A stretch of DNA of 64,000 bases from Hyaloraphidium curvatum SAG 235-1. Taxonomy: Eukaryota; Fungi; Monoblepharomycota. How positions within the stretch are numbered: the stretch's first letter is position 1; every line of letters starts with the position of its first letter. The translations under genes and the position numbers were made by a program. The notes under the pieces were generated by a model. It was not told the origin of the DNA, did no database searches, and saw only the letters and a list, made by a program, of their open reading frames with translations. The stretch spans positions 1-64,000 of the forward strand of contig JAIVFI010000038.1 in the NCBI GenBank assembly GCA_025558095.1, written 5' to 3'. Below, one piece after another: positions 1-64,000 of this stretch.

Positions 1-370
1 TGCGCGTACGGGTCGCGGGTCGCGTTGTGTCGCCGCACCACGCGCGCGCGCCACACGCGCTCCCGGGAAACGAGGAGGTGCGCGCACGCGGTCGCCTGCG
101 GGTCCGCGTCGGGGCCCGGCGGGGAAGGAGGCGTCCGGTCGGCGCGTCTCGCGTCCGCGTCTGCCCGCGGCCGCGAACCACGCGTTTGGCGGCCGTGCAG
201 CGCGAGCCCGGCGACCAGCACGGCAGCCAGCGCCAGCAGCACCGGAATGAGGACCTGCGGGCGGCCCAGGTCGCGTAATGCCGGCCTCATTTTCCCTATT
301 CGAGCGATCGGTTAGCGCGTGGCCACAACAAACATTAGGCGCGCCTCGCTCCACCGGGACGGCGGCCCCG

Positions 371-2791
371 ATGACCTCGGCCCTCGAGCGGCTGTCGGGC
401 CTCCTCGAGCTGATCCCGGGTCCGCGTGCCCCGCGTCCGCCGCGCAGCCCGTCGCCCGACGACTCGGAGGACGGCGGGGAGGAAGAACTGCCGGCGCCCG
501 CACCGATGGCCGACCCATCGCGCCCATCGCCCCGCTCGCGGCCGCCGCCGGGCATCGTGCTCGTGCTGCCGCCGACCGGCCAATCCCCCTATTTCGCCAA
601 GGTGGCGCAGGACCCGGACGGGCTGTGGGTGCAGTGCCTGGCGGAGGGCGCCGGGCCGGGGCGGACCGTGCGGGACTGGGGAGAGCTCGGCACCGTGGTC
701 GCCGACGTGTCCGCCCTGGTGCGGCTGCAGCCGGCGGGGCACCCCTACCCGCCGGAGGACCTCAGGTTGCCAGTCCTGGACGCGCTGCACGGGGCCGTTC
801 TGGCACACCGCGACGGAACGCCCGCCACCGACCTGGTCTATGTGCCCCTCACAGCGCCGGCCGGCGAGACCGTGTGGTGGCCCTCCACAATGGTCGGGTC
901 GGAGGTCGTTCACTTCTGGCACGAAGGCATGGGAACGTGAGTTGTCTGTCCCTCACGTCTGCCGCGCTTGACTCCTCCCACCCACAGAGCCGCTCTCGCA
1001 CCCAACGCCTCGCCCCTCCCCATTCCCGAGAATCTGCTTCGCCTGGGCTACCCCGCCGACTTCCCTGCCCTGGACGCCGCGCAGTTCGACTCCCTCCTCG
1101 GCTCGTGGTACCGCGCCGTGCTCTACTGCCACGACCTGCACACCGGCGCCACCCCTCCCGAGTCCCAGGCCGGCGACCCCGACCAGCCCATGGAGGAACC
1201 CCCCGAAATGACCGGCAGCCAGCCGCTCTACGCCCAGGCGGAGGCCGAGCACCAGCGCCAGGTCGAGGCGCAGACCCTCGTGCACGACTCGCAGGGCTCC
1301 CTCGGCCCCTCCACCCCTCCCGCTCCCCGCGTGGAACCACCCTTCTCCCCCTCCGCCTCCGTCCCCTCCACCCCTCCCCGCCCCCCGCCCGACCCCGCCC
1401 TCCTCGCGCCCCCGCCGGACGACGGTCCCCCGCCGCACTCGCAGCCCTCGGACCGGAGCGACCGGAGCGACCGCACCAACCCCGTCGACGAGGACGACGC
1501 GCCGCAGCGGGTATCGCAGGAGCGGGACTACCGGGACCTGCTGACCGCTCGCGACGGACAGGCGGCGGAGCTGCCCGTGGAGGGCGGCGAGTCGGCCGAA
1601 AGCGCGACGCAGGAGCTGAGGAACCGCCGCCGAAGGACCGACGCGGAGGACGAAGAGAGGAGGGCCAAGAGGGCCAGGAGCGCCGAGGTCGGCGAGCAGG
1701 AGCAGGAGAGCCCGCCTGACGGACACCCGCCGGGAGACGCCGCAGGCCTGCTGGCCGTGGACTCCGGCGAGCATGGAGCGGGCAACTCGCAGGAACTCGG
1801 TGACTTGCAGCATTCCATCGCACTCGAGATGCCGATCCCCCACCCCCCGACCTCCACCCTCCCCGCCTCCCTCCCCGTCATCCGCCCCTCGGGCGACGCT
1901 GACTTCGTCGCCGACTCGCAGGACGCCGCGGACGGCACCGTTCACCCCGCCGCGGCACCCGACGGATCGCAGCCGCTCCCCGGACCGGACGACCTGCCCC
2001 TGCCGGAGGAGCGCGGGGAGGTTGCCCTCGGGGACCGGCGCTCGCCCAGCAATTCGGGATCGCCGGAGCTGCGGCCGTCCTCGGCCGATCCGTACCGCGC
2101 GCTCGCGGGCGCCGGGGTGCTGCCGCCCGCTGCCCGCCGCGAGACGGGGGATCGCGAGGTTATCGACGGTGCGGAGCTGCGGCGCGAGTGGCGCGACATG
2201 GAGGCCGAGATCGGGAGGTTGGATGGGGAGGCTGCCCAGGTGGACGAGGAGGCGGCGAGGGTCGAGCAGGTGAGCCGACCTGCATCGTGCCGCGCTTAGA
2301 AGCTGTTGACGATCCCCTTGCAGGACGCCGCGCGGATCCGGGACGAAAGGGACAACCGCATCCGCGACGACGTCAACCTCGCCATGGCTCAGGTCGATTC
2401 GGCGCAGGACCACCTCCGCAGGCTGGAGGAGCAGCTCCTTGCCGCTGCCTCCGCCCGGCAGGCCGCCGAGCGCGCGCTGCGGGCGTCCGCGGACGCGCTG
2501 GCGGCCCTCGACTCCCCTATCGAGGCGGCGAAGGAGGCGGTGGCGGCAGCCAACCGCGCCGCGCGCAAGGCCGCGCTTCAGCTCCGCCTGGCCGGGATCG
2601 GCGCGCGCCGGGCGGAGCTGGCGGCGGACGAGGCGCGGTACGGGCACCTCAGGCGGGTCTGGAGGAAGGACAAGGGGGTCAGGGACACCAGGGAGGGGAT
2701 CGCGGAGCTCGACGCGAGGCTGGCGGCGGATTCGCAGTCGACCGATGAGGCGTCCGGCGCCGGGGCGGCCGGGGACGCCGAGGCGGCGTAA
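371..2791 (+). CDS. Hypothetical protein (3 exons), Pro/acidic disordered middle, C-terminal coiled coil
   Basis: ORFs 278-940, 968-2299 and 2306-2791 are in one frame and joined by in-frame GT-AG introns 937-987 (GTGAGT..CAG) and 2270-2323 (GTGAGC..CAG). Start taken at ATG 371 (278 possible). Confidence 0.65.
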
Positions 2792-2860
2792 AGGATGAAG
2801 ATCGGGGACAAGCGCTCTGTAGACATCGCAATCTATCCATAGCTGGGTCATATATACAAA

Positions 2861-4763
2861 TCACAGGGCCTCGAGCCGCACCATGACCTTGTTGGGCCGG
2901 ATCGTTGCCTGGTAAATGTCCTGGAACTTCCAGTTCTTCTCCTCGACGTGCGCGATCCGCCATTTCCGGAGGATCGACGAGACAGCGAGGCGCGCCTCGC
3001 CGAGGCCGAGCCGCTCGCCGACGCACCTCCGCGCTCCGTTCCCGAACGGCGCTGTCCCGACGGTACCCCATCAGCTTCACGTCCAGAGCAGCGCCGCGCG
3101 CAACCCACAGTAAGCAAACAGACCGGCCTTGGTGTCCCCGCTCGGCGCGTCGTAGAACCGCTCGGGCGCCCACTGCGCCGGATCGCGCTCCCAGTATCCG
3201 GGGAAGTTTTGGATGCCCCAGATGTAGGTGAGCAGGCGGTCGCCCGGTAGGAATTTGACGCGGCGGGTTTTGCCCGCGACGTCGGTGAAGGTGTGCTCGA
3301 CGGCCTGGAACATGTTCCGCGTCGCGCCGAACGGCGCAGAGGGGTACTTCCTCAACGTCTCCTTGATCGCCGCGTTGAGCACCTTGAGCTTCTCGAGGGT
3401 CTCCATGCTGTCGATCGGTCCGTCGCCGAACGCCTCGGCGACCTCGGCGCGGATCTGGTCCTGCACGTCGGGGCGCTTGGACAGCTCGTAGGCGAGGAAG
3501 CCGAGGAGGGCGGCGGTGGTGTCGTGTCTGGTCGTCCGGAGCGTGGGGAGCGTCAGATGGTGGGAGCAAAGAGCCTGACTCGGAGCAACCCACCCTCCGA
3601 AGAGCATGGACATGAACACCATCTCCAGGTGCCCCCTGTCCGCCATCTGCGGCGACGCCTTCTCCCCGCTGACCAGAGCCAGCGCGTCGTCGAGGATGCT
3701 GTTGCGCGGCTCGGTCCCCCGGTCCACCCTGTCCATCTCGTCCCGCACGAGCCGGAACATCACCTCCCCGTCCTCCCTCCACTGCCTCACCACGTCCGGA
3801 ATCAGCACGTAGCTCCACTTGCCCAGCAGCTGCAGCATCCCGTTCATCCGCGTCGCGTTGGTCATCCACCGCTCGAAGCGGCGCGGGTACTCGGCGCCGG
3901 CCTCGGTGGTCTGCGCCGAGACCGCGGAGCCGAAGACGAGCTTGGTGATCATGTCGAACGTGTAGTAGTGGAAGAGGGGGTAGATGTCGAAGCCCGCCGG
4001 GTTCTCGGCGTTGGCCTTCTCGAGGGCGGAGAGGAGGATGTCGCGCTGTTCGAGGAGGATGGGGGTGTACTTGCGCACCGAGACGGTGTGGAAGGTGCGG
4101 TCGAAGGCTGCGCGGGTTTCACGCCAGAGGGGGCCGTTTTTGAGGTGAATGAAGCCGGCGGTGTAGGGGAAGTGCGGCTCGCTCATGGGGTGCTGGCGGT
4201 CGAACAGCTCCCAATCTTTGGAGACAAAGATGTCCTTGAGCAGGTTCTGCGAGCAACGAAGGCATCAGGCGACCGATCGTCCAGTCCCCCCGCCCGCTGC
4301 GAACGCTCATCATCCAGTATCCCAGCCCGCCGGCTTAACGGCTGTCACATGCCGCGACGTCTCCGGGACCTGGCCAGGAAAATCCCCCGACCCGATCGGA
4401 AACCCACGGGATCGCCGATGACAACCGTCCTCATCCAGGGCTTGTACTGGTTGACGGTCCGGTAGACGGACCCGAGGCCTTTCATTCCCCCCAGCGGCCC
4501 CTTGTGGAAGGCCAGGAGCTGCTCCTTGGTGAGCTTGAGCGGGTTCGTGACGATGGTCGGGATGTCGTCGGCGAACTCGAGGAACAGTTTCCTGAAAGCG
4601 GAGAGGGGAGACAAGCCGGGGAGGCGGGGCCGGTGGCGAGGTGGAGGTTCGGATTCGGAGCGGCCTGGGCGACGCGGCTCTCCCACCGGTAGAGCACGGG
4701 CCCGCCGAAGTAGACCGCGGCGGCGATGACCGCCGCGTAGAGGAGGAGTGCCAGCCACGACAT
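2861..4763 (-). CDS. Cytochrome P450 (multi-exon)
   Basis: N-terminal membrane anchor MSWLALLLYAAVIAAAVYFGG; I-helix MLFGG/HDTT; KETLR; PERF; heme loop FGNGARRCVGE. First intron 4592-4686 (GTGGGA..TTTCAG) restores the frame. Confidence 0.93.
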
Positions 4764-5257
4764 CGCGCAGGAGCGGGGGCGAAGAGTCAACGGGCAACGG
4801 TCGGTGGCCAAGTCGGAATTGCCCTACCGCCCGCAACCGCCGCTTTGGCCGCCCCGAACCGCACGCAACGACACCCGCTCGCAACACCAGGGCCCGAGGA
4901 TTATCCGGCGGCCGCGTTCGGAAATCATTTTCTGTTCCCGGCAGGACTTTGATCCTACGTCGCGATTCCTGCGACGTCCCAGGGGCGATACCGCGCCGTC
5001 GTCTCCAGACTGGACCGGCCGGTGAGGCCAGTCAACTCACGTGTGTGCAAGTGAAACGATCCTGAAAGGCTTCTCCTCATGCGATTCGGATAGACCATCC
5101 TCTTCGGGAAGGACGGACCGTGCCCCCGCCGCGCAGCTAGGCAGCGGAACCCATGGACGGGACTGACTCGGCGGACAATAGGGAGACCAATGCCAAGCGG
5201 AGGGGTAGTTCGGAACTCTATCAGAGCGCTAGCGGGCGCCGTGCCCGTGTTTGGCAG

Positions 5258-5963
5258 TCAGAAGCCGCGGTTGTACGAGCCCGTTCCGGCCCCCCTCTTG
5301 GCCGCCTCCGCCTTCCTCCTCGCCCTCTCGAGCCTGAACGCCACCGACGCGTCCAGCTTCGCCACCTGATCCACCAGCGGCTCGAACTGTGCCTCGGGCA
5401 GCTCCACCACCGTCGCGTCCATCTTTCCCACCGCCTTGGCGACGCGGTGCCGCACCGCGACGAGGTAGCGCTCCCAGTCCAGCTTGGCCGTGCCGGGCGG
5501 CAGCACGGTGAGGTCGATCTGGTTGGCGAGCTCGGCGAGGAGCGACTGCACGCCGTACTTGTCGGCCAGGGAGTACAGGGCGTCCAGGTCCGCGGTGGCC
5601 ATGTGGGCGACGCCGGACGCGGGGAGGCGGTACGCCCATTGCAGGAGCTTCCTGACGCGGGCGGGATCGTCCTGCTTGAGGTCGCACTGTATATGGGGAG
5701 GGGAGCCACGCGTCGTCACGGTGCTCCGTGCCGCGGCCAGGCGAACCCACGCTGCCGTGCGTTCCCTCCTGCCAGTTCTCCGACACCATCGCGGCGAACA
5801 CCGGCGACAGCGTGGCGAGCACCACGCGGTGCACGCGGAACTGCGCGCCCGCGACGTTCAGAGTGAAGTCCGCCTCGGCGCAGTCGAGCGAGAAGTCGTC
5901 GGGCTTGGACTTGGCCGGCGGCGGCGCCGTTGCCGTGACCGCGACGGCGCTCTGCGCGCTCAT
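5258..5963 (-). CDS. BTB/POZ domain protein (1 intron)
   Basis: ADFTLNVAGAQFRVHRVVLATLSPVFAAMVSENWQE ... DDPARVRKLLQWAY ... LYSLADKYGVQSL is the BTB consensus. Intron ~5688-5749 (GTGGGT..ATACAG). Confidence 0.88.
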
Positions 5964-6080
5964 CGGTCAATGGCGGCGCCGCACGCGCTCGGAGGCCCGG
6001 GACCGGGACCGGCGCGGCGGAGTTGCTCGACGCGTCGCACAACAATGCTCCATGCCGACGGCCGGCATCCATCACATCCA

Positions 6081-8368
6081 TCACTTGCCCTCCAACCCCC
6101 CGAACCGCCTCACCACGTTCTCCAGCATCCTCGACACCCCGCCCCCGAACCCCTTCCCGTCCCACAGGCTGCCGCAGAAGGTGATGCTCCCCACAGAAAA
6201 CACCTCCCCGCCGCCCGCCGTCGCAAAGTGCACGATCTCGCCCCTCTTGAGCGCCTCGTGCGGCTCGCCGGAGATGGTCATCATGTGCGTCAGCCACTCC
6301 TCCGGCACCGTGACGAAGCTCCGCGGGGGGTCTTCGGAGGCGGCTAGGATGGTCGTGCCGGCGGGGGTGCCGAGGGCGGGGTCGGCGCGGTCCAGCTCGA
6401 AGCCGGCGGCGCCGCCGCCCGAGAGGCCGTAGTCGCCGATGGTGTCGCCGTCGACCCCGTCGAAGATCCAAGAGTGCTCGGGGGCGCGGGCGGCGGGTGT
6501 CAGGCGGTAGTAGGTGCCCTCGAACATGCCCTGGCCCGAGAACCCGACGCCGACGAGGAGCTGCGGGGGCCGGCGTTGGCGCCGCCAGAGACCACCCAGG
6601 GCGCCGTCGGACTGGTGGAAGTACTGCATCGCGGGCGGTTGACTGAGATTCGGAAACGCCGCGCTGCCGGATGGACCCACCTCGCCCGGCTCGGCCGCCC
6701 ACGCCCTTATGCCACCCTCGGCCCTCCTCAGCTCGATCAGGTGCGGCATCGGCCTCGCGATGCGCCAGTAGAACCCGTTCCCGCCCAGGTAGCACAACTT
6801 CCCCGGCCCGCCCCGCGTGTACTCGTACAGCGCGTCGAGGGTGCCCTGGGTGTGGTACTCGGGGTGCGAGCCCGTGAGCACGCAGGCGTAGGGGCGGAGG
6901 AGCGCGGCACCCTCGGCATCGAGGTCTTCGTCGGTGGCCACGTCGAACGGGATGCCGCGGGCTTCGAGCCACGAGAGGAGGTGCGTGTCGGCGGGGTAGT
7001 GCCGCAGCCCCGAACCCCTGGCGTCATCGAAGGTGAGGAACCCGGGGCGCATGGTCAGTGTGGGGCGGAGCCGCGACGAGTGCGAGATGCCGGAGCCGTC
7101 GGGGTGCTTGTTGTAGGTGGAGCGGCCGTAGATGGGGAAGAAGTCCGGGTTGTGCGGGTAGGCGCCCCAGGACTGCATGCGCGCGAGGAGGGAGGCGTCG
7201 GCGTTGCCGCGGGCGTGGTTGAAATAAGCCTGGGAGGCGCGGGGTCAGCCGCGAGCGCTCGAGGAAGTGCGCGCCGAGGTACCTGATAGGTGAATGTCGA
7301 GGCCAGGAACAGCACAGGACTGCGAGGCCCCTCGCGCTTGGGCAGCACGTAGAACGGCAGGTAGTCCCTGCCCTCGCCACAAGAAACCTCGAACGCGTAG
7401 GCCGCGCTGGGCAGGTCCTCCGGCACCGTGAAGACGAACGAATCCTTCCACCCGCAGTCCTCCAGGTCGTCCTCGTGGAAGTGGATCGCGGCGTACTCGG
7501 CCGGCGCGTGGCGCCAGCAGTGCTCCGAGCCCGACCACAGGCTGCCGACCATGCCGCGGGCGGGCACGCCGTGCAGCTTGGCGTGCAGCGCCTGCGGGCC
7601 GGTGTCGACGACGTCCTGGGTCGAGATGTCGCGGGAAAAGTCCCACGCCGCGAGCTGCTTCAGCTGGGCCGCCTCGGACCACTTGGAGACGGCGCCGGCA
7701 TAGATGGCCGGGTCCTCGAGCTTGCCGGTAGAGTGCCTCTCGAGAGCGGCATCGGCGGCAAAGACGACGGTGCCGCCGCTGGGCAGGACCGCGCCGGGGC
7801 AGTCCGCGGCGTCGACGGTCTCGGTGCCGGTCTCGAGATCGACGACGCCGAGCTTGGCCATGCCCTTGGCGGGGTCGACGGACAGCCAGATGCGGTGCCA
7901 CTTCCATGGCGCCAGCTGGCGGGCGCTCTTGATGGTGACGGTGCCCTTGGACGTGCCGATCTCTGCCGACGCGCCCGAGGTGGCGGCCAGCAGCGTCATC
8001 GATCCCGTCCCCTCCGCCCCGGATTCCGTCAAGATGGCCCTCTCCTCCTTCCTCTCCCCGTTCGTCCACACCAACACGCTCCACGTCGACCCCGGCCCGT
8101 CCTCCCTTTTCGGCCCCGGAGCGGTGCCGTGCGAGCCGAGCCGGATGGGCTGGTGCTCCGCCGGGAACTCGCCGGAAAACACGGCGGAGAGGTCGCGCAG
8201 GTCCATTCCCGGGCCGGCGGGGTTGGGGTCGCCGCTGACCACGCGCACGAGGCGGGCCTTGAAGGGCGCGGAGGGGTCGCGGACCGAGACGCGCGCGGCG
8301 ATGCGCTCGCCGGGGCGTGCCGACAGGCGGTCCAAATAGCCCGCTATGGGGAGCTCGGCCGCGGCCAT
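6081..8368 (-). CDS. N,N-dimethylformamidase large (beta) subunit-like protein
   Basis: Family motifs GYLDRLSARPGERI, AIHFHEDDLEDCGW, TFTYQ/AYFNH, GRSTYNKHPDGSG, ADTHLLSWLE, TGSHPEYHT, YLGGNGFYW, GGGAAGFELD, GGEVFSVGSI. Introns 7230-7282 and 6624-6680. Confidence 0.88.
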
Positions 8369-8545
8369 CGCGGATGGCGTCCAATTGAAGAGCGCGTTGA
8401 ACGCCTTGAGCGCTCAGAACTGTGCCTGGAACACCGCGAACCGCGGAGCGGAGACAATGAGTGGCGGTCTAGCAATCCCTTTTCGGGCCGGGCTGTCTCC
8501 CCATCGCGGTCTTTGTCTCCTCTCTTTGGATTTCGACGTTTCGAA

Positions 8546-9838
8546 ATGGATCTCGCCGGCAAAGTCTGCATTGTCACGGGCGGCTCCGAAGGCGCGTTGC
8601 TCCTCCCTCTTCCGGCTGCCGACCGCCGCCCTGACGTCGCCAACGCGCTCTGGTGACAGGCATCGGCCGCGCCATCGTCGAGCGGCTCCTCGAGAAAAAG
8701 GCAAAGGTCCTGATTGGAAGCCGTGGCGTGGAAAAGGCCGAGAAGGGTGGGTGCCCCTCGTTCGGAGGAGCCGCCGTCGGTTGAACCGCTGGCCCGGACA
8801 TGGCAGCCATCGCCGAGATCAAAAAGTCCCACGGCGCGACCGACGCCGACCTCGCGTTCCACCGAACCGACGTGACGAAGCCGGAGGACAATGAGGCGCT
8901 GGTGCAGGCGGCTGTGGACAAGTTCGGCGGGTGCGACGTCGTGTTTGCCAACGCGGGGATCGTCGTCCACAAGAGCTTCCTCGGGGACGCCGCGGACGGG
9001 ACGTGGGTCGAGTTTTGGGGTCGATGGGAGATCGCAGAGGGCTGAAGCGCTGTGCAGGGACGTCTGGTTTGACGGGATCACCAGCAACCTCGTGGGGAGC
9101 ATGTACCTTGCGAGGATCGCGGTCGGACACTGGCTGAAGACCGGCAAGCCCGGGTGCCTCGTCGTGTCGAGCTCGGGGGCGGGGTACTTCCCCGGCGCGG
9201 GGCACCCGGATCTGAGCTACGCCGTTTCCAAGGCAGGGCAGAGTGGGACCCCCGCCGCTTTGCTGCCCCGCGCCTTGCTGACCGTGCTCTCCCCTCGACA
9301 GGCCAGCTCAGTAGGTTGCTTCCGTTCCGCAGCTTTGGAAGGGTCGCCGACGTCGGACCCCGCAGCCGTCGCCCTGCAGGGCGAACTCGACAGGAAGGGC
9401 AAGACCAACGTCCGGTGCAATTGCATCATGCCCGGCTTCGTCAAGACAGACATCTTCGTGAAAGGAGGGGCGGGTAGCCTCCTCTGTTCTCACGATAGTC
9501 CGGGTTGCTGATCGGGGACCGACAGGTGGACCACACTCTGGCGTCGCTCGAGGACGTCCCCAACGACCCGAACTGGTCCGGCGCCGCCTTTGCCGGCGCA
9601 GGCGGATGGTCTGCCTTTCCCCTCTTCTCTTCCGCACCCGCTGACCCCACCCGCCATCCGCAGGACCCCGATGGACAAGCTCATCGACGCCTACATGACC
9701 TGCGTCGAGACGGACATTCGGGGGCAATGCTTCATCGTGTGCGGCGCCGGGGGCGAGGCGAAGCCGTACCCGGGGGCCAAGGCGATCTCCCCCGGGGGCG
9801 ACATCTTCTTCGGCAACTACATCAGCAAGGCGTCGTAG
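8546..9838 (+). CDS. Short-chain dehydrogenase/reductase (15-hydroxyprostaglandin dehydrogenase-like, classical SDR)
   Basis: TGGSEGIG Rossmann motif (after removing GC-AG intron 8592-8659), DVT, FANAG, SS, YAVSK catalytic motif, NCIMPGFVKT; several short introns. Confidence 0.88.
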
Positions 9839-11296
9839 GGCGTGTTCTGGATTGGAATCTATCTCTTGAAACTCGAACATCAGCCCTCAAGGGCCAACCA
9901 CCGGAAAGCAGTGCGCCTACTCGTCCAAATTATCAATGCACTCTGATTCCGGTCGATGATCTCCTTCAGTTCGTCCGCGATCCGGCCGAAGTTTGGCCGC
10001 CTCGTCGCGTCGCTCCCAGCACCGGCACCTCAGTTTCCAGATCGCCTCGGGGCACCGGTCCGGTCGCTGCGGCCGCAGGTTCGGATCCGTCTGGACCCGA
10101 TCCCCGAGCCTCTGCGGCCACGTGACGACGGAGGAGGCTGAAGTTTCATTTGGGAGCGACTTGCTCGCGCTGAGACGTAGACCTGGCCGCCGCCGCCTGT
10201 GCCCTGAGTAACTATATCACGGCCGGCGTCGCGGGCCCGATCGTTTCCCATAGCCTCTCTAGATCGGATCACATGGACCGCTCCGATCACCACCTTGGGA
10301 CAAAGCCCACTCCCAGGGCACAACCCGAATACAGACCCTGGCCGTCGGGCCCCGCGTACGGAGGCACAGCAGTCGGCGATGCGCGCCCCTCCGATCCCCG
10401 CCCGGGCAGCCCCCCGCGATCCCCATCCCATCCATCCGCACCGCGCCAACGCTCCCGTACGCGGCCCTGGTCCCTACGCTCCCTACAGGCGGGCGGCCCG
10501 GGTCGGGCGGAGGTGTGGCAACCTACCCGCCCGCTCCGAGATCCTCCGCCCGCCGGCCACCGCCGGCCAGGCACCCGATCTGCCCCCACAACTCCCTCGC
10601 CCGCGCCCCCTCCGCCGGCGGATCGCCTCCGATCCGCAGGCGGACGCCATCCGAGCGATATCCCACCCCCGGCCGCCCGTCCAGGGTCTTTCGGACCCCG
10701 GCGGCACAGGGCACACCAGCCCGTGTCCTGTCGGGGGGATTATTCGACCCGCGAGACCGGCCAGGGGGGGAGGGCGCCGGGGGATCTGGGGCGGAGGCGT
10801 TGGTGTGATCGGTCCGAGGTAGTTGCGGGGGATGGGAGGGGCGCGGAAGGCAGGGGGATGGACGGATCCGGAGGGGAAAAAGGGTCTGCCGATGGAGGGT
10901 TCGTAGACCCTGGAGGAGCCTTGTTCGATGGTCGGATGTTGCATGGATCGGAAGTTACTGAAGTTGGAGAGGGATCTAAACGCCCGCCGAACCCAGGTTG
11001 TCACACGGAGCAACGACCCCGTGCGCGCTTGATGCGGATCGGCCGCCTTCCGTTTGCGGAAGGGGATAACCGTCGGAGGCTTCGAGGCCTGAAAATCCCA
11101 CCATCCGGCGCCCAAACTCGCAGAGGTTGTTCATGGTCAATGTCCGACACCAACTGCACGAGATCGTGGCCCCTGCATGCCGGATCGTGGAGGAAATCAG
11201 GTGTTGGTTCTGTGTGCCTAGGGACCGCACCCATCAACCCAAGGCCTGGCCCACTCGTCAGCCTCGCTCCAACCTCACACTCCAAACCCCCCAGCG

Positions 11297-14200
11297 ATGC
11301 GTATATCCCGGATCTCCCTCGCGGCGCTCGCGGCGGCCGGTGCCCTGTGCGGCGCGCTGCTCGCGGCGCCGGCGGCGGCGGCGCCGGCCAACTGCTACCC
11401 GACGGTGCCGCGGCGGGCCAAGCGCCAGCTCGGCGGCGTCTCCGTCGGCGCCTTCGAGCCCGAGCCCGCCTACGCCGGCAGGCAGGTCGGCGCGGCGACC
11501 ACCGTGTCGGCCGGCACGCCGGTGGTGACCGCCTGCGCGACGCTGGCGGTTTCGACCAACGGCCGGTGCGGCCGGTATGCCGGCGGGGCGAAATGCCCGG
11601 ACAACTTGTGCTGCTCTCGCTGGGGATACTGTCAAGACGATGGAGGCGATTCCGGTACGCTGAACCGCGAGTTCCGGCCCGGCCCCCCCCCCCGGCCGGC
11701 GTCGGCGGACCCGTGTTTGACCCCCTCTTCTCCTCCCCCCAAACACAGGCGAGGCCTGGTGCGGCGCCGGCTGCCAGGTCGGCTACGGCAAATGCCACAT
11801 CACCTACGAGCTCGAGCAGCGGCTGCCGACCTCCGTGTGCCCCACGGCGACGGAGCCCACCGCCTACACCCTCACCACTGTCTCCAACTCGGTCCCCGTC
11901 TACATGGCCTGCCCCACCCTCGAGGTGACCAACGACGGCCGCTGCGGCATCCAGGCCGGCGGCAAGAAGTGCCCCGAGGGGCTCTGCTGCTCCGAGTGGG
12001 GTTGGTGCCAGGTCGGTGACTTCCCGTCCGCGGGCCGCACGCATGTGACTGACTCTGCTGGTTGCGCAGGACGACGGCGACGACTCGGGCATCCCGTGGT
12101 GCGGCGGCGGCTGCCAGCTCGGCTACGGCAAATGCTTCGTCGGCTGCAAGCCCGTCCAGACCTCGTTCACCTGCCCCACCGGCCCCGTGGCCGCCCCGAC
12201 CCACGAGGCCGAGACCGACCCCAACGAGCCCACGCACACCGTCACCCGCGTCTCGCGCGGCACCCCGGTCTACAACGCATGCACCAACATCCCCATCTCG
12301 GACTCGGGCGTCTGCGGCTCGGTCAACGGCAAGCGCTGCGCACCCGGCCTGTGCTGCTCCCGCTGGGGCTTCTGCCAGGTAACCATGCGCCATCCGCATC
12401 CCCCGTGCGCTTTCGCTGACGTCCGATGCGCAGGACGACGGCGGCAACTCTGGCGAGGAATGGTGCGGCACCGGCTGCCAGCTCGGCTACGGAAAATGCT
12501 TCGTCGGCTCGGACCCCGTCCGCTCGGACTTCACCTGCCCCAGCGAGGCGCCCAAGGTCACCACCACCACCACGCGCACGCGCCGCCCCGGCCTCGGGTA
12601 CACCCGCACCACCATCACCGGCCCCCGCTCGACCGTGTCGGCCGGCACGCCCGTGTACCTCGCCTGCTCCAACTACGAGGTCACGGTCGACGGGTGCTGC
12701 GGCGTCAAGAACGGAAAGCGCTGCCGCCGCGGGTTCTGCTGCTCCGAGGCCGGTTTCTGCCAGGTGCGCATCCCTCGCCCCCGCATCCCCATGCGTGCGT
12801 TTTGTCTGACTATGGACGTCCCCGCAGGACGACGGCGGCAACTCGGGCGAGGACTGGTGCGGCGCCGGCTGCCAGCTCGGCTACGGCAAGTGCTTCGCCT
12901 CTGCGCAGCCCACAGCCACCTACGGCTGCGGCACCTCCCCCGACACCCCGACCCCGACACCCCTGGGCGTCTGCGCCGGCTCGGGCGGCACCGGGTTCGC
13001 CTGGTCCCCCGGCAACCCGTACTCGCCCTCGTCGGCCACCCGCTGGGGCATCATCATGGGCCCCCTCGAGCCGGGCAACTACTCGTCCGTGTTTGCCGTC
13101 GGCGCCTCGGCCTTCTCCAACGGCGACAACGCGACGTGCTCGTCCCCGGGCACCGGCGCCGCCGCGGGGGGCAAGAACTGCGGCGAGCTCATGGCCAGCG
13201 CCTACTTCGAGCTCACCACCGAGGGCATCGAAGTCACCTTTGCGCCCTTCCTCGGCAACTCCATCTCCGACGGCCACGTGCTCTACAGCTGCGACAAGGT
13301 GCGCCGCCCGTTGCCCCCCCGCAGTGCGCAGGCTGACCCCCCTTCCCCATGCAGCCCCCGGGCAACACCGCCCCCGGCCAGTACCCCATCGTCAGCGCCG
13401 GCAGCGGCACCCTCCCGTTCATCGTCTCCTCCACCGGCTCCTTCCCGAGCTGCGCGGGAGGGTATTACGTGCAGATCCACGCGAGCATCAGCGGCAAGGC
13501 GTGCCAGCTGCCGTCCGGGTACGTCGCGCCGACGGAGACGGCGAGCGCGGCGCCGGAGACCACGGATGCGGCGACGGGGACGAGCGCGGCGCCGGAGACT
13601 ACGGATGCGGCGACGGGGACGAGCGCGGCGCCGGAGACCACGGATGCGGCGACGGGGACGAGCGCGGTGCCGGCGACGACGGATGCGCCTGCAACGACGG
13701 ATGCCCCGGCAACGACCGATGCCCCGGCAACCACCGATGCCCCGCCGACCACCACGGATGCCCCGGCGACCACGGATGCCCCCGCCACGACGGATGCCGC
13801 CACCACCGACGCCCCCGCTACCACAAACGCCGCGACGACCGACGCGCCCGCCACCACGCCGGCGCCCGACAACACCGAGTCCGCGACGGGCACCTCCCCC
13901 GCGGCCGGCACCACCTCGGCCGCGCCGACGCAGGCCATGCCCAGCACCACCCCCGCGGCGTGCACCGGCGAGGAGACCAACTTCGGCTGGGCCCCGGGCG
14001 AGTGGTACTCGGGCGCCTCTTCAGGCTCGTGGGCCATCGTCATCTTCGTGCCCGCCGGCACCCCCGAGCGGGAGCTGCTCTACGCCGGCGGTGCCTCCGG
14101 GTTCGGGGACAACTCGTCGTGCTCCGCCCCCGGCGGGAACGTCCTGCCGGGCGAGAACGGCAACTGCGGCACACTCATGGCCACGGGCTCCTTTGTCATC

Positions 14201-14525
14201 TCGGGCACCACGCTGACGGTGAACATCGCGCCCTACCCGGGCGTTTCGGTCGGGGCCGCGCACGCGGACGTGCAGTGCAGCAACGTACGTACGCACCCCT
14301 TGTGCACATTGCAGTCCGCACGCTGACGCACCACATTCTCCGCAGCCCGGCCAGAGGAACAACCCGGGAGGATACAATGCCAACCCCACCGGCGTCAGCT
14401 TCCCGCAGAGCTCTTCATTCAGCTGGTCGCGCACGATCTCGTCGACGTGCGGCGGGAACGGGTACTACCTGCGGCTGCACGGGACCATGTCGGGCAGCGG
14501 GAACGGCTGCAGAAAGGTCGCGTGA
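11297..14525 (+). CDS. Secreted chitin-binding protein: signal peptide, 4x hevein/CBM18, two copies of an uncharacterised Cys-containing beta domain, Thr/Ala-rich linker
   Basis: Signal MRISRISLAALAAAGALCGALLA; four CGxxxGxxCxxxxCCSxxGxC...CGxGCQxGYGKC units. Introns 11655-11748, 12012-12069, 12379-12433, 12764-12827, ~13299-13354, ~14285-14345. Last exon 14346-14525 ends TGA. Confidence 0.88.
13543..13860 (+). repeat. Coding tandem repeats: 3+ copies of 39 bp (SAAPETTDAATGT) followed by degenerate 15-18 bp TTDAPA units
   Basis: GAGCGCGGCGCCGGAGAC recurs at 13543, 13582 and 13621 (partial at 13660); encodes a mucin-like stalk. Confidence 0.9.
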
Positions 14526-14738
14526 ACCGCGTGAGGGGGCAAAGGCGGGGGTGATTGCAACTGTGTACATGCGAAAGCATTCCGTTCTGCAGTATAGACT
14601 TGGAAAACCGTGAACTTGGATGCGCCGAGCGCGGAGTTCGGACTTCTGTCTTTCGCGAACCCCCCCGGCCGCCGGAGACCCCAAATCTCTGCTCTTTCCC
14701 CCCTCCACCGCCGTCTCGGCCCCCCATCCGGTCCCGCC

Positions 14739-14939
14739 ATGCGCACCTCCGAGCTCGCCCTCCGCGCGGCCCACTCGGGGGACGTCTTTGAGCTCCGCGA
14801 GCTGCTCGCGCGCCACCCTGCGGCCGCCGAGGCGAGCGACGCCGAGGGCACGCCGGCGCTTGTCTGGGCGGCCATCACCGACCGCCCCGCCTGCGTGCGC
14901 GCCTTGCTGGTCTCCGCCACAAAGATGGTCACTATCTGA
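14739..14939 (+). pseudogene. Short ankyrin-repeat remnant or mini-gene
   Basis: MRTSELALRAAHSGDVFELRELLARHPAAAEASDAEGTPALVWAAITDRPACVRALL resembles about 2 ankyrin repeats; ends 53 nt before the convergent gene's stop. Confidence 0.45.
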
Positions 14940-14991
14940 ACGATGTATTCGAGCGAGCGGTCGGAACGGAGCCTACCGAACCCGCGTCCCA

Positions 14992-16974
14992 CTAGCCTCG
15001 CAGTTCTGATCCGGCACCGTACCGCCTCGCGGGCAACGACCTGAACCCGCCCTCCATGCCCGGCCGGACTTGCATCCGCACCGGACCCGACCGCCTCCGC
15101 GGGGGTAACGATCCCGAACCGCCCCGTAACGGCGCGTTCCGGGGCTCGTCGCGGAGCTCTTCGAACCCGATGATCGCCGGACCGGCCGGTATCCCGCCCG
15201 AGGCCGAGCGGCGCGGGACGGAGTAGTAGCTCTCGGAATCTGAGTCCGAATCCGACGCGTGCGAACCCAGGGAGAGCGAACCCGATGCGGGCCTGTATGC
15301 GCCGGACGGAAGCATCTCCTGCTCCCGCATGACCCGCTCGGTGTACCGCGCCAGCTCGTCCGTCGTCCACATCGCGTCCGCCTGGGATGCGCGCAATGCG
15401 GATGAGGGGAGGGAGCGAGCGGCGGGATGCATGCTTCGCGCGGCGCGGGAGCGGGTGGGGGAGGAGGGAGAGGAGGTTTGGAGGAGGTTGCGGGGCATTC
15501 TGCTGGCGGGGAGGGACCGCGAGGCGGGGTGCATCGCCTGTGCCGGGGGAGGGTAGGCGGGATCGAGGGAGTACCGCGATGCGAGCGAGTCTGCTGATCC
15601 GGTGCGGGGGAGGAAGATATCCGGTGCCGGAAGGCGGCGCGAGGACGAGAGGGAGAGGGAGGTCTGGGATGAGGTAGATGACGGCGAGCGCGAGACGGTG
15701 AGGTGAGCCTGCGCGGGGACCGCCGGCGAAGGAAGGCGGTCGGGAGGCGGGGAGGGGGGGAGGAAGAAGGAGTCAAAGCTCGGCGTGCGGGCAGAGCGGA
15801 CGGATCCGACTTCCGGATCCCTGGCCTTGGGTGACTCGGCCGGGGCATCCCGCTTGTGTCTCCGCGATCGCACCACGAAGAGGCCGGCGACGAGCATCCC
15901 CAGGGCGACGGCGCCAGCGACGGCAATAAGCGCGATGGCCCAAACCGGCAGCGGCGCCGGCTGCGAACCCCCTTGCGCCTCGGTGGATCCGCCGACAAAG
16001 ACCGTCCCGCATGCCTCGGGGTCGGCGTCGCACGTGGTCCATCCCAGCGTCGAAAGCATAGCGGCCACGGGGGACGGTAGCTGCAACACGGGTCCCTGGT
16101 CAGTGTGGCGGAACACGCTTGAAGGCAGAGGTCCGCGCGGGGCGGTGCTTGCAAACAGGCCGTCCGGGGCGGTGGCGGAATCGGGGAGGTGCGAGAGGGA
16201 CCGGCCGTTCTGGAAGGGTTTGGCCGAGGTGTCGAGGGGAATCAGGATGCCGGAAGAGGCGGAGAAGGCCACGCCGCCGGGAGTCGTGGCAGATTCGTAG
16301 AGCTCGTGCGCGGCGGCGGCTTCGGAGGAGCCCCTGAATCCGTCCGGCCAGTTGTCCGCGGCAAAGTGCACGACCCTCTCCCAGGTCCGCGAAAGCAGGG
16401 TCCCCGTCGCGGTGTCCACGAGCCGCCCGTCAAAGGCGGTCAGGGGCGAGAATCCGGCAAACGAGGAGCCGTTGGCCGGCAGCGGCTCGGTGGTCAGGGT
16501 GCCCGGCAGCGTCGAGCGCAGGGAGGTGGCGGCGCCCAGTGCGTGCATGAGCTCGTGGAACAGCACGGCGTCGAGGTTCGGGGCGCCGTCCGTGCCCTCG
16601 CTGTTTGCCCCGTCCTCGCAGTGGAAACCCCCTGGGGGAACCCGCAGCGTCACGATTGCGTCCCATTTGGCGAGCACCTCGGCCGGGTAGTCCTTCAGCT
16701 GCCTCGCCAGCGCCTGCGGCAGCGGCAGCCCGCCGCCCGGCCCGGGCAGGAACAGCGGCACCGCGCACGCCGCCAGCGCGTCCGCCTCGCCGGGCAGCCC
16801 GCCGCCCCCGCCGGCCGAAACGACGAGACGGACGAGCAGATCGCGGCGAAGGAGCACCGCCGCCCCCAGGGAGCGCGAGGCACGGCCCAGCGCCGCGAGC
16901 ACCCGGCCGCATTCGGCAGCGCCAGCCGCCGCGCTGTCGCAGTCGACGTCCCACAGCAGCCGGCCGCGGGTCAT
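14992..16974 (-). CDS. Single-pass membrane zinc metallopeptidase-like protein (HExxH)
   Basis: VLFHELMHALG, upstream PQALARQL, downstream SLSHL, TM VWAIALIAVAGAVALGMLVAGLFVV, Ser/Pro-rich tail; long open frame with no intron needed. Confidence 0.72.
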   Translation of the reverse strand: MTRGRLLWDVDCDSAAAGAAECGRVLAALGRASRSLGAAVLLRRDLLVRLVVSAGGGGGLPGEADALAACAVPLFLPGPGGGLPLPQALARQLKDYPAEVLAKWDAIVTLRVPPGGFHCEDGANSEGTDGAPNLDAVLFHELMHALGAATSLRSTLPGTLTTEPLPANGSSFAGFSPLTAFDGRLVDTATGTLLSRTWERVVHFAADNWPDGFRGSSEAAAAHELYESATTPGGVAFSASSGILIPLDTSAKPFQNGRSLSHLPDSATAPDGLFASTAPRGPLPSSVFRHTDQGPVLQLPSPVAAMLSTLGWTTCDADPEACGTVFVGGSTEAQGGSQPAPLPVWAIALIAVAGAVALGMLVAGLFVVRSRRHKRDAPAESPKARDPEVGSVRSARTPSFDSFFLPPSPPPDRLPSPAVPAQAHLTVSRSPSSTSSQTSLSLSSSRRLPAPDIFLPRTGSADSLASRYSLDPAYPPPAQAMHPASRSLPASRMPRNLLQTSSPSSPTRSRAARSMHPAARSLPSSALRASQADAMWTTDELARYTERVMREQEMLPSGAYRPASGSLSLGSHASDSDSDSESYYSVPRRSASGGIPAGPAIIGFEELRDEPRNAPLRGGSGSLPPRRRSGPVRMQVRPGMEGGFRSLPARRYGAGSELRG

Positions 16975-17413
16975 GGTTTTGATCGAATGGGAAATACGAT
17001 ATGATGCCCGCCAGAGCAGCAGGGCAACTGGGCGTCGAACATAGTGTGATTCGTGGTGATTCGCGAGATGAGCAATGTGCGCCCCTCGATGACGTTTCGT
17101 TTCCAGGTCCCTAGATTAGAACGCTTCCATCGCGGTGCCGTCCGTGCACGGCATGCATTGAATGTGTTCGGATGATATTGCCTTCGTCTTGTTGTCCCAT
17201 TATCGCACTGGTCGGCCACGTTCTGCGGCGCGGCCGCTGGCGGACGGCGACGCAGTCCAGGCTTGCCTGGCCGACCTATCCCACAGGCTGAAAGCGGCAA
17301 GCAGAAGCCAAGATTGAATCCAAATCTGCCTACATGTCTGTCTCCCTACATCGCCATCTTCACCAGGTTACTTAGCCAACGCCAAACCCAATCAAATAAA
17401 CCCCGTCCCCTGC

Positions 17414-20350
17414 TTAGATCTTGATGGTTGTCGCAGGCTCGGTGGCAGCCTCCGAGACCGTCTCGGCAGCGACCGTCGCACCCTCCCCGGGCACCTCGAG
17501 CGTCGGCTTCCTCTCCGCCGTCCCCGACACGGACTGACGCCCCATCGACCCCGAAACCGACGCCCTCCTGATCTCCTCCGACACCCTCTGCGGGCCCACG
17601 GGGACCACCGCGTCGTGCTCCAGGTACTTCTCCACCGTGTCCCCGTACGCCTGTTCCACGGTTAGCACCGGCGCCACCACCGGCTTCCCGTCGGCGTCGA
17701 CCGCGACGGCCTTGCCGTCGGCGGCCTCGACCGCGGCCTCGGTCCCGGGCGCGGCGCCGGGCTTGTTCTTGCCGAACCGGGCGAGCATCCGCGTCAGGGG
17801 CTCGAACTTGTCCGGCTTGTCGGACATGACGGGGGTGCCGAGGAGCCAAACCAGGGCGCCAATTACGGGGAAGCCGATCAGCAGCCCGGCGTACTGCGGG
17901 TAGGCTAGACGCGGGGTGAGAGGGAGATCAAAAGCCGGGTGCCCCATCTACCCACCGTGGAAACCGACGGGCACCAGCCCGACAAGGATGGCGAGGATCG
18001 CGCAGGTCACGGCGTACGGCAGCTGCGTCGCCACGTGGGCGTGCACGCTGACCTGCGACGCGAGGGCAGACAGGATCGACGTGTCCGAGATGGGGCTGCA
18101 CTGGTCGCCGAAGATGGAGCCGCTGAGGATGGCGGCGGCGGTGTCGACGATGGCGACGTGCTGCCACTCGGCCGGGGCAAGGGACCAGGCGAGAGGGATG
18201 GCGAGGGGGAAGACAATCGACTAGAAATGGGGAGGTATCAGATACGGCGCGAATCGAGGTCCAAGGAATGACGCACCATCGTGCCCCACGACGTGCCGGT
18301 GCAGAACGAGATCAGGCAGCACAGCACGAAGATGAGCGCCGGCAGCCCGCGGTAGTCCAACCCCCCGCCTGAAGCCGCCGACACGATCCACGTCGCGGTG
18401 CCGAGGTCGTCGATGGCGCCCGAGATGGACCAGGCGAGGATCAGGACAAGGAGGGCCTCGATGATGCCGCGGATGCCCTGCAGCCAGGTGTTGATCGCCT
18501 CGCGGAAGGTCATGAGTTTGAGGATGCGGTACTGGATCGTGGCCACGAGCGCGCCGAGGAAGCAGCCGTAGTTGAGCGCGGCGTACGAGTCGCCGTTGCC
18601 GGTCATGTTGGACGCGGTGATAGGGAGGCCCTGATCCAGGGAGCTGTAGTAGCCCGTGAGGAAGAGGGTGATGATGATGGTCGCGATGGTCACAAAGAAG
18701 GGGATGACGGCGTTGATCCAGTGCGGGGGCTTGCCGCCGTGCTTCTCGGGTTCGTACTCTAGTGGCGCGGGGGGCGTCAGGGCCGGATCAGACGCCCTCC
18801 CAACGGGGACCCACCCTCAAAGTGCGCGGCACCGGCGGCGACCATCTGCGACGGGGGCTGGAGCTGGTGGAGGTTCATGGCGCGCCTCTCGGCCGCGAGC
18901 ATCGGCCCGTAGTCCCTCTTCCAGAGCAGCGCGACGGGGATGAAGAAGAGCATGAACCAGCTGGACAGCGCGGCGGGACATAGGCAATCAGCCCAAGCCG
19001 TGCGTGTGTGTATCAGTCACAACTCACGGGAAGAACCGGCCGGGGATGGTGGCCAGCAGGGTGTTGAACGGGTCGGATGTGTCGCCGACGGCCGCCATAG
19101 ATTCAGCCAGAAGCGAGAGCTCAAAGCCGACCCACGAGGTCAGGGGGACGATGGAGGCGGGCCCGGCCGAGGTGGTGTGAGTGATGAATGCGAGCTTCTC
19201 GCGCGAGACAAAGTGCGAGTCCGTGATGGGTCGGGATTGGGAACCAACGATGAGGCAGCTGGCGTAGTCTGCGGACGGCGGAGATCAGCGGCCGGGTATG
19301 AGTGGCGCTGGTCTTTCACCGCACCGTCGAAGAAGATCACCCAGCCGAGGGCATAGGCGAGCCACTGCGCCGACCAGCGGGACTTGGCGCCCTTCGTGAT
19401 GGCCTGCGCGAGCCCGGCAGCGCCGCCCGACTTTTGGACCAGCGCGATCAGAGAGGCGATCCTGTCGGGAGACGATGGTGAGATGCAATGAGTGATCCCT
19501 TCGGCCGGTTGTCCACACCAGAAGGTGAAGAGGATGATGGACGCCCTGCTCTTGTTGGCGATGGCGTTGACCATGTAGGTGTCGAGCATGCGCTCGAAGC
19601 CGATGATGGGGTTGTAGTCTGGAATCATGTGTTACTTGGCTCGCGGTCTAACAGTCGCGATCAACTCACTGTTGACTGTGGGGCCGCAAGGATCCCGGAA
19701 GAGGGAATCACGAGTCAGATCACGACAATGCGGCGCAAGAAAGGACACCCGCTGAACATCGCGCAGAGGAACACGCCGAACAGCAGGCTGATCATGACCT
19801 CCTTTGTCCAGAAGGCCAGGATGAGCACAATGATGATGGGGATGATGGTGACCCCGCCGGGCATGACCTGGGCGATGTAGAGGGCGGTGGAGTCGCCGAC
19901 GATGACGTTGATGTTGTTCCATCTGCCGGGCGGAGGGACGGGGTGATCAGTTGCGAGTCCGGGTCCAGGGGCCGAGCCCGCCACCCACCCGTTGCCGTAG
20001 AGCACAACGTCGAAGGAGAAATCGGGCGCCAGGGCGCCGTCCGAGTTCGTGCGCTCAAAGGTGCCGTTGGAGATGGGCGTGCCATCGGTGAACGCGACCG
20101 AGTATGGAACCGGACCCGTGGCGGCGGCCGACTCGGGCGTCCACTCGAGCACGGCGGTGACGGAGCACGGTGCGCCGTTGAGGCAGACCTTGGGGCCCTT
20201 TGTCTCGACGATGGCCGGCAGCGCGCCGAGCTGGCGGACGACGACGGCGGCGGCGCGGCGGGCGGGCTTCGCGGCGGCGGCGGGGGAGGCGAGCAGCGCG
20301 GCGAGGAGCAGCGCGCCCAGGAGGAGGCGCATCGTGCGGGAGCGCGCCAT
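17414..20350 (-). CDS. NhaC-family (Na+/H+ antiporter / ion transporter superfamily) membrane protein with signal peptide and N-terminal extracellular domain
   Basis: IFFDDYA, ISFCTGTSWGTM, GSIFGDQCSPISDTSILSALA, HVATQLPYA motifs; many hydrophobic helices; about 10 introns including a GC donor at 19752 and a 6-nt exon 19670-19675. Confidence 0.87.
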
Positions 20351-20914
20351 CGCGTGCAGGCGGACGGCAGGACCGGGAGAGCAGGCCTGAATCGCCGCAG
20401 GGATCGGGAACAGTGCGCAACACCAACCGTCAGCCAGCTGCGCTTTCCGATCCGATCCAGCACCCGTACCCCTCGCAACGGCAATCGAGGCTCGAACGTG
20501 GCGCTGGCGTAGCTACGGATGCTCGCGGAGCGGGGGGAGGATGGGAAATGTGGCCCCCGTTTTATGGAAACAACCTCGAGCTAGGAAATCAATGGTGTCG
20601 GCTCGTCCTGCCGCCGTTGGGCGCCCTTGCGCAGCGACCGGGAACCGACTCTACGTCGCTCACGGTCGGCCAAAGGCGGACGATGACACGAGGAAAAGGC
20701 ATGCGGAATGGATCCGCAGCCCCGGGTGCGTGCCGATCTGGCGTCTGGATTTGTCGGGAAGTCCCAGGCTCCATGTGACGGAAGGCGGCACAATGCTGTG
20801 CCGAGATAAGCGACGTCCCCGCCGCTACAAAGGCACAAAGCCACTACGAAAGAACTCTTCCTCCATTCAGAATGCGCACTAGATTGCCGAAAACATGCAC
20901 GATCTCCCTCTCAC

Positions 20915-21917
20915 TTAAACCTCCACGACCTCCACCTCGCCTTTCTTCTTGATTTCCGCCAGCAGATACTCCCATTTTGCCCTGCGCTCCTCGCGCTTCT
21001 TCTCCCTCTCGGCCCTCTTCTTCTCCTTCTCCGCCCTGTCTGCGGCCTTCAGCTTGTCCCTCGCGGCGCGCTCCTCCATGCACCCCTCGAACTTCTCCTT
21101 CAGGATCTCGAGCTTCTTCTTCAGGCTGCGGTTCCACCCCACAGCGTAGAAGTACGCCGTCCGCTGACCGTCGAATTTGAACTGCTCGATCGTCACCTGC
21201 GTGCGCGTGACCTTTTCGCCCGACTCCTCCGCGGCGCGCTCAAAGTCCCTGACGCTGGCGATGACGAACTCGTCGTAGTCGTTCTTGGCCGCCTGAATTC
21301 CTTTGTTGACGAAGTCGGACTGCACTGGGGTGAGCTCCATGTTGACGTTGAGCGTGCCTCCGAGGTAGATGCCGTCGTCGCCATCGTTGTCGTCCCCATC
21401 CTCGTCATCCCCATCCTGGCCCTGATCGACCGCATCCTCGATCCCGTCGTCATCTTCCGCATCGTCGTCCGCATCGTTGTCCCTCTTTACCCGCCGCTTG
21501 GGCGGGCACCCGTCGTCCCTGAGGCAGAACTGAGTAAAGTCCCCCCAGATCACCGCGATCCGCCCCTTGCCCCCCTCGGGCGTCCACAGGCGGCACCTCT
21601 TGCTCCTGATCTCCTTCTTGAGCGCGTCAACTGCGCCCTGTATGATGCGGTTTTCGGCGCGGACCTGGCGGGTGCCGCGCCGGACCGCTTCCCGCGCGCG
21701 GCGGTAGGCCGCCGCCCACCGGAAGTTGCTCCACCCTTCGGGCCGGGACTCGCCGATGGCACCCCATGAACGGAACAGCGCGGAGGACGGCGCGGGGGAG
21801 GAGAGGAGGAGGGCAAGGACGAGGAGGGCGAGGGACGCGGCGGTGCGGCCTGCGGCGGGGGGCAATCAGGCGCCGCGCCGGCCTGCGGACAAATGGCGGG
21901 GGCCTACCGAGCTCCAT
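20915..21917 (-). CDS. Secreted hypothetical protein with Asp-rich tract and Lys/Glu coiled-coil tail
   Basis: ATG 21917 plus intron 21850-21907 (GTAGGC..CGCAG) gives MELGRTAASLALLVLALLLSSPAPSSA (signal peptide) in frame with ORF 20915-21865. Confidence 0.72.
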
Positions 21918-22224
21918 CTGGCGTGGCCGCGTGGCCTGTCGGGGGAAAGCAGCGGTACGGGGAAGGAGGGGAGGGTAACAGGCTGCCAGATTTTTCAGGC
22001 CTCCGGACCCGGTTTTGCCCCACGCGACAACCCCCCGCACCCCTGACCTCCGCAAGCCGGTCTACCCACTACTGCGGACGTACATGCAGGCCTGAGCGCG
22101 CCCTCGAGGATCGAGGATCTCGAGTCGCGCATCCGGCTTGACACAGCAGTTCATCTGTGAGATGGTATCTATAATCGGTTTACATTGCTCGACGAGGGCT
22201 GGCCGAGCACTTCCGCGCTCCATC

Positions 22225-23574
22225 TCACTTGTCCTTCTTGCGATCCGCCGCCGGGGCCGCGACATCCGGCAGATCGACGTCCACGCGGCGCAGCGGGGCG
22301 TACATGAGCCCCGCGAGCCCGAGCGCGGCGTTTCCCAGCCCGAGGATCACAAACAGCAGCGCGACCCCGCGGCCCTTGCCAGTCCCGAGGAGCGGGCCGA
22401 GGTACGACGCCAGACCGCCCTTGGGCGCCAGCATCGGCTCGAACACCCGGTCCGCCAGCGGCCCCGCGATTATCGAGGCCATCGGGAGCGCGAACTGCCC
22501 CACCATGCGCTGCGTGCTGAAGATCCGGCCCTGCATGTCGAGCGGGGTCTTGGCCTGCCATATGGCCTCGCGGTTGGCCCGCATCATGGGCAGGAAGAAC
22601 ATGTAGAAGAAGGCGAGGCTGAGGACCCATGTGGTGTTGGGGTACACGCCGATCAGGGCCAGCGTCAGGCCTTGCAGCGAGAAGATGGCCAGCACGGCAA
22701 ACACGCGGCGCTTGGGGCCGCCCCAGAGGGTCACGAGGCCGCTCCCGAACATGGCGCCCGTGCCAGACACCGTGAGCACGCTGCCCAGGATGGTCGGGCT
22801 GGAGAAACTGAGCACGAGAGGGGTCATGAGCACCTGCACAACGCCCGACGTGAACTGCCCCAGGAGGAGGTACGCCAGCAGCGCGGCCAGGCCCGGGCGC
22901 TCGCGGATGAAATCGTAGTGCTCGCGGATGTCGCGCAGCACCGACGGGCTCTGGTCCGAGCCGTGGGCAGGCGGCGAGGGGAGCGCGGCGAGCGAGGTGA
23001 CGAGGACCGCCGCGGCGCAGGAGCCAAACTCTAGCAGGAACACGGTCCGCAGCGACGGATCGTAGGAAACCAGGGCACCCGCGGCCAAGGGGGCGAACAG
23101 CATCGACAGCGCCGGCCCCACTTGGTTCAGGCCGGCGTACCTGCCGATCTGGCCGGGCGGCGCGAGCAGCGACACGGTCGCTGTGAAGGCCGGCCACTGG
23201 AACGCGTTCAGCACGCTGCCCAGCGCGTTGGCCACGTAGACGACGGGCAGCGTCAGGCCGTGATGAAGAAACACGTAGAACTGCCCCAGATTGACCAGCG
23301 CCGAGCCCACGTCCGCGAGCACCATGAGCCGCTTGCGGTCGTACCGGTCCACCACGACGCCGGCGAGCGGCGCGAGCAGCAGCGACGGCAGCTCGGAAAA
23401 CAGCGTGATCAGCGCGAACTGGCTGACGGAGCCGGTCGCCTGGTAGGTGTGCACGCGCAGCGCGAAGTTGGCAATGTCCGACGCGAGGAGCGAGACGAGC
23501 TGGCTCGCCCACAGCAGCGCGAACGCCGTGCCGCTGCCGCCGCCGGGCGGCACATCTCCTTGCGCCTTTTTCAT
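22225..23574 (-). CDS. MFS transporter, bacterial DHA3/MefA-like efflux type (intronless)
   Basis: About 12 TM helices; motif A GVVVDRYDRKRLM; WGGPKRRV; WQAKTPLDMQGRIFS; GPLADRVFEP...GTGKGRG. Confidence 0.9.
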   Translation of the reverse strand: MKKAQGDVPPGGGSGTAFALLWASQLVSLLASDIANFALRVHTYQATGSVSQFALITLFSELPSLLLAPLAGVVVDRYDRKRLMVLADVGSALVNLGQFYVFLHHGLTLPVVYVANALGSVLNAFQWPAFTATVSLLAPPGQIGRYAGLNQVGPALSMLFAPLAAGALVSYDPSLRTVFLLEFGSCAAAVLVTSLAALPSPPAHGSDQSPSVLRDIREHYDFIRERPGLAALLAYLLLGQFTSGVVQVLMTPLVLSFSSPTILGSVLTVSGTGAMFGSGLVTLWGGPKRRVFAVLAIFSLQGLTLALIGVYPNTTWVLSLAFFYMFFLPMMRANREAIWQAKTPLDMQGRIFSTQRMVGQFALPMASIIAGPLADRVFEPMLAPKGGLASYLGPLLGTGKGRGVALLFVILGLGNAALGLAGLMYAPLRRVDVDLPDVAAPAADRKKDK

Positions 23575-23721
23575 GTCCCAATGCGGCCGGACGAGGGCGG
23601 CTTCGGCGCGATTCGACGCGGTTCAAAGGCCCAAACAAAGGACGGAGGTGGCGACCGACGGCGCGATCCGCCTCGGCTTGCTACTCTCTGAGCCCGCTGA
23701 ATCAACCAAGAAGTCATCTAT

Positions 23722-24905
23722 CTACTCATAAAGATTAAAGACAGTCCAATCCAGACCTCGCCAGGAGAAGGACGACTTCCTGAGGCATACCCTGACCCCC
23801 ATGGCCCGTAGCGGCGCGAACTCCTCCACGGCCGACGACTCGACATAGGCCATCTCTTCCTCATCGCAGACGAGAAAGACGACCACGGAGCCGGGAAACC
23901 CCGATCGGAAGATCGACGACACGGCGTCCGCAAAGCCCGGGGGCAGGCTGTGCTCGTACAGCCAGAAGCCCAGCTTCCCCAACCACGGCGGGAGCTCCCC
24001 GAGCCCGGCCAGCCATCCGCCCCCAAAGTCCAGGGCTTGTACCACGAGGTGGAGCTCTTCCAAGCGCGGCAGGGTCCGCAGGCTCGGGCCGAAGCCCCCG
24101 AGGCCGAGTCCGTCGGCCACTTTGAGCAGGAGCCTGCGCAGGTTGGCAAAGGGGAGGACGCAGGTGCCCGATCCGTCGACCTCGTTGACGTCCGCGAGCT
24201 GCAGGGTGCTCAACGTGTCCCTGGCGCGCTGCGGCCAGAGATGGACGTGGTCGCCGCCCGTGAACGTGTCGAGCAGGGGGCTCCATTCCTCCAGGCCGGG
24301 AAAGCGGTCGAGGAACCCGAACAGATGGCTCATGTAGCGGGTCGAAAGCACGGCGACGTCGACCCTTCTGATCGACGCAGGCATGGCGCGCGGCGCGGCC
24401 GCGATCTGCAGCAGGTTGCGGCACCGGAGATCGACACCCAGATGCCAGAGCTTCGGCAGCTGCAGCGTCGACAGCGCATCGAGCACGTTCTGGGCCCACT
24501 GCGTGTTTGCGGGCGACGTCTGCAGCGAGGAAAGCAGGAACACGCGCTCAAGGCCCGCCGTCCGCTCCAGGACCGCCCGCACGGCATCGCTGGTCATGTA
24601 ATCGTCGACTGCCGTTCGACGTGCCCAAACTTGGACGCGTCGGCGTCGGGGCCGCAGAACGCGAGCCGCCGCCGGCGGCCATCGGGGCCGAAGAAGATGC
24701 GCGCGGAGAGATCCATGTGGCGGAACAGCACCGCCAGTCCGACGCCGTAGAACAGACGGGATGCGGTCATCATGGTGGCGAGGGTTCCGAGGCGACCGCT
24801 CGCGCTGAGGGCCTCCATCACCGCGGTCAGCGGTTCGGAAGGCAGGCGCGTCGCATCGGCCTCCGCCGACGGCGGCGGCTCCGCGAGGGCGACTGACTCG
24901 AGCAT
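23722..24905 (-). pseudogene. F-box-like / LRR-like protein with an apparent frameshift
   Basis: RLPSEPLTAVMEAL...LATMMTASRLFYGVGLAVLFRHMDL (F-box-like) is in one frame and the LRR-like LPKLWHL, FPGLEEW, FANLRRLLL, LPRLEELHL in another. The frames switch at ~24610-24620 with no convincing intron. Confidence 0.55.
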
Positions 24906-25654
24906 CGCGGAACGAAGCTCGCCTGCAGCGACGGTTCCGGCGATTTCCTGCCCCACGAAGCGGGAAAGGTCGCGATGCTTGGCAACCGGGCGACGAGGAC
25001 GATCGGGGCTTTCGCGGGCGATCACCGGTGGCGGTCTGGCGTGGTCTACTGCGGACGTGCGCGGCCTTCGCGGCGTGATCAACAGTTGCTAATGTATTGC
25101 ATGATGCTGCCGTCACCCCTTCCCTCCCGCTGCTGCGCTCTGATGGCCGCGATCGGCAGCGGCCCGTCTCCCACGATTAGGCTTCGCACGGGCACGGCCG
25201 GCCGTTCCGTGGAAGCACCCGCCCTTCCATAGAAGCGCACAGCAATGCCTGAATGACGTCAGTGGCGACGCTCCCTCCATCCATCCACTCTACCTGCCGC
25301 CGTCGTCGCCGCCGCCTCGCGCCAGCCCCGCCTCAAGCACTTTACTCACCGCGCCGCCGCCTTCCTCCTCATGATCCCTCTCGGCAACGGCCCTTTCGGC
25401 GGGCCTACTAACGGTTTTGGCCCTCCTGCGGGGAACCCGCCTCCTCAGGTGAGCTTTTTTCGGTTCTGCGGCGCGGTGTCAAGGCTGGCGCGTGGTGGCT
25501 TCGACGACTGCGGTACGGTACGAGCGTGCACCTCGCCCTTCTGCCTGTTGGCATCCAGCGGCGGCGGCGAGGCCGGCTGCCCGTCGTCCCACGTGCGGGG
25601 GGATCGGCACGACTTGCACTCGCACCATGCGAAGTGCCTACTAGATCGGGGAGC

Positions 25655-26110
25655 TACGTCTGCTCGCAGGCCTGGTTCCGCAAGCAGCGCTGGACCGAGC
25701 TCGGCATCCCCACCCTGCAGGCGTTCCTGGACAACGTCGTCATCGCGCTGTTCAGGAGCAGGGACGCCAACAACCTGCTGCTGCAGCTGCACTCGTGGCA
25801 GGCGAGCGACGTCGCCGCGGGGGGCTTCCTCGAGGAGGCGCTGGAGAAGATCAAGGCGAGGTGACTGATCATGCCATGCGACACGGGCATGTACTTCCCG
25901 CCCGAGGACTGCTTCATCGTGGGTCTCCCCTCAGACACCCCTCTCTCGCGCGCTAACCGGGTGGGGCGCAGGAGGAAGCCCTCGTCGGCGACAAGGCCAG
26001 GGCGCGGTGCCTACCCATCGTCAGCGAGTGGGGGCACATGGCCGCCAGCAGCTTCTCGGCGGGGACGCGCCGTGGATCTCGGCAAGATCGGGGCGTTCCT
26101 GTTCGAGAGG
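25655..26110 (+). pseudogene. Relic C-terminal half of a homoserine O-acetyltransferase-like alpha/beta hydrolase
   Basis: SQAWFR...DANNLLLQLHSWQASD...ALEKIKAR*LIMPCDTGMYFPPED|EEAL...SEWGHMAA. In-frame TGA at 25862-25864, catalytic Asp position is Gly, no GxSxG half, retained intron ~25919-25970. Confidence 0.65.
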
Positions 26111-26271
26111 GCGGAGCCGGGGAGGCGATCCGAAAGGGGCAAGCCCGGGCCGGGGCCGGCTTTCCTGCGTTCCATCTTCGAGTTGTGCAACATGGTGTTC
26201 GAAGTAGATCCCTTCGGTCCCCTGCTCTACCTGCCCGAAGACCCGCGTCCCCATCGCCCCTTCGCAGAGGC

Positions 26272-27297
26272 CTAGAACGTGACGCCGCCCGCCTCGTCCC
26301 TTGTCTTCGTCTCTGACGGTGTCTTGCTTTTGACATCCGTTGAACCGTCCGCCTTCACCCTGAAGTACTTGAGCGTCGTAGCGGATCTCGCTGTGCGGCC
26401 GTTGAGGTACAGCTTTAGCTTGGTCTTACTGTTGCCAAGGCCGCCGAACAAGGCGATGGGGAACTCGGTTGTGTTGCCCGAGGCCTCGAGGACCTGGGAG
26501 ATCTCGAGGTGCTGGCTGTCGACGCGCGAGGGCTGGATGGCGAAGCCGCCGAGCTGGATGCGCGAGGCCGTCACGACGTGCGCCTGCACCTTGGGCACGT
26601 GGATCTCGCTGATCCGGCCGTCTGGAGGGCGGATCAGGCAAGGGGACGGGACCCCCGGGCGCACCGGGGCTCACTGGTGTCGTGGGCGATGGATAGGCGT
26701 TCGTCTTCGAGGCCCTTTACGCGCGTGAGGAGGGCCTCCACCTGCTCCTCGAGCTTCCTGATCTGTGTCGGATGATCGTCACGCGACGTCCGTCCGGGGC
26801 GCGATCGGGCGCACCTGCTCCTTCTGCTGCTGCACGAGCTTGACAGTCTCGACGAGGGCGGCCTCGTCTTCGGGCCCGATGACCCCGTTCGGCGCGGGAG
26901 GCTCGCCGTTGGCCGCGGGCACCGGGGCCTGCCGACCGGCGGGGGCAGCCTGCTGCTGTGCTTGCTGCTGCGCCTGCTGCTGGGCCTGGTGCTGGCTTTG
27001 CTGGGCAGATGCATCGGCCGAGGCGGCGGCGCTGGCGGCGTTGGTCGCCTTGTTGTCGAGCGCCGCCTTGTTGCTGGCCGCTTGGTCGGAGACCTGCGAC
27101 TGCTTGCCCGACACCTCCGCATCCTGCTTGCCCTCGAGTTTGGCATCCTGCCTGGCGTCGACGGCGACGTTGGCCTTGCCCACTTCCTGGATGACGTTGT
27201 GGTTGTGCACGTTGACCGTCACGGGTCCGCCGTCACTGCGTCCGCTTCCGCCGGATCCACCGCCGGCGAGCGCGCCCGCGATCATGCCCAAGACCAT
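26272..27297 (-). CDS. Hypothetical protein: Gly/Gln/Ala low-complexity N-terminus, coiled coil, beta-rich C-terminal domain
   Basis: ORFs 26779-27354, 26634-27146 and 26272-26664 join through GT-AG introns (~26764-26815, ~26622-26674); probable 5'UTR intron ending ~27303. Confidence 0.65.
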
Positions 27298-27461
27298 GGT
27301 TCCTGTTTCGGCTCCGCGGGCGTCGGCGCGGCGCGCGGCGGGGCCCGGCTTCAATGCTCACCTCGGCAGTCCCACGCGCGAGATGAAGAAATGAGGCGCT
27401 AATCCCCCTCTCCGCGATGCTGGGAGACTGTGGCGCCGATGGAAGTTCCTGATGGTTGCCG

Positions 27462-27516
27462 TGACTGACTAGTTTCGCGTTTGACTGATTTCGCGTTTGA
27501 CTGACTGATTTCGTGA
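27462..27516. promoter_or_regulatory. Tandem array of SCB/E2F-like (CRCGAAA) boxes interleaved with TGACTGA
   Basis: TTTCGCGT at 27473 and 27489, TTTCGTG at 27509, separated by TGACTGA units, just upstream of the minus-strand gene 26272-27297. Confidence 0.45.
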
Positions 27517-28299
27517 GGCTCGGAGCACGGCCGCCTGCGGCACGAATCCCGCCTGGCACGCCCGAATCTCGCTGGATTCGGGTGCGATGGGAGCACATCT
27601 TCGGTTCCGGAGCGGTTGTACATGGCCCACGCCGTCTGTGATGTCGATATTTGTAGAGTTCATCGTGCGCTACCACGGAAACCAGTTTGGGCCAAAACTC
27701 AGGCACTCGACACTCGCACACCGGCCATTTGTACACTAGTAGGTAAAGGGGGTGGAGCTCGATCTTGACCTCCTCTGCGGACGGCGAGCGCGCATCAGCT
27801 TCACCTTTTTCGCCCAACCGGCACCGCACGGATGAGCGACATTGCACAGCCGGTGGTGCCAGGCCGGGACATACCCGTAACCCAGGGCATCGCCGACGCC
27901 CGTGCAGCATCACGCCAACCACCGAACCAAAGCACCATCTTGCCCCCCCCCCCCCCCCCCCTGGCTCCACCGGCCTCCCCAGCTGCATCACCTGCCTCCA
28001 CCACCCCCTCTTGACCTCCATCTGCAAACGTATACTACGTTCGTATCCAGACCTGCGGACACAGAGAGAGTATCCCTTAGATCCGCATAGACCGCCATCA
28101 GACCCCCGACATTGCCCCGCGGATCCCAGCCTGGCGGCCCCGCCGTTCCCCGGGCGGTGGCCCGCCCGTGCTGTTGCATGGTGGAGAATCCTAGATCGAA
28201 CCGCCGGGAGCCTCTGCCAAGCATGAGACGTGTCTGACCCGAGCGGGGACCGGGATCGACGCTGCTCTCCCTGACGCCGCCCATGCCCTCCTGCCATGA

Positions 28300-29089
28300 G
28301 CCCTCCCCGGATAGAACACCGCCCCCGTCTCCGGCACCGCCAGCGGCTTCCCCGCCCGCTCCGCGATCCCGCTCGCGCTCCACAAGGGATACCCGGGCCC
28401 GCACAGGTCCTCGCCCGTGATCAGGGCGCGCGCGAGGCCGGGCCGGGGGACCGAGTTGTTGCCCGGGGTCAGCGGGGGGGAAAGGGGATGGAGAAGCGGT
28501 ACACGTAGAGGGCGATCCAGTCGACGTGGGCGTCGCCGGGGTAGTACGGCATGTAGCTGGCGGGGGGAGCGTGTCGGTTCCGCCGCCATGCAGGCCCGCG
28601 CGGAAAGCAGGCAAGCTACTCACGGATCGGACTCCCCGTCGATCCTCCCGTCGCCGTTTGTATCCAGCGCCAGCTTCTCCCTGTCCCCCGCTGGCACCGG
28701 GTACCAGTTGTCGTCCTTGGCGCCGACCCACGGGTACCCGCAGTTGCCCCCGTTGGGCGCCCAAAGGTCATGTTGGTCCTCGTGTGCACGAGGCGGTGCA
28801 GCTCCCTGAACGCGCGCACGTACGCGAGCGGCAGCTGGCCGTACGGATGCCACGGCCCGTTCATCTCGTGCGCGAAGCGGACGATGCAGCCTACCCCGAG
28901 GCGGTTGATCCGCTCGAGCTGGTCCGCGAGGGCCTCCAGGGTGCCCTCGGGGACGTTGTCCATCGTCACGTTGGGCAGGACCGTGACCATGAGCAGCGAC
29001 GGGTCGCCGCCCTCCGCCCTGGCCTGGGCGAGGAGCACCTTGGGGTACCAGTCCAGCCCGCCGAAACAGAAGGCGTCCACTATAGTCAA
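28300..29089 (-). pseudogene. Glycoside hydrolase family 26-like gene, truncated and frameshifted
   Basis: VRFAHEMNGPWHPYGQ (acid/base Glu), WAPN, YYPGDAHVDWIALYVY, KPLAVPETGA (nucleophile). Frame breaks at ~28765 and ~28465; no start or signal exon. Confidence 0.75.
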
Positions 29090-29094
29090 CGCGA

Positions 29095-29294
29095 CAAGAG
29101 CCGAGACGGAGATCTATGCAGCGGATCGAGCACATAATCTACCAGAACGTAAAGTTCAGATCCAGCGCCATGAAGTGCTTCTCCGAGAACGCGCGTCAAG
29201 AGCCGAGACGGAGTTCTATGCAGCGGATCGAGCACATAATCTACCAGAACGTAAAGTTCAGATCCAGCGCCTTGAAGTGCTTCTCCGAGAACGC
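29095..29294. repeat. Near-perfect direct duplication, period 102 bp
   Basis: CAAGAGCCGAGACGGAG...CTTCTCCGAGAACGC at 29095-29192 and 29197-29294; two substitutions seen. Confidence 0.95.
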
Positions 29295-30130
29295 CCCCCC
29301 CGTCGGCTCCACCGGCCCCGTTGGCACGTTCAGCCCCGCCGCCTTGGCGTCCGCCGCCAGCTGGCTCGCGGCGGACTGCGTGTCCGCCTGGGCCTTCTGC
29401 GCCGCGGCGACGGCGGATGCGGTCGCTGCGCCGGCGGCGTCGAGGGTGGCGCCGCCGGGGGCGTCCTTGCCCTTGACCTCCGTGATCGAGTTGATGATGA
29501 TCAGGCCGTCGCCCTCGTAGGTGGTGCCCGTGGTCTTGACCAGGGTCATGGTCACGGGGAGGACCTTGATCTGTTCGAGGGATAGGGTGACCAGGCCTGG
29601 ACGGCAAGTCGATCAGCTTCGGTCCTTTTGCTCCCAGATCGGGAGCCACCCACCGACGTAATCATCCTTGGGCGCCCCGATGTCCTTGTCCAGCACCTCG
29701 ATCAGGAACTGGCTCTTGTTCTCGCCGCCCGTCAGCCGCGCCTTGTTGAGCGCGATCACGGGGAAGTCCGGGTTCTGGTTCCGGTTGATGGGCTCCGTGA
29801 TGTACTGCTGCACCCAGCCGTTGCCCGTGGCCGATTTTTTGGACGAGATGCGGAGGTACGGGTCGATGGTGCCTGGCGGAGGGAGTCAGGCGAGACAACG
29901 ACGGGGCACGCCGGTCCCACCGATGATGTCGAGCTTGGGCAGGTTCCGCAGCGAAATCGAGAGCAGAATGACGTCGTCCTCGTCCGTGAAGCCCCCCGAA
30001 CCGGCGAGATTCAGCTCGGCGTTGGTGTGGCCGCCCGTGATCCTGGATCACCGTCAGCGTCCGGCGCCGAGGAAGGAGCACGGGCAGCGACACACGAGGC
30101 AAGGATCTTGGAAGTGTTGCTGGACGACAT
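29241..30130 (-). CDS. C2-domain (copine C2-like) protein with Ala-rich tail
   Basis: Spliced (3 introns): MSSSNTSKILAS/ITGG...LSISLRNLPKLDII/GTIDPYLRIS...TEPINRNQNPDF...IEVLDKD...DDYVG/LVTLSL; Asp-containing Ca2+-binding loops. Confidence 0.78.
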
Positions 30131-30892
30131 TTCGAGCAATTCGGGCTGGCGAGGAGGACCTGACAACGGCGGAGCGGGGCGAGGCCCAACGAAGAGGTGT
30201 AAACAGCGGTCTTCGACGACGGCTCCGCCAGTCCGACACCAGAAAACGACTCGAGGCAGCGAACACCGTCCCGAGATCAAGGCCAGCGCCGCACAAGCGC
30301 GTCCTTCGCCGCGATGCGCTTCTCCTTGGCGGTCAAGCGCGGTCCCAGAAGCAGCAGGCCTTCGGGCGACCTGCCGAGGCCGACCGGGCCCTCCATTCCG
30401 GCCCAGGTTCCACTTTCGCGCGTCCCAAGCATCGAGAGGTCCGATGACAATGCCAACCTTTGGTCGGAGTGGAGATCCGGGTGGCGCGATTGGCAAGTGG
30501 TTCGCTCGCTTTCAGGGACAGTGAGCCCTGTCCGACCCCTCCGACGGCAAACCGACTAAGTGAACTTATCCATCCAACGGCAACCTCAAGATGGATGGTG
30601 CTCAATTCACATGTCAGAATATTTCAGCTCGTGTTTGGAAGACCTGGTCCTGGGCACGTGAAGGCTGCCTAATGACGCAAGTACGAGCGTCCGATGGCAG
30701 AGGCTCCCCGCGGAAGATCCTTCTCCCCTAGAAAAGTAGTTCATCTTTTCATCTTTCTTTTTCTGGCGGTATTCGGGTCGGTCGGCAACCTGTAAAGCTG
30801 GAGATCGTTCGGGGTCCGCCCGTGTTGCCCCGCGGGGTCCCGGCGTCATCGCCAGCAACCCTTCACCCCGGCCTCCCGCGCGCGTGCCGACC

Positions 30893-33055
30893 ATGGCGGC
30901 GCCGCGACCGCTCCTCCGCGTCCTATTTGTGTCTCTGCGGGCGGCGCCTGGGCCCGCGCGGCCCGCGACGCCGCTGTTCGCCCGCGGTGCGCCGCGCCAC
31001 GCGCGCCGCGGCCTCGCGACGGCGGTGCCGCCGCCGGCGCCCGAGAAGAGCTACGACCTCGTCGTGGTCGGCGCGGGCCCGTCCGGCTTCGCGGCGGCCA
31101 TGCGGGCCGCGGACTTTGGCAAGAAGGTGCTGCTCATCGAGCGAGATAAGGTGGGATCTGCGCGGCGATCCGTTGTCCCTCGAGCTGACGTCGGGGCCGC
31201 TTCTGCCTGCCTTACCCTGCTTTTCTGGCCCTGTCTGTGCTATCGAACCCGGGGATCTGCTGTGGAATCGCCTCAATGCCGCGCCGTACACCCCCTGCAC
31301 GACTCTTGCTCGCCCCTGGACCCTGGCTCCATTCACGGCTCGGTTTCGCCCGCGCTCCAGGTCGGCGGCGCGGGAATCCACTCCGGAGCCCTGTCGTCCA
31401 AGACCCTGTGGTCCATCGCCACGGACGCCGCGCGCCTGCGCTCCCTGACGCAGTCCAACAAGGTCGCCATCGAGATGAACACGGCGATCGGGATGACGGA
31501 GCTCGTGGTGGAAGCGCGGCAGGAGCAGATGATGCGGCAGATCCTGGCCATGCGCGACCGCGGCGTGGACTTTGCCCAGGCGGACGCCAAGCTCCTCTCC
31601 AACACCGAGGTCCTCCTGATCCCCCCGACCCCGACCTCGCACTCGGACCCGGACTACAAAACCCGGTCCTACAAACCGTACTCGGTGCGCACCAAGTACA
31701 TCATCCTCGCCACGGGTTCCCGCCCGCGGGTACCCAAGGACATCCCGGTGGACGAGAACCTGATCGCCACGAGCGACGGGATCCACACCAACTGGACCCG
31801 CTGGCCGCAGAGCGCCGTGATCGTCGGCGCGGGCGTGATCGGCTGCGAGTTTGCCACGGTGCTGGCGCTGACGGGGGTGACCAAGGTCAACCTGATCGCG
31901 AACCGGGAGCGGATCCTGCCGTTCGAGGACGAGGACGTGGCGCGGGTCATCGAGAACAACCTGATCGCAAAGGGCGTGACCATCCACCGCAACGCCAAGC
32001 TGGAGAACATGTGCATCGAGGCCGGGCAGCGCGTCAAATGTTCGTGTTTCGGCGCCGGGGATGCCGTCGGATCCGCTGACCATCATTCCCATCCAGACAC
32101 CCTCTCCTTCCCCGACGGCCACACGGAAGTCCACCGCGTGGCCCGCGCCCTCGTCTCCATCGGCCGCGAGCCCAACATCAAATCCCTCAACCTCGCCGCC
32201 GCCGGCATCGAGCTCAACAAGCGCGGGCACATCCGGTGCGACCGCAACACCCAGACCACGGCGCCCAACGTGTTCGCGGTCGGGGATCTGACCGCCGACA
32301 TTTGCCTCGTCAACGTCGGGGAGGTGGAGGGGAGGCACGCGGTCGAGTCGATCTGGGGGAAGGACGGGAAGGGGGGTGTCGATGCCGGGGAGGAGATCGC
32401 CGAGGACGTCTGCTGTAGGTCGTCCGTTTCGCCGCCCCCGCGAGACGTTGCTGACCCACTTTGCCGGCCCAGACGACAACATCTCGACCATCATGTTCCT
32501 CCAGCCCGAGGTTGCCGGCGTGGGGCTGAACGAGCAGGAGTGCCGGCGGCTGCACATCCCGTACCGGGCTTCCGTCTATTCATGTTGGTCCGCCTGCCGC
32601 CTGCCAAAGGCCCCTGCTGACGCAGCTTCACCCCAGATGAGCTCATCGGCCGCGCCCTCGCCATGAGGGGCGAATCGCGGCAGGGCTTCTTCAAGCTCAT
32701 CGTCACCCCAGACGACGAGATGCGCGTCCTCGGCATGCGCGCCATCGGCGAGCATTCCTCCTCGGCCATCCAGGCCGTCTCGCTCATGATCAAGGAGGGC
32801 ATCTCGGCGCGCAAGCTCGCGGACCTGGTGCACCCGCACCCGTCCATCGTCGAGGGGATCCAGGAGTGCGTGCGGATGCTGATCGGCAACTCGATCATGA
32901 AGCCCGCGTGCCACCCCGGGTTGCTGAGCCTGCGCGAGTGGCATCCGACGCCGCAGCAGGCCAAGGAGGAGGTGGCACCCAAGGAGCCCAAGATCCGCGT
33001 GGAGGCGATCGATTCGACTGTGGGGCAGCCGGACAAGGCGGCCGCGGCGGCGTGA
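30893..33055 (+). CDS. Pyridine nucleotide-disulfide oxidoreductase class I family flavoprotein (Lpd/SthA-like) lacking the redox CxxxxC; likely mitochondrial
   Basis: GAGPSG, ATGSRP, GAGVIGCE, GREPN, FAVGD, HPHPSIVE. GGAGIHSGALSSK replaces GGTCxNxGCIPSK. Arg-rich acid-free presequence. Intron 31151-31360 plus three short introns. Confidence 0.88.
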
Positions 33056-33301
33056 GGTGCGGTGCCTGCCGGAGCCGGTGCGGCGCGGTCCTGGGGGACC
33101 AAAAAGCGAGCCTATGCTATCGTTGTTGAGCATTGACTCAGTATGTGCTCGTAATAGATCGCTGGATGGGATGCGACTTTTGTGCGACTGACGCGTCGTC
33201 GTCAATGCGGGGCCGGTCTCCCTTGCCGACTCCCCTGTCTTCAGACCTCGAAGATTCCAGCATCGTTGCCAGAGCTTGGTATGCCACAAATAGAGTTTAG
33301 C

Positions 33302-34916
33302 TCAGTAGCACACCGTCTCAGGGGTCAGGTACACCCCGCTGCCCCGCGCGATGCTCCACAGCCCGAACACGACCGTGAGGATCGTCACGGCCAGCGTCCT
33401 CACGGTGCCGTACCCGACCGCGAACCCCCAGAACCGCATCTCGTACGCCTCGGCGCGCACGAGGGAGCCCAGCATCCTGTCGTGCCGGTCCAGCAGCAGC
33501 AGCAAGGGGTGGGAGGGGTGCATGAGGGCCATGCGGCGGAGGGATTCCTGCGCGGAGGTGTAGAGCGCCGTGACGGAGCGGATCTGGGAGTTGCCGGCGG
33601 CGATGCCGGAGAGGTCGAGGAAGCAGAGGATGAGGACGTAGAAGGCCCAGATCAGTGCCCAAACCGGAATGCACAGGCCGCCGATCCGCGTCGGAAGAAA
33701 AGGGCCAAAGCTAAGCGCCAGCGATCGTGTTACGGCGTGCGGGACCCACTATGTTCAGGAGGATGCAGAGGGTAGCCGCGGTGGCAAACAGAGCAAGCGT
33801 AACAATGTCCCCAGTCCAAAGTCCGGGGATCCTTTATTGCCACACCGTCGAAAGAAGCAGATGGAGCCGCACGTAGAGCTCCTCGTCCATTCTCTGCCCG
33901 TTCTCTTTGACCTTCCCCGGCTCGTGAGCGCCAGCGTTGTCCTCGTCCCCGAGTTGTCCGCCAATCCGGCCGAGGAGGCCCCCAAGCGCAAGCGACATGG
34001 CTCTGACGTGCAGCCTCTCCGTCAGGCCCATCACGGGCAAGACGGCGGAGATCCGACCCAGCGAGCCAAGCACGTTGGCGCAAATGACGCTGCAAAGGTA
34101 CAAGGCCGCGAGAAGCACTCCCCACCAAGACGTCCAGAACTGGCGCCCGAAAGTAATGAACGCCGTGTAGACCCGCATGATCAGGGTGGCGTCGCTGAAC
34201 AGGAAGCGGATCCCGTTCTCGGCCGAACGCGACCATGTAGCTCGGCTTGCCACGTTGCCAGCACATGAGGACCTAGGGCATGGGCAGAGAGGGTCTCCTT
34301 CGCGGTGGGCGACGAGTTTGGACGTCTCTGATCCGATGCCAGTTGTGGCGCTGCCCAGCTCCACGTCGCCGCAGTGGTCCCGTTCTCCGCCCGCCACATG
34401 GCAATCCAAATCAACGAGCTGCTTCCACCGGGCTAGAGGGGCCAGGGCGTGGGATCCCAGGTCCGCGTCGGCACGTGGTCCGCTACTGCCCGCCCCGGCC
34501 GACAGGTAGGTCAGCTTCCAGGCGGAGCCAAATACGGCGACGCAGATGAGCACGACGAACACACAGTATGCCGCAAGGCCCCATCCCAGCGCCCGCGCCG
34601 AGAAGCGGCCGTCGTTGAGCACCGCCGGCGCGGCGGCCAGCGGGAGTGCTACGGCGACGTAGCTGCCGTACCGGAGGCCGACGCGGGCATTGAACGGCGC
34701 CAGAAAGAACTGCACGTCGAGCCATCCCGCCAGGTGGGAGCTGAGGGAGCGGATCGCCGTGCGCATGGCGGAGCGCAAGAGCAGCCGCTCGGAACGCGCT
34801 GCGGCCGCTGGGTCCGCCGGCACGCGCAGCGGGCCAGGACCGGGGAACGGAGGGGCGATCGCGGCGGGGAGGATCGCAAGCCATTCGTCGGGCGAGAAGT
34901 CGTCGAGCGGAGCCAT
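33302..34916 (-). CDS. Multi-pass membrane protein of unknown function (about 6-7 TM)
   Basis: Hydrophobic segments across ORFs 33834-35447 (from Met 34916) and 33302-33532; C-terminus RFWGFAVGYGTVRTLAVTILTVVFGLWSI. Exon boundaries only partly resolved. Confidence 0.6.
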
Positions 34917-35178
34917 CGTCGTGTGGAGACGTGTGTGTTGAAGGAAGTTCGAGGACTGACAGTTGCCGGGGTTCCAGGGCGTCCTATCGGGCCAAGCGCA
35001 GGGATTGAAGAATCCTCCCGAAAACGTGGCTAATTCGTGTTCGTTTCCCGGCCTAGCGGTATCCTTTCGGCGGGAAGGCGTCTCTCGCGGCGCGTCAGCC
35101 GGGGATGCCTCTCGCGGACACGGACAAGGGCTTGCCCGCCGGATCCAATCCTGCCTTTCGCCGATAAGGCTGAGCGCG

Positions 35179-35787
35179 ATGGGCGAGCTCGAAGTGCTCC
35201 CGGCGCGGCGAGGCCGGGCGGTGCGGCTCCGGGCCGGCCAGGCGCTCCGCGTCGTCAACACGCACGGGAGCCAGGTCGTCGACACCTTCGCCTTCAACGC
35301 GGACGACACGAGCGAGTTCATGTCGATGGAGCACCTCCGCGCCTCGCTGGCCGCGATATTCCCCGGCAAGGGCGATGCGCTCGTGACGAACCGTCGCCGG
35401 CCGATCCTCCGTCTCGAGGAGGACACGTCCCCCGGACGGCACGACACGCTGATCGCCGCGTGCGACGTACACCGCTACGCCCTCCTCGGGTGCAAGGACT
35501 ACCACGACAACTGCACCGACAACCTGCGGGCCGCGATGGACTCGCTGGGCCTGTCCTGCCCCGAGGTCCCGGCGCCGCTGAACCTGTTCATGAACATCCC
35601 CGTGGGGCCGGACGGGCGGATCGAGTGGGGCACGCCGCTGAGCCGGCCTGGGGATTACGTGGTGCTGCGGGCGGCGATGGACTGCGTGGTGGCCTTGTCG
35701 GCGTGCCCGCAGGACATGATTCCCGTAAACGGTGCCAACTGCACGCCCACGGAGGCGCACTACGAGATTCTGGATGGATCCGCGTGA
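35179..35787 (+). CDS. DUF1989 / urea-carboxylase-associated (carboxyguanidine deiminase-like) protein, intronless
   Basis: LPARRGRAVRLRAGQ, NTHGSQVVDTFAF, GRHDTLIAACD, HDNCTDNL, PLNLFMNIP, SRPGDYVVLRA, SACPQD. Confidence 0.92.
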   Translation: MGELEVLPARRGRAVRLRAGQALRVVNTHGSQVVDTFAFNADDTSEFMSMEHLRASLAAIFPGKGDALVTNRRRPILRLEEDTSPGRHDTLIAACDVHRYALLGCKDYHDNCTDNLRAAMDSLGLSCPEVPAPLNLFMNIPVGPDGRIEWGTPLSRPGDYVVLRAAMDCVVALSACPQDMIPVNGANCTPTEAHYEILDGSA

Positions 35788-35864
35788 TTGCGGGCCCCGC
35801 ATAAGGATCTCTTCATTGTTGGTGTTCACGGGATGGCATAACTATGTCAGGGGCTTCCAATGGA

Positions 35865-35934
35865 GTCGTCGTCCGACTCCTCCTCCTCGTCATCGTCCGA
35901 CTCCTCCTCCTCGTCGTCGTCCGACTCCTCCTCG
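35865..35934. repeat. 24-bp tandem repeat x3 (EEESDDDE on the minus strand)
   Basis: GTCRTCGTCCGACTCCTCCTCCTC repeated three times. Confidence 0.85.
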
Positions 35935-36872
35935 ACCACCTGCGCCAATTCCTCCAGCCTCCTTCGCCCCTCGACCCCACCCCAGTTCATGTCCACGAGC
36001 GTGATGTGTGCTTTCGATCGTGCCCAGCCCCGCAACTCCGCCGCTCTGGCCCGTCTGGCAAGGTCCCCATGAGACGGTTCACCATACTGGTTCGTGCGGA
36101 TGTGCAACTCCGACTCGCACCCCGCCCGCCCGGAGGCTCCAGCGTTGGCGCGTCGGAGGTGCTGGCGGACGTGCCGGCGAGCATCGACGCCAGCATGGGC
36201 AGGGTCGTCAGGATCACGGGGACCGTCGCGTCCGCGTCCGTGACGGGGTGCTGCGGCCCCTGGGCCATGCTCCGTTCCCGCACCCGAAGCAGGTCAACGT
36301 GATGATCGGGGAGGCGTGGAACGCCGCCGGGCTCGCGGCCAAGCGCGGGGGTCGCGGACGCCACGGGACTCAGGGGGGGGAATACCGCGCGCTGGGCAAC
36401 GTGGGGGAGTTCGTCAACATCGACGTGCTGCAGGGGGAGCTGGTGTTTGTGTGAGGCGCGAGAGGCGGAGATCGGACCTTGGAGCCTTGGGAGCTGGCAG
36501 AATCGTGGTCTAAGTGTTGCGCTTCATCTACGTGGTGTACCCTCTTCATTGTTGACTAGTATGTTCTTCGCGATCGTGCGGGTGGTGCGAATGCTCCTTG
36601 TGGATCGCGAGGCGAGGCCGTCCGGAACCCCTGCGCCCCGAAGTCCCATCCTTGCTGCTAATCCAGCTCAAAAAAGAAGTCCTCGGAACTTCCCGGATAC
36701 CGTTGATAGCTCAAAAGGTTGGGATCTCGAAGGTAGTTCGATGTGTCGCAGCCCGGTGGGCGCCGAGCCGATCGCCAAGTCATCGCGCTTGCGCTCCTCT
36801 CCCCACGGGGAAGCGGCCCCCGCACCGCACAATTGGCCCAGGTTGCGGCACCAGCACTCAGCCACGGTCGAG

Positions 36873-37496
36873 ATGAAGAGGATCGCAGCGGCGCAGGGGG
36901 CTTCGCCGAGCCGCACGCCCCGCGGTGCCGGCGCCTCGGACCCCTTCGGGTTCCGCGAAGCCGACGCGGCTCCGGTCCCGGGCAGCAAGCGCCCCGCTCT
37001 GCCGCTCGTCGTCCCCGCGCCCCCGGCGAAACGCCGCGCGCTTCCCACGCCTCCCGAATCGGTTGCTCCCGGCTCCACCGACCACGAAACGGAAACCGCA
37101 CCCAAATCTCCTTCCCCTTCTGACGACCCGGGCCCCTTCGAGCGCGCTATCTCCTCGCTGCTCCCCCTCGCCCGCACCCGCAACCATTCGCGCCTCCGCC
37201 TCGCCTCGGACGTCCTCCTCCTGCGCTCGCAGCTCGCGGACAGGGACGCGGCGATCGCGGCGCTCGAATCCGGCGCGGCGGACTTGCGCAGGAGGCAGGA
37301 GGCGCGCGAGGCGGCGTTCGCGGGGCTGCGGGGCACTGCGGAGGGGCTGAGGAGGACGGTGGGGGAGCTGAAGGAGGCAGAGGGGTTCGGGAGGAAGCTG
37401 GCGCGGATGGCGGGGCCGGGGATCGCGAGTGGCGGGGGGGCAGGAGGTGCGCGCGCGGGGGGGCTTGGGGCCGGCGGAGGCACGGATGGGTCGTAG
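36873..37496 (+). CDS. Hypothetical protein paralogous to the C-terminal region of the ankyrin protein at 45339-46994
   Basis: AKRRALPTPP...PGPFERAISSLLPLARTR...LRSQLADRDAAIAALE matches AKRPALPTPP...PGSLEQAITSLLPLARTR...LRNLLRDRDARIAQLE. Confidence 0.65.
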   Translation: MKRIAAAQGASPSRTPRGAGASDPFGFREADAAPVPGSKRPALPLVVPAPPAKRRALPTPPESVAPGSTDHETETAPKSPSPSDDPGPFERAISSLLPLARTRNHSRLRLASDVLLLRSQLADRDAAIAALESGAADLRRRQEAREAAFAGLRGTAEGLRRTVGELKEAEGFGRKLARMAGPGIASGGGAGGARAGGLGAGGGTDGS

Positions 37497-37756
37497 GGTT
37501 CTTTTGCGGCGGATACTGGTGGCAGGCGGTCACCTGTGCGTTCGTTTTCTTTTCGGATTCAGGGCTCTGCGTCAAGATACGACGCTGGAGTCCCAGTCCG
37601 AATTGGTACCGACGTCGGCTCTTGCGGCACGCCCCGACCACCCTATGCGCAATGCGCATGCATTCCAACAAACATGACAAAGAGAAAACACGGAAACCCC
37701 CTGGTATCGCAACGAACCGCACCCCTGTCCTCGTCGTCCCGTCACGTGCCCCGCCT

Positions 37757-38608
37757 TCACCCTGCGTCCGTCCTGCCCCCCTCCCCCTCCCTCGCATCCC
37801 CCACCAGCGCCTCCGCCTTTCCCCACAGCGCGTCCTGGAACCCCCGCAACCCCCCCACGGCGCGCTGCACGAGGGTGAGGGACGACGTCCGCCGGCGGGG
37901 CTTCCTGTCGCCCTGCCCTTGGGCCTGCGACGGGGGTGGGGCGTCGCCGGGCAGCGGCGGTTCCGGTCGTCCGGGTGAGCCTGAAAGGGTGACCCCGGAC
38001 GCCGAGTCCTCGGGCACCGTCATCCCCAGGTCCGCGAAGAACTCGGGCCTTGCGGCGCCGCGGTCGTACTCGTCCGCGGACCAGGTCCACGCCTCCGTCA
38101 CGGAGGACGAGAAGCTCACGCTCGACGCGGCGGAGCGGAGGGAGGTGAGGGAGGAGCCCGGGGTCCGGAGGATGGGGCGGGGCGGGTGTGCCGCGGCGTT
38201 CCGGTGGGTGCGTTTCGGCGACGGCGATCGGGCGGGGCGTTCGCCGACGAGGCAGGAATAGCACGTGCCGTCGACGCCTCCCCCGTGCTCGCATGTCTCC
38301 GGGGGTGCGGGCCTGCCGGGCTCCGAGGGGGCGGCGGGCGACGGCGGGAACGGGGACGCCGGCCTGGCAGGCCCGAACACGGGCGGCGTGTGCCCGGCGG
38401 GCGCCCACAGCGGGTGCGCGTGCGCGAGCCATGGCGGCAGCGGGGCCTGCTGGCGCGGCGCGAAGTAGTCGCCGGCCTCGATCGGCAGCGGCGGCGTCGG
38501 CAGCGGGCTCGGCGACGGCGTCGGCGGGAGGAAGAACGGCGGCGGCAGCGGGAGCACCGGCAGGCGGGGCGCGGGGCGGCGGCGCTCGCCGGGCGCGGCT
38601 CCCGCCAT
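37757..38608 (-). CDS. Pro-rich protein with CxH..CxxC motif and Bni4/neurabin-like PP1-binding motif (copy A)
   Basis: CEHGGGVDGTCYSCL; SVSFSSSVTEAWTWSADEYDRG; paralogue on the opposite strand. Confidence 0.65.
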   Translation of the reverse strand: MAGAAPGERRRPAPRLPVLPLPPPFFLPPTPSPSPLPTPPLPIEAGDYFAPRQQAPLPPWLAHAHPLWAPAGHTPPVFGPARPASPFPPSPAAPSEPGRPAPPETCEHGGGVDGTCYSCLVGERPARSPSPKRTHRNAAAHPPRPILRTPGSSLTSLRSAASSVSFSSSVTEAWTWSADEYDRGAARPEFFADLGMTVPEDSASGVTLSGSPGRPEPPLPGDAPPPSQAQGQGDRKPRRRTSSLTLVQRAVGGLRGFQDALWGKAEALVGDAREGEGGRTDAG

Positions 38609-39269
38609 CTCTGCTCGGGCCTGCTGGGGCCTCTGCGTTCGTCCGCCCGTCTTGGGGCGGAGCGGTCCGTCGCCGGGGTCTGGGCCGGGGCCCGAAAACG
38701 GCGGCCTGCTCGGTGCTGGCTCACCGGGCACCTATGTCCCGTCGCGGGCTCGGGATGACCTCCTCGGCACCCTGAGCAAATTGACCGAGGTCTTTCCGGG
38801 TGCGCTGGGTCGGATACGCCCCCCGACAGCGTCCCAAACCGTCCCCGCCGCCCGGGCCCTAGAAATACCCAAGATCCAAGCCACACCCAAGCCCCGGGGG
38901 GAATTCCGATCCCCCACAACGCCACGCGCACAGCTTCCTTGGAGCTTGCTGAGCGCGAGTTTTCGCACCCCTCGGGCCGCGGCCCTCGCCACGCCTCGGG
39001 GCGCGAGTCCGCCGCATTGGCATCCCATCGCCCCAGCCGCCGACGGGGTCCCTCCTTCGGCCCATGGGCGCTCGTGCGCGCGGGCAATCGGCACAAAGGG
39101 ACATGCAGAAATGATGCACAGGACGGCTCGCGTGTCGCAGGACGGGCCGCTGTCGATCAGGACGGGCAGCCAAGGGTTGTGGCAAAGCCGACTGGTGGCC
39201 GTCCCGCTTAACCCCGGCGCCGGGCCGATTTCCCGGTCCCGATCCCGTCGGTCCGTATTTCACAACCCC

Positions 39270-40529
39270 ATGGTCGAGCTGGTGCGGCCGACTCCCCTCC
39301 CGGCCGTCCAGCTAGGGCACAGCGGCACCCGATCTCGCCGATTGCCGCCGGCCGCCACGCGGGCCCGACGCAACGCCGCAGGAACCGCCGGCCACCTTGT
39401 CGGCCGCCTCCGTACAGGGGATGGGTGCGGCCGCATCGCATCTCTGCACAGTGTGGATCGGATGCGGCAGGAGGCTGGGATCCAAGTTCGGAGCGAGGGA
39501 TCGAGGCAGAGGCAGGTGTGGCAAAGCGAACCTCGACTCTCCCCCGCGCGGCGCCGCCAAGCTCCAGTTGTTGCTTCCACGCACCCTCCCGCAACGATCC
39601 CAGCACTCCTTACTCATCCCAGGCATCTCGGACCGCGGCTTCCGCGCGGCGCAAGCCGAAAACCCCGCGTCGCAGGGCCCCGACGGCGGGCGGCTCGCCG
39701 GGCGGCCGGGCGGCTCCCGGACAAACCCCCCGCCTGCCCCGCCCCGCAGCCGGACGCGCCGTCATCGCCCTCCCCTGCGCTCCCCGTGCGACCGCAGGAC
39801 ACGCCCGCACCCGATCTCCGCGCGCCGAGGATCGTCGGCGCAACGCCGGCGGCCGCCCGTACGGAGTCGGCGCGGGGTCCCGCGCCGCCGGCCAGGGACG
39901 CCGTGGAGCGCCCCGTGCCCCGGCGGTTCTCCTCGCTCCCCCGGGCGCAGAAGGGGGAGGGAATGCTCTCCGCGGCGCTGCGCAAGGGGGCGCACGGGCC
40001 TGCTGCGGCACCGTCGCCCGTCTGCACCGCGACCGGCCCCCCCCCGCCGCACCCAGCGGAATGCCCCCACGGCGCCGGCGACGGCGCGTGCTACTCCTGT
40101 CTCTTCATGCTTCCCTCGCCTTCCCCCTCCTCGGAGGGGAGCAGCGGCTCCCTGGCGACGCTGGCCGAGGGAATGACGTCGCTGTGCCTCTCGGACGCCA
40201 CGGCGGTCCCTCCCGGGGCGAAGAGGAAGGTCGAGTTCTGCCGTTGGGTGGTTGTCGGGTGGACGCACGGCAGGGGGGACTACGATCGCGGGGGCGGGTT
40301 GCGAGCGTGGGGAGCCGAGGCGCCGGACCTTGCATCGCCGGCGCGGACATCGGATCGGGGGCCTCCGCCTCCCGCGGGAAAGGAACGGACGTTCGAGGAG
40401 AGGGATCGCAGCCGGTGGCGAGGAGCCCCGCCGGCTCTGGACCTGGGGCGGACTTTCGGGGGTGTGAGGGGCTGGCCGGACTCGGCGCGGGAGGCGGCGG
40501 CTGCGCTGGCGGCGCTCGAGGGGCGGTAG
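39270..40529 (+). CDS. Pro-rich protein with CxH..CxxC motif and RVxF/Bni4-like PP1-binding motif (copy B); start uncertain (39270, 39462 or 39963)
   Basis: CPHGAGDGACYSCL; KRKVEFCRWVVVGWTHGRGDYDRG; C-terminal RTFGGVRGWPD similar to RAVGGLRGFQD in copy A. Confidence 0.6.
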   Translation: MVELVRPTPLPAVQLGHSGTRSRRLPPAATRARRNAAGTAGHLVGRLRTGDGCGRIASLHSVDRMRQEAGIQVRSEGSRQRQVWQSEPRLSPARRRQAPVVASTHPPATIPALLTHPRHLGPRLPRGASRKPRVAGPRRRAARRAAGRLPDKPPACPAPQPDAPSSPSPALPVRPQDTPAPDLRAPRIVGATPAAARTESARGPAPPARDAVERPVPRRFSSLPRAQKGEGMLSAALRKGAHGPAAAPSPVCTATGPPPPHPAECPHGAGDGACYSCLFMLPSPSPSSEGSSGSLATLAEGMTSLCLSDATAVPPGAKRKVEFCRWVVVGWTHGRGDYDRGGGLRAWGAEAPDLASPARTSDRGPPPPAGKERTFEERDRSRWRGAPPALDLGRTFGGVRGWPDSAREAAAALAALEGR

Positions 40530-41485
40530 ATAATGAAGACACGTTTGTCATCGTATGTCGTATATATTGAAAGTCGAGAATCCTGGACTGGCAGATGCGC
40601 CGCGGGCGAGGGCGCGCGTCTCATTGTTCATTCGACGCTATCGGGCGTGCACCGGTTTCTTGACCGTCTCGCGAACGAACACCCACCACACCACGGCGAT
40701 GGCCGGCAGTCTCCGCTCCCGACGCTCGGCGTCGGTACGGCAGGGGCGTGGGCGGACCGGCACTGGCCCACTCACGCCGGATCCCGCGAACTGCTCGCGT
40801 CGCATTCCCCTTAATGGCTGGTACTCACGGTAGCGGAACGCGGAAGCAGGTCGCGATCGGAGGCGGGCGGACAAGTGCCACTGTGTACAGCCCCGGAGCA
40901 CGGAAGCTCCGGCCGGCTTTGGCGGACCCGGTTCTTGCCACGAAGGGCCCCGCCGGCGCGGATGGCCCCGACGACGCACTTCGCCCCCGCGGAGCCGTCA
41001 CGGCTCCCCTTGCGGCCCCTCTGGCCTTCCACTCATTGGGGATCCGGTGTCGGTGGTTGCCACCGCAGCTGCCGGCTCGGCACGTAGGGGGGGGGGGGCT
41101 TCCGTGCAGAAAGCGGTCTTGCGCTTCCGGGGGACCCCGCAGGCCACTTTCCGACGGTGGTCGGGGGACGGGTGCTGGTGCTGCCGCTGAAACCGCTATA
41201 GCATCGCCATTGCGCGATCCGGCCTCCGACTGGGGATTGTGGACCGGCCGAGCCCCGGGAAGCGGCCGCCTGGCCCCCGTCGACCGCCGCACCCGGCCGT
41301 GCTGGCGGCCGATCACCCGCCCGCCGCCGCTTCCACTCTTAGGCTGCCGTGGTGGACGATGCATCGGCTTCGCCTTTTTGTTGGACGGCCAACGAGGACC
41401 CCGATGCCGCCCCATCGACCCTGTGTTCCAGCCACAGCGGTACAACAACCACCGTCGGGCGATAGCGGATACCGCCCGACCACCG

Positions 41486-43568
41486 ATGGAGGGCGGCGGG
41501 AGATCGCCGACCACGCCGCAGCCGCTTGCGCGGCCCGCCTGCGCGCCTTGTGCCAGTTTAAAGTAGGAACTCCTGCCGTCCTTGGCGGTGAAGGTGTTCT
41601 AATTGTTGTTTCTGCAGGGCAAGTGCCGAGGGGGGGGGGTTGTAATGCTGCGAGTGGAACGCTTCTCCGGGCGACCGCCAATTCGGCGGACGCCGATGCC
41701 TCCGTGGGCGGGCGCGAGCGGGGGGGGCGGCGGGCCAGGGCGGCCGGATTCGGGGGGTACGAGGGCCGGGAGTACTGACCGGCTTCCGCCCGCAGAAACG
41801 GTGCGATTGGGACTCTCCGGGGGCGACCGAGTGCCGCCGGTGCGTGCGCATGGGCCGCACGTGCGAGCCGGCCGTGCCGGGGGCGCGGGCACGGCCGCGG
41901 CAGCGGACGGCGAGCGGCACGGCGCCGGCCAAGCCGGGCGACCCGGCGCGCGACGCGCTGTTCGCGTGCGTGGCGGGCTACTGGGAGGCGGTCAACGTGA
42001 TGACGCCGGTGGTGCACCGCGGCGCCGTCGAGGAGGCGTTCCTCGCCGGCACGTCGGCCGTGTACGGGCGGCGACCGGCGGCGCTCCTGGCCGCCATCGC
42101 CGCGAGCGGGGCGCGCGCCGCCGAGCTGCCGGGGACGACTGTCGAGGACCGCGTGCGGCTGGGCGAATCGTATGCCGCCACCGCCCGCGCCATGCTCGAG
42201 GCCGCCTTGGGCAGCCTGCGCGAGGCGGCGCCGGCGGGCTCGCCGCGCGGCGAGGACCCGCCCATGAACGCTCTCGAGACCCTGCAGGCGCGTGTTCTGC
42301 TGGCGCGCTACTACACCGTCGAGCGGGACGCAACCGCCACCGGCTGGTTCGCGGACGGCCAGGTGCCGCGGCTGCTGCCCGCCGGCTTGCGCCCCGGCGG
42401 CTTCCTCTCGCGGGACTGGGCGCCAAATGACGCCGCCGAGTGGCTCACGGGTGAGCTGATGCTGCGCTGCATCGTCGTTTGGGGTCTGCGCGGCATGTAC
42501 GACTCGGTGTACGCCGGTCGCCCGCAGGCCCACGACATCCTGGCCTTCCCGCTGCCGGCGCCATGCAGCGACGTGGTGTTCAGCCTCCCCGCCCTCGAAG
42601 CCTTTGAGCGCGTACGCACTCCCGGCGGCGGCCCCATCCGTAGGCCGCTCCTCGACCCGCGCCCGCTGCGCGAGCTTTCCCCGCCCCTCGACGCCGGCGC
42701 GGCTCTCGTCCGCGCCGCCGTCGCCCCCATCTTTGAGATGCGCGCGGGTCGCCTGTCTCTGCTGCTGCTGGTGCAGTACCTCTGCGCCCTCTTCGTCCGC
42801 CTGCGCGACCATGCCGCCGCGCACGGCGTCGACCCCGTCGCCCTCGCCTCCTCCCCACCCGAACTGGATACCCCCCCTGGAGCAGCCTTCCGCAACGGGT
42901 GCCGCATCCTGGACTTTCTCCTGGCCCAGATCTACGACCAGCTCCCCGCCGACATCGGCCCCGCCCTCCTCGCCGGCGACCCGGGGCCCTTTTTCGCGCG
43001 CTCGGCGGCCATCGGCGGGCCACCGGGCGCGCACGCGATGCTCCCGTACTTCATCGCCCTCCGCGCCCTGCCGATCGCCGCCTGGGTCCGCGGCGACCCC
43101 GCCTCGGCCGGCGCCGCCTTCTTTGCCTCCGCTCCCCTTGCCTCGGCCCTCGAATCGGGGATCGTCGCCGCGGACCTGATGCGCGCGCAGCTGCGGCTCG
43201 ACCCGGAGCTCCGTTGCTCCGGCGCCTTTGCTTTCATGCCCGCGATGAAGATCGGCGCCCTCGGCGCGGCGGTGGCCGCCGTCGCGGGGGGCGACGCCGC
43301 GGCGCAGGGGGCCGAGGACGCGCGCGCCGCCGCGGCATACCTGCGCGCGCTGGTTGTCAACGCGCCCACGGGCCGCCCGCAGCTGGACGCGTTCAACGGG
43401 ATGCTCGGCAGGCTGGGGATCGCGGCGCCCGGGGGGAGCCCGGCGCAGGGGGAGGAGGGCAAGGCTGAGGCGGGGACGTTCGTGGCGGCGCTGGGGGTCG
43501 CGGATCTGCTGTCGGCGGAGCTATTCGGGCTGAGGATCGGGGACGACGCGGCCGAGGGGGAGAGCTAG
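41486..43568 (+). CDS. Zn(II)2Cys6 fungal transcription factor with middle homology (Fungal_trans-like) region
   Basis: RPACAPCASLK+KRCDWDSPGATECRRCVRMGRTC gives CX2CX6CX9CX2CX6C; YWEAVNVMTPVVHRGAVEEAF and ALETLQARVLL. Requires introns 41563-41617 and 41619-41795 around a 1-nt exon. Confidence 0.8.
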
Positions 43569-43957
43569 GAAGACGCGGGGGCGCCGGATGCCTGGAGCTG
43601 TACAACGAGGACAATCCAGGGAGAGTGGAAATCAAGCACGTGAATGTTTCATCAAAGTGCTTGCAATTTGCTCGGGTATGGCGGATCACGGCAAAACTCT
43701 ACACCGAAGATGCGAGCGGTGACGAACGAAGTCGCAGTTGGGCGACCGAGGGCCGATTCGATTTGCAGAAGCTGACGGGGGCGGCGGCAAAGCGGGCGGG
43801 CGTAAACACGACTCAGCGAACCTCCCGCTGCCGCGGCAAATCCTGCTGAGCACATCCTGCTTGGCGGCCGTTATAAGAATGGCGCCCGAACGGCAGTCAT
43901 TGCACTCGTCCCAGAATGTCACCTCGAATGAAAACGCCCTCCGATTCTGTCGCCGCC

Positions 43958-45020
43958 ATGTGCTCCCCCGCGGCCCCGCACCTCCGCCCTCCCTTCTCCC
44001 TCGCACTCGTCCTCCTCTTCCTGGCCGCCGCCATTTCTCCCACCGCCGCCTGGTCCAACAGTGCCGGGAGCATGTGCTCAGTCACTTCGGACATCGGGCA
44101 GCTCACCTCGTCGCGCCACGGCAGCGGGTCGTCGGGGTCGGCAAGCATCTCGGCGGCGTCGTCGGGCGGGAGCTACACGGTCACGCTGCAGGGGTCGGGG
44201 AGCTATAAGGGGCTGCTGTTGACGGGTGGGTTGGTCGATGCGCGGGTGCAGAAGTGGCTGCCTCCGTCGCTGACGGTTGTGTCTGTAGCTCGCGACGCCA
44301 GCGGGAATGCCGTCGGCGCTTTCTCTGGAATACCCTCGGGGCTGTCGGTCAAGTCGGATTGCTCTGGTTCCTCCGGTTCCATTTTGGAGCACAATGTGGG
44401 TGGCCCGCGATGGATTACCTGTCTCGCGGCGGCTGACCTGCAATTTGCAGAGCGCTTCTTCAAAGGCGCTCCCGCTCAAGCTGACTTGGAGCCCGGGCAG
44501 CTCTTCGCTTGCGGACGGGACTCAGATCAAGTTCGAGGTAAGAGCCGCATCGCGTTTGGGGCGCCAATAATTCGCTTAAACCTTCCGTGTCTTATTTCAG
44601 GCAATCGTGCTCACGGCAATGACCTCGTGGTCCGTCGCCTCTGCTGGAACCATCACCTACGCGTCTTCGGGAACTACGAGCTCGTCGAGCTCATCCGGGA
44701 CCGGCAGCAGTTCCACGGCCACCGCGTCTCCATCCGCCGGATCCTCAACAGCATCATCTTCTTCATCCTCTTCCTCAACCTCCACGACCGCAACTTCGTC
44801 CTCGAACTCCAGACCGATCCTGATCGGCGCGATCGTGGGCATCGCCGTCGCGGCAACGCTCGCGACCGCCGCGATCGTGGTCGCCGTCAGGCGCCGGCGG
44901 CGGAATGCGCGCGCGCGGGAACAGGCGATGGAGCAGGCGACGAACCCGTTGCCGCCGGGCGGATCGTATTTGGCGGATGAGGTCGTGTGGAGGGATGGGT
45001 CGGAGCGACCGGCGATTTGA
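43958..45020 (+). CDS. Reeler-domain cell-surface protein with Ser/Thr stalk and single TM helix
   Basis: Signal peptide; YTVTL, YKGLLLT/ARDASGNAVGAF, C...LEHN, K..LTWSP, IKFE/AIVL fit the Reeler pattern; TM ILIGAIVGIAVAATLATAAIVVAV followed by RRRRR; 3 introns. Confidence 0.75.
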
Positions 45021-45338
45021 GGAGACGCAGGTGCGAGTCTCGACGACCTCCGGCACGCAGCCCCGGTTGGTCACGTATGCTTTTTCGGTTGGTTGGGAAG
45101 CAAGGCGATACCACTGCAATATACACTTTGAAGTGAAGAAGTGACTCGGTGTACATCGGTGCCGAGGCTTTCCGTCCAACTCATGTCGTCGCAGAGGGGC
45201 TGGCACGGCCTGGACTCACCGATCTTCGATTGATGCAAGGTCGACGCCGATCGCCGCCGGCTTTGGTATACCCAAGAAGCTGTTTCAGATCCAAAGAGAA
45301 AAGCCCGCACGCCTCTTCGTCTGCGACCCTCCCGCCGC

Positions 45339-46994
45339 CTACCCATCCGCCGCCTTCGACCCGCCCGCCGCCGAGCCCCCCTCCGCCGCCTTGTGCCCCG
45401 CCAGCTCCATCAGCTTCCTCTTGACCCCCTCCGCCCTACCTCTCAGCTCCGCAAACAACCTGTCCCTCTCCTCCAGCTTCTCCTCCAGCTCCTTCCTCTC
45501 CCCCTCGAGCTGCGCGATCCGCGCGTCCCTGTCCCGCAGCAGGTTGCGCAGGCGGGCGGCTTCGGCGTGCAGGCGGAGGTGCTCGGCGTCGCGGGTGCGC
45601 GCGAGGGGGAGGAGCGAGGTGATCGCCTGCTCGAGGGATCCCGGGCGCGGAGGGGCGACGGGGGCCCGCGGGCCGACGGGGGGTCGCGGGCCGGTGGGGG
45701 CGGTGTTGGGCGGAGTGGGCAGCGCGGGGCGTTTCGCAGCGGGGGTGGGGAAGGAGGGAGTAGGCGCGGGGCGTTTCTTGGGGGCGGGTGTGGGGGCGTC
45801 CGAGTCGGTGGCGGAGTCGTCGCCGCTCGATGCCGGGCGGGCGGGGCGGCGCTTGAGCGCCGGCCCGGGCATGCGGGTGGGCGGCTTGTTCGCGGCGGGC
45901 TTGACACCCTGCGGCGCCTTGGCCTTGCCGTTTCCGGCCGAGCTTTTCCTCGGCTCCGCCGTGCGCTCCTTGCCCTCCCCCGACGCTGCCCTCGCCTCCC
46001 TCTCGACTTGGGCCCTCTTCCGCCTCTCGTTCTTGATGAGCTTGACGGTGTCCAGGTCCGGCGCGTAAAGGTTCTCGACCAGCGCAAACTCGGCCCTCCT
46101 CGACGCGCGGTCGACCAGCGCGATGTCGGCGCCCGCGGCGGCGAGCATCCCCAGCGATTCGCGCGAATTGGTGGCCGCGGCCCAGTAGTACGCCGTGCGG
46201 TTGAAGTGGTCGCGGGCGTCGAGCTGCACGCCCGGCTGGGCGATCAGGAAGCGGACGACCTCGGGGCAGCCTTCGGCGTTCTGGAAGGCGGCGGCCATCA
46301 GCGCCGTGTGTCCCCATCCGTCCGCCGCGTTGATGCCGAGCTGCTCCACCAGGGTCTTGGTGGCTTCCAGGTCGCCGGTGAATGCGGCCTGGATCAGCCG
46401 CGCAATCGGGTCTGGCTCCGCGGGAGGCTGCAGCCACGCGCCCAGCGCCGAGGGGTCCCCTCCCTTCTCCTCGATCTTGGCGACGATCCTGGTGCGGATG
46501 GCCTCGGGTATCACAAGCAGCGAGAAGGACTCGACGTCGCCGCGCTCCGACGCCAGCATCGGCATGGAAAAGTCCGCGTTGCGGGCCAGCAGCACGTCGA
46601 CGGCGGCCTCGTGCTCCTGCACCGCTGCGTACCACGCCGCCGTGCGGCCCCAGTAGTTGCGGGCGTTGATGTCGATCCCGGGGTGCGCCAGCAGCGCCTC
46701 CATGCACTCGACCTCGCCGCTCCAGGACGCGCCCATCAGCGGCGAGTGGCCCTTCTCGCCCTTCGCGTTCACGTCCGTCCGCGGGTCGGCGAGCAGCGCG
46801 TTGACGCACGCGAGCTGGCCCGATTTGGCGGCGGCGTGCAGCGCCGTAAGGCCGCGCGACGAGAACGCGTTCGGGTCGATGCCGGCGGCAAGCAGCGCAG
46901 AGAGCGACGCGAGGTCGCCGAGCTCCGCCGCCGCGTGCATCGGGGAATGGTACGGCGCCGGAGCGCGCCTCTGCCGCGCAGTCTTGGGGACCAT
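45339..46994 (-). CDS. Ankyrin-repeat protein with Pro/Lys-rich linker and C-terminal coiled coil (intronless)
   Basis: SPMHAAA, GLTALHAAA, GHSPLMGAS, GRTAAWYAA, GHTALMAAA, NRTAYYWAA repeats. Confidence 0.9.
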   Translation of the reverse strand: MVPKTARQRRAPAPYHSPMHAAAELGDLASLSALLAAGIDPNAFSSRGLTALHAAAKSGQLACVNALLADPRTDVNAKGEKGHSPLMGASWSGEVECMEALLAHPGIDINARNYWGRTAAWYAAVQEHEAAVDVLLARNADFSMPMLASERGDVESFSLLVIPEAIRTRIVAKIEEKGGDPSALGAWLQPPAEPDPIARLIQAAFTGDLEATKTLVEQLGINAADGWGHTALMAAAFQNAEGCPEVVRFLIAQPGVQLDARDHFNRTAYYWAAATNSRESLGMLAAAGADIALVDRASRRAEFALVENLYAPDLDTVKLIKNERRKRAQVEREARAASGEGKERTAEPRKSSAGNGKAKAPQGVKPAANKPPTRMPGPALKRRPARPASSGDDSATDSDAPTPAPKKRPAPTPSFPTPAAKRPALPTPPNTAPTGPRPPVGPRAPVAPPRPGSLEQAITSLLPLARTRDAEHLRLHAEAARLRNLLRDRDARIAQLEGERKELEEKLEERDRLFAELRGRAEGVKRKLMELAGHKAAEGGSAAGGSKAADG

Positions 46995-47546
46995 CGTTCG
47001 GGTTACACGCGTTCTGTCGGACCGGGCAAGCCCGTGCGGGAGACGCGTGGGAGGCGCCTCTCGCGTCGGAAACGCGCACCCCCGGCAAAATGCTTCCCGT
47101 TCTGGCTCAAAGATGCCATGTGAGTCCTCGGGAACAAAGGCAGCTGATGGAATTAGTATCGTCTCGGACGGTGCACAGAGGTTCGTGAACGCGCTGTAAC
47201 AACCATTTCGTCCTCCACGGAACAGGTCCAGGATGCCCATATGGCGAGCGATTTGTTGGTCTTCTTACGCCGAAGTCAGGTGGTCAGAGATGAATGCCGC
47301 TTGTCGCGTCTGGTGGCGGAAGCGTCACAATCTGAGGACAAACGTCTCTGAGTGTTTCCACGATTGTCTTCGCTACCTAACCATAAACGTGGCGGGCATG
47401 GGCCGACGGTTTCAGGTGCTGGGCACGCTCCGAAGCCCCCGTGATGCGGGTGGACGACGACCAAGTGGAACGAGGACGCAGGAACCCCACGAGGTCCAAA
47501 TGAGAAGATGTCTTCCAATACGGTCCACAACGCCGGTCCCGGAAGC

Positions 47547-47966
47547 TTATCCTCCCTTGATCTCCTCCTCCGTCGGCATCCGCACCGGCAACCCTGCGTC
47601 CCTCCAGTCCAGGAAACCGCCAGCGTTCTCGGTCCTGAACCCCCTCCCCTTCAGGTACTCGGCCACGGCGCCCGACCTCGCCCCTGCCGCGCAGTAGAAC
47701 GCCATCTCCCTGTCCTTGTTCTCCTCCAAGAGCTTCTTCCACGCGTCCGATCCGGCCTGCAGCTGCCCGAGCGAGAGCAGCCGCGCGGGCGCGGCAACCC
47801 CCGTCTTCCACTCGGCGGGCTCGCGGACGTCCACGAGGACCGTGGTGCCGGCTTCCACGCGTTTGGCGAGGGCGGCGAGCGGGGAGGGCGGTGGAGAGGC
47901 GATCGCGCGGGAGGGCAGGCGGAACACCGCGGCGCGGGGCACCTTGCGAGGGAGCTGGCGGAACAT
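47547..47966 (-). CDS. Single-domain rhodanese (sulfurtransferase), possible mitochondrial presequence
   Basis: VLVDVREPAEW, active loop YCAAGARS, GGFLDWRDAGLP; Arg-rich N-terminus MFRQLPRKVPRAAVFR. Confidence 0.9.
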   Translation of the reverse strand: MFRQLPRKVPRAAVFRLPSRAIASPPPSPLAALAKRVEAGTTVLVDVREPAEWKTGVAAPARLLSLGQLQAGSDAWKKLLEENKDREMAFYCAAGARSGAVAEYLKGRGFRTENAGGFLDWRDAGLPVRMPTEEEIKGG

Positions 47967-48806
47967 CGCGGTCGGTCCGTGGGCAGGTGGTCCAGAACTC
48001 TTCGCGGGCCAAGTTTCGGGTCAGAGGCCGCCCTGCCGGGCCGGAAATCGCGTTGCCGAAAAGGAAGTGGACGCCGAGCTGGCCAGCTGCTGACAAATCG
48101 CAGCGCTAGCTCACGCTCGACACTCGACCATGGCCGGATGGATCGAAGACCTTGGTACGAGAAGACTGAACCACACGACCTTGTTATCGAAAGCGGCATC
48201 CGCGCTACGTCCGTCCCAACGCCTTGCCCCTTCCTCCCACGCTGCCTTCCCTCAGAATCGATAGCATGTGGCATATGCAGCTTGGCAGCGTGCTCTAGTC
48301 CATCATTCCGGCCGACGGGACGGTGTTCTGCGAGCCCTGCCCGCGAGCGACCTCGGAGGAAGCGCGGAGAGCTTGCGGGGGCTGCGTACGCTCGCGGACT
48401 TGGGTGGCCTAGATCGGACCGAGGTCTTTGGCGTTGAAGAGTTGCGGAGGCTGGTAGCCGACTACGAGGTGTGATTGGCTAGCGCGTATCCGAATCGGAC
48501 AGCTGAAGACGGACCGAAGCCTCGTTGAGACCAACTGTACCGACTGTATCTGCTGGAATCGGCGAAAGAGACAATCTGCCTCCGTCTTCATGTATGTCTA
48601 TATGCCCATTCGTGATGAAGACAAGGAGGAAGAAATGGGAGACTGCTGAGAAGGCGTGCGGCGGGTGATTGCACACAGCCATCCGACAAATGACGCCACC
48701 TCTATGGCGCGCGCCCGGGCATCCGGCCAACCCGTTTTGCGAATCTGGCGCGTTCGCGAGCATTTAAGCGCGTTCGACAGACGTGAACGCCGGCCGCAGT
48801 TAGACG

Positions 48807-50207
48807 ATGGCCTCACCAGCGACGCAGCCCGTCACCGACCACACTCCCGTTCCCCCCGCCCCCGCGCCCCAGAGGCACCTGGCGGGAACCAAAGCCGACC
48901 CGGCCAAGAAGAGCTTGTTCGCGGCTCCGGGGGCCAAGGTAACGGACCTCACGCGCAACATCGGGACGGAAGTGCTCGGGCTGCAGGTGCGGAGACGGCA
49001 TCCTCGTGCTGGCTCCTTGTTGACGTTCCACGCCACCGCGGCACAGCTCAAGGACTTCACCGACCAGCAGCTCGAGGATCTGGTCCTCCTGATCGCCGAG
49101 CGCGGTGTGGTCTTTTTCCGCGACCAGGATCTGAACCCCGAGCGCCTGGCCGCCATCGGCCGCCGCCTCGGCAAGACGCACGACCGCGTCCCAGGCGTTT
49201 CGCCCGACCCCCGGTTCCCGGACGTCCAGGAGATCCGCGTGGATGCCAGCAGCAAGAGGAACCCCGGGAATTGGCACCAAGATCACAGCGCGGACGACGA
49301 GCCTGCGGCTGTTACCTTTTCGTATTACACGGAGGTTCCGGATGCTCCTGGTGGCGACACTCTCTGGTGGGCTTGATGACAGGGCTGTCCCGCAATCACC
49401 GTGGACGCCGTTCTGATCGCTCGGGGGCAGGGCATCGTTGTATGAGGCGTACGACAAGCTGTCTCCCGCCTTCCGGGCACTGCTGGAGAGGCTCGAGACG
49501 CTCCAGGAAGGCTCGTACTACCCGCACGCGGTCAACTACGAGCCTGCCCGAGGAGTGGGAACGATCGGTCTTGCGCGTGAAGGCCCGATCGACTGACCAA
49601 ATCTGCCCGCACAGATCCAGCCGCTCATCCGTACGCACCCCTTGACCGGCTGGCGCATCCTCTACGTCAATGCAGCTTGGTAGGCGCTCACCATCGCTGC
49701 GTCTTCCGTCCCTCGAGCTGACTCGCGCAATGCAGGGCCAAGCAGATCCGCGGCTTCACCAAGGCCGAATCCGACCTCCTGCTCAACTACCTGAACCAGT
49801 TCATCGCCAACGGCGTCGAATTCCAGGTCCGCTACCAGCTCAAGAAAAACACCGTGGCACTCTGGGACAACCGCGCCGTGCAACACGTCGCTACATGGTG
49901 CGTGACTTGGACCCCAATCGCGCTGTTATGGGAACTGATCCGAAATGGTCGCTTCTGCAGGGACTACTTCCCGGACAAGCGCGTGCTCAACCGTGTCGTC
50001 GTCCGCGGCGAACCCGCCTTCTTTGATCCCAAGTCCAGGTCGCGCCGGGAAGCCCTCGGGATCCCGATCACCCCGTCGTGGCGCGGCGACATCGCCAACT
50101 CGATCGCCGACATCTACGCGAGCAACCGCGAGCGCGCATTCACGGACGAGCAGCTCTACCGGCACCTGAAGAACAAGTTCGAGGGCGGCGACAAGGGGAA
50201 GCTCTGA
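48807..50207 (+). CDS. TauD/TfdA-family Fe(II)/2-oxoglutarate dioxygenase (sulfonate/sulfate-ester type)
   Basis: IGTEVLGLQL, LIAERGVVFFRDQD, WHQD (HxD), GGDTLW, RTHPLTG, LYVN, WDNRAVQH, LNRVVVRGE; 5 introns. Confidence 0.92.
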
Positions 50208-50430
50208 GGCGTTCCGAGGGACGCGGAAGTTTCATGGTGCAGTCCGGCAACGATGTATCCGTATTGCACATTTATGCACAATTTTGAAGTCTGGCCGATC
50301 AGCTTTCTACCGCACCTGTTGCGGCAGTGGTCGTCTGAACCATCCGCCCTGACGCGATTGATCCATTGCGCAATCTCATCTGTCGCTCGCGCACAGCCAC
50401 TCCGGGCCACCCCTGCACCCCCAACCAACA

Positions 50431-52028
50431 ATGACGCTTGACCGCAGGCCGAGAACGATTGCCGTCATCGGCGGGGGAGCCTCGGGCATCATCGCGGCGA
50501 AGGAACTCCGCGACGTGGGCGGATTCGCCTTGGAGTCGGTGACAGTTTTCGAGCTCCAGCATGCCATCGGCGGCGTTTGGGTTCTCACGGAGGGCTCGCC
50601 GCTCGACCTGGACTTCAGGGACCCCAATTTCGCGAAGCGAGGTGCGCTTTCTCATCCTCTCGCTCGGAACAGGCGTTCGCTGACGCGCCTTGGCGCTGCG
50701 CAGATCCCTATGATTCGACGTCGCTCTACCCCGACCTGCGGACGCAAATGCCGGTCTCTGCGGTTCAGTTCCGCGACTTTCCCGTCCCTCCGAACGTGGA
50801 GATGTTCCCCCGGGCGCAGGTCGTCGCCGAGTACATACAGGCCTACTCGGACCACCACGGCGTGACCCCGCGGGTGAAGCTCAACACCAAGGTGGACCAG
50901 CTCTACTGGAACGCGGACAGGAAGACGTGGACGGTGGTGACCAGGAGGAAGCAGCCAAAGTCTGTGCGATGCGGCCGTGCCCGCCCGATTGCTTCACCGA
51001 CGCACGCTCGTGCAGATCGCAAATCCGGCTCGGCGACTTTGACTCTGCATGGGGCGACGAGGTCCGCAGCGAGTTTGATGCTGTGGTCGTCGCCTCGGGA
51101 CACTACACCTTCCCGACCGTGCCCTCGATCCCCGGGCAGGAATCCTTCCCCGCGCGGTTCATCCACTCGCACGACTTCCGCGACCCCGCCGACTTCCGCG
51201 GCTTGAACGTGCTCATCATCGGCTCGGGCACATCCGCCACGGACCAGGCCAGGCTGCTCTGGAAGCACGCCAGGAAGGTCTGGGTGTCGACTCGCGACTC
51301 GCGGATCTGGGAGGTCGAGAAGCTGGACGACTTTGTGCGGGACCGCGGGGCGCCCCTGCAGAAGGTGGCGGCGGTGGCCGAGTTTGTTGCGAACGGCGGG
51401 AGGCGCGCCGCGATCCTGGAGGACGGATCGGCCATCGAGGACATCGGGGCGGTCATCCTCGCAACAGGCTACCGCTTCGAGTTCCCGTTCCTGCGCAAGG
51501 GTTCAGCTCACGGACCGCTTTCGGACGTCGGTGCGGACCTACCTCCCGGCAAGGAGTACGAGGAATTGATCGCGGACGGCACGGGGCGGACGGTGAAGAA
51601 CCTCTGGAAGAAGGTAATCTACACCCGGAATCCCAGCCTGGCGTTCGTGGGCCTGCCGCTCAAGATCCTATCGTTCCCGCTGTTTGAGTTCCAGGTACGT
51701 TCGGCGCATTCGTCCTCCTTGTTCCGCGAAGCCCGCCGCTGACCGCGATCGCCAGTCCGCCGTCCCTGCCAAGCTTTGGTCCGGCCAGGTCTCCATTCCC
51801 CAGGACCCGGAGCACCTCCTCCGCCTCGAGGAGGAGGAAGCACGATCCTACGGCGCGGCGGACCGGAACGACCGCCTGACGATGCTCATGACGGCGTTCC
51901 AGTGGGACTACCAGGACGGGCTGTCGGACTTCCTGGGCATATGGCGCTTTGGGGAGGAGCGCAAGAAGGAAATCGTCGATGGTGTCAAGTGGTGGTTCAC
52001 GAAGCGGTACGCGCAGGTGCACTACTAG
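50431..52028 (+). CDS. Flavin-containing monooxygenase (class B FMO)
   Basis: IGGGASG, IGGVW, LYPDLRT, FPARFIHSHDFR (FMO fingerprint), IGSGTSATD, ATGY; 3 introns. Confidence 0.92.
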
Positions 52029-52148
52029 ACGTTGGATATGGCGAGCACGGGCCCGACCCATAGAAGACTTGCTCATAGAAAACTGTATCATTGCCATTGT
52101 ATCGCAGTTTAACCCACACGGGGTGCGGTCTACAGTCTCCTTCTTCCT

Positions 52149-53820
52149 CTACTTCTTGAAGAACAGAACGTCCCCTGCCATACCGAGACCAATCAGCCCC
52201 CCCATCGACCCACGGAACCGCAAGGCGCGACCCACCTTCGTCCTCCACGAACCTGCACTCGGTCCAGCTCTTCCACACGCTGCTGAGCACCCCCTCATCC
52301 GAAAAGTGGTACCACTCCCCCATGACCTTCTTGAGGGCCTCGGTGGCCTCGCCGGCGTTGTAGTGCGGCATGGTCGAGAAGAGGTGGTGCGCGACGTGGG
52401 TGTCGGTGATGTGGTGGAAGAGGTAGTCGAGGATGCCGTAGGAGCGGTCGACCGTGGCCAGGGCGCCGAGGGTGAAGGTCCAGGTGGGGGCGCGGTAGTG
52501 CGGGATGGCGGGGTGGGTGTGCTGGGGAGCGGGGCGGTCAGACCAACGGAGCAGGCGAACCCGAGACTCGAGGACCAACCTGGAGGAAGGTGATGGTGAC
52601 GAGCCAGAAGTTGACCCAGAGCCAGGGCATGAGGTACCACCGCCACACGGCGCCGGTGCCGAACACGTGGCCGGCGTACACGAGCGCGGCGATCATGGCA
52701 ACGATGCCGATGTCCGAGTTGATGACCTTGCTGCGGGCGTTCTTGACGCCGGCAAAGATGGCGGCGGACGGGTTGAAGTGCGACGTCCATCTGCACGGAA
52801 CGGTACGTCAGCCAACGGCCGACCAGTGGCCCAAACGCGTAGCCCACCCATCGTGCTTCTGCCCCGCGGCGTTGAACGCCAGGTACCCGGGCCACCCCAG
52901 CGTCCACATGAACAGTATCCTCGCGATGTGCACGATCGGCACCGTCGCCAGCTCCGACGTCGGCTCCTCCTTCAGCGCCTCCAGCATCGCCTCCTGCTCG
53001 CTCATCACCTTGACTCCTCCCTTGGGCGCGGGCAGCCCCATGTCGCTCCGCGTGGCGGGGACAAAGACCTGGTCCTTGGTCATGTGGCCCGTGTGGTGGT
53101 GGTGCTTGGCGTGGGTGATCTGCCACGAGTAGTACGGGACCAGGAGGAGGGTGTGGAGGATGTAGCCGACGAGGTTGTTGAGGGCGGGGTTGGGGGAGAA
53201 GGCGTGGTGGCCGCATTCTGTCGAGGTCGGGGGATCAGCAACCGTTCGATGCCAAGAGGACGCAAAAGAGGGCATCGGTCAGGGGAGATGCACTCTGCGG
53301 GCAGTCTGCCTGCATCTGCGGCCCATACCCGCCCCGAATGCAACCCCGATCCGGGATTCGACGTACCATGTGCCAGCACCCACCACCCGGTGCCAAAGAC
53401 GCCCGTCACGAAGCCCCAGAGCCCCCATCCCGCGGCCCTCGCGGCCCACGGCAGTCCCGCCCACGCGTCGGTCCCCTGCAGCTTCCACATCCCGTAGTAC
53501 ATGGCGGCCAGCGCGATGCCGTCGTACACGACGTAGGCGAAGCTCCTCAGGAACGAGCGCTCGAAGCAGTGCGCCGGCACGGCATCGCGCAGCTGCTTGA
53601 GCGTGAACGGCGGCAGCCCCTTGAAGTCCGGCGGCACGTTGCCCGTCAGCTTGGGCGCGGCCTTGGCGGCGTCCTCGGGCGCGGCGACCGGGTCGGCGTC
53701 CACGTCGAGGAGCTCCGGCCGCGACGGGCGCCGCCGGCGCGGGGCATTGTCCTGCGCCTGCGGCGTGATCGCGGGCGCGTCGTCGCCGGAGGACCGCGGG
53801 GCGCGCTTGGCGGCGGGCAT
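52149..53820 (-). CDS. FAD2: Delta-12 (omega-6) fatty acid desaturase
   Basis: PPFTLKQLRDAVPAHCFERS, His boxes H/ECGH, HAKHH, HVAHH, TF/LQHT, ATVDR, MPHYNA, C-terminal GDVLFFKK. Confidence 0.93.
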
Positions 53821-54685
53821 GGTGGAGAGCTTTGCCTGGATCGGGTGACGCCGGGTGCGTTTTGGGGCATACGATTAGCCTATTGCTCACTCCCCCGGTT
53901 GACGCACCGACGCGGGTCCAAACGGACTAGACCTCCTTGTTCCTGGAAGTGGTGGCCGGGATGCGCTGCCTGCCGGGGTCTCGATGCTTCCGGAGGGGGA
54001 TCCGCGCGGCGATCGTTGTTCGCTCTCGGCGTCCCCGCCACACGGCCAAAGGGACAGGCCTTCCGGTAGACCGCTTTGAAAAGCTGTTCCCATGAAGCTC
54101 TTCATGTGAAAGAATTCACCAGCTTCAAACACATCTGGATGGGGATGCGGCTTTGGAGTCCGACCATTGTCAACCATTGGCACGGCCGGTCACACCCTTG
54201 CAAGGCATCGCGCCAGCTTCCGTACCGAAGCAAGGCGACGCAATTGACTGCCGATGGGATATCCGAATCGTTTTCCGCTGGACATCTGTCCTAGTCAACA
54301 GGTCAGCTTGCGGGTCGGAGGCCGATACGGCCGCGCGACGGATTGACTAGATGGCGCCATCCGGATTTGGTCCTCGTGTTGCTGGCTATATTCCCTTGCA
54401 CTGGATGGACTGGCAGATGTGGCCGGAGAGGACTGGCTTTATCGCGGATCGAGGAGGCTTCACAGGTTTCTGCACCTCGAGCACGTCCAGAATCCGCGCG
54501 CACCGGCGAATCGAGGACCAGCGGTCCATCTTTGCTTGCGACAAGAGCGTCTGTTGCGCGTTCCGGGCAGAGGATTCGGGATCGCAATCCTCCGCGCATC
54601 CCAGTCTGGGATGAGGCGGAGCAGGGACCCGTGTGTGGTCGTCATCCGAACCGAAGACGCGCCCCGTCCCGCGATCCCGCGGCGG

Positions 54686-57600
54686 ATGGCGACGGCGGAT
54701 GGCAAATCGCCGCGGCGCGGGCGGCGGAGGGCGGCGGCGGGGTCGGCGCGGGCGGCGCGGCTGCTGCTCGCCCTCGCCGCCCTGTTCGCCCCGCTCCCGG
54801 CCGTGCCCGCGGCCGCTGCCCTGGCGCCCCGAATTCCCCCTTCCGCGTCACTTTCGCTCTTCCTTGCCCTCCTCCTGACCGCCTTCCCGGGGCCCTCCGC
54901 CGCCCAGACCTGCACGGGCGGCCGCGTCGCCTGCTTCGGCTCGTGCGTGTTCACGTCGACGGACCGCACCAACTGCGGGTCATGTGGCGTGACCTGTGGC
55001 TCGGGCCAGTCCTGCTCGGGGGGCTCGTGCCGCCTCGCGTGCCCGGCGGGCCAGACGGACTGCTTCGGCCGCTGCGTGGCCACGGCGACGGACGAGCAGA
55101 ACGTGGGCGCTTCCTCGCCGCACACCGCGATGTGCTGCCCTGGTAACCTGCGTTTCGACAGTGCGGATCGTGCGGGATCGTCTGCGGCTCCGGGCTGACC
55201 TGCTCGGGGGGCTCCTGCTCCCTCTCGTGCCCCTCGGGCCAGGCCAACTGCGGCGGCACCTGCACCAGCCTCTCCACCACCTCCAACTGCGGATCCTGTG
55301 GAGCTGCGTGTGGCAGCGGTCAAAGAGTGGGTTTCCCCGTCCTCCCCGACTCCCACTTTGCTGACCCTCACCCCCGCGAAGTGCACCGGGGGCCGCTGCG
55401 AGACCGTCGACCCCTGCGCCGGCATCTCTTGCGGCACCTTCTCTTCCTGCTCCGGAGGCGCCTGCTCGTGCACCCCGGGGTACGTCTCGGACGCCGGCGG
55501 GCGGGACTGCTACCTCCGCGACCCCTGCGCCGGCGTCTCTTGCGGCTCCTTCTCGTCGTGCTCCGGGGGGACGTGCCGCTGCAATTCGGGGTACGTCTCG
55601 GACGGCGGCACCGGGCGGAACTGCTACCTGCCCGACCCCTGCGCCGGCGTCTCGTGCGGGAGCTTCTCCTCGTGCTCGGGCGGCACCTGCTCCTGCTCCG
55701 CGGGTTACGTCTCCGACTCGGGGGGCCGAAACTGCTACCTCCCCGATCCCTGCGGCGGCGTGGACTGCGGGTCCTTCTCGTCCTGCTCGGGGGGCGCGTG
55801 CAGGTGCAACGAGGGGTACGTCTCGGACTCGGGTGGGAGGAACTGCTACCTGCGCGACCCCTGTTCGGGGGTCGACTGCGGGTCGTTCTCTTCATGCTCG
55901 GGGGGCACCTGCGCGTGCAACGCGGGGTACGTCTCGGACCTGGGCGGGCGCAACTGCTACCTGCGCGATCCGTGCGCCGGCGTCGATTGCGGTTCCTTCA
56001 GCTCGTGTTCCGGAGGCACCTGCTCCTGCGCCCCGGGCTACGTCTCCGACTCGGGGGGCAGGAACTGCTACCTCCGCGACCCCTGCACGGGCATCGACTG
56101 CGGCTCCTTCTCCGCCTGCTCCGGGGGCACCTGCCGCTGCAACCCGGGCTACGTCTCGGACGGCGGCTCGGGCAGGAACTGCTACGCGCCCGACCCCTGC
56201 TCGGGGGTCGACTGCGGTTCGTTTTCGTCGTGCACGAACGGGATATGCACGTGCAATTCCGGGTACGTATCGGAGGGGGGCAATGGGAGGAACTGCGTCG
56301 CGGCGGATCCGTGCAGGGCGGTGTCGTGCCCTTCGGATCGATGGGTTAGTTCCTCGCATAGTCGTGCTTCGATCGCCTCTCACATCCCGCCGCCACCGAC
56401 AGTGCGTCGGCGGCACCTGCGTCTGCGCCGCCGGCCTCGCCGCGTGCGGCGACTCGGGCTGCGTTTCCCTCTCCTCCGACGCCCGCCACTGCGGCTCCTG
56501 CTCCAACGCCTGTCCCGCCGGCCAGTCGTGCAGCTCGGGCGCGTGCACCTGCACCGGCGGGCTCGCTTCCTGCGGCGGCGCCTGCGTCTCGCTCGCCACC
56601 GACAGGGCGCACTGCGGATCGTGCGGATCTCCCTGCCCGGCGGACGCGACGGGGTGCGAGGGCGGGAGCTGCGCGTTCAGGCCGTCGTGCGCGGCGGGGC
56701 AGACCAACTGCGGGTCGGCCGGCGCGCTCGACTGCGCCACGCTGGATTCGGACATCAGGAACTGCGGGGCTTGTGGCAGAGCGTGTCCCAATGGGCAGAT
56801 CGTGGGTTTTCTATTCGGGCCGGGGACGTGACGACTGACTCCCGTTCTTCCGCAGTGCTCGGGCGGGCAGTGCGCCTGCCCCGGCGGCCTCTCCGCCTGC
56901 GCGGGCGGCTGCGTCGCCCTGTCTTCGGACGCGGCCAATTGCGGGTCATGCGGGGCTGCGTGTCCCGAGGGACGCAGCTGCGTGGGCGGGACGTGCTCGG
57001 TGGTCTGCGGGGCGGGAACGGCCGAGTGCGGGGGGCAGTGCGTGAACCTGGCGAGCAATGTGGGCATTCTGCGAGGGTGCCGCGTGCTGCCAGTGCTGAT
57101 TCTCGATCATTCACAGCCCTTCCATTGCGGCACTTGCTCCAATGCGTGCCCCGCCGGCAGCGACTGCTCCGGCGGCACCTGTGTTCTTGTCTGCGGCGCC
57201 GGCACCGCCAATTGCGGCGGGGCCTGCGTCGACACCTCCTCCAGCGCATCTCACTGCGGATCGTGCGGGACTGTCTGCCCGGCCGGGCACGCCTGCGTCG
57301 GGGGGACGTGCCAGCCGGCGCGACTGAGCTGCGCGCAGGGGTCGGCCGAGTGCGGGGGGAGCTGCGTGTCGCTGAGCACGGCCGAGAACTGCGGCGCCTG
57401 TGGCGCTGTTTGCGCGGGGGACTGCACGGGCGGGGTTTGCGTGCCGCGGGCCGTCAGCTCGCCGGCGGCACCGACGCAGACCCTCCGAACGAGCACCAAG
57501 ACGGTGGTGAGCACTCTCCCCGCGGTGGCGGCCTCGACCAGTACCTCGGCCTCGCGGTCCGCCTCGCCATCCCCGACGGCGACAGATTCCAGCGCCGCAA

Positions 57601-60300
57601 TCTTCGCGGCGCTGCCCTCCCGCGCCTCCCTCCCCTCGGGCGCGCAGCCCATCCCCGTCACCACCCCGGCCGCCTACCACATCCGCTCGTCGGCGCGCGG
57701 CGTGGCCTGCCAATCGTCGGGCTGCACCCTGGATCCCAGTGCCTCGGGACGGTACCACCTCGTCTGCGCCGGGGGCAGCGATCCCTCCTGCGGTGTGGTG
57801 ACGCTGGAAAAGGCCGAGGACCGACGACATTGCCTTGTGGCGCGCGGGACTTCGGTCGTGGAGGCCGTGTGCCCGCCGATTGCTGTCCCCTCCCGCTTGC
57901 GGAGGTCGGACGGTGCTGTCGACGCAGATCGGCATGAACTAGAAGCGCGGCAGGCCCAGCTCAACTACCCGTATTGGACGATGTTCATCGCCCCGGGCAA
58001 CGTGACCAAGCTCGTCAACGCCAACGTCGGACATACGGCGGGGTGCCTGCTGGCCAGCCCGCCGCCGTCCAGCGTCGCGATCGGGCCGTGCAACGACTCG
58101 CTTTCCGACGCGTGGTCGCTGATGGCCGCGGAGCCCGAGCCCGTGGCTCAGGGGCCCTCGGCGGGGCTGATCGCCGGGGTTGTCGTGGGCGTCGTCGCTG
58201 CTGGGGCTGCTGTCGGCGGCGCGGTCTTCGTGCTGGTCAGGCGGGGCAAGGCTGCAAAGGAACTGGCACCCGTGGCCCAGCCCGAGATGGTCAAGACGGA
58301 CGGTGGCGATGGGTTCGACGAGAAGCGGCTCTGGTCCGCCGCGGACTCGTTCCAGGATCCCGACCTCCCGGACATGGTCTCGCGGGTCAGCTCCAACCCG
58401 GCGTCCTTTGCCAACAGCGCAGACGCCCTCTTCGCCAAGCTCGACGGGTCTGCCTACGTGGATTCGTCGACCGGCTCTCTGGCCGTGCCGACTCTGAAGG
58501 CCGTGGTTCCGGTGCCCGCGATTCCGATCTCGGCCAGCCAGGATGTCAGCGCCGAGGGCTCGGACACCGCGGCGGTTTTGCAAGTGGACGGTACTCCGGC
58601 CGTCGACGAGGTCTCGGACAGTCTGCACATGCCGCCGGCTGAGGAACGCTTGGCTCTTTCCACCGAGAGGCCTGGGACGATCCTGCCGGCACCGGGATCG
58701 GAGCTTTCGATGCCGCTGTCGGACGCCCTGCCTGACATCACCCGCGATGTGCCGGTCGCCGGCAGCGAGGACCCCACCTCGGACGTGTCAACGGACCCCT
58801 TTGTGGTTCATCGCGTCTTTTGCCTCTACAACCGTGCCGGCGAGGACAGGAAAACCGTGCAGGTGGAGGTGCTGGCGACCGCCATACAGGCCTTCCGGGC
58901 GGGGCGGGCCGACGAGGTCTCCCTGGAAGTCGGGGACAAGGTCTATCTCCAGGTCGCCTTTTCGGACGGATGGGGGGTCGGCACGAACATGAGCAGCGGC
59001 AAGTTCGGCTGCTTCCCGGCCGACTTTCTCAACCTGGGCCTTCCGCCGCCTGTACGCGCGGACGAACGCGACGATTCGTCTTCGATCCGGCCTAGAACTG
59101 CGGACTCTCGCTCCGGCGCCGCCCTGTCGAGGGAAACCCCACGCTCTGCCTCGGCCTTCGAAGCTTCCACGGATTCCTTTCCTCCGCTTTCCGACTCGGT
59201 GGTGTCATCCGCGCCCGCGGCAAACCTCACGGCTCCGAAGCTGCTCCCCCTTCCCCCGCGCGTGGTGTCCCGGAAGCCCGCCGACAGCGCTGCGGGCTCG
59301 CCGACCTCCCCCCTCTCGCCGTCGTCGTTCGGCTTCTCCCTCACCAAACTTCTCGTATCGGAGTCAGACGTCGTTATTGACAGGACCAAGCGGCTGGGCG
59401 AGGGTGGATTCGGTGTCGTCTACGTGGGGCTGCTCCGTGGGCACATGCGGGTCGCCGTCAAGACGATCAAGGGCGAGCTGGACGACAAGATGATGAACGC
59501 CTTCGTCAAGGAAGTGCAGAACTGGGAGGGCCTCGTGCAGCGGAACGGTGGGCCCATTCGTTCGGATGGCGGATGCAGATGCTAACGACACTGCTCCAAG
59601 TTCTGCCCCTCATGGCCTTTTGCGTCTCGCCACCGATGATGGTTATGGACCTGATCAAGGGCGGCAACCTGCGGCAGTACTTGGGCAAGCGGAAATGGGA
59701 CCAGCCCACCGGACGCCGCCTCCTCCTCGACGTCGCTAACGGCATGCTCTACCTGCATTCGATGGGCATTCTACACGGTGACCTGAAGAGGTGGGCATCG
59801 ACCTGGTTCCCGTCTCAACTGAATGCTTACTTTGCTCCCAGCCTGAACGTCCTCGTGGACGGGAGCCGCGCCGTCATCACCGACTTTGGCCTCTCCAAGG
59901 TCCGCCGCGAGGTGTCCAAGCAGTCCGAGGTCGGCAAGGGGCTGGGCGGCACCCCGGGCTTCATCTCGCCCCAGGTGCTTTCCGGAGAGCAGCTCCAGCC
60001 GGCGGACGACGTCTACGCTTTTGCCATGGTGTGCTACGAGGTTGTCTCGCGGGGACGGTATCCGTTCGACGAGGTCGCCAACGCTGCGGCTGTGAGTGTC
60101 TCTGATCCAGCTTCAGCCGAACTCGACGCTGATCTCCCTTCTAGATCATTTACCGAGTTGCTATTGAGCGGAAGCGGCCGTCGCGGCCCGACAAGGTCCC
60201 CGACGCCGTCTGGGATCTGATCACGCGCTGCTGGGCGCACGAACCGGAGGATCGACCGTCTTTCGCAGCCGTGCGCGACGAGCTCGAGAAGCTTGTCTGA
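54686..60300 (+). CDS. Receptor-like kinase: signal/hydrophobic N-terminus, Stig1-like Cys repeats, 8 EGF-like repeats, Ser/Thr stalk, ricin-B-like region, TM, SH3, TKL kinase
   Basis: CxGxCV...DxxNCGxCGxxC repeats; TM LIAGVVVGVVAAGAAVGGAVFVLV (~58168-58240); SH3 (AFRAGRADEVSL...DGWGVG...GCFPADFL, ~58870-59030); kinase GEGGFG, VAVK, HGDLK/SLN, DFG, GTPGFISPQ, DVYAFA, CW...PEDRPSF. Confidence 0.88.
55409..56330 (+). repeat. Coding tandem repeat: 8 full EGF-like units of 111-114 bp plus a partial ninth
   Basis: DPC[AGST]G[IV][SD]CG[ST]FS[SA]CxxGxCxCxxGYVSxxGxxRxC repeated within one exon. Confidence 0.95.
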
Positions 60301-60837
60301 TTCACTGTCTCTGGAACTACTGGTTTTGTCTGCAATTGCCATGTATCTGCGCTCCAATCTCACTTCGTCGATGTTGATGTCGCAGCAAAAGTTCCACTGC
60401 TCTCCTAAGAATCGTCCGACTTCACTCCTGCGGCTGCAATAGGTCTCTCTTCGCTTCTCTCGATCCGCTGGCCCCCCGTCTGCCCGGGCAACCTCCCGGT
60501 CTCGCCGGTAGGAGTGACCGGGCGAATCGTCGTCGGCTCCGGTGAGCAAGGAGAGAAGTTGTCCGAACAAGAGAAGCGTAAGGAGACGGGCATCTAGACC
60601 CATTTTGAAGCCGCCGAACAATTCCCCGTTCTTCCTCTCGAATAGACTATTGCTGTGTGTTGCGCCATTTCCGTCTTGGTGCGCCAAGCCCCGACGAGCC
60701 CAACACGACGGTGGAACGTCCCTGAAGAACGACCCCCGAGGACCCACCAAACCACCACGCCCCCACTTGGGACACACCGGACCCACATCCGGCGGCGGCA
60801 GCACGCTACCAAGCACGCCGCCTCGCAATCCACAACG

Positions 60838-63175
60838 ATGCTGCGAGGTCCAACTGGGCCGGCCGACGCTGCGCCGGCGCGTCGGCGCCACGCCGCTTTG
60901 CCGCTCATGGCCGCCCTGCTGTTCGTCGCGATGCTCCTCTTCGCGGCGCCCGCCCTCGCCGCCGAGCGTTCCTCGTCGCACAAACCGTCGCTGGACGTGC
61001 GGCTCTCGGATCTCGCGGCGCTGCGCATCCCCGCAAACCTCGTCGACCGCGCGACCATCGGCCGCGACCTCGGCCCGGGCGACCTCGATTTTGGCGGTGA
61101 TGCCGTGCTCGGCGCTGGAGGCTTTGGTACCGTGCGCAAGGTCACCGTGATCCCACTGCGGGGCAAGACGGACAGGGTGTTCGCCGCCAAGGGCGCCTTT
61201 AGCCTGGGAGGCAACCCGCAGGATGACTACGCGCGCCACCTCAAGTCCTTCAGCACCGACCATCCTGACGCGCACGAATGGGATAACAACTTCTGGTCGC
61301 GGTTCCGGACGTACCTCTCCGCGGAAAAGCACCTCGGGAAAGCAGAGATGGACCAGCTGTTCGCCACGGCCCAGGAGGACGGAAAGGGCGTCTACGCCGC
61401 CTCACTCTTCGAGATCGAGGCACTGAAGGCCCTCGTCGGGGGGCCGTTCATCCTGCGTTACTGGGGCAGCTACGCGGGGCCGCTACCCCGCAGCGAGTCC
61501 CTCATCCGCGGCATGCAGCGGAGCATGCTCCTAATGACTGTGTGCTCAGGCGGGGACATGTCTAAGTGGTCAAAGGCCGGCACCGTGACGCCGGAGGAGC
61601 AGGCCAGCAAGAAGAAGAACAACGACTTCCTCAAGATGCTGAAGAAGATCGAGGCCGACAAGATCTTGGAAGAAAACGGTCTCTATGCGGACAACGGGCA
61701 GAGCGAACTGGGATCTAGGCGTTTGGTCCGCAGCAGGTTGTTTCGTCGGCAGGACGACGACGACGACCCCGCCGCGGGGGAGGACGAGAGTGGAGATGCC
61801 GAAGGGGACGAGCGGAGCCAGATGACGGGAGCCTAGGCCCCTTCACGGACGCGAAAGCCGCGGCAATGTTCGCGCGCGTGGTGATCGGCGTCGCTTACGT
61901 GCACCAGCGCGGATTCGTTCACAACGACATCAAGGTGAGGGTTGGAATGTGGGGACCAAAGACCATGGAACCGTTGACATCGCCCTGCCTAGGCCTCGAA
62001 CGTGCTCATCTGCTCGGACAACCTCCCCCGTATCATCGACTTCGGCTCAACGCGCACGGTGGACTTCATGCGCGACGGTTTCAACGGGCTCAAGGCCGGC
62101 AAGCCTCGGCCCAACATCGGGCAGACGCCGGGCTATCAGGCCCCCGAGTTCAGCTCGGCGACGATCAAAAAGTTCCCAAATGCCCCGCTCGCAAAGTACG
62201 GATCGGACACATTCGGTGCGACCTTCACTGCTGGGTTCCCGGATGGTTGCTGACCGCTCGGTGTCAGCCCTCGGTCGGATGCTCTACGATCTCTACCATA
62301 TGGGCGACTGGACGGGATCGTTCATGCCGTACCGCAAGGGCGACTTCACCCCCGGATCGTGGGGCAGTGGCAAAGGGCCGTGGTACGAGGGCCCGTACCC
62401 GCGCTTCCCGACCCTGCCCAGGGCGCGCACCAAGGCCGTCATGGATCTCGCCAACAAGCTCGCCGCGTACAAGCTCGCCGACCGCCCCGATTCGCCCGGC
62501 GAGCTGCTCGAGGCCGTGTTCACGTCGGACTACATCCTCGGCAGCGGCGCCCCCGAGTTCCAGGTCGAGGGGGCGACCCCGTTGGCCAAGGCGCAGGCTA
62601 TCATCCAGCGCCTGAACGAGCAGGGGATCGAGGCCGCGACGACGGATAACCAGCTCCTGCCGGGGGAGACTTTCGCCGGGGTCCTGACTGCGTGGAAGAA
62701 GGGCGGCGCCCAGCCGGTGCAGGCCGCCATGAGCCTCATCAAGGACTACCGCTGCGGGACCAAGATCAAGGTCAAGGTCGCGTTGTCCGAGACCTACAAA
62801 GCCCTGTGCATCAACGGCGGCCTGGACCCGGCCACCACGCGGCTGTACTTCAAGCTCTCACCCAAGAGCAAGGCCAAGAAGGGGCGGTCCAAACTGGTGT
62901 CGATCCTCGACGTGCCGGCGTGCGACTTCCTCAGGGACAAGGTGAATCGGTGGTCGCGCAACAACGAGCTGCAAGGGGGCACAGGCAAGGCCGCCCCGAC
63001 GGACATCTCGGTCACGGTCCCGGCGGGCGCCGTGTCGCCGGGGAGCTACTTCCTGTACGGGAAGATAAAGTCGTTCGAGTCGGCCAGGAAGGTCAAGGCC
63101 GCGGGGCAGGAGTACCGGTCGGGCAACGCGGAGGGATACACGAGCGAGGTGCCCGTGGTGGTCGTCGGCTGCTGA
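60838..63175 (+). CDS. Signal-peptide-bearing Ser/Thr (Hanks-type) protein kinase with C-terminal Cys-containing beta domain (copy 1)
   Basis: MAALLFVAMLLFAAPALAA; LGAGGFGTV, FAAK, EIEAL, HNDIK/ASN, IIDFG, TPGYQAPE, SDTF/ALG. Introns 61935-61992 and 62216-62267. The frame change near 61790-61836 needs an intron (GTGGAG..CTAG, 47 nt, restores the frame) or is a frameshift. Confidence 0.8.
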
Positions 63176-63394
63176 TGTACGCAGCCGCATGAAAAATTGG
63201 GCAGTTTTCTTGCAGCACGCATCCTTTACTACACCGACACCCCATTACGAAAACGGTCCCAGGAAACCCGGCAATCATCGATTCCGTTGAGTTCCACCTC
63301 CACCCCTGCCGCCCTCAAGGGGGCAAAAGACTCTACCAATTCTGCAGCTACCAAGCAGCTCTCTGTGTTCTGCCTGCTTTGAATGGCTATCCCT

Positions 63395-63525
63395 TGTGTT
63401 GCGCCATTTCCTCGTCGGTCGCCAAGCCCGGCGGCCGACGGAACGTCCCTGAAAACGACCCTGAGGACCCGCCGAACCCCCACGCCCCAGTTGGGATACA
63501 GCGAACCCACATTCGGGAGCGGCCG
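63395..63525 (+). repeat. Duplicated upstream/promoter segment shared with 60655-60800
   Basis: TGTGTTGCGCCATTTCC...CGCCAAGCCC...GGAACGTCCCTGAA...GAGGACCC...CCACGCCCC...TTGGGA...ACCCACAT occurs ahead of both kinase copies. Confidence 0.85.
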
Positions 63526-63551
63526 TGAGCACTGCCTCTTTGCGATCCGTC

Positions 63552-64000
63552 ATGCGGCTTCAGGGTCCGGGACGACCGGTCGGCGCAGCGGCGGCGCGAT
63601 GCCCGTCGCTCGCCTCCCTTCTGTTCTCCGCGCTCCTCCTCTTCGCCGCGGCCCCGGCTCGAGCGGCCGAGCGCCGGCCCTCGTCGAGCAAGCCATCGCT
63701 CGACGTGCGGCTCGCGGACCTCGCGGCGCTGCGCATCCCCGCAAACCTCGTCGACCGCACCACCATCGGCCACGACCTTGGTCCCGCCGACCTCGACTTT
63801 GGCGGCGACGCTGTGCTCGGCGCTGGCGGCTTCGGCACCGTGCGCAAGGTCACCGTAGTTCCCCTGCGCGGCAAGACGGACCGCGTGTTCGCCGCCAAAG
63901 GCGCCTTCAACATCGGCGGCGACCCGCGCGACGACTTCCTCCGGCACCTCAGGACCTTCCGCGCCGCTCATCCCGACGCTCACGAGTGGGACAACAACTT
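63552..64000 (+). CDS. Second tandem copy of the signal-peptide kinase (runs off the window)
   Basis: MRLQGPGRPVGAAAARCPSLASLLFSALLLFAAAPARAA then KPSLDVRLADLAALRIPANLVDR...LGAGGFGTVRKV...FAAK, nearly identical to copy 1. Confidence 0.85.
   Translation, partial: MRLQGPGRPVGAAAARCPSLASLLFSALLLFAAAPARAAERRPSSSKPSLDVRLADLAALRIPANLVDRTTIGHDLGPADLDFGGDAVLGAGGFGTVRKVTVVPLRGKTDRVFAAKGAFNIGGDPRDDFLRHLRTFRAAHPDAHEWDNN

Follow-up and report, generated by a model that had tools for sequence, protein, structure and literature searches.

How secreted proteins come to be phosphorylated was for a long time unexplained; in animals, a small number of very atypical kinases of the lumen are now held responsible. 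The animal Fam20C (the Golgi casein kinase), VLK/PKDCC, FAM69/DIPK and POMK bring a kinase fold into the ER/Golgi lumen by an N-terminal signal peptide or anchor, where it is stabilised by disulfides and meets secretory substrates; their folds are highly atypical and have their own Pfam families. In obligate apicomplexan parasites, the Toxoplasma ROP and WNG kinases and Plasmodium FIKK combine a canonical fold with an N-terminal signal peptide, lack a membrane span, frequently occur as tandem lineage-specific families, and are delivered to host cells via special organelles. The CRN8-type effector kinases of oomycetes, which are filamentous fungus-like organisms, have a signal peptide and an active Ser/Thr kinase domain, while CotH, known from bacterial spore coats and fungal surfaces, is so far the only kinase-like family established as extracellular in the early-diverging fungi. 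Outside animals and parasites, to our knowledge, almost nothing is known on the phosphorylation of secreted proteins, and we are not aware that secretion has been shown for any canonical protein kinase from a free-living fungus; our literature searches on secreted canonical kinases in fungi gave nothing relevant.

Here we describe a pair of kinase genes in Hyaloraphidium curvatum whose products probably work within the secretory pathway or extracellularly, which is unusual for this enzyme class. The window, namely the whole analysed stretch of 64,000 nt of contig JAIVFI010000038.1 (C38), holds copy 1 at 60838-63175 and the beginning of copy 2, which runs from 63552 out of the window to C38 65876; all features below are on the plus strand. 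Each copy encodes a signal-peptide-like N-terminus, a divergent canonical kinase domain with a disordered Arg/poly-Asp insert, and a C-terminal domain of ~210 aa formed by a helix and an Ig-like beta-sandwich, and the two proteins are 80-86% identical. The duplicated upstream DNA reported by the first-pass annotation is borne out by direct repeats (a 300-nt block of 83% identity at a spacing of 2708 nt, along with shorter ones that cover the signal region and the DNA upstream) and by the alignment of 60655..60837 before copy 1 (promoter or 5' leader) with 63390..63551 before copy 2, where conserved blocks, including TGTGTTGCGCCATTTCC and GGAACGTCCCTGAA, extend across ~190 nt 5' of each ATG. 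The term "array" used for this locus is overstated for two genes, since a whole-genome search with exon 1, exon 4 and the C-terminal-domain profile found four genes only, and the count beyond the window edge that had been suggested as a check thus added two paralogues, C9 and C19, both dispersed.

Among 1.84 billion representatives, the pair and the paralogues C9 and C19 are joined by only five homologues, which come from metagenomes and a single further fungus-like genome, and these genes are all of the family that was found. In the HMMER pass over these representatives, six family members were recovered at E<1e-30 together with two fragments, and the remainder showed generic C-lobe similarity. 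A scan of metagenome contigs with the C-lobe profile likewise returned generic kinases only (24-51% identity), no stand-alone relatives of the C-terminal domain came out of a word search based on its profile, and the language-model atlas gave no usable match. The family is coherent and is named only by the automatic label "kinase-like domain-containing protein", in agreement with the earlier view that it is undescribed.

The kinase domain was analysed for copy 1 on the database protein P0001, which is identical to the exon model, and for copy 2 exon by exon. The Pfam model PF00069 (Pkinase) scores 64.1 bits on P0001, its curated cut-off being 31.7, while single exons stay under the cut-off and the N-lobe is too divergent to match Pfam alone. 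The motifs of P0001 are GAGGFG at 69, FAAK at 92, EIEALK at 169, HNDIKASN at 323, DFG at 343 and GYQAPE at 374. On the DNA, motifs and the structure model assign to the remainder of exon 1 (60961..61789) the N-lobe with its helical insertion, the Gly loop (61111-61128), the catalytic Lys (61189-61191), the alphaC Glu, the hinge and the insert (about 61570-61789); exon 2 (61837..61934) carries alphaE and the catalytic loop (HND 61920-61928, Lys 61932-61934), exon 3 (61993..62215) the catalytic Asn (61999-62001), DFG (62038-62046), a long activation segment and APE, and exon 4 (62268..63175) the end of the C-lobe, followed from about 62537 by the C-terminal domain, with the stop codon at 63173-63175. 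The Gly loop, Lys, alphaC Glu, HxD, Lys, Asn and DFG/DYG are kept in every member having that region; the APE Glu is missing in three members, and the other catalytic residues are conserved family-wide. The kinase is non-RD (HND), and the Lys two residues past HxD together with the GT-x-GY-x-APE loop are of the Ser/Thr type. The AlphaFold model (pTM 0.74, pLDDT 85-95 in the kinase core) matches FGFR, AAK1, TNIK and PknB in Foldseek at a target-normalised TM of about 0.65-0.71. The long Arg/acidic insert noticed earlier is real and disordered in the model (pLDDT <50 at residues 253-294); a Kex2/furin site in it was considered as a general feature and discarded, as conservation of the dibasic pair does not extend to every member. 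Between the copies, omega is 0.05-0.22 at dS of about 0.4-0.7, indicating purifying selection on both.

In comparison with the described systems, none of the known secreted-kinase families matches the Hyaloraphidium family, as judged by the Fam20C, PIP49_C and CotH profiles, by the place of ROPK among the best matches, and by the CRN motifs. More specifically, the profiles of Fam20C (PF06702) and FAM69/DIPK (PF12260 PIP49_C) gave no match to P0001 at E up to 1; searched against the Hyaloraphidium genome, Fam20C and PIP49_C gave no matches, but there the search controls were also silent. Unlike the animal enzymes, the family is a canonical ePK (HxD-K-x-x-N, DFG, APE) and has a different C-terminal domain, and its likeness to them in lumenal entry, disulfides and secretory substrates is only a working model. 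No ROPK occurs among the 60 best PDB sequence matches or the 50 best Foldseek matches, and the ROP, WNG and FIKK kinases are without the Cys-containing C-terminal beta-sandwich. CotH has an atypical kinase fold (PF08757) unrelated in sequence to the family; its profile does not match P0001, and the about four CotH loci of the Hyaloraphidium genome lie away from the pair. The CRN proteins carry translocation modules (LFLAK/DWL) at the N-terminus and a kinase of the RD type, both absent from the pair (direct reading of the N-terminal 100 residues revealed neither LFLAK nor DWL/HVLVxxP motifs), and no host is known for Hyaloraphidium. The best C-lobe sequence matches are Hanks-type Ser/Thr kinases sharing the same catalytic core, for instance PknB, STE20/OSR1, CaMKK, MARK and GCN2 (E 1e-5 to 1e-7), but these are limited to ~60-120 C-lobe residues. 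Nothing in them corresponds to the N-lobe and its helical insertion, to the acidic insert or to the C-terminal domain, and the family cannot be placed in any kinase group.

The N-terminus is the feature on which the location of these kinases depends. At both ATGs (60838 and 63552) a positive stretch is followed by an uncharged hydrophobic span of 20-24 residues, which leads to ALA|A in copy 1 and ARA|A in copy 2, so that the hydrophobic segment and AxA-type site proposed to precede the N-lobe are seen in both copies. In copy 1 the segment comprises 41 codons with an Arg-rich n-region (60838..60960; sequence reading and N-terminus scan), and the public model, which begins at the second Met (60907), still has a signal-like start; in copy 2 it comprises 38 codons (63552..63665; N-terminus scan) and is followed by the start of the N-lobe (63666..64000). 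The Gly-rich loop lies ~45 residues past the span with no in-frame Met between in both copies, therefore a complete kinase cannot be made without the signal. By heuristic rules and hydropathy rather than a trained predictor, the seven complete members (7/7), including two genes of a genome of ~55% GC and one metagenome contig, all have a signal-like N-terminus: a positive n-region, an h-region, small residues at -3/-1 right after the core (AxA, VSA, TDA, VRA, GRA) and no later membrane helix. The uncharged spans measure 16-24 residues and the hydrophobic cores about 12-17; the charge of the N-flank exceeds that of the C-flank in six of the seven, the C-flank being poly-Asp in two members, while the paralogue C19 has more positive charge behind the segment than ahead of it. 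As a rough background, 5 of the 110 ATG-ORFs of at least 150 aa in the GC-rich window reach a comparable N-terminal hydrophobicity, so that what speaks against chance is that all seven homologues keep the segment, rather than its presence in a single copy. Moreover, the claim that the signal sequence diverged more than the mature region holds between the copies (dN 0.256 and omega 0.41 for codons 1-50 versus dN 0.048 and omega 0.11 for codons 51-100), and so does the absence of a TM helix, as a Kyte-Doolittle scan of the copy 1 protein finds the N-terminal hydrophobic segment alone.

The C-terminal ~210 aa are predicted to fold as a long helix and an Ig-like beta-sandwich. The mature protein of ~680 residues contains exactly six Cys, each of which occupies a conserved column: the kinase has two and the C-terminal domain has four, the last of these being the terminal residue of the protein; the beta domain with four Cys described at first is thereby supported in both its fold and its Cys. 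Its nearest folds are, weakly, beta-sandwiches of extracellular type (LPMO, NIS1 effector, FnIII, CBM). A specific fold name was sought by Foldseek/PDB, VIA wide and the ESM atlas and was given up, as only generic Ig/FnIII/LPMO-like sandwiches were returned (Z at most 6.9, TM about 0.3-0.46), and the best match, with Z 6.9 and TM about 0.3, is below the level indicating relatedness. Such a predicted sandwich is of a kind common in extracellular proteins, and together with the six conserved Cys it would fit an oxidising compartment. An N-glycosylation sequon is absent in most members.

From these observations we suggest, with a probability of roughly 0.55, that the genes belong to a family confined to this lineage, whose products are active kinases of Ser/Thr type that work in the secretory pathway or are secreted. 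In the mechanism that we propose, a small lineage-restricted family of Hanks-type (ePK-fold) kinases would enter the secretory pathway via a cleavable N-terminal signal peptide, which would be cut off past the AxA site, and the kinase domain and the beta-sandwich would fold in the ER lumen, where the six conserved Cys may form up to three disulfides, with C213-C334, C564-C582 and C620-C703 as candidate pairs. The kinase has no KDEL/HDEL signal, transmembrane helix or GPI signal, and we therefore propose transit through the Golgi, where lumenal ATP would be available to it, and release to the cell surface or medium. There it may phosphorylate Ser/Thr of secretory, cell-wall or extracellular proteins, the beta-sandwich binding a substrate or a wall component; being non-RD, it would need no activation-loop phosphorylation by an upstream kinase. 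More tentatively, and at somewhat short of even odds, the Hyaloraphidium lineage may have independently made a cytosolic-type kinase into a disulfide-stabilised secretory or extracellular enzyme with its own substrate- or wall-binding beta-sandwich, a canonical-ePK fungal counterpart of the animal Fam20C/VLK. The effector role that the first-pass annotation had also entertained is unlikely because H. curvatum is a free-living aquatic saprobe.

The charges around the hydrophobic segment would predict the same N-in orientation if the signal were not cleaved, and the kinase could then be a type II membrane-anchored enzyme, lumenal or outside the cell yet tethered, as several animal Golgi kinases are. 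Uncharged spans of 16-24 residues, at the upper end for signal peptides, speak for such an anchor, but small residues follow the core in every member and the cores are shorter than typical membrane spans, so we regard it as unlikely. A kinase outside the secretory pathway, whose N-terminus either tethers it on the cytosolic side to a membrane (as an N-out/C-in anchor or at an organelle outer membrane) or is untranslated, is as unlikely: though the cytosol is the normal workplace of kinases, the RNA contigs leave the sense transcript's 5' end unmapped, and an Arg-rich stretch lies behind the segment of C19, the positive charge is on the N-side in the six other members, poly-Asp comes straight after the segment in two, the conserved Cys and the beta-sandwich fit an oxidising compartment, and a start downstream of the segment would drop the Gly loop and the catalytic Lys. 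It also seems rather improbable that the proteins are secretory and non-catalytic, with the kinase fold serving as a pseudokinase-like binding or scaffold module, or that they act on a non-protein substrate. The divergence of the N-lobe, the APE Glu absent in three members and the weak matches of P0001 to the APH and ABC1 small-molecule kinase models would be in line with this; against it, the catalytic residues from the Gly loop to DFG/DYG are retained under omega of about 0.1, as expected for active enzymes.

If the more tentative reading of an independently converted kinase is true, a free-living fungus would have regulated phosphorylation of its own secreted or cell-wall proteins. Provided that the kinases are lumenal or extracellular and active, they would offer a tractable, independently evolved case of the standard kinase fold adapted to an oxidising, low-ATP compartment, with a new domain that may target substrates, and would give a motive to seek phosphoproteins in fungal walls and secretomes.

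The two copies differ in their state. Copy 1 had been presented as carrying all catalytic motifs, and this stands for the spliced model, the non-RD HND included, and fails otherwise: the full motif set requires the removal of 61790..61836, which the public model treats as a GT..AG intron of 47 nt, and without it the frame stops at TAG 61834. Relative to copy 2, copy 1 is without one base near 61812. We consider it rather probable that copy 1 is not intact as assembled, and that the 47-nt intron is an annotation device either way, whether copy 1 is a young pseudogene that lost one base very recently and is perhaps saved by a chance splicing-out of 61790-61836, or one G is missing from the assembly and the true copy 1 reads through like copy 2. 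In fact, the homologous 48 nt of copy 2 are transcribed coding DNA, with no GT donor and TGG for TAG, and the copy 2 mRNA contig is continuous through them; between the copies the stretch is conserved to about the same degree as the exons on either side, which is not so for the true introns; and 7 of its 8 substitutions, on both sides of the gap, hit the third position of a codon when read in the frame of copy 2 (binomial P about 0.003). RNA depth is 2-10 for copy 1 against about 55 for copy 2, and the contigs have zero coverage of 61789-61990 and hence of the 47 nt. On the other side, removal between GT and AG, where a TGAC resembling a branch site lies 14 nt upstream, brings the frame back exactly, omega is 0.05-0.22 in the downstream exons (though a recent break would preserve that signal), and the second and third introns of copy 1 are spliced in RNA, the one at 61935..61992 (58 nt, GTGAGG..TAG) by a 17-nt spliced loose end of an RNA contig and the one at 62216..62267 (52 nt, GTGCGA..CAG) by a spliced contig (joint L008 1615>1668). 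No ORF product matching the frame break is on record from another assembly. A gene-conversion tract is probable in exon 4, at about 62420-62570.

Copy 1 is thus a doubtful exemplar, with its one-base frame break relative to copy 2, and the intact, well-expressed gene is copy 2. Its exon 1 is unbroken to the HND-IK motif, introns lie at C38 64641-64710 and 64934-64989, and its transcript is spliced: RNA contigs cover the upstream DNA from 63241, with an odd joint of minus-strand type at 63449-63510, and a spliced contig with a mean word depth of about 55 spans the ATG and the signal region; as the contigs are unstranded, they do not prove a sense mRNA start upstream of the ATG. For annotation, the public model of copy 2 is without the signal peptide and the N-lobe, and that of copy 1 masks the frame break with a doubtful intron. 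The run SRR26194948 comes from another species, as its GcvP shares 72% identity with the Hyaloraphidium protein, and there a Zn2Cys6 gene neighbours the family gene.

Repeat finding in the window (bases 1-64000 of contig C38) gave two direct copies of the kinase gene at a spacing of about 2.7 kb in the Hyaloraphidium curvatum (Monoblepharomycota) assembly of 31.9 Mb and 55 contigs, and alignment revealed that about 190 nt of upstream DNA were duplicated together with both. In our own reading, copy 1 has four exons on the plus strand (60838-61789, 61837-61934, 61993-62215 and 62268-63175), and the public protein KAI9004338 (703 aa) is the same four-exon model, differing only in its start at the second Met (60907). 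This database entry (P0001) served for copy 1 in the searches, and copy 2 was analysed one exon at a time. Copy 2, also on the plus strand, begins at 63552 and extends beyond the window to contig position 65876; its public model KAI9004340 (392 aa) uses an internal Met as its start and has neither the signal segment nor any of the N-lobe. The omitted part (contig positions 63552-64640) is a single open frame covered by one RNA contig, and thus the protein databases lack this better-expressed copy in its full-length, secreted-type form. Besides, in codons 51-100 of exon 4 the synonymous divergence between the copies falls to 0.056 versus 0.43-0.78 in the surroundings, which points to a putative short gene-conversion tract at about 62420-62570 (about 65140-65290 of the contig in copy 2).

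The protein kinase domain is matched by Pfam with 64 bits (cut-off 31.7), and the AlphaFold model (pTM 0.74) is a standard bilobal kinase with a confident core, superposing with FGFR, AAK1, TNIK and PknB at TM-scores of 0.65-0.71 when normalised to the target. The first-pass annotation had claimed all catalytic motifs with a non-RD HND for copy 1, and the family alignment bears this out: the Gly loop, Lys, Glu, HND-IK-ASN and DFG are all present and conserved family-wide, the class is non-RD, and APE is found in both copies, though three members are without it. The Lys after HxD marks the kinases as of predicted Ser/Thr type; this is a canonical ePK that is not placeable in any known group. 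The fold carries two insertions: a helical one, about 60 residues long, that separates the Lys strand from alphaC, and a disordered one ahead of alphaE. The latter contains an Arg-x-x-Arg/poly-Asp motif that one subgroup conserves. More specifically, the motif reads Arg-Leu-x(1-5)-Arg followed by 4-5 Asp, at residues about 264-280 of the copy 1 protein P0001 (window about 61700-61750) and in the homologues P0003-P0005; it is kept among members only about 38% identical and is not found in the subgroup of the dispersed C9 and C19 paralogues. A dibasic protease site was rejected as its reading, being not consistent among members. In the public model of the C9 paralogue (KAI9027095), the catalytic loop reads HGD-MLELPSGS-LKPAN, which looks like a retained intron piece; the genes of the other members are interrupted by an intron here or close by.

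As for secretory targeting, a heuristic scan found that all seven complete N-termini begin with a short positive stretch, pass into a core of strong hydrophobicity and have small residues at -3/-1; the N-side charge exceeds the C-side charge in six of the seven, and poly-Asp follows the segment directly in two. A similar N-terminal hydrophobicity is shown by about 5% of long ORFs in this GC-rich window. Between the signal and the Gly loop, neither copy 1 nor copy 2 has an in-frame Met. Further proposals of the first-pass annotation also stood, namely that a TM helix is absent, that the signal diverged yet stayed hydrophobic, and that a C-terminal beta domain holds four Cys with one at the very end: no second segment of membrane-helix hydrophobicity was seen in any member by the hydropathy scan, and the signal region changed faster than the mature part. 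The mature proteins have exactly six Cys, all in conserved columns, two in the kinase (in the hinge and just past the catalytic loop) and four in the sandwich including the terminal one; a full, even and conserved Cys set is typical for disulfide-bonded extracellular proteins. Direct reading of the C-termini gave no KDEL/HDEL, GPI-type tail or CaaX box, and most members have no N-glycosylation sequon. Altogether, we put the probability that these kinases are active and really reside in the lumen or are secreted at about 0.55, and rate the family as a further variant of secretory-pathway kinases. An effector role is unlikely, since H. curvatum is a saprobe.

The reading frame of copy 1 merits attention, because the 47-nt stretch modelled as its first intron may be an annotator's bridge. 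Relative to copy 2, the stretch has AGT, the source of the GT donor, versus GGC, one base fewer, and TAG versus TGG. Its conservation between the copies is about equal to that of the adjoining exons, while the two true introns are scrambled, and seven of its eight substitutions hit the third position of a codon in the copy 2 frame, to either side of the one-base gap (chance about 0.003 by binomial calculation). From this bias and the exon-like conservation, we infer that the stretch evolved as coding sequence and that the gap near 61812 would have arisen very recently or else be an error of the assembly. Downstream of the break, purifying selection between the copies (omega 0.05-0.22, dS 0.4-0.7) is compatible with all three readings, intron, recent gap or assembly error, because the break postdates most of the divergence. 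With the frame of copy 1 doubtful, the argument for secretion is carried by copy 2 and the dispersed paralogues.

The one sequencing run used is evidently RNA, since its contigs, which are unstranded, skip GT..AG introns. For copy 2, a contig of 1928 nt with a mean word depth of about 55 extends from contig position 63241 through the ATG, with both introns removed and the acidic insert uninterrupted. The coverage of copy 1 is thin, with a depth of 2-10 and 61789-61990 uncovered; one of its RNA contigs is spliced at the 52-nt intron and so confirms it, and for the 58-nt intron the support is a spliced loose end of 17 nt. The copy 2 contig also skips 62 nt at 63449-63510 with CT..AC ends (equivalent to 60722-60786 in copy 1), which on the minus strand make a good GT..AG intron (GTGGGT...TTTTCAG) inside the duplicated upstream DNA, and both minus-strand splice-site motifs are kept upstream of copy 1 too. 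The skip hints at splicing of an antisense or divergent transcript, which the unstranded assembly would have fused to the sense mRNA; such a transcript may also be the reason for the conserved upstream blocks. The leader of copy 2, which is covered by RNA, contains an upstream ATG and from it an ORF of 48 codons (63384-63528); copy 1 has ATTG at the equivalent place and so lacks the ORF.

The C-terminal region of about 210 residues after the kinase opens with a long helix, in which the motif N-x-x-G-I-x-A-A-x-x-D-N is invariant, and continues with the beta-sandwich. It has no matching family in a Pfam search, and fold searches returned only generic Ig, FnIII, LPMO, NIS1 and CBM-like sandwiches (Z at most 6.9). 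Only four genes of the genome have this domain, namely the tandem pair and one each on contigs C9 and C19. Among 1.84 billion cluster representatives, six lie below 1e-30, and the matches ranked after them are generic kinases aligned in the C-lobe only. The outside members are a few metagenome fragments and two genes of another fungus-like genome, both from one sequencing run; this genome has a GC content of about 55%, a Zn2Cys6 neighbour gene and a GcvP with 72% identity to the Hyaloraphidium protein. No further members came from scanning metagenomes or from a search with a profile of the C-terminal domain, and nothing on this kinase family was found in the literature searched.

In function, the closest counterparts would be the lumenal kinases of animals (Fam20C, VLK, DIPK) and the secreted ePKs of apicomplexans, and the family belongs to neither. 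The copy 1 protein is not hit by the profiles of Fam20C, PIP49_C or CotH, ROP kinases are not among the best sequence or fold matches, and the CRN motifs are missing. CotH genes, which encode an atypical, usually extracellular kinase, are present elsewhere in the genome at about four loci (C16:461498-462433, C23:48062-49030, C26:41774-42797 and C4:553094-553935). Directly upstream of the pair, at 56982-60220 on the plus strand, lies a receptor-like kinase gene. Its product combines a Cys-rich STIG1-like ectodomain, in which C-x-x-x-C units recur, with a single membrane helix, an SH3 domain and a kinase of TKL type, whose coding sequence is interrupted by an intron near 59585.
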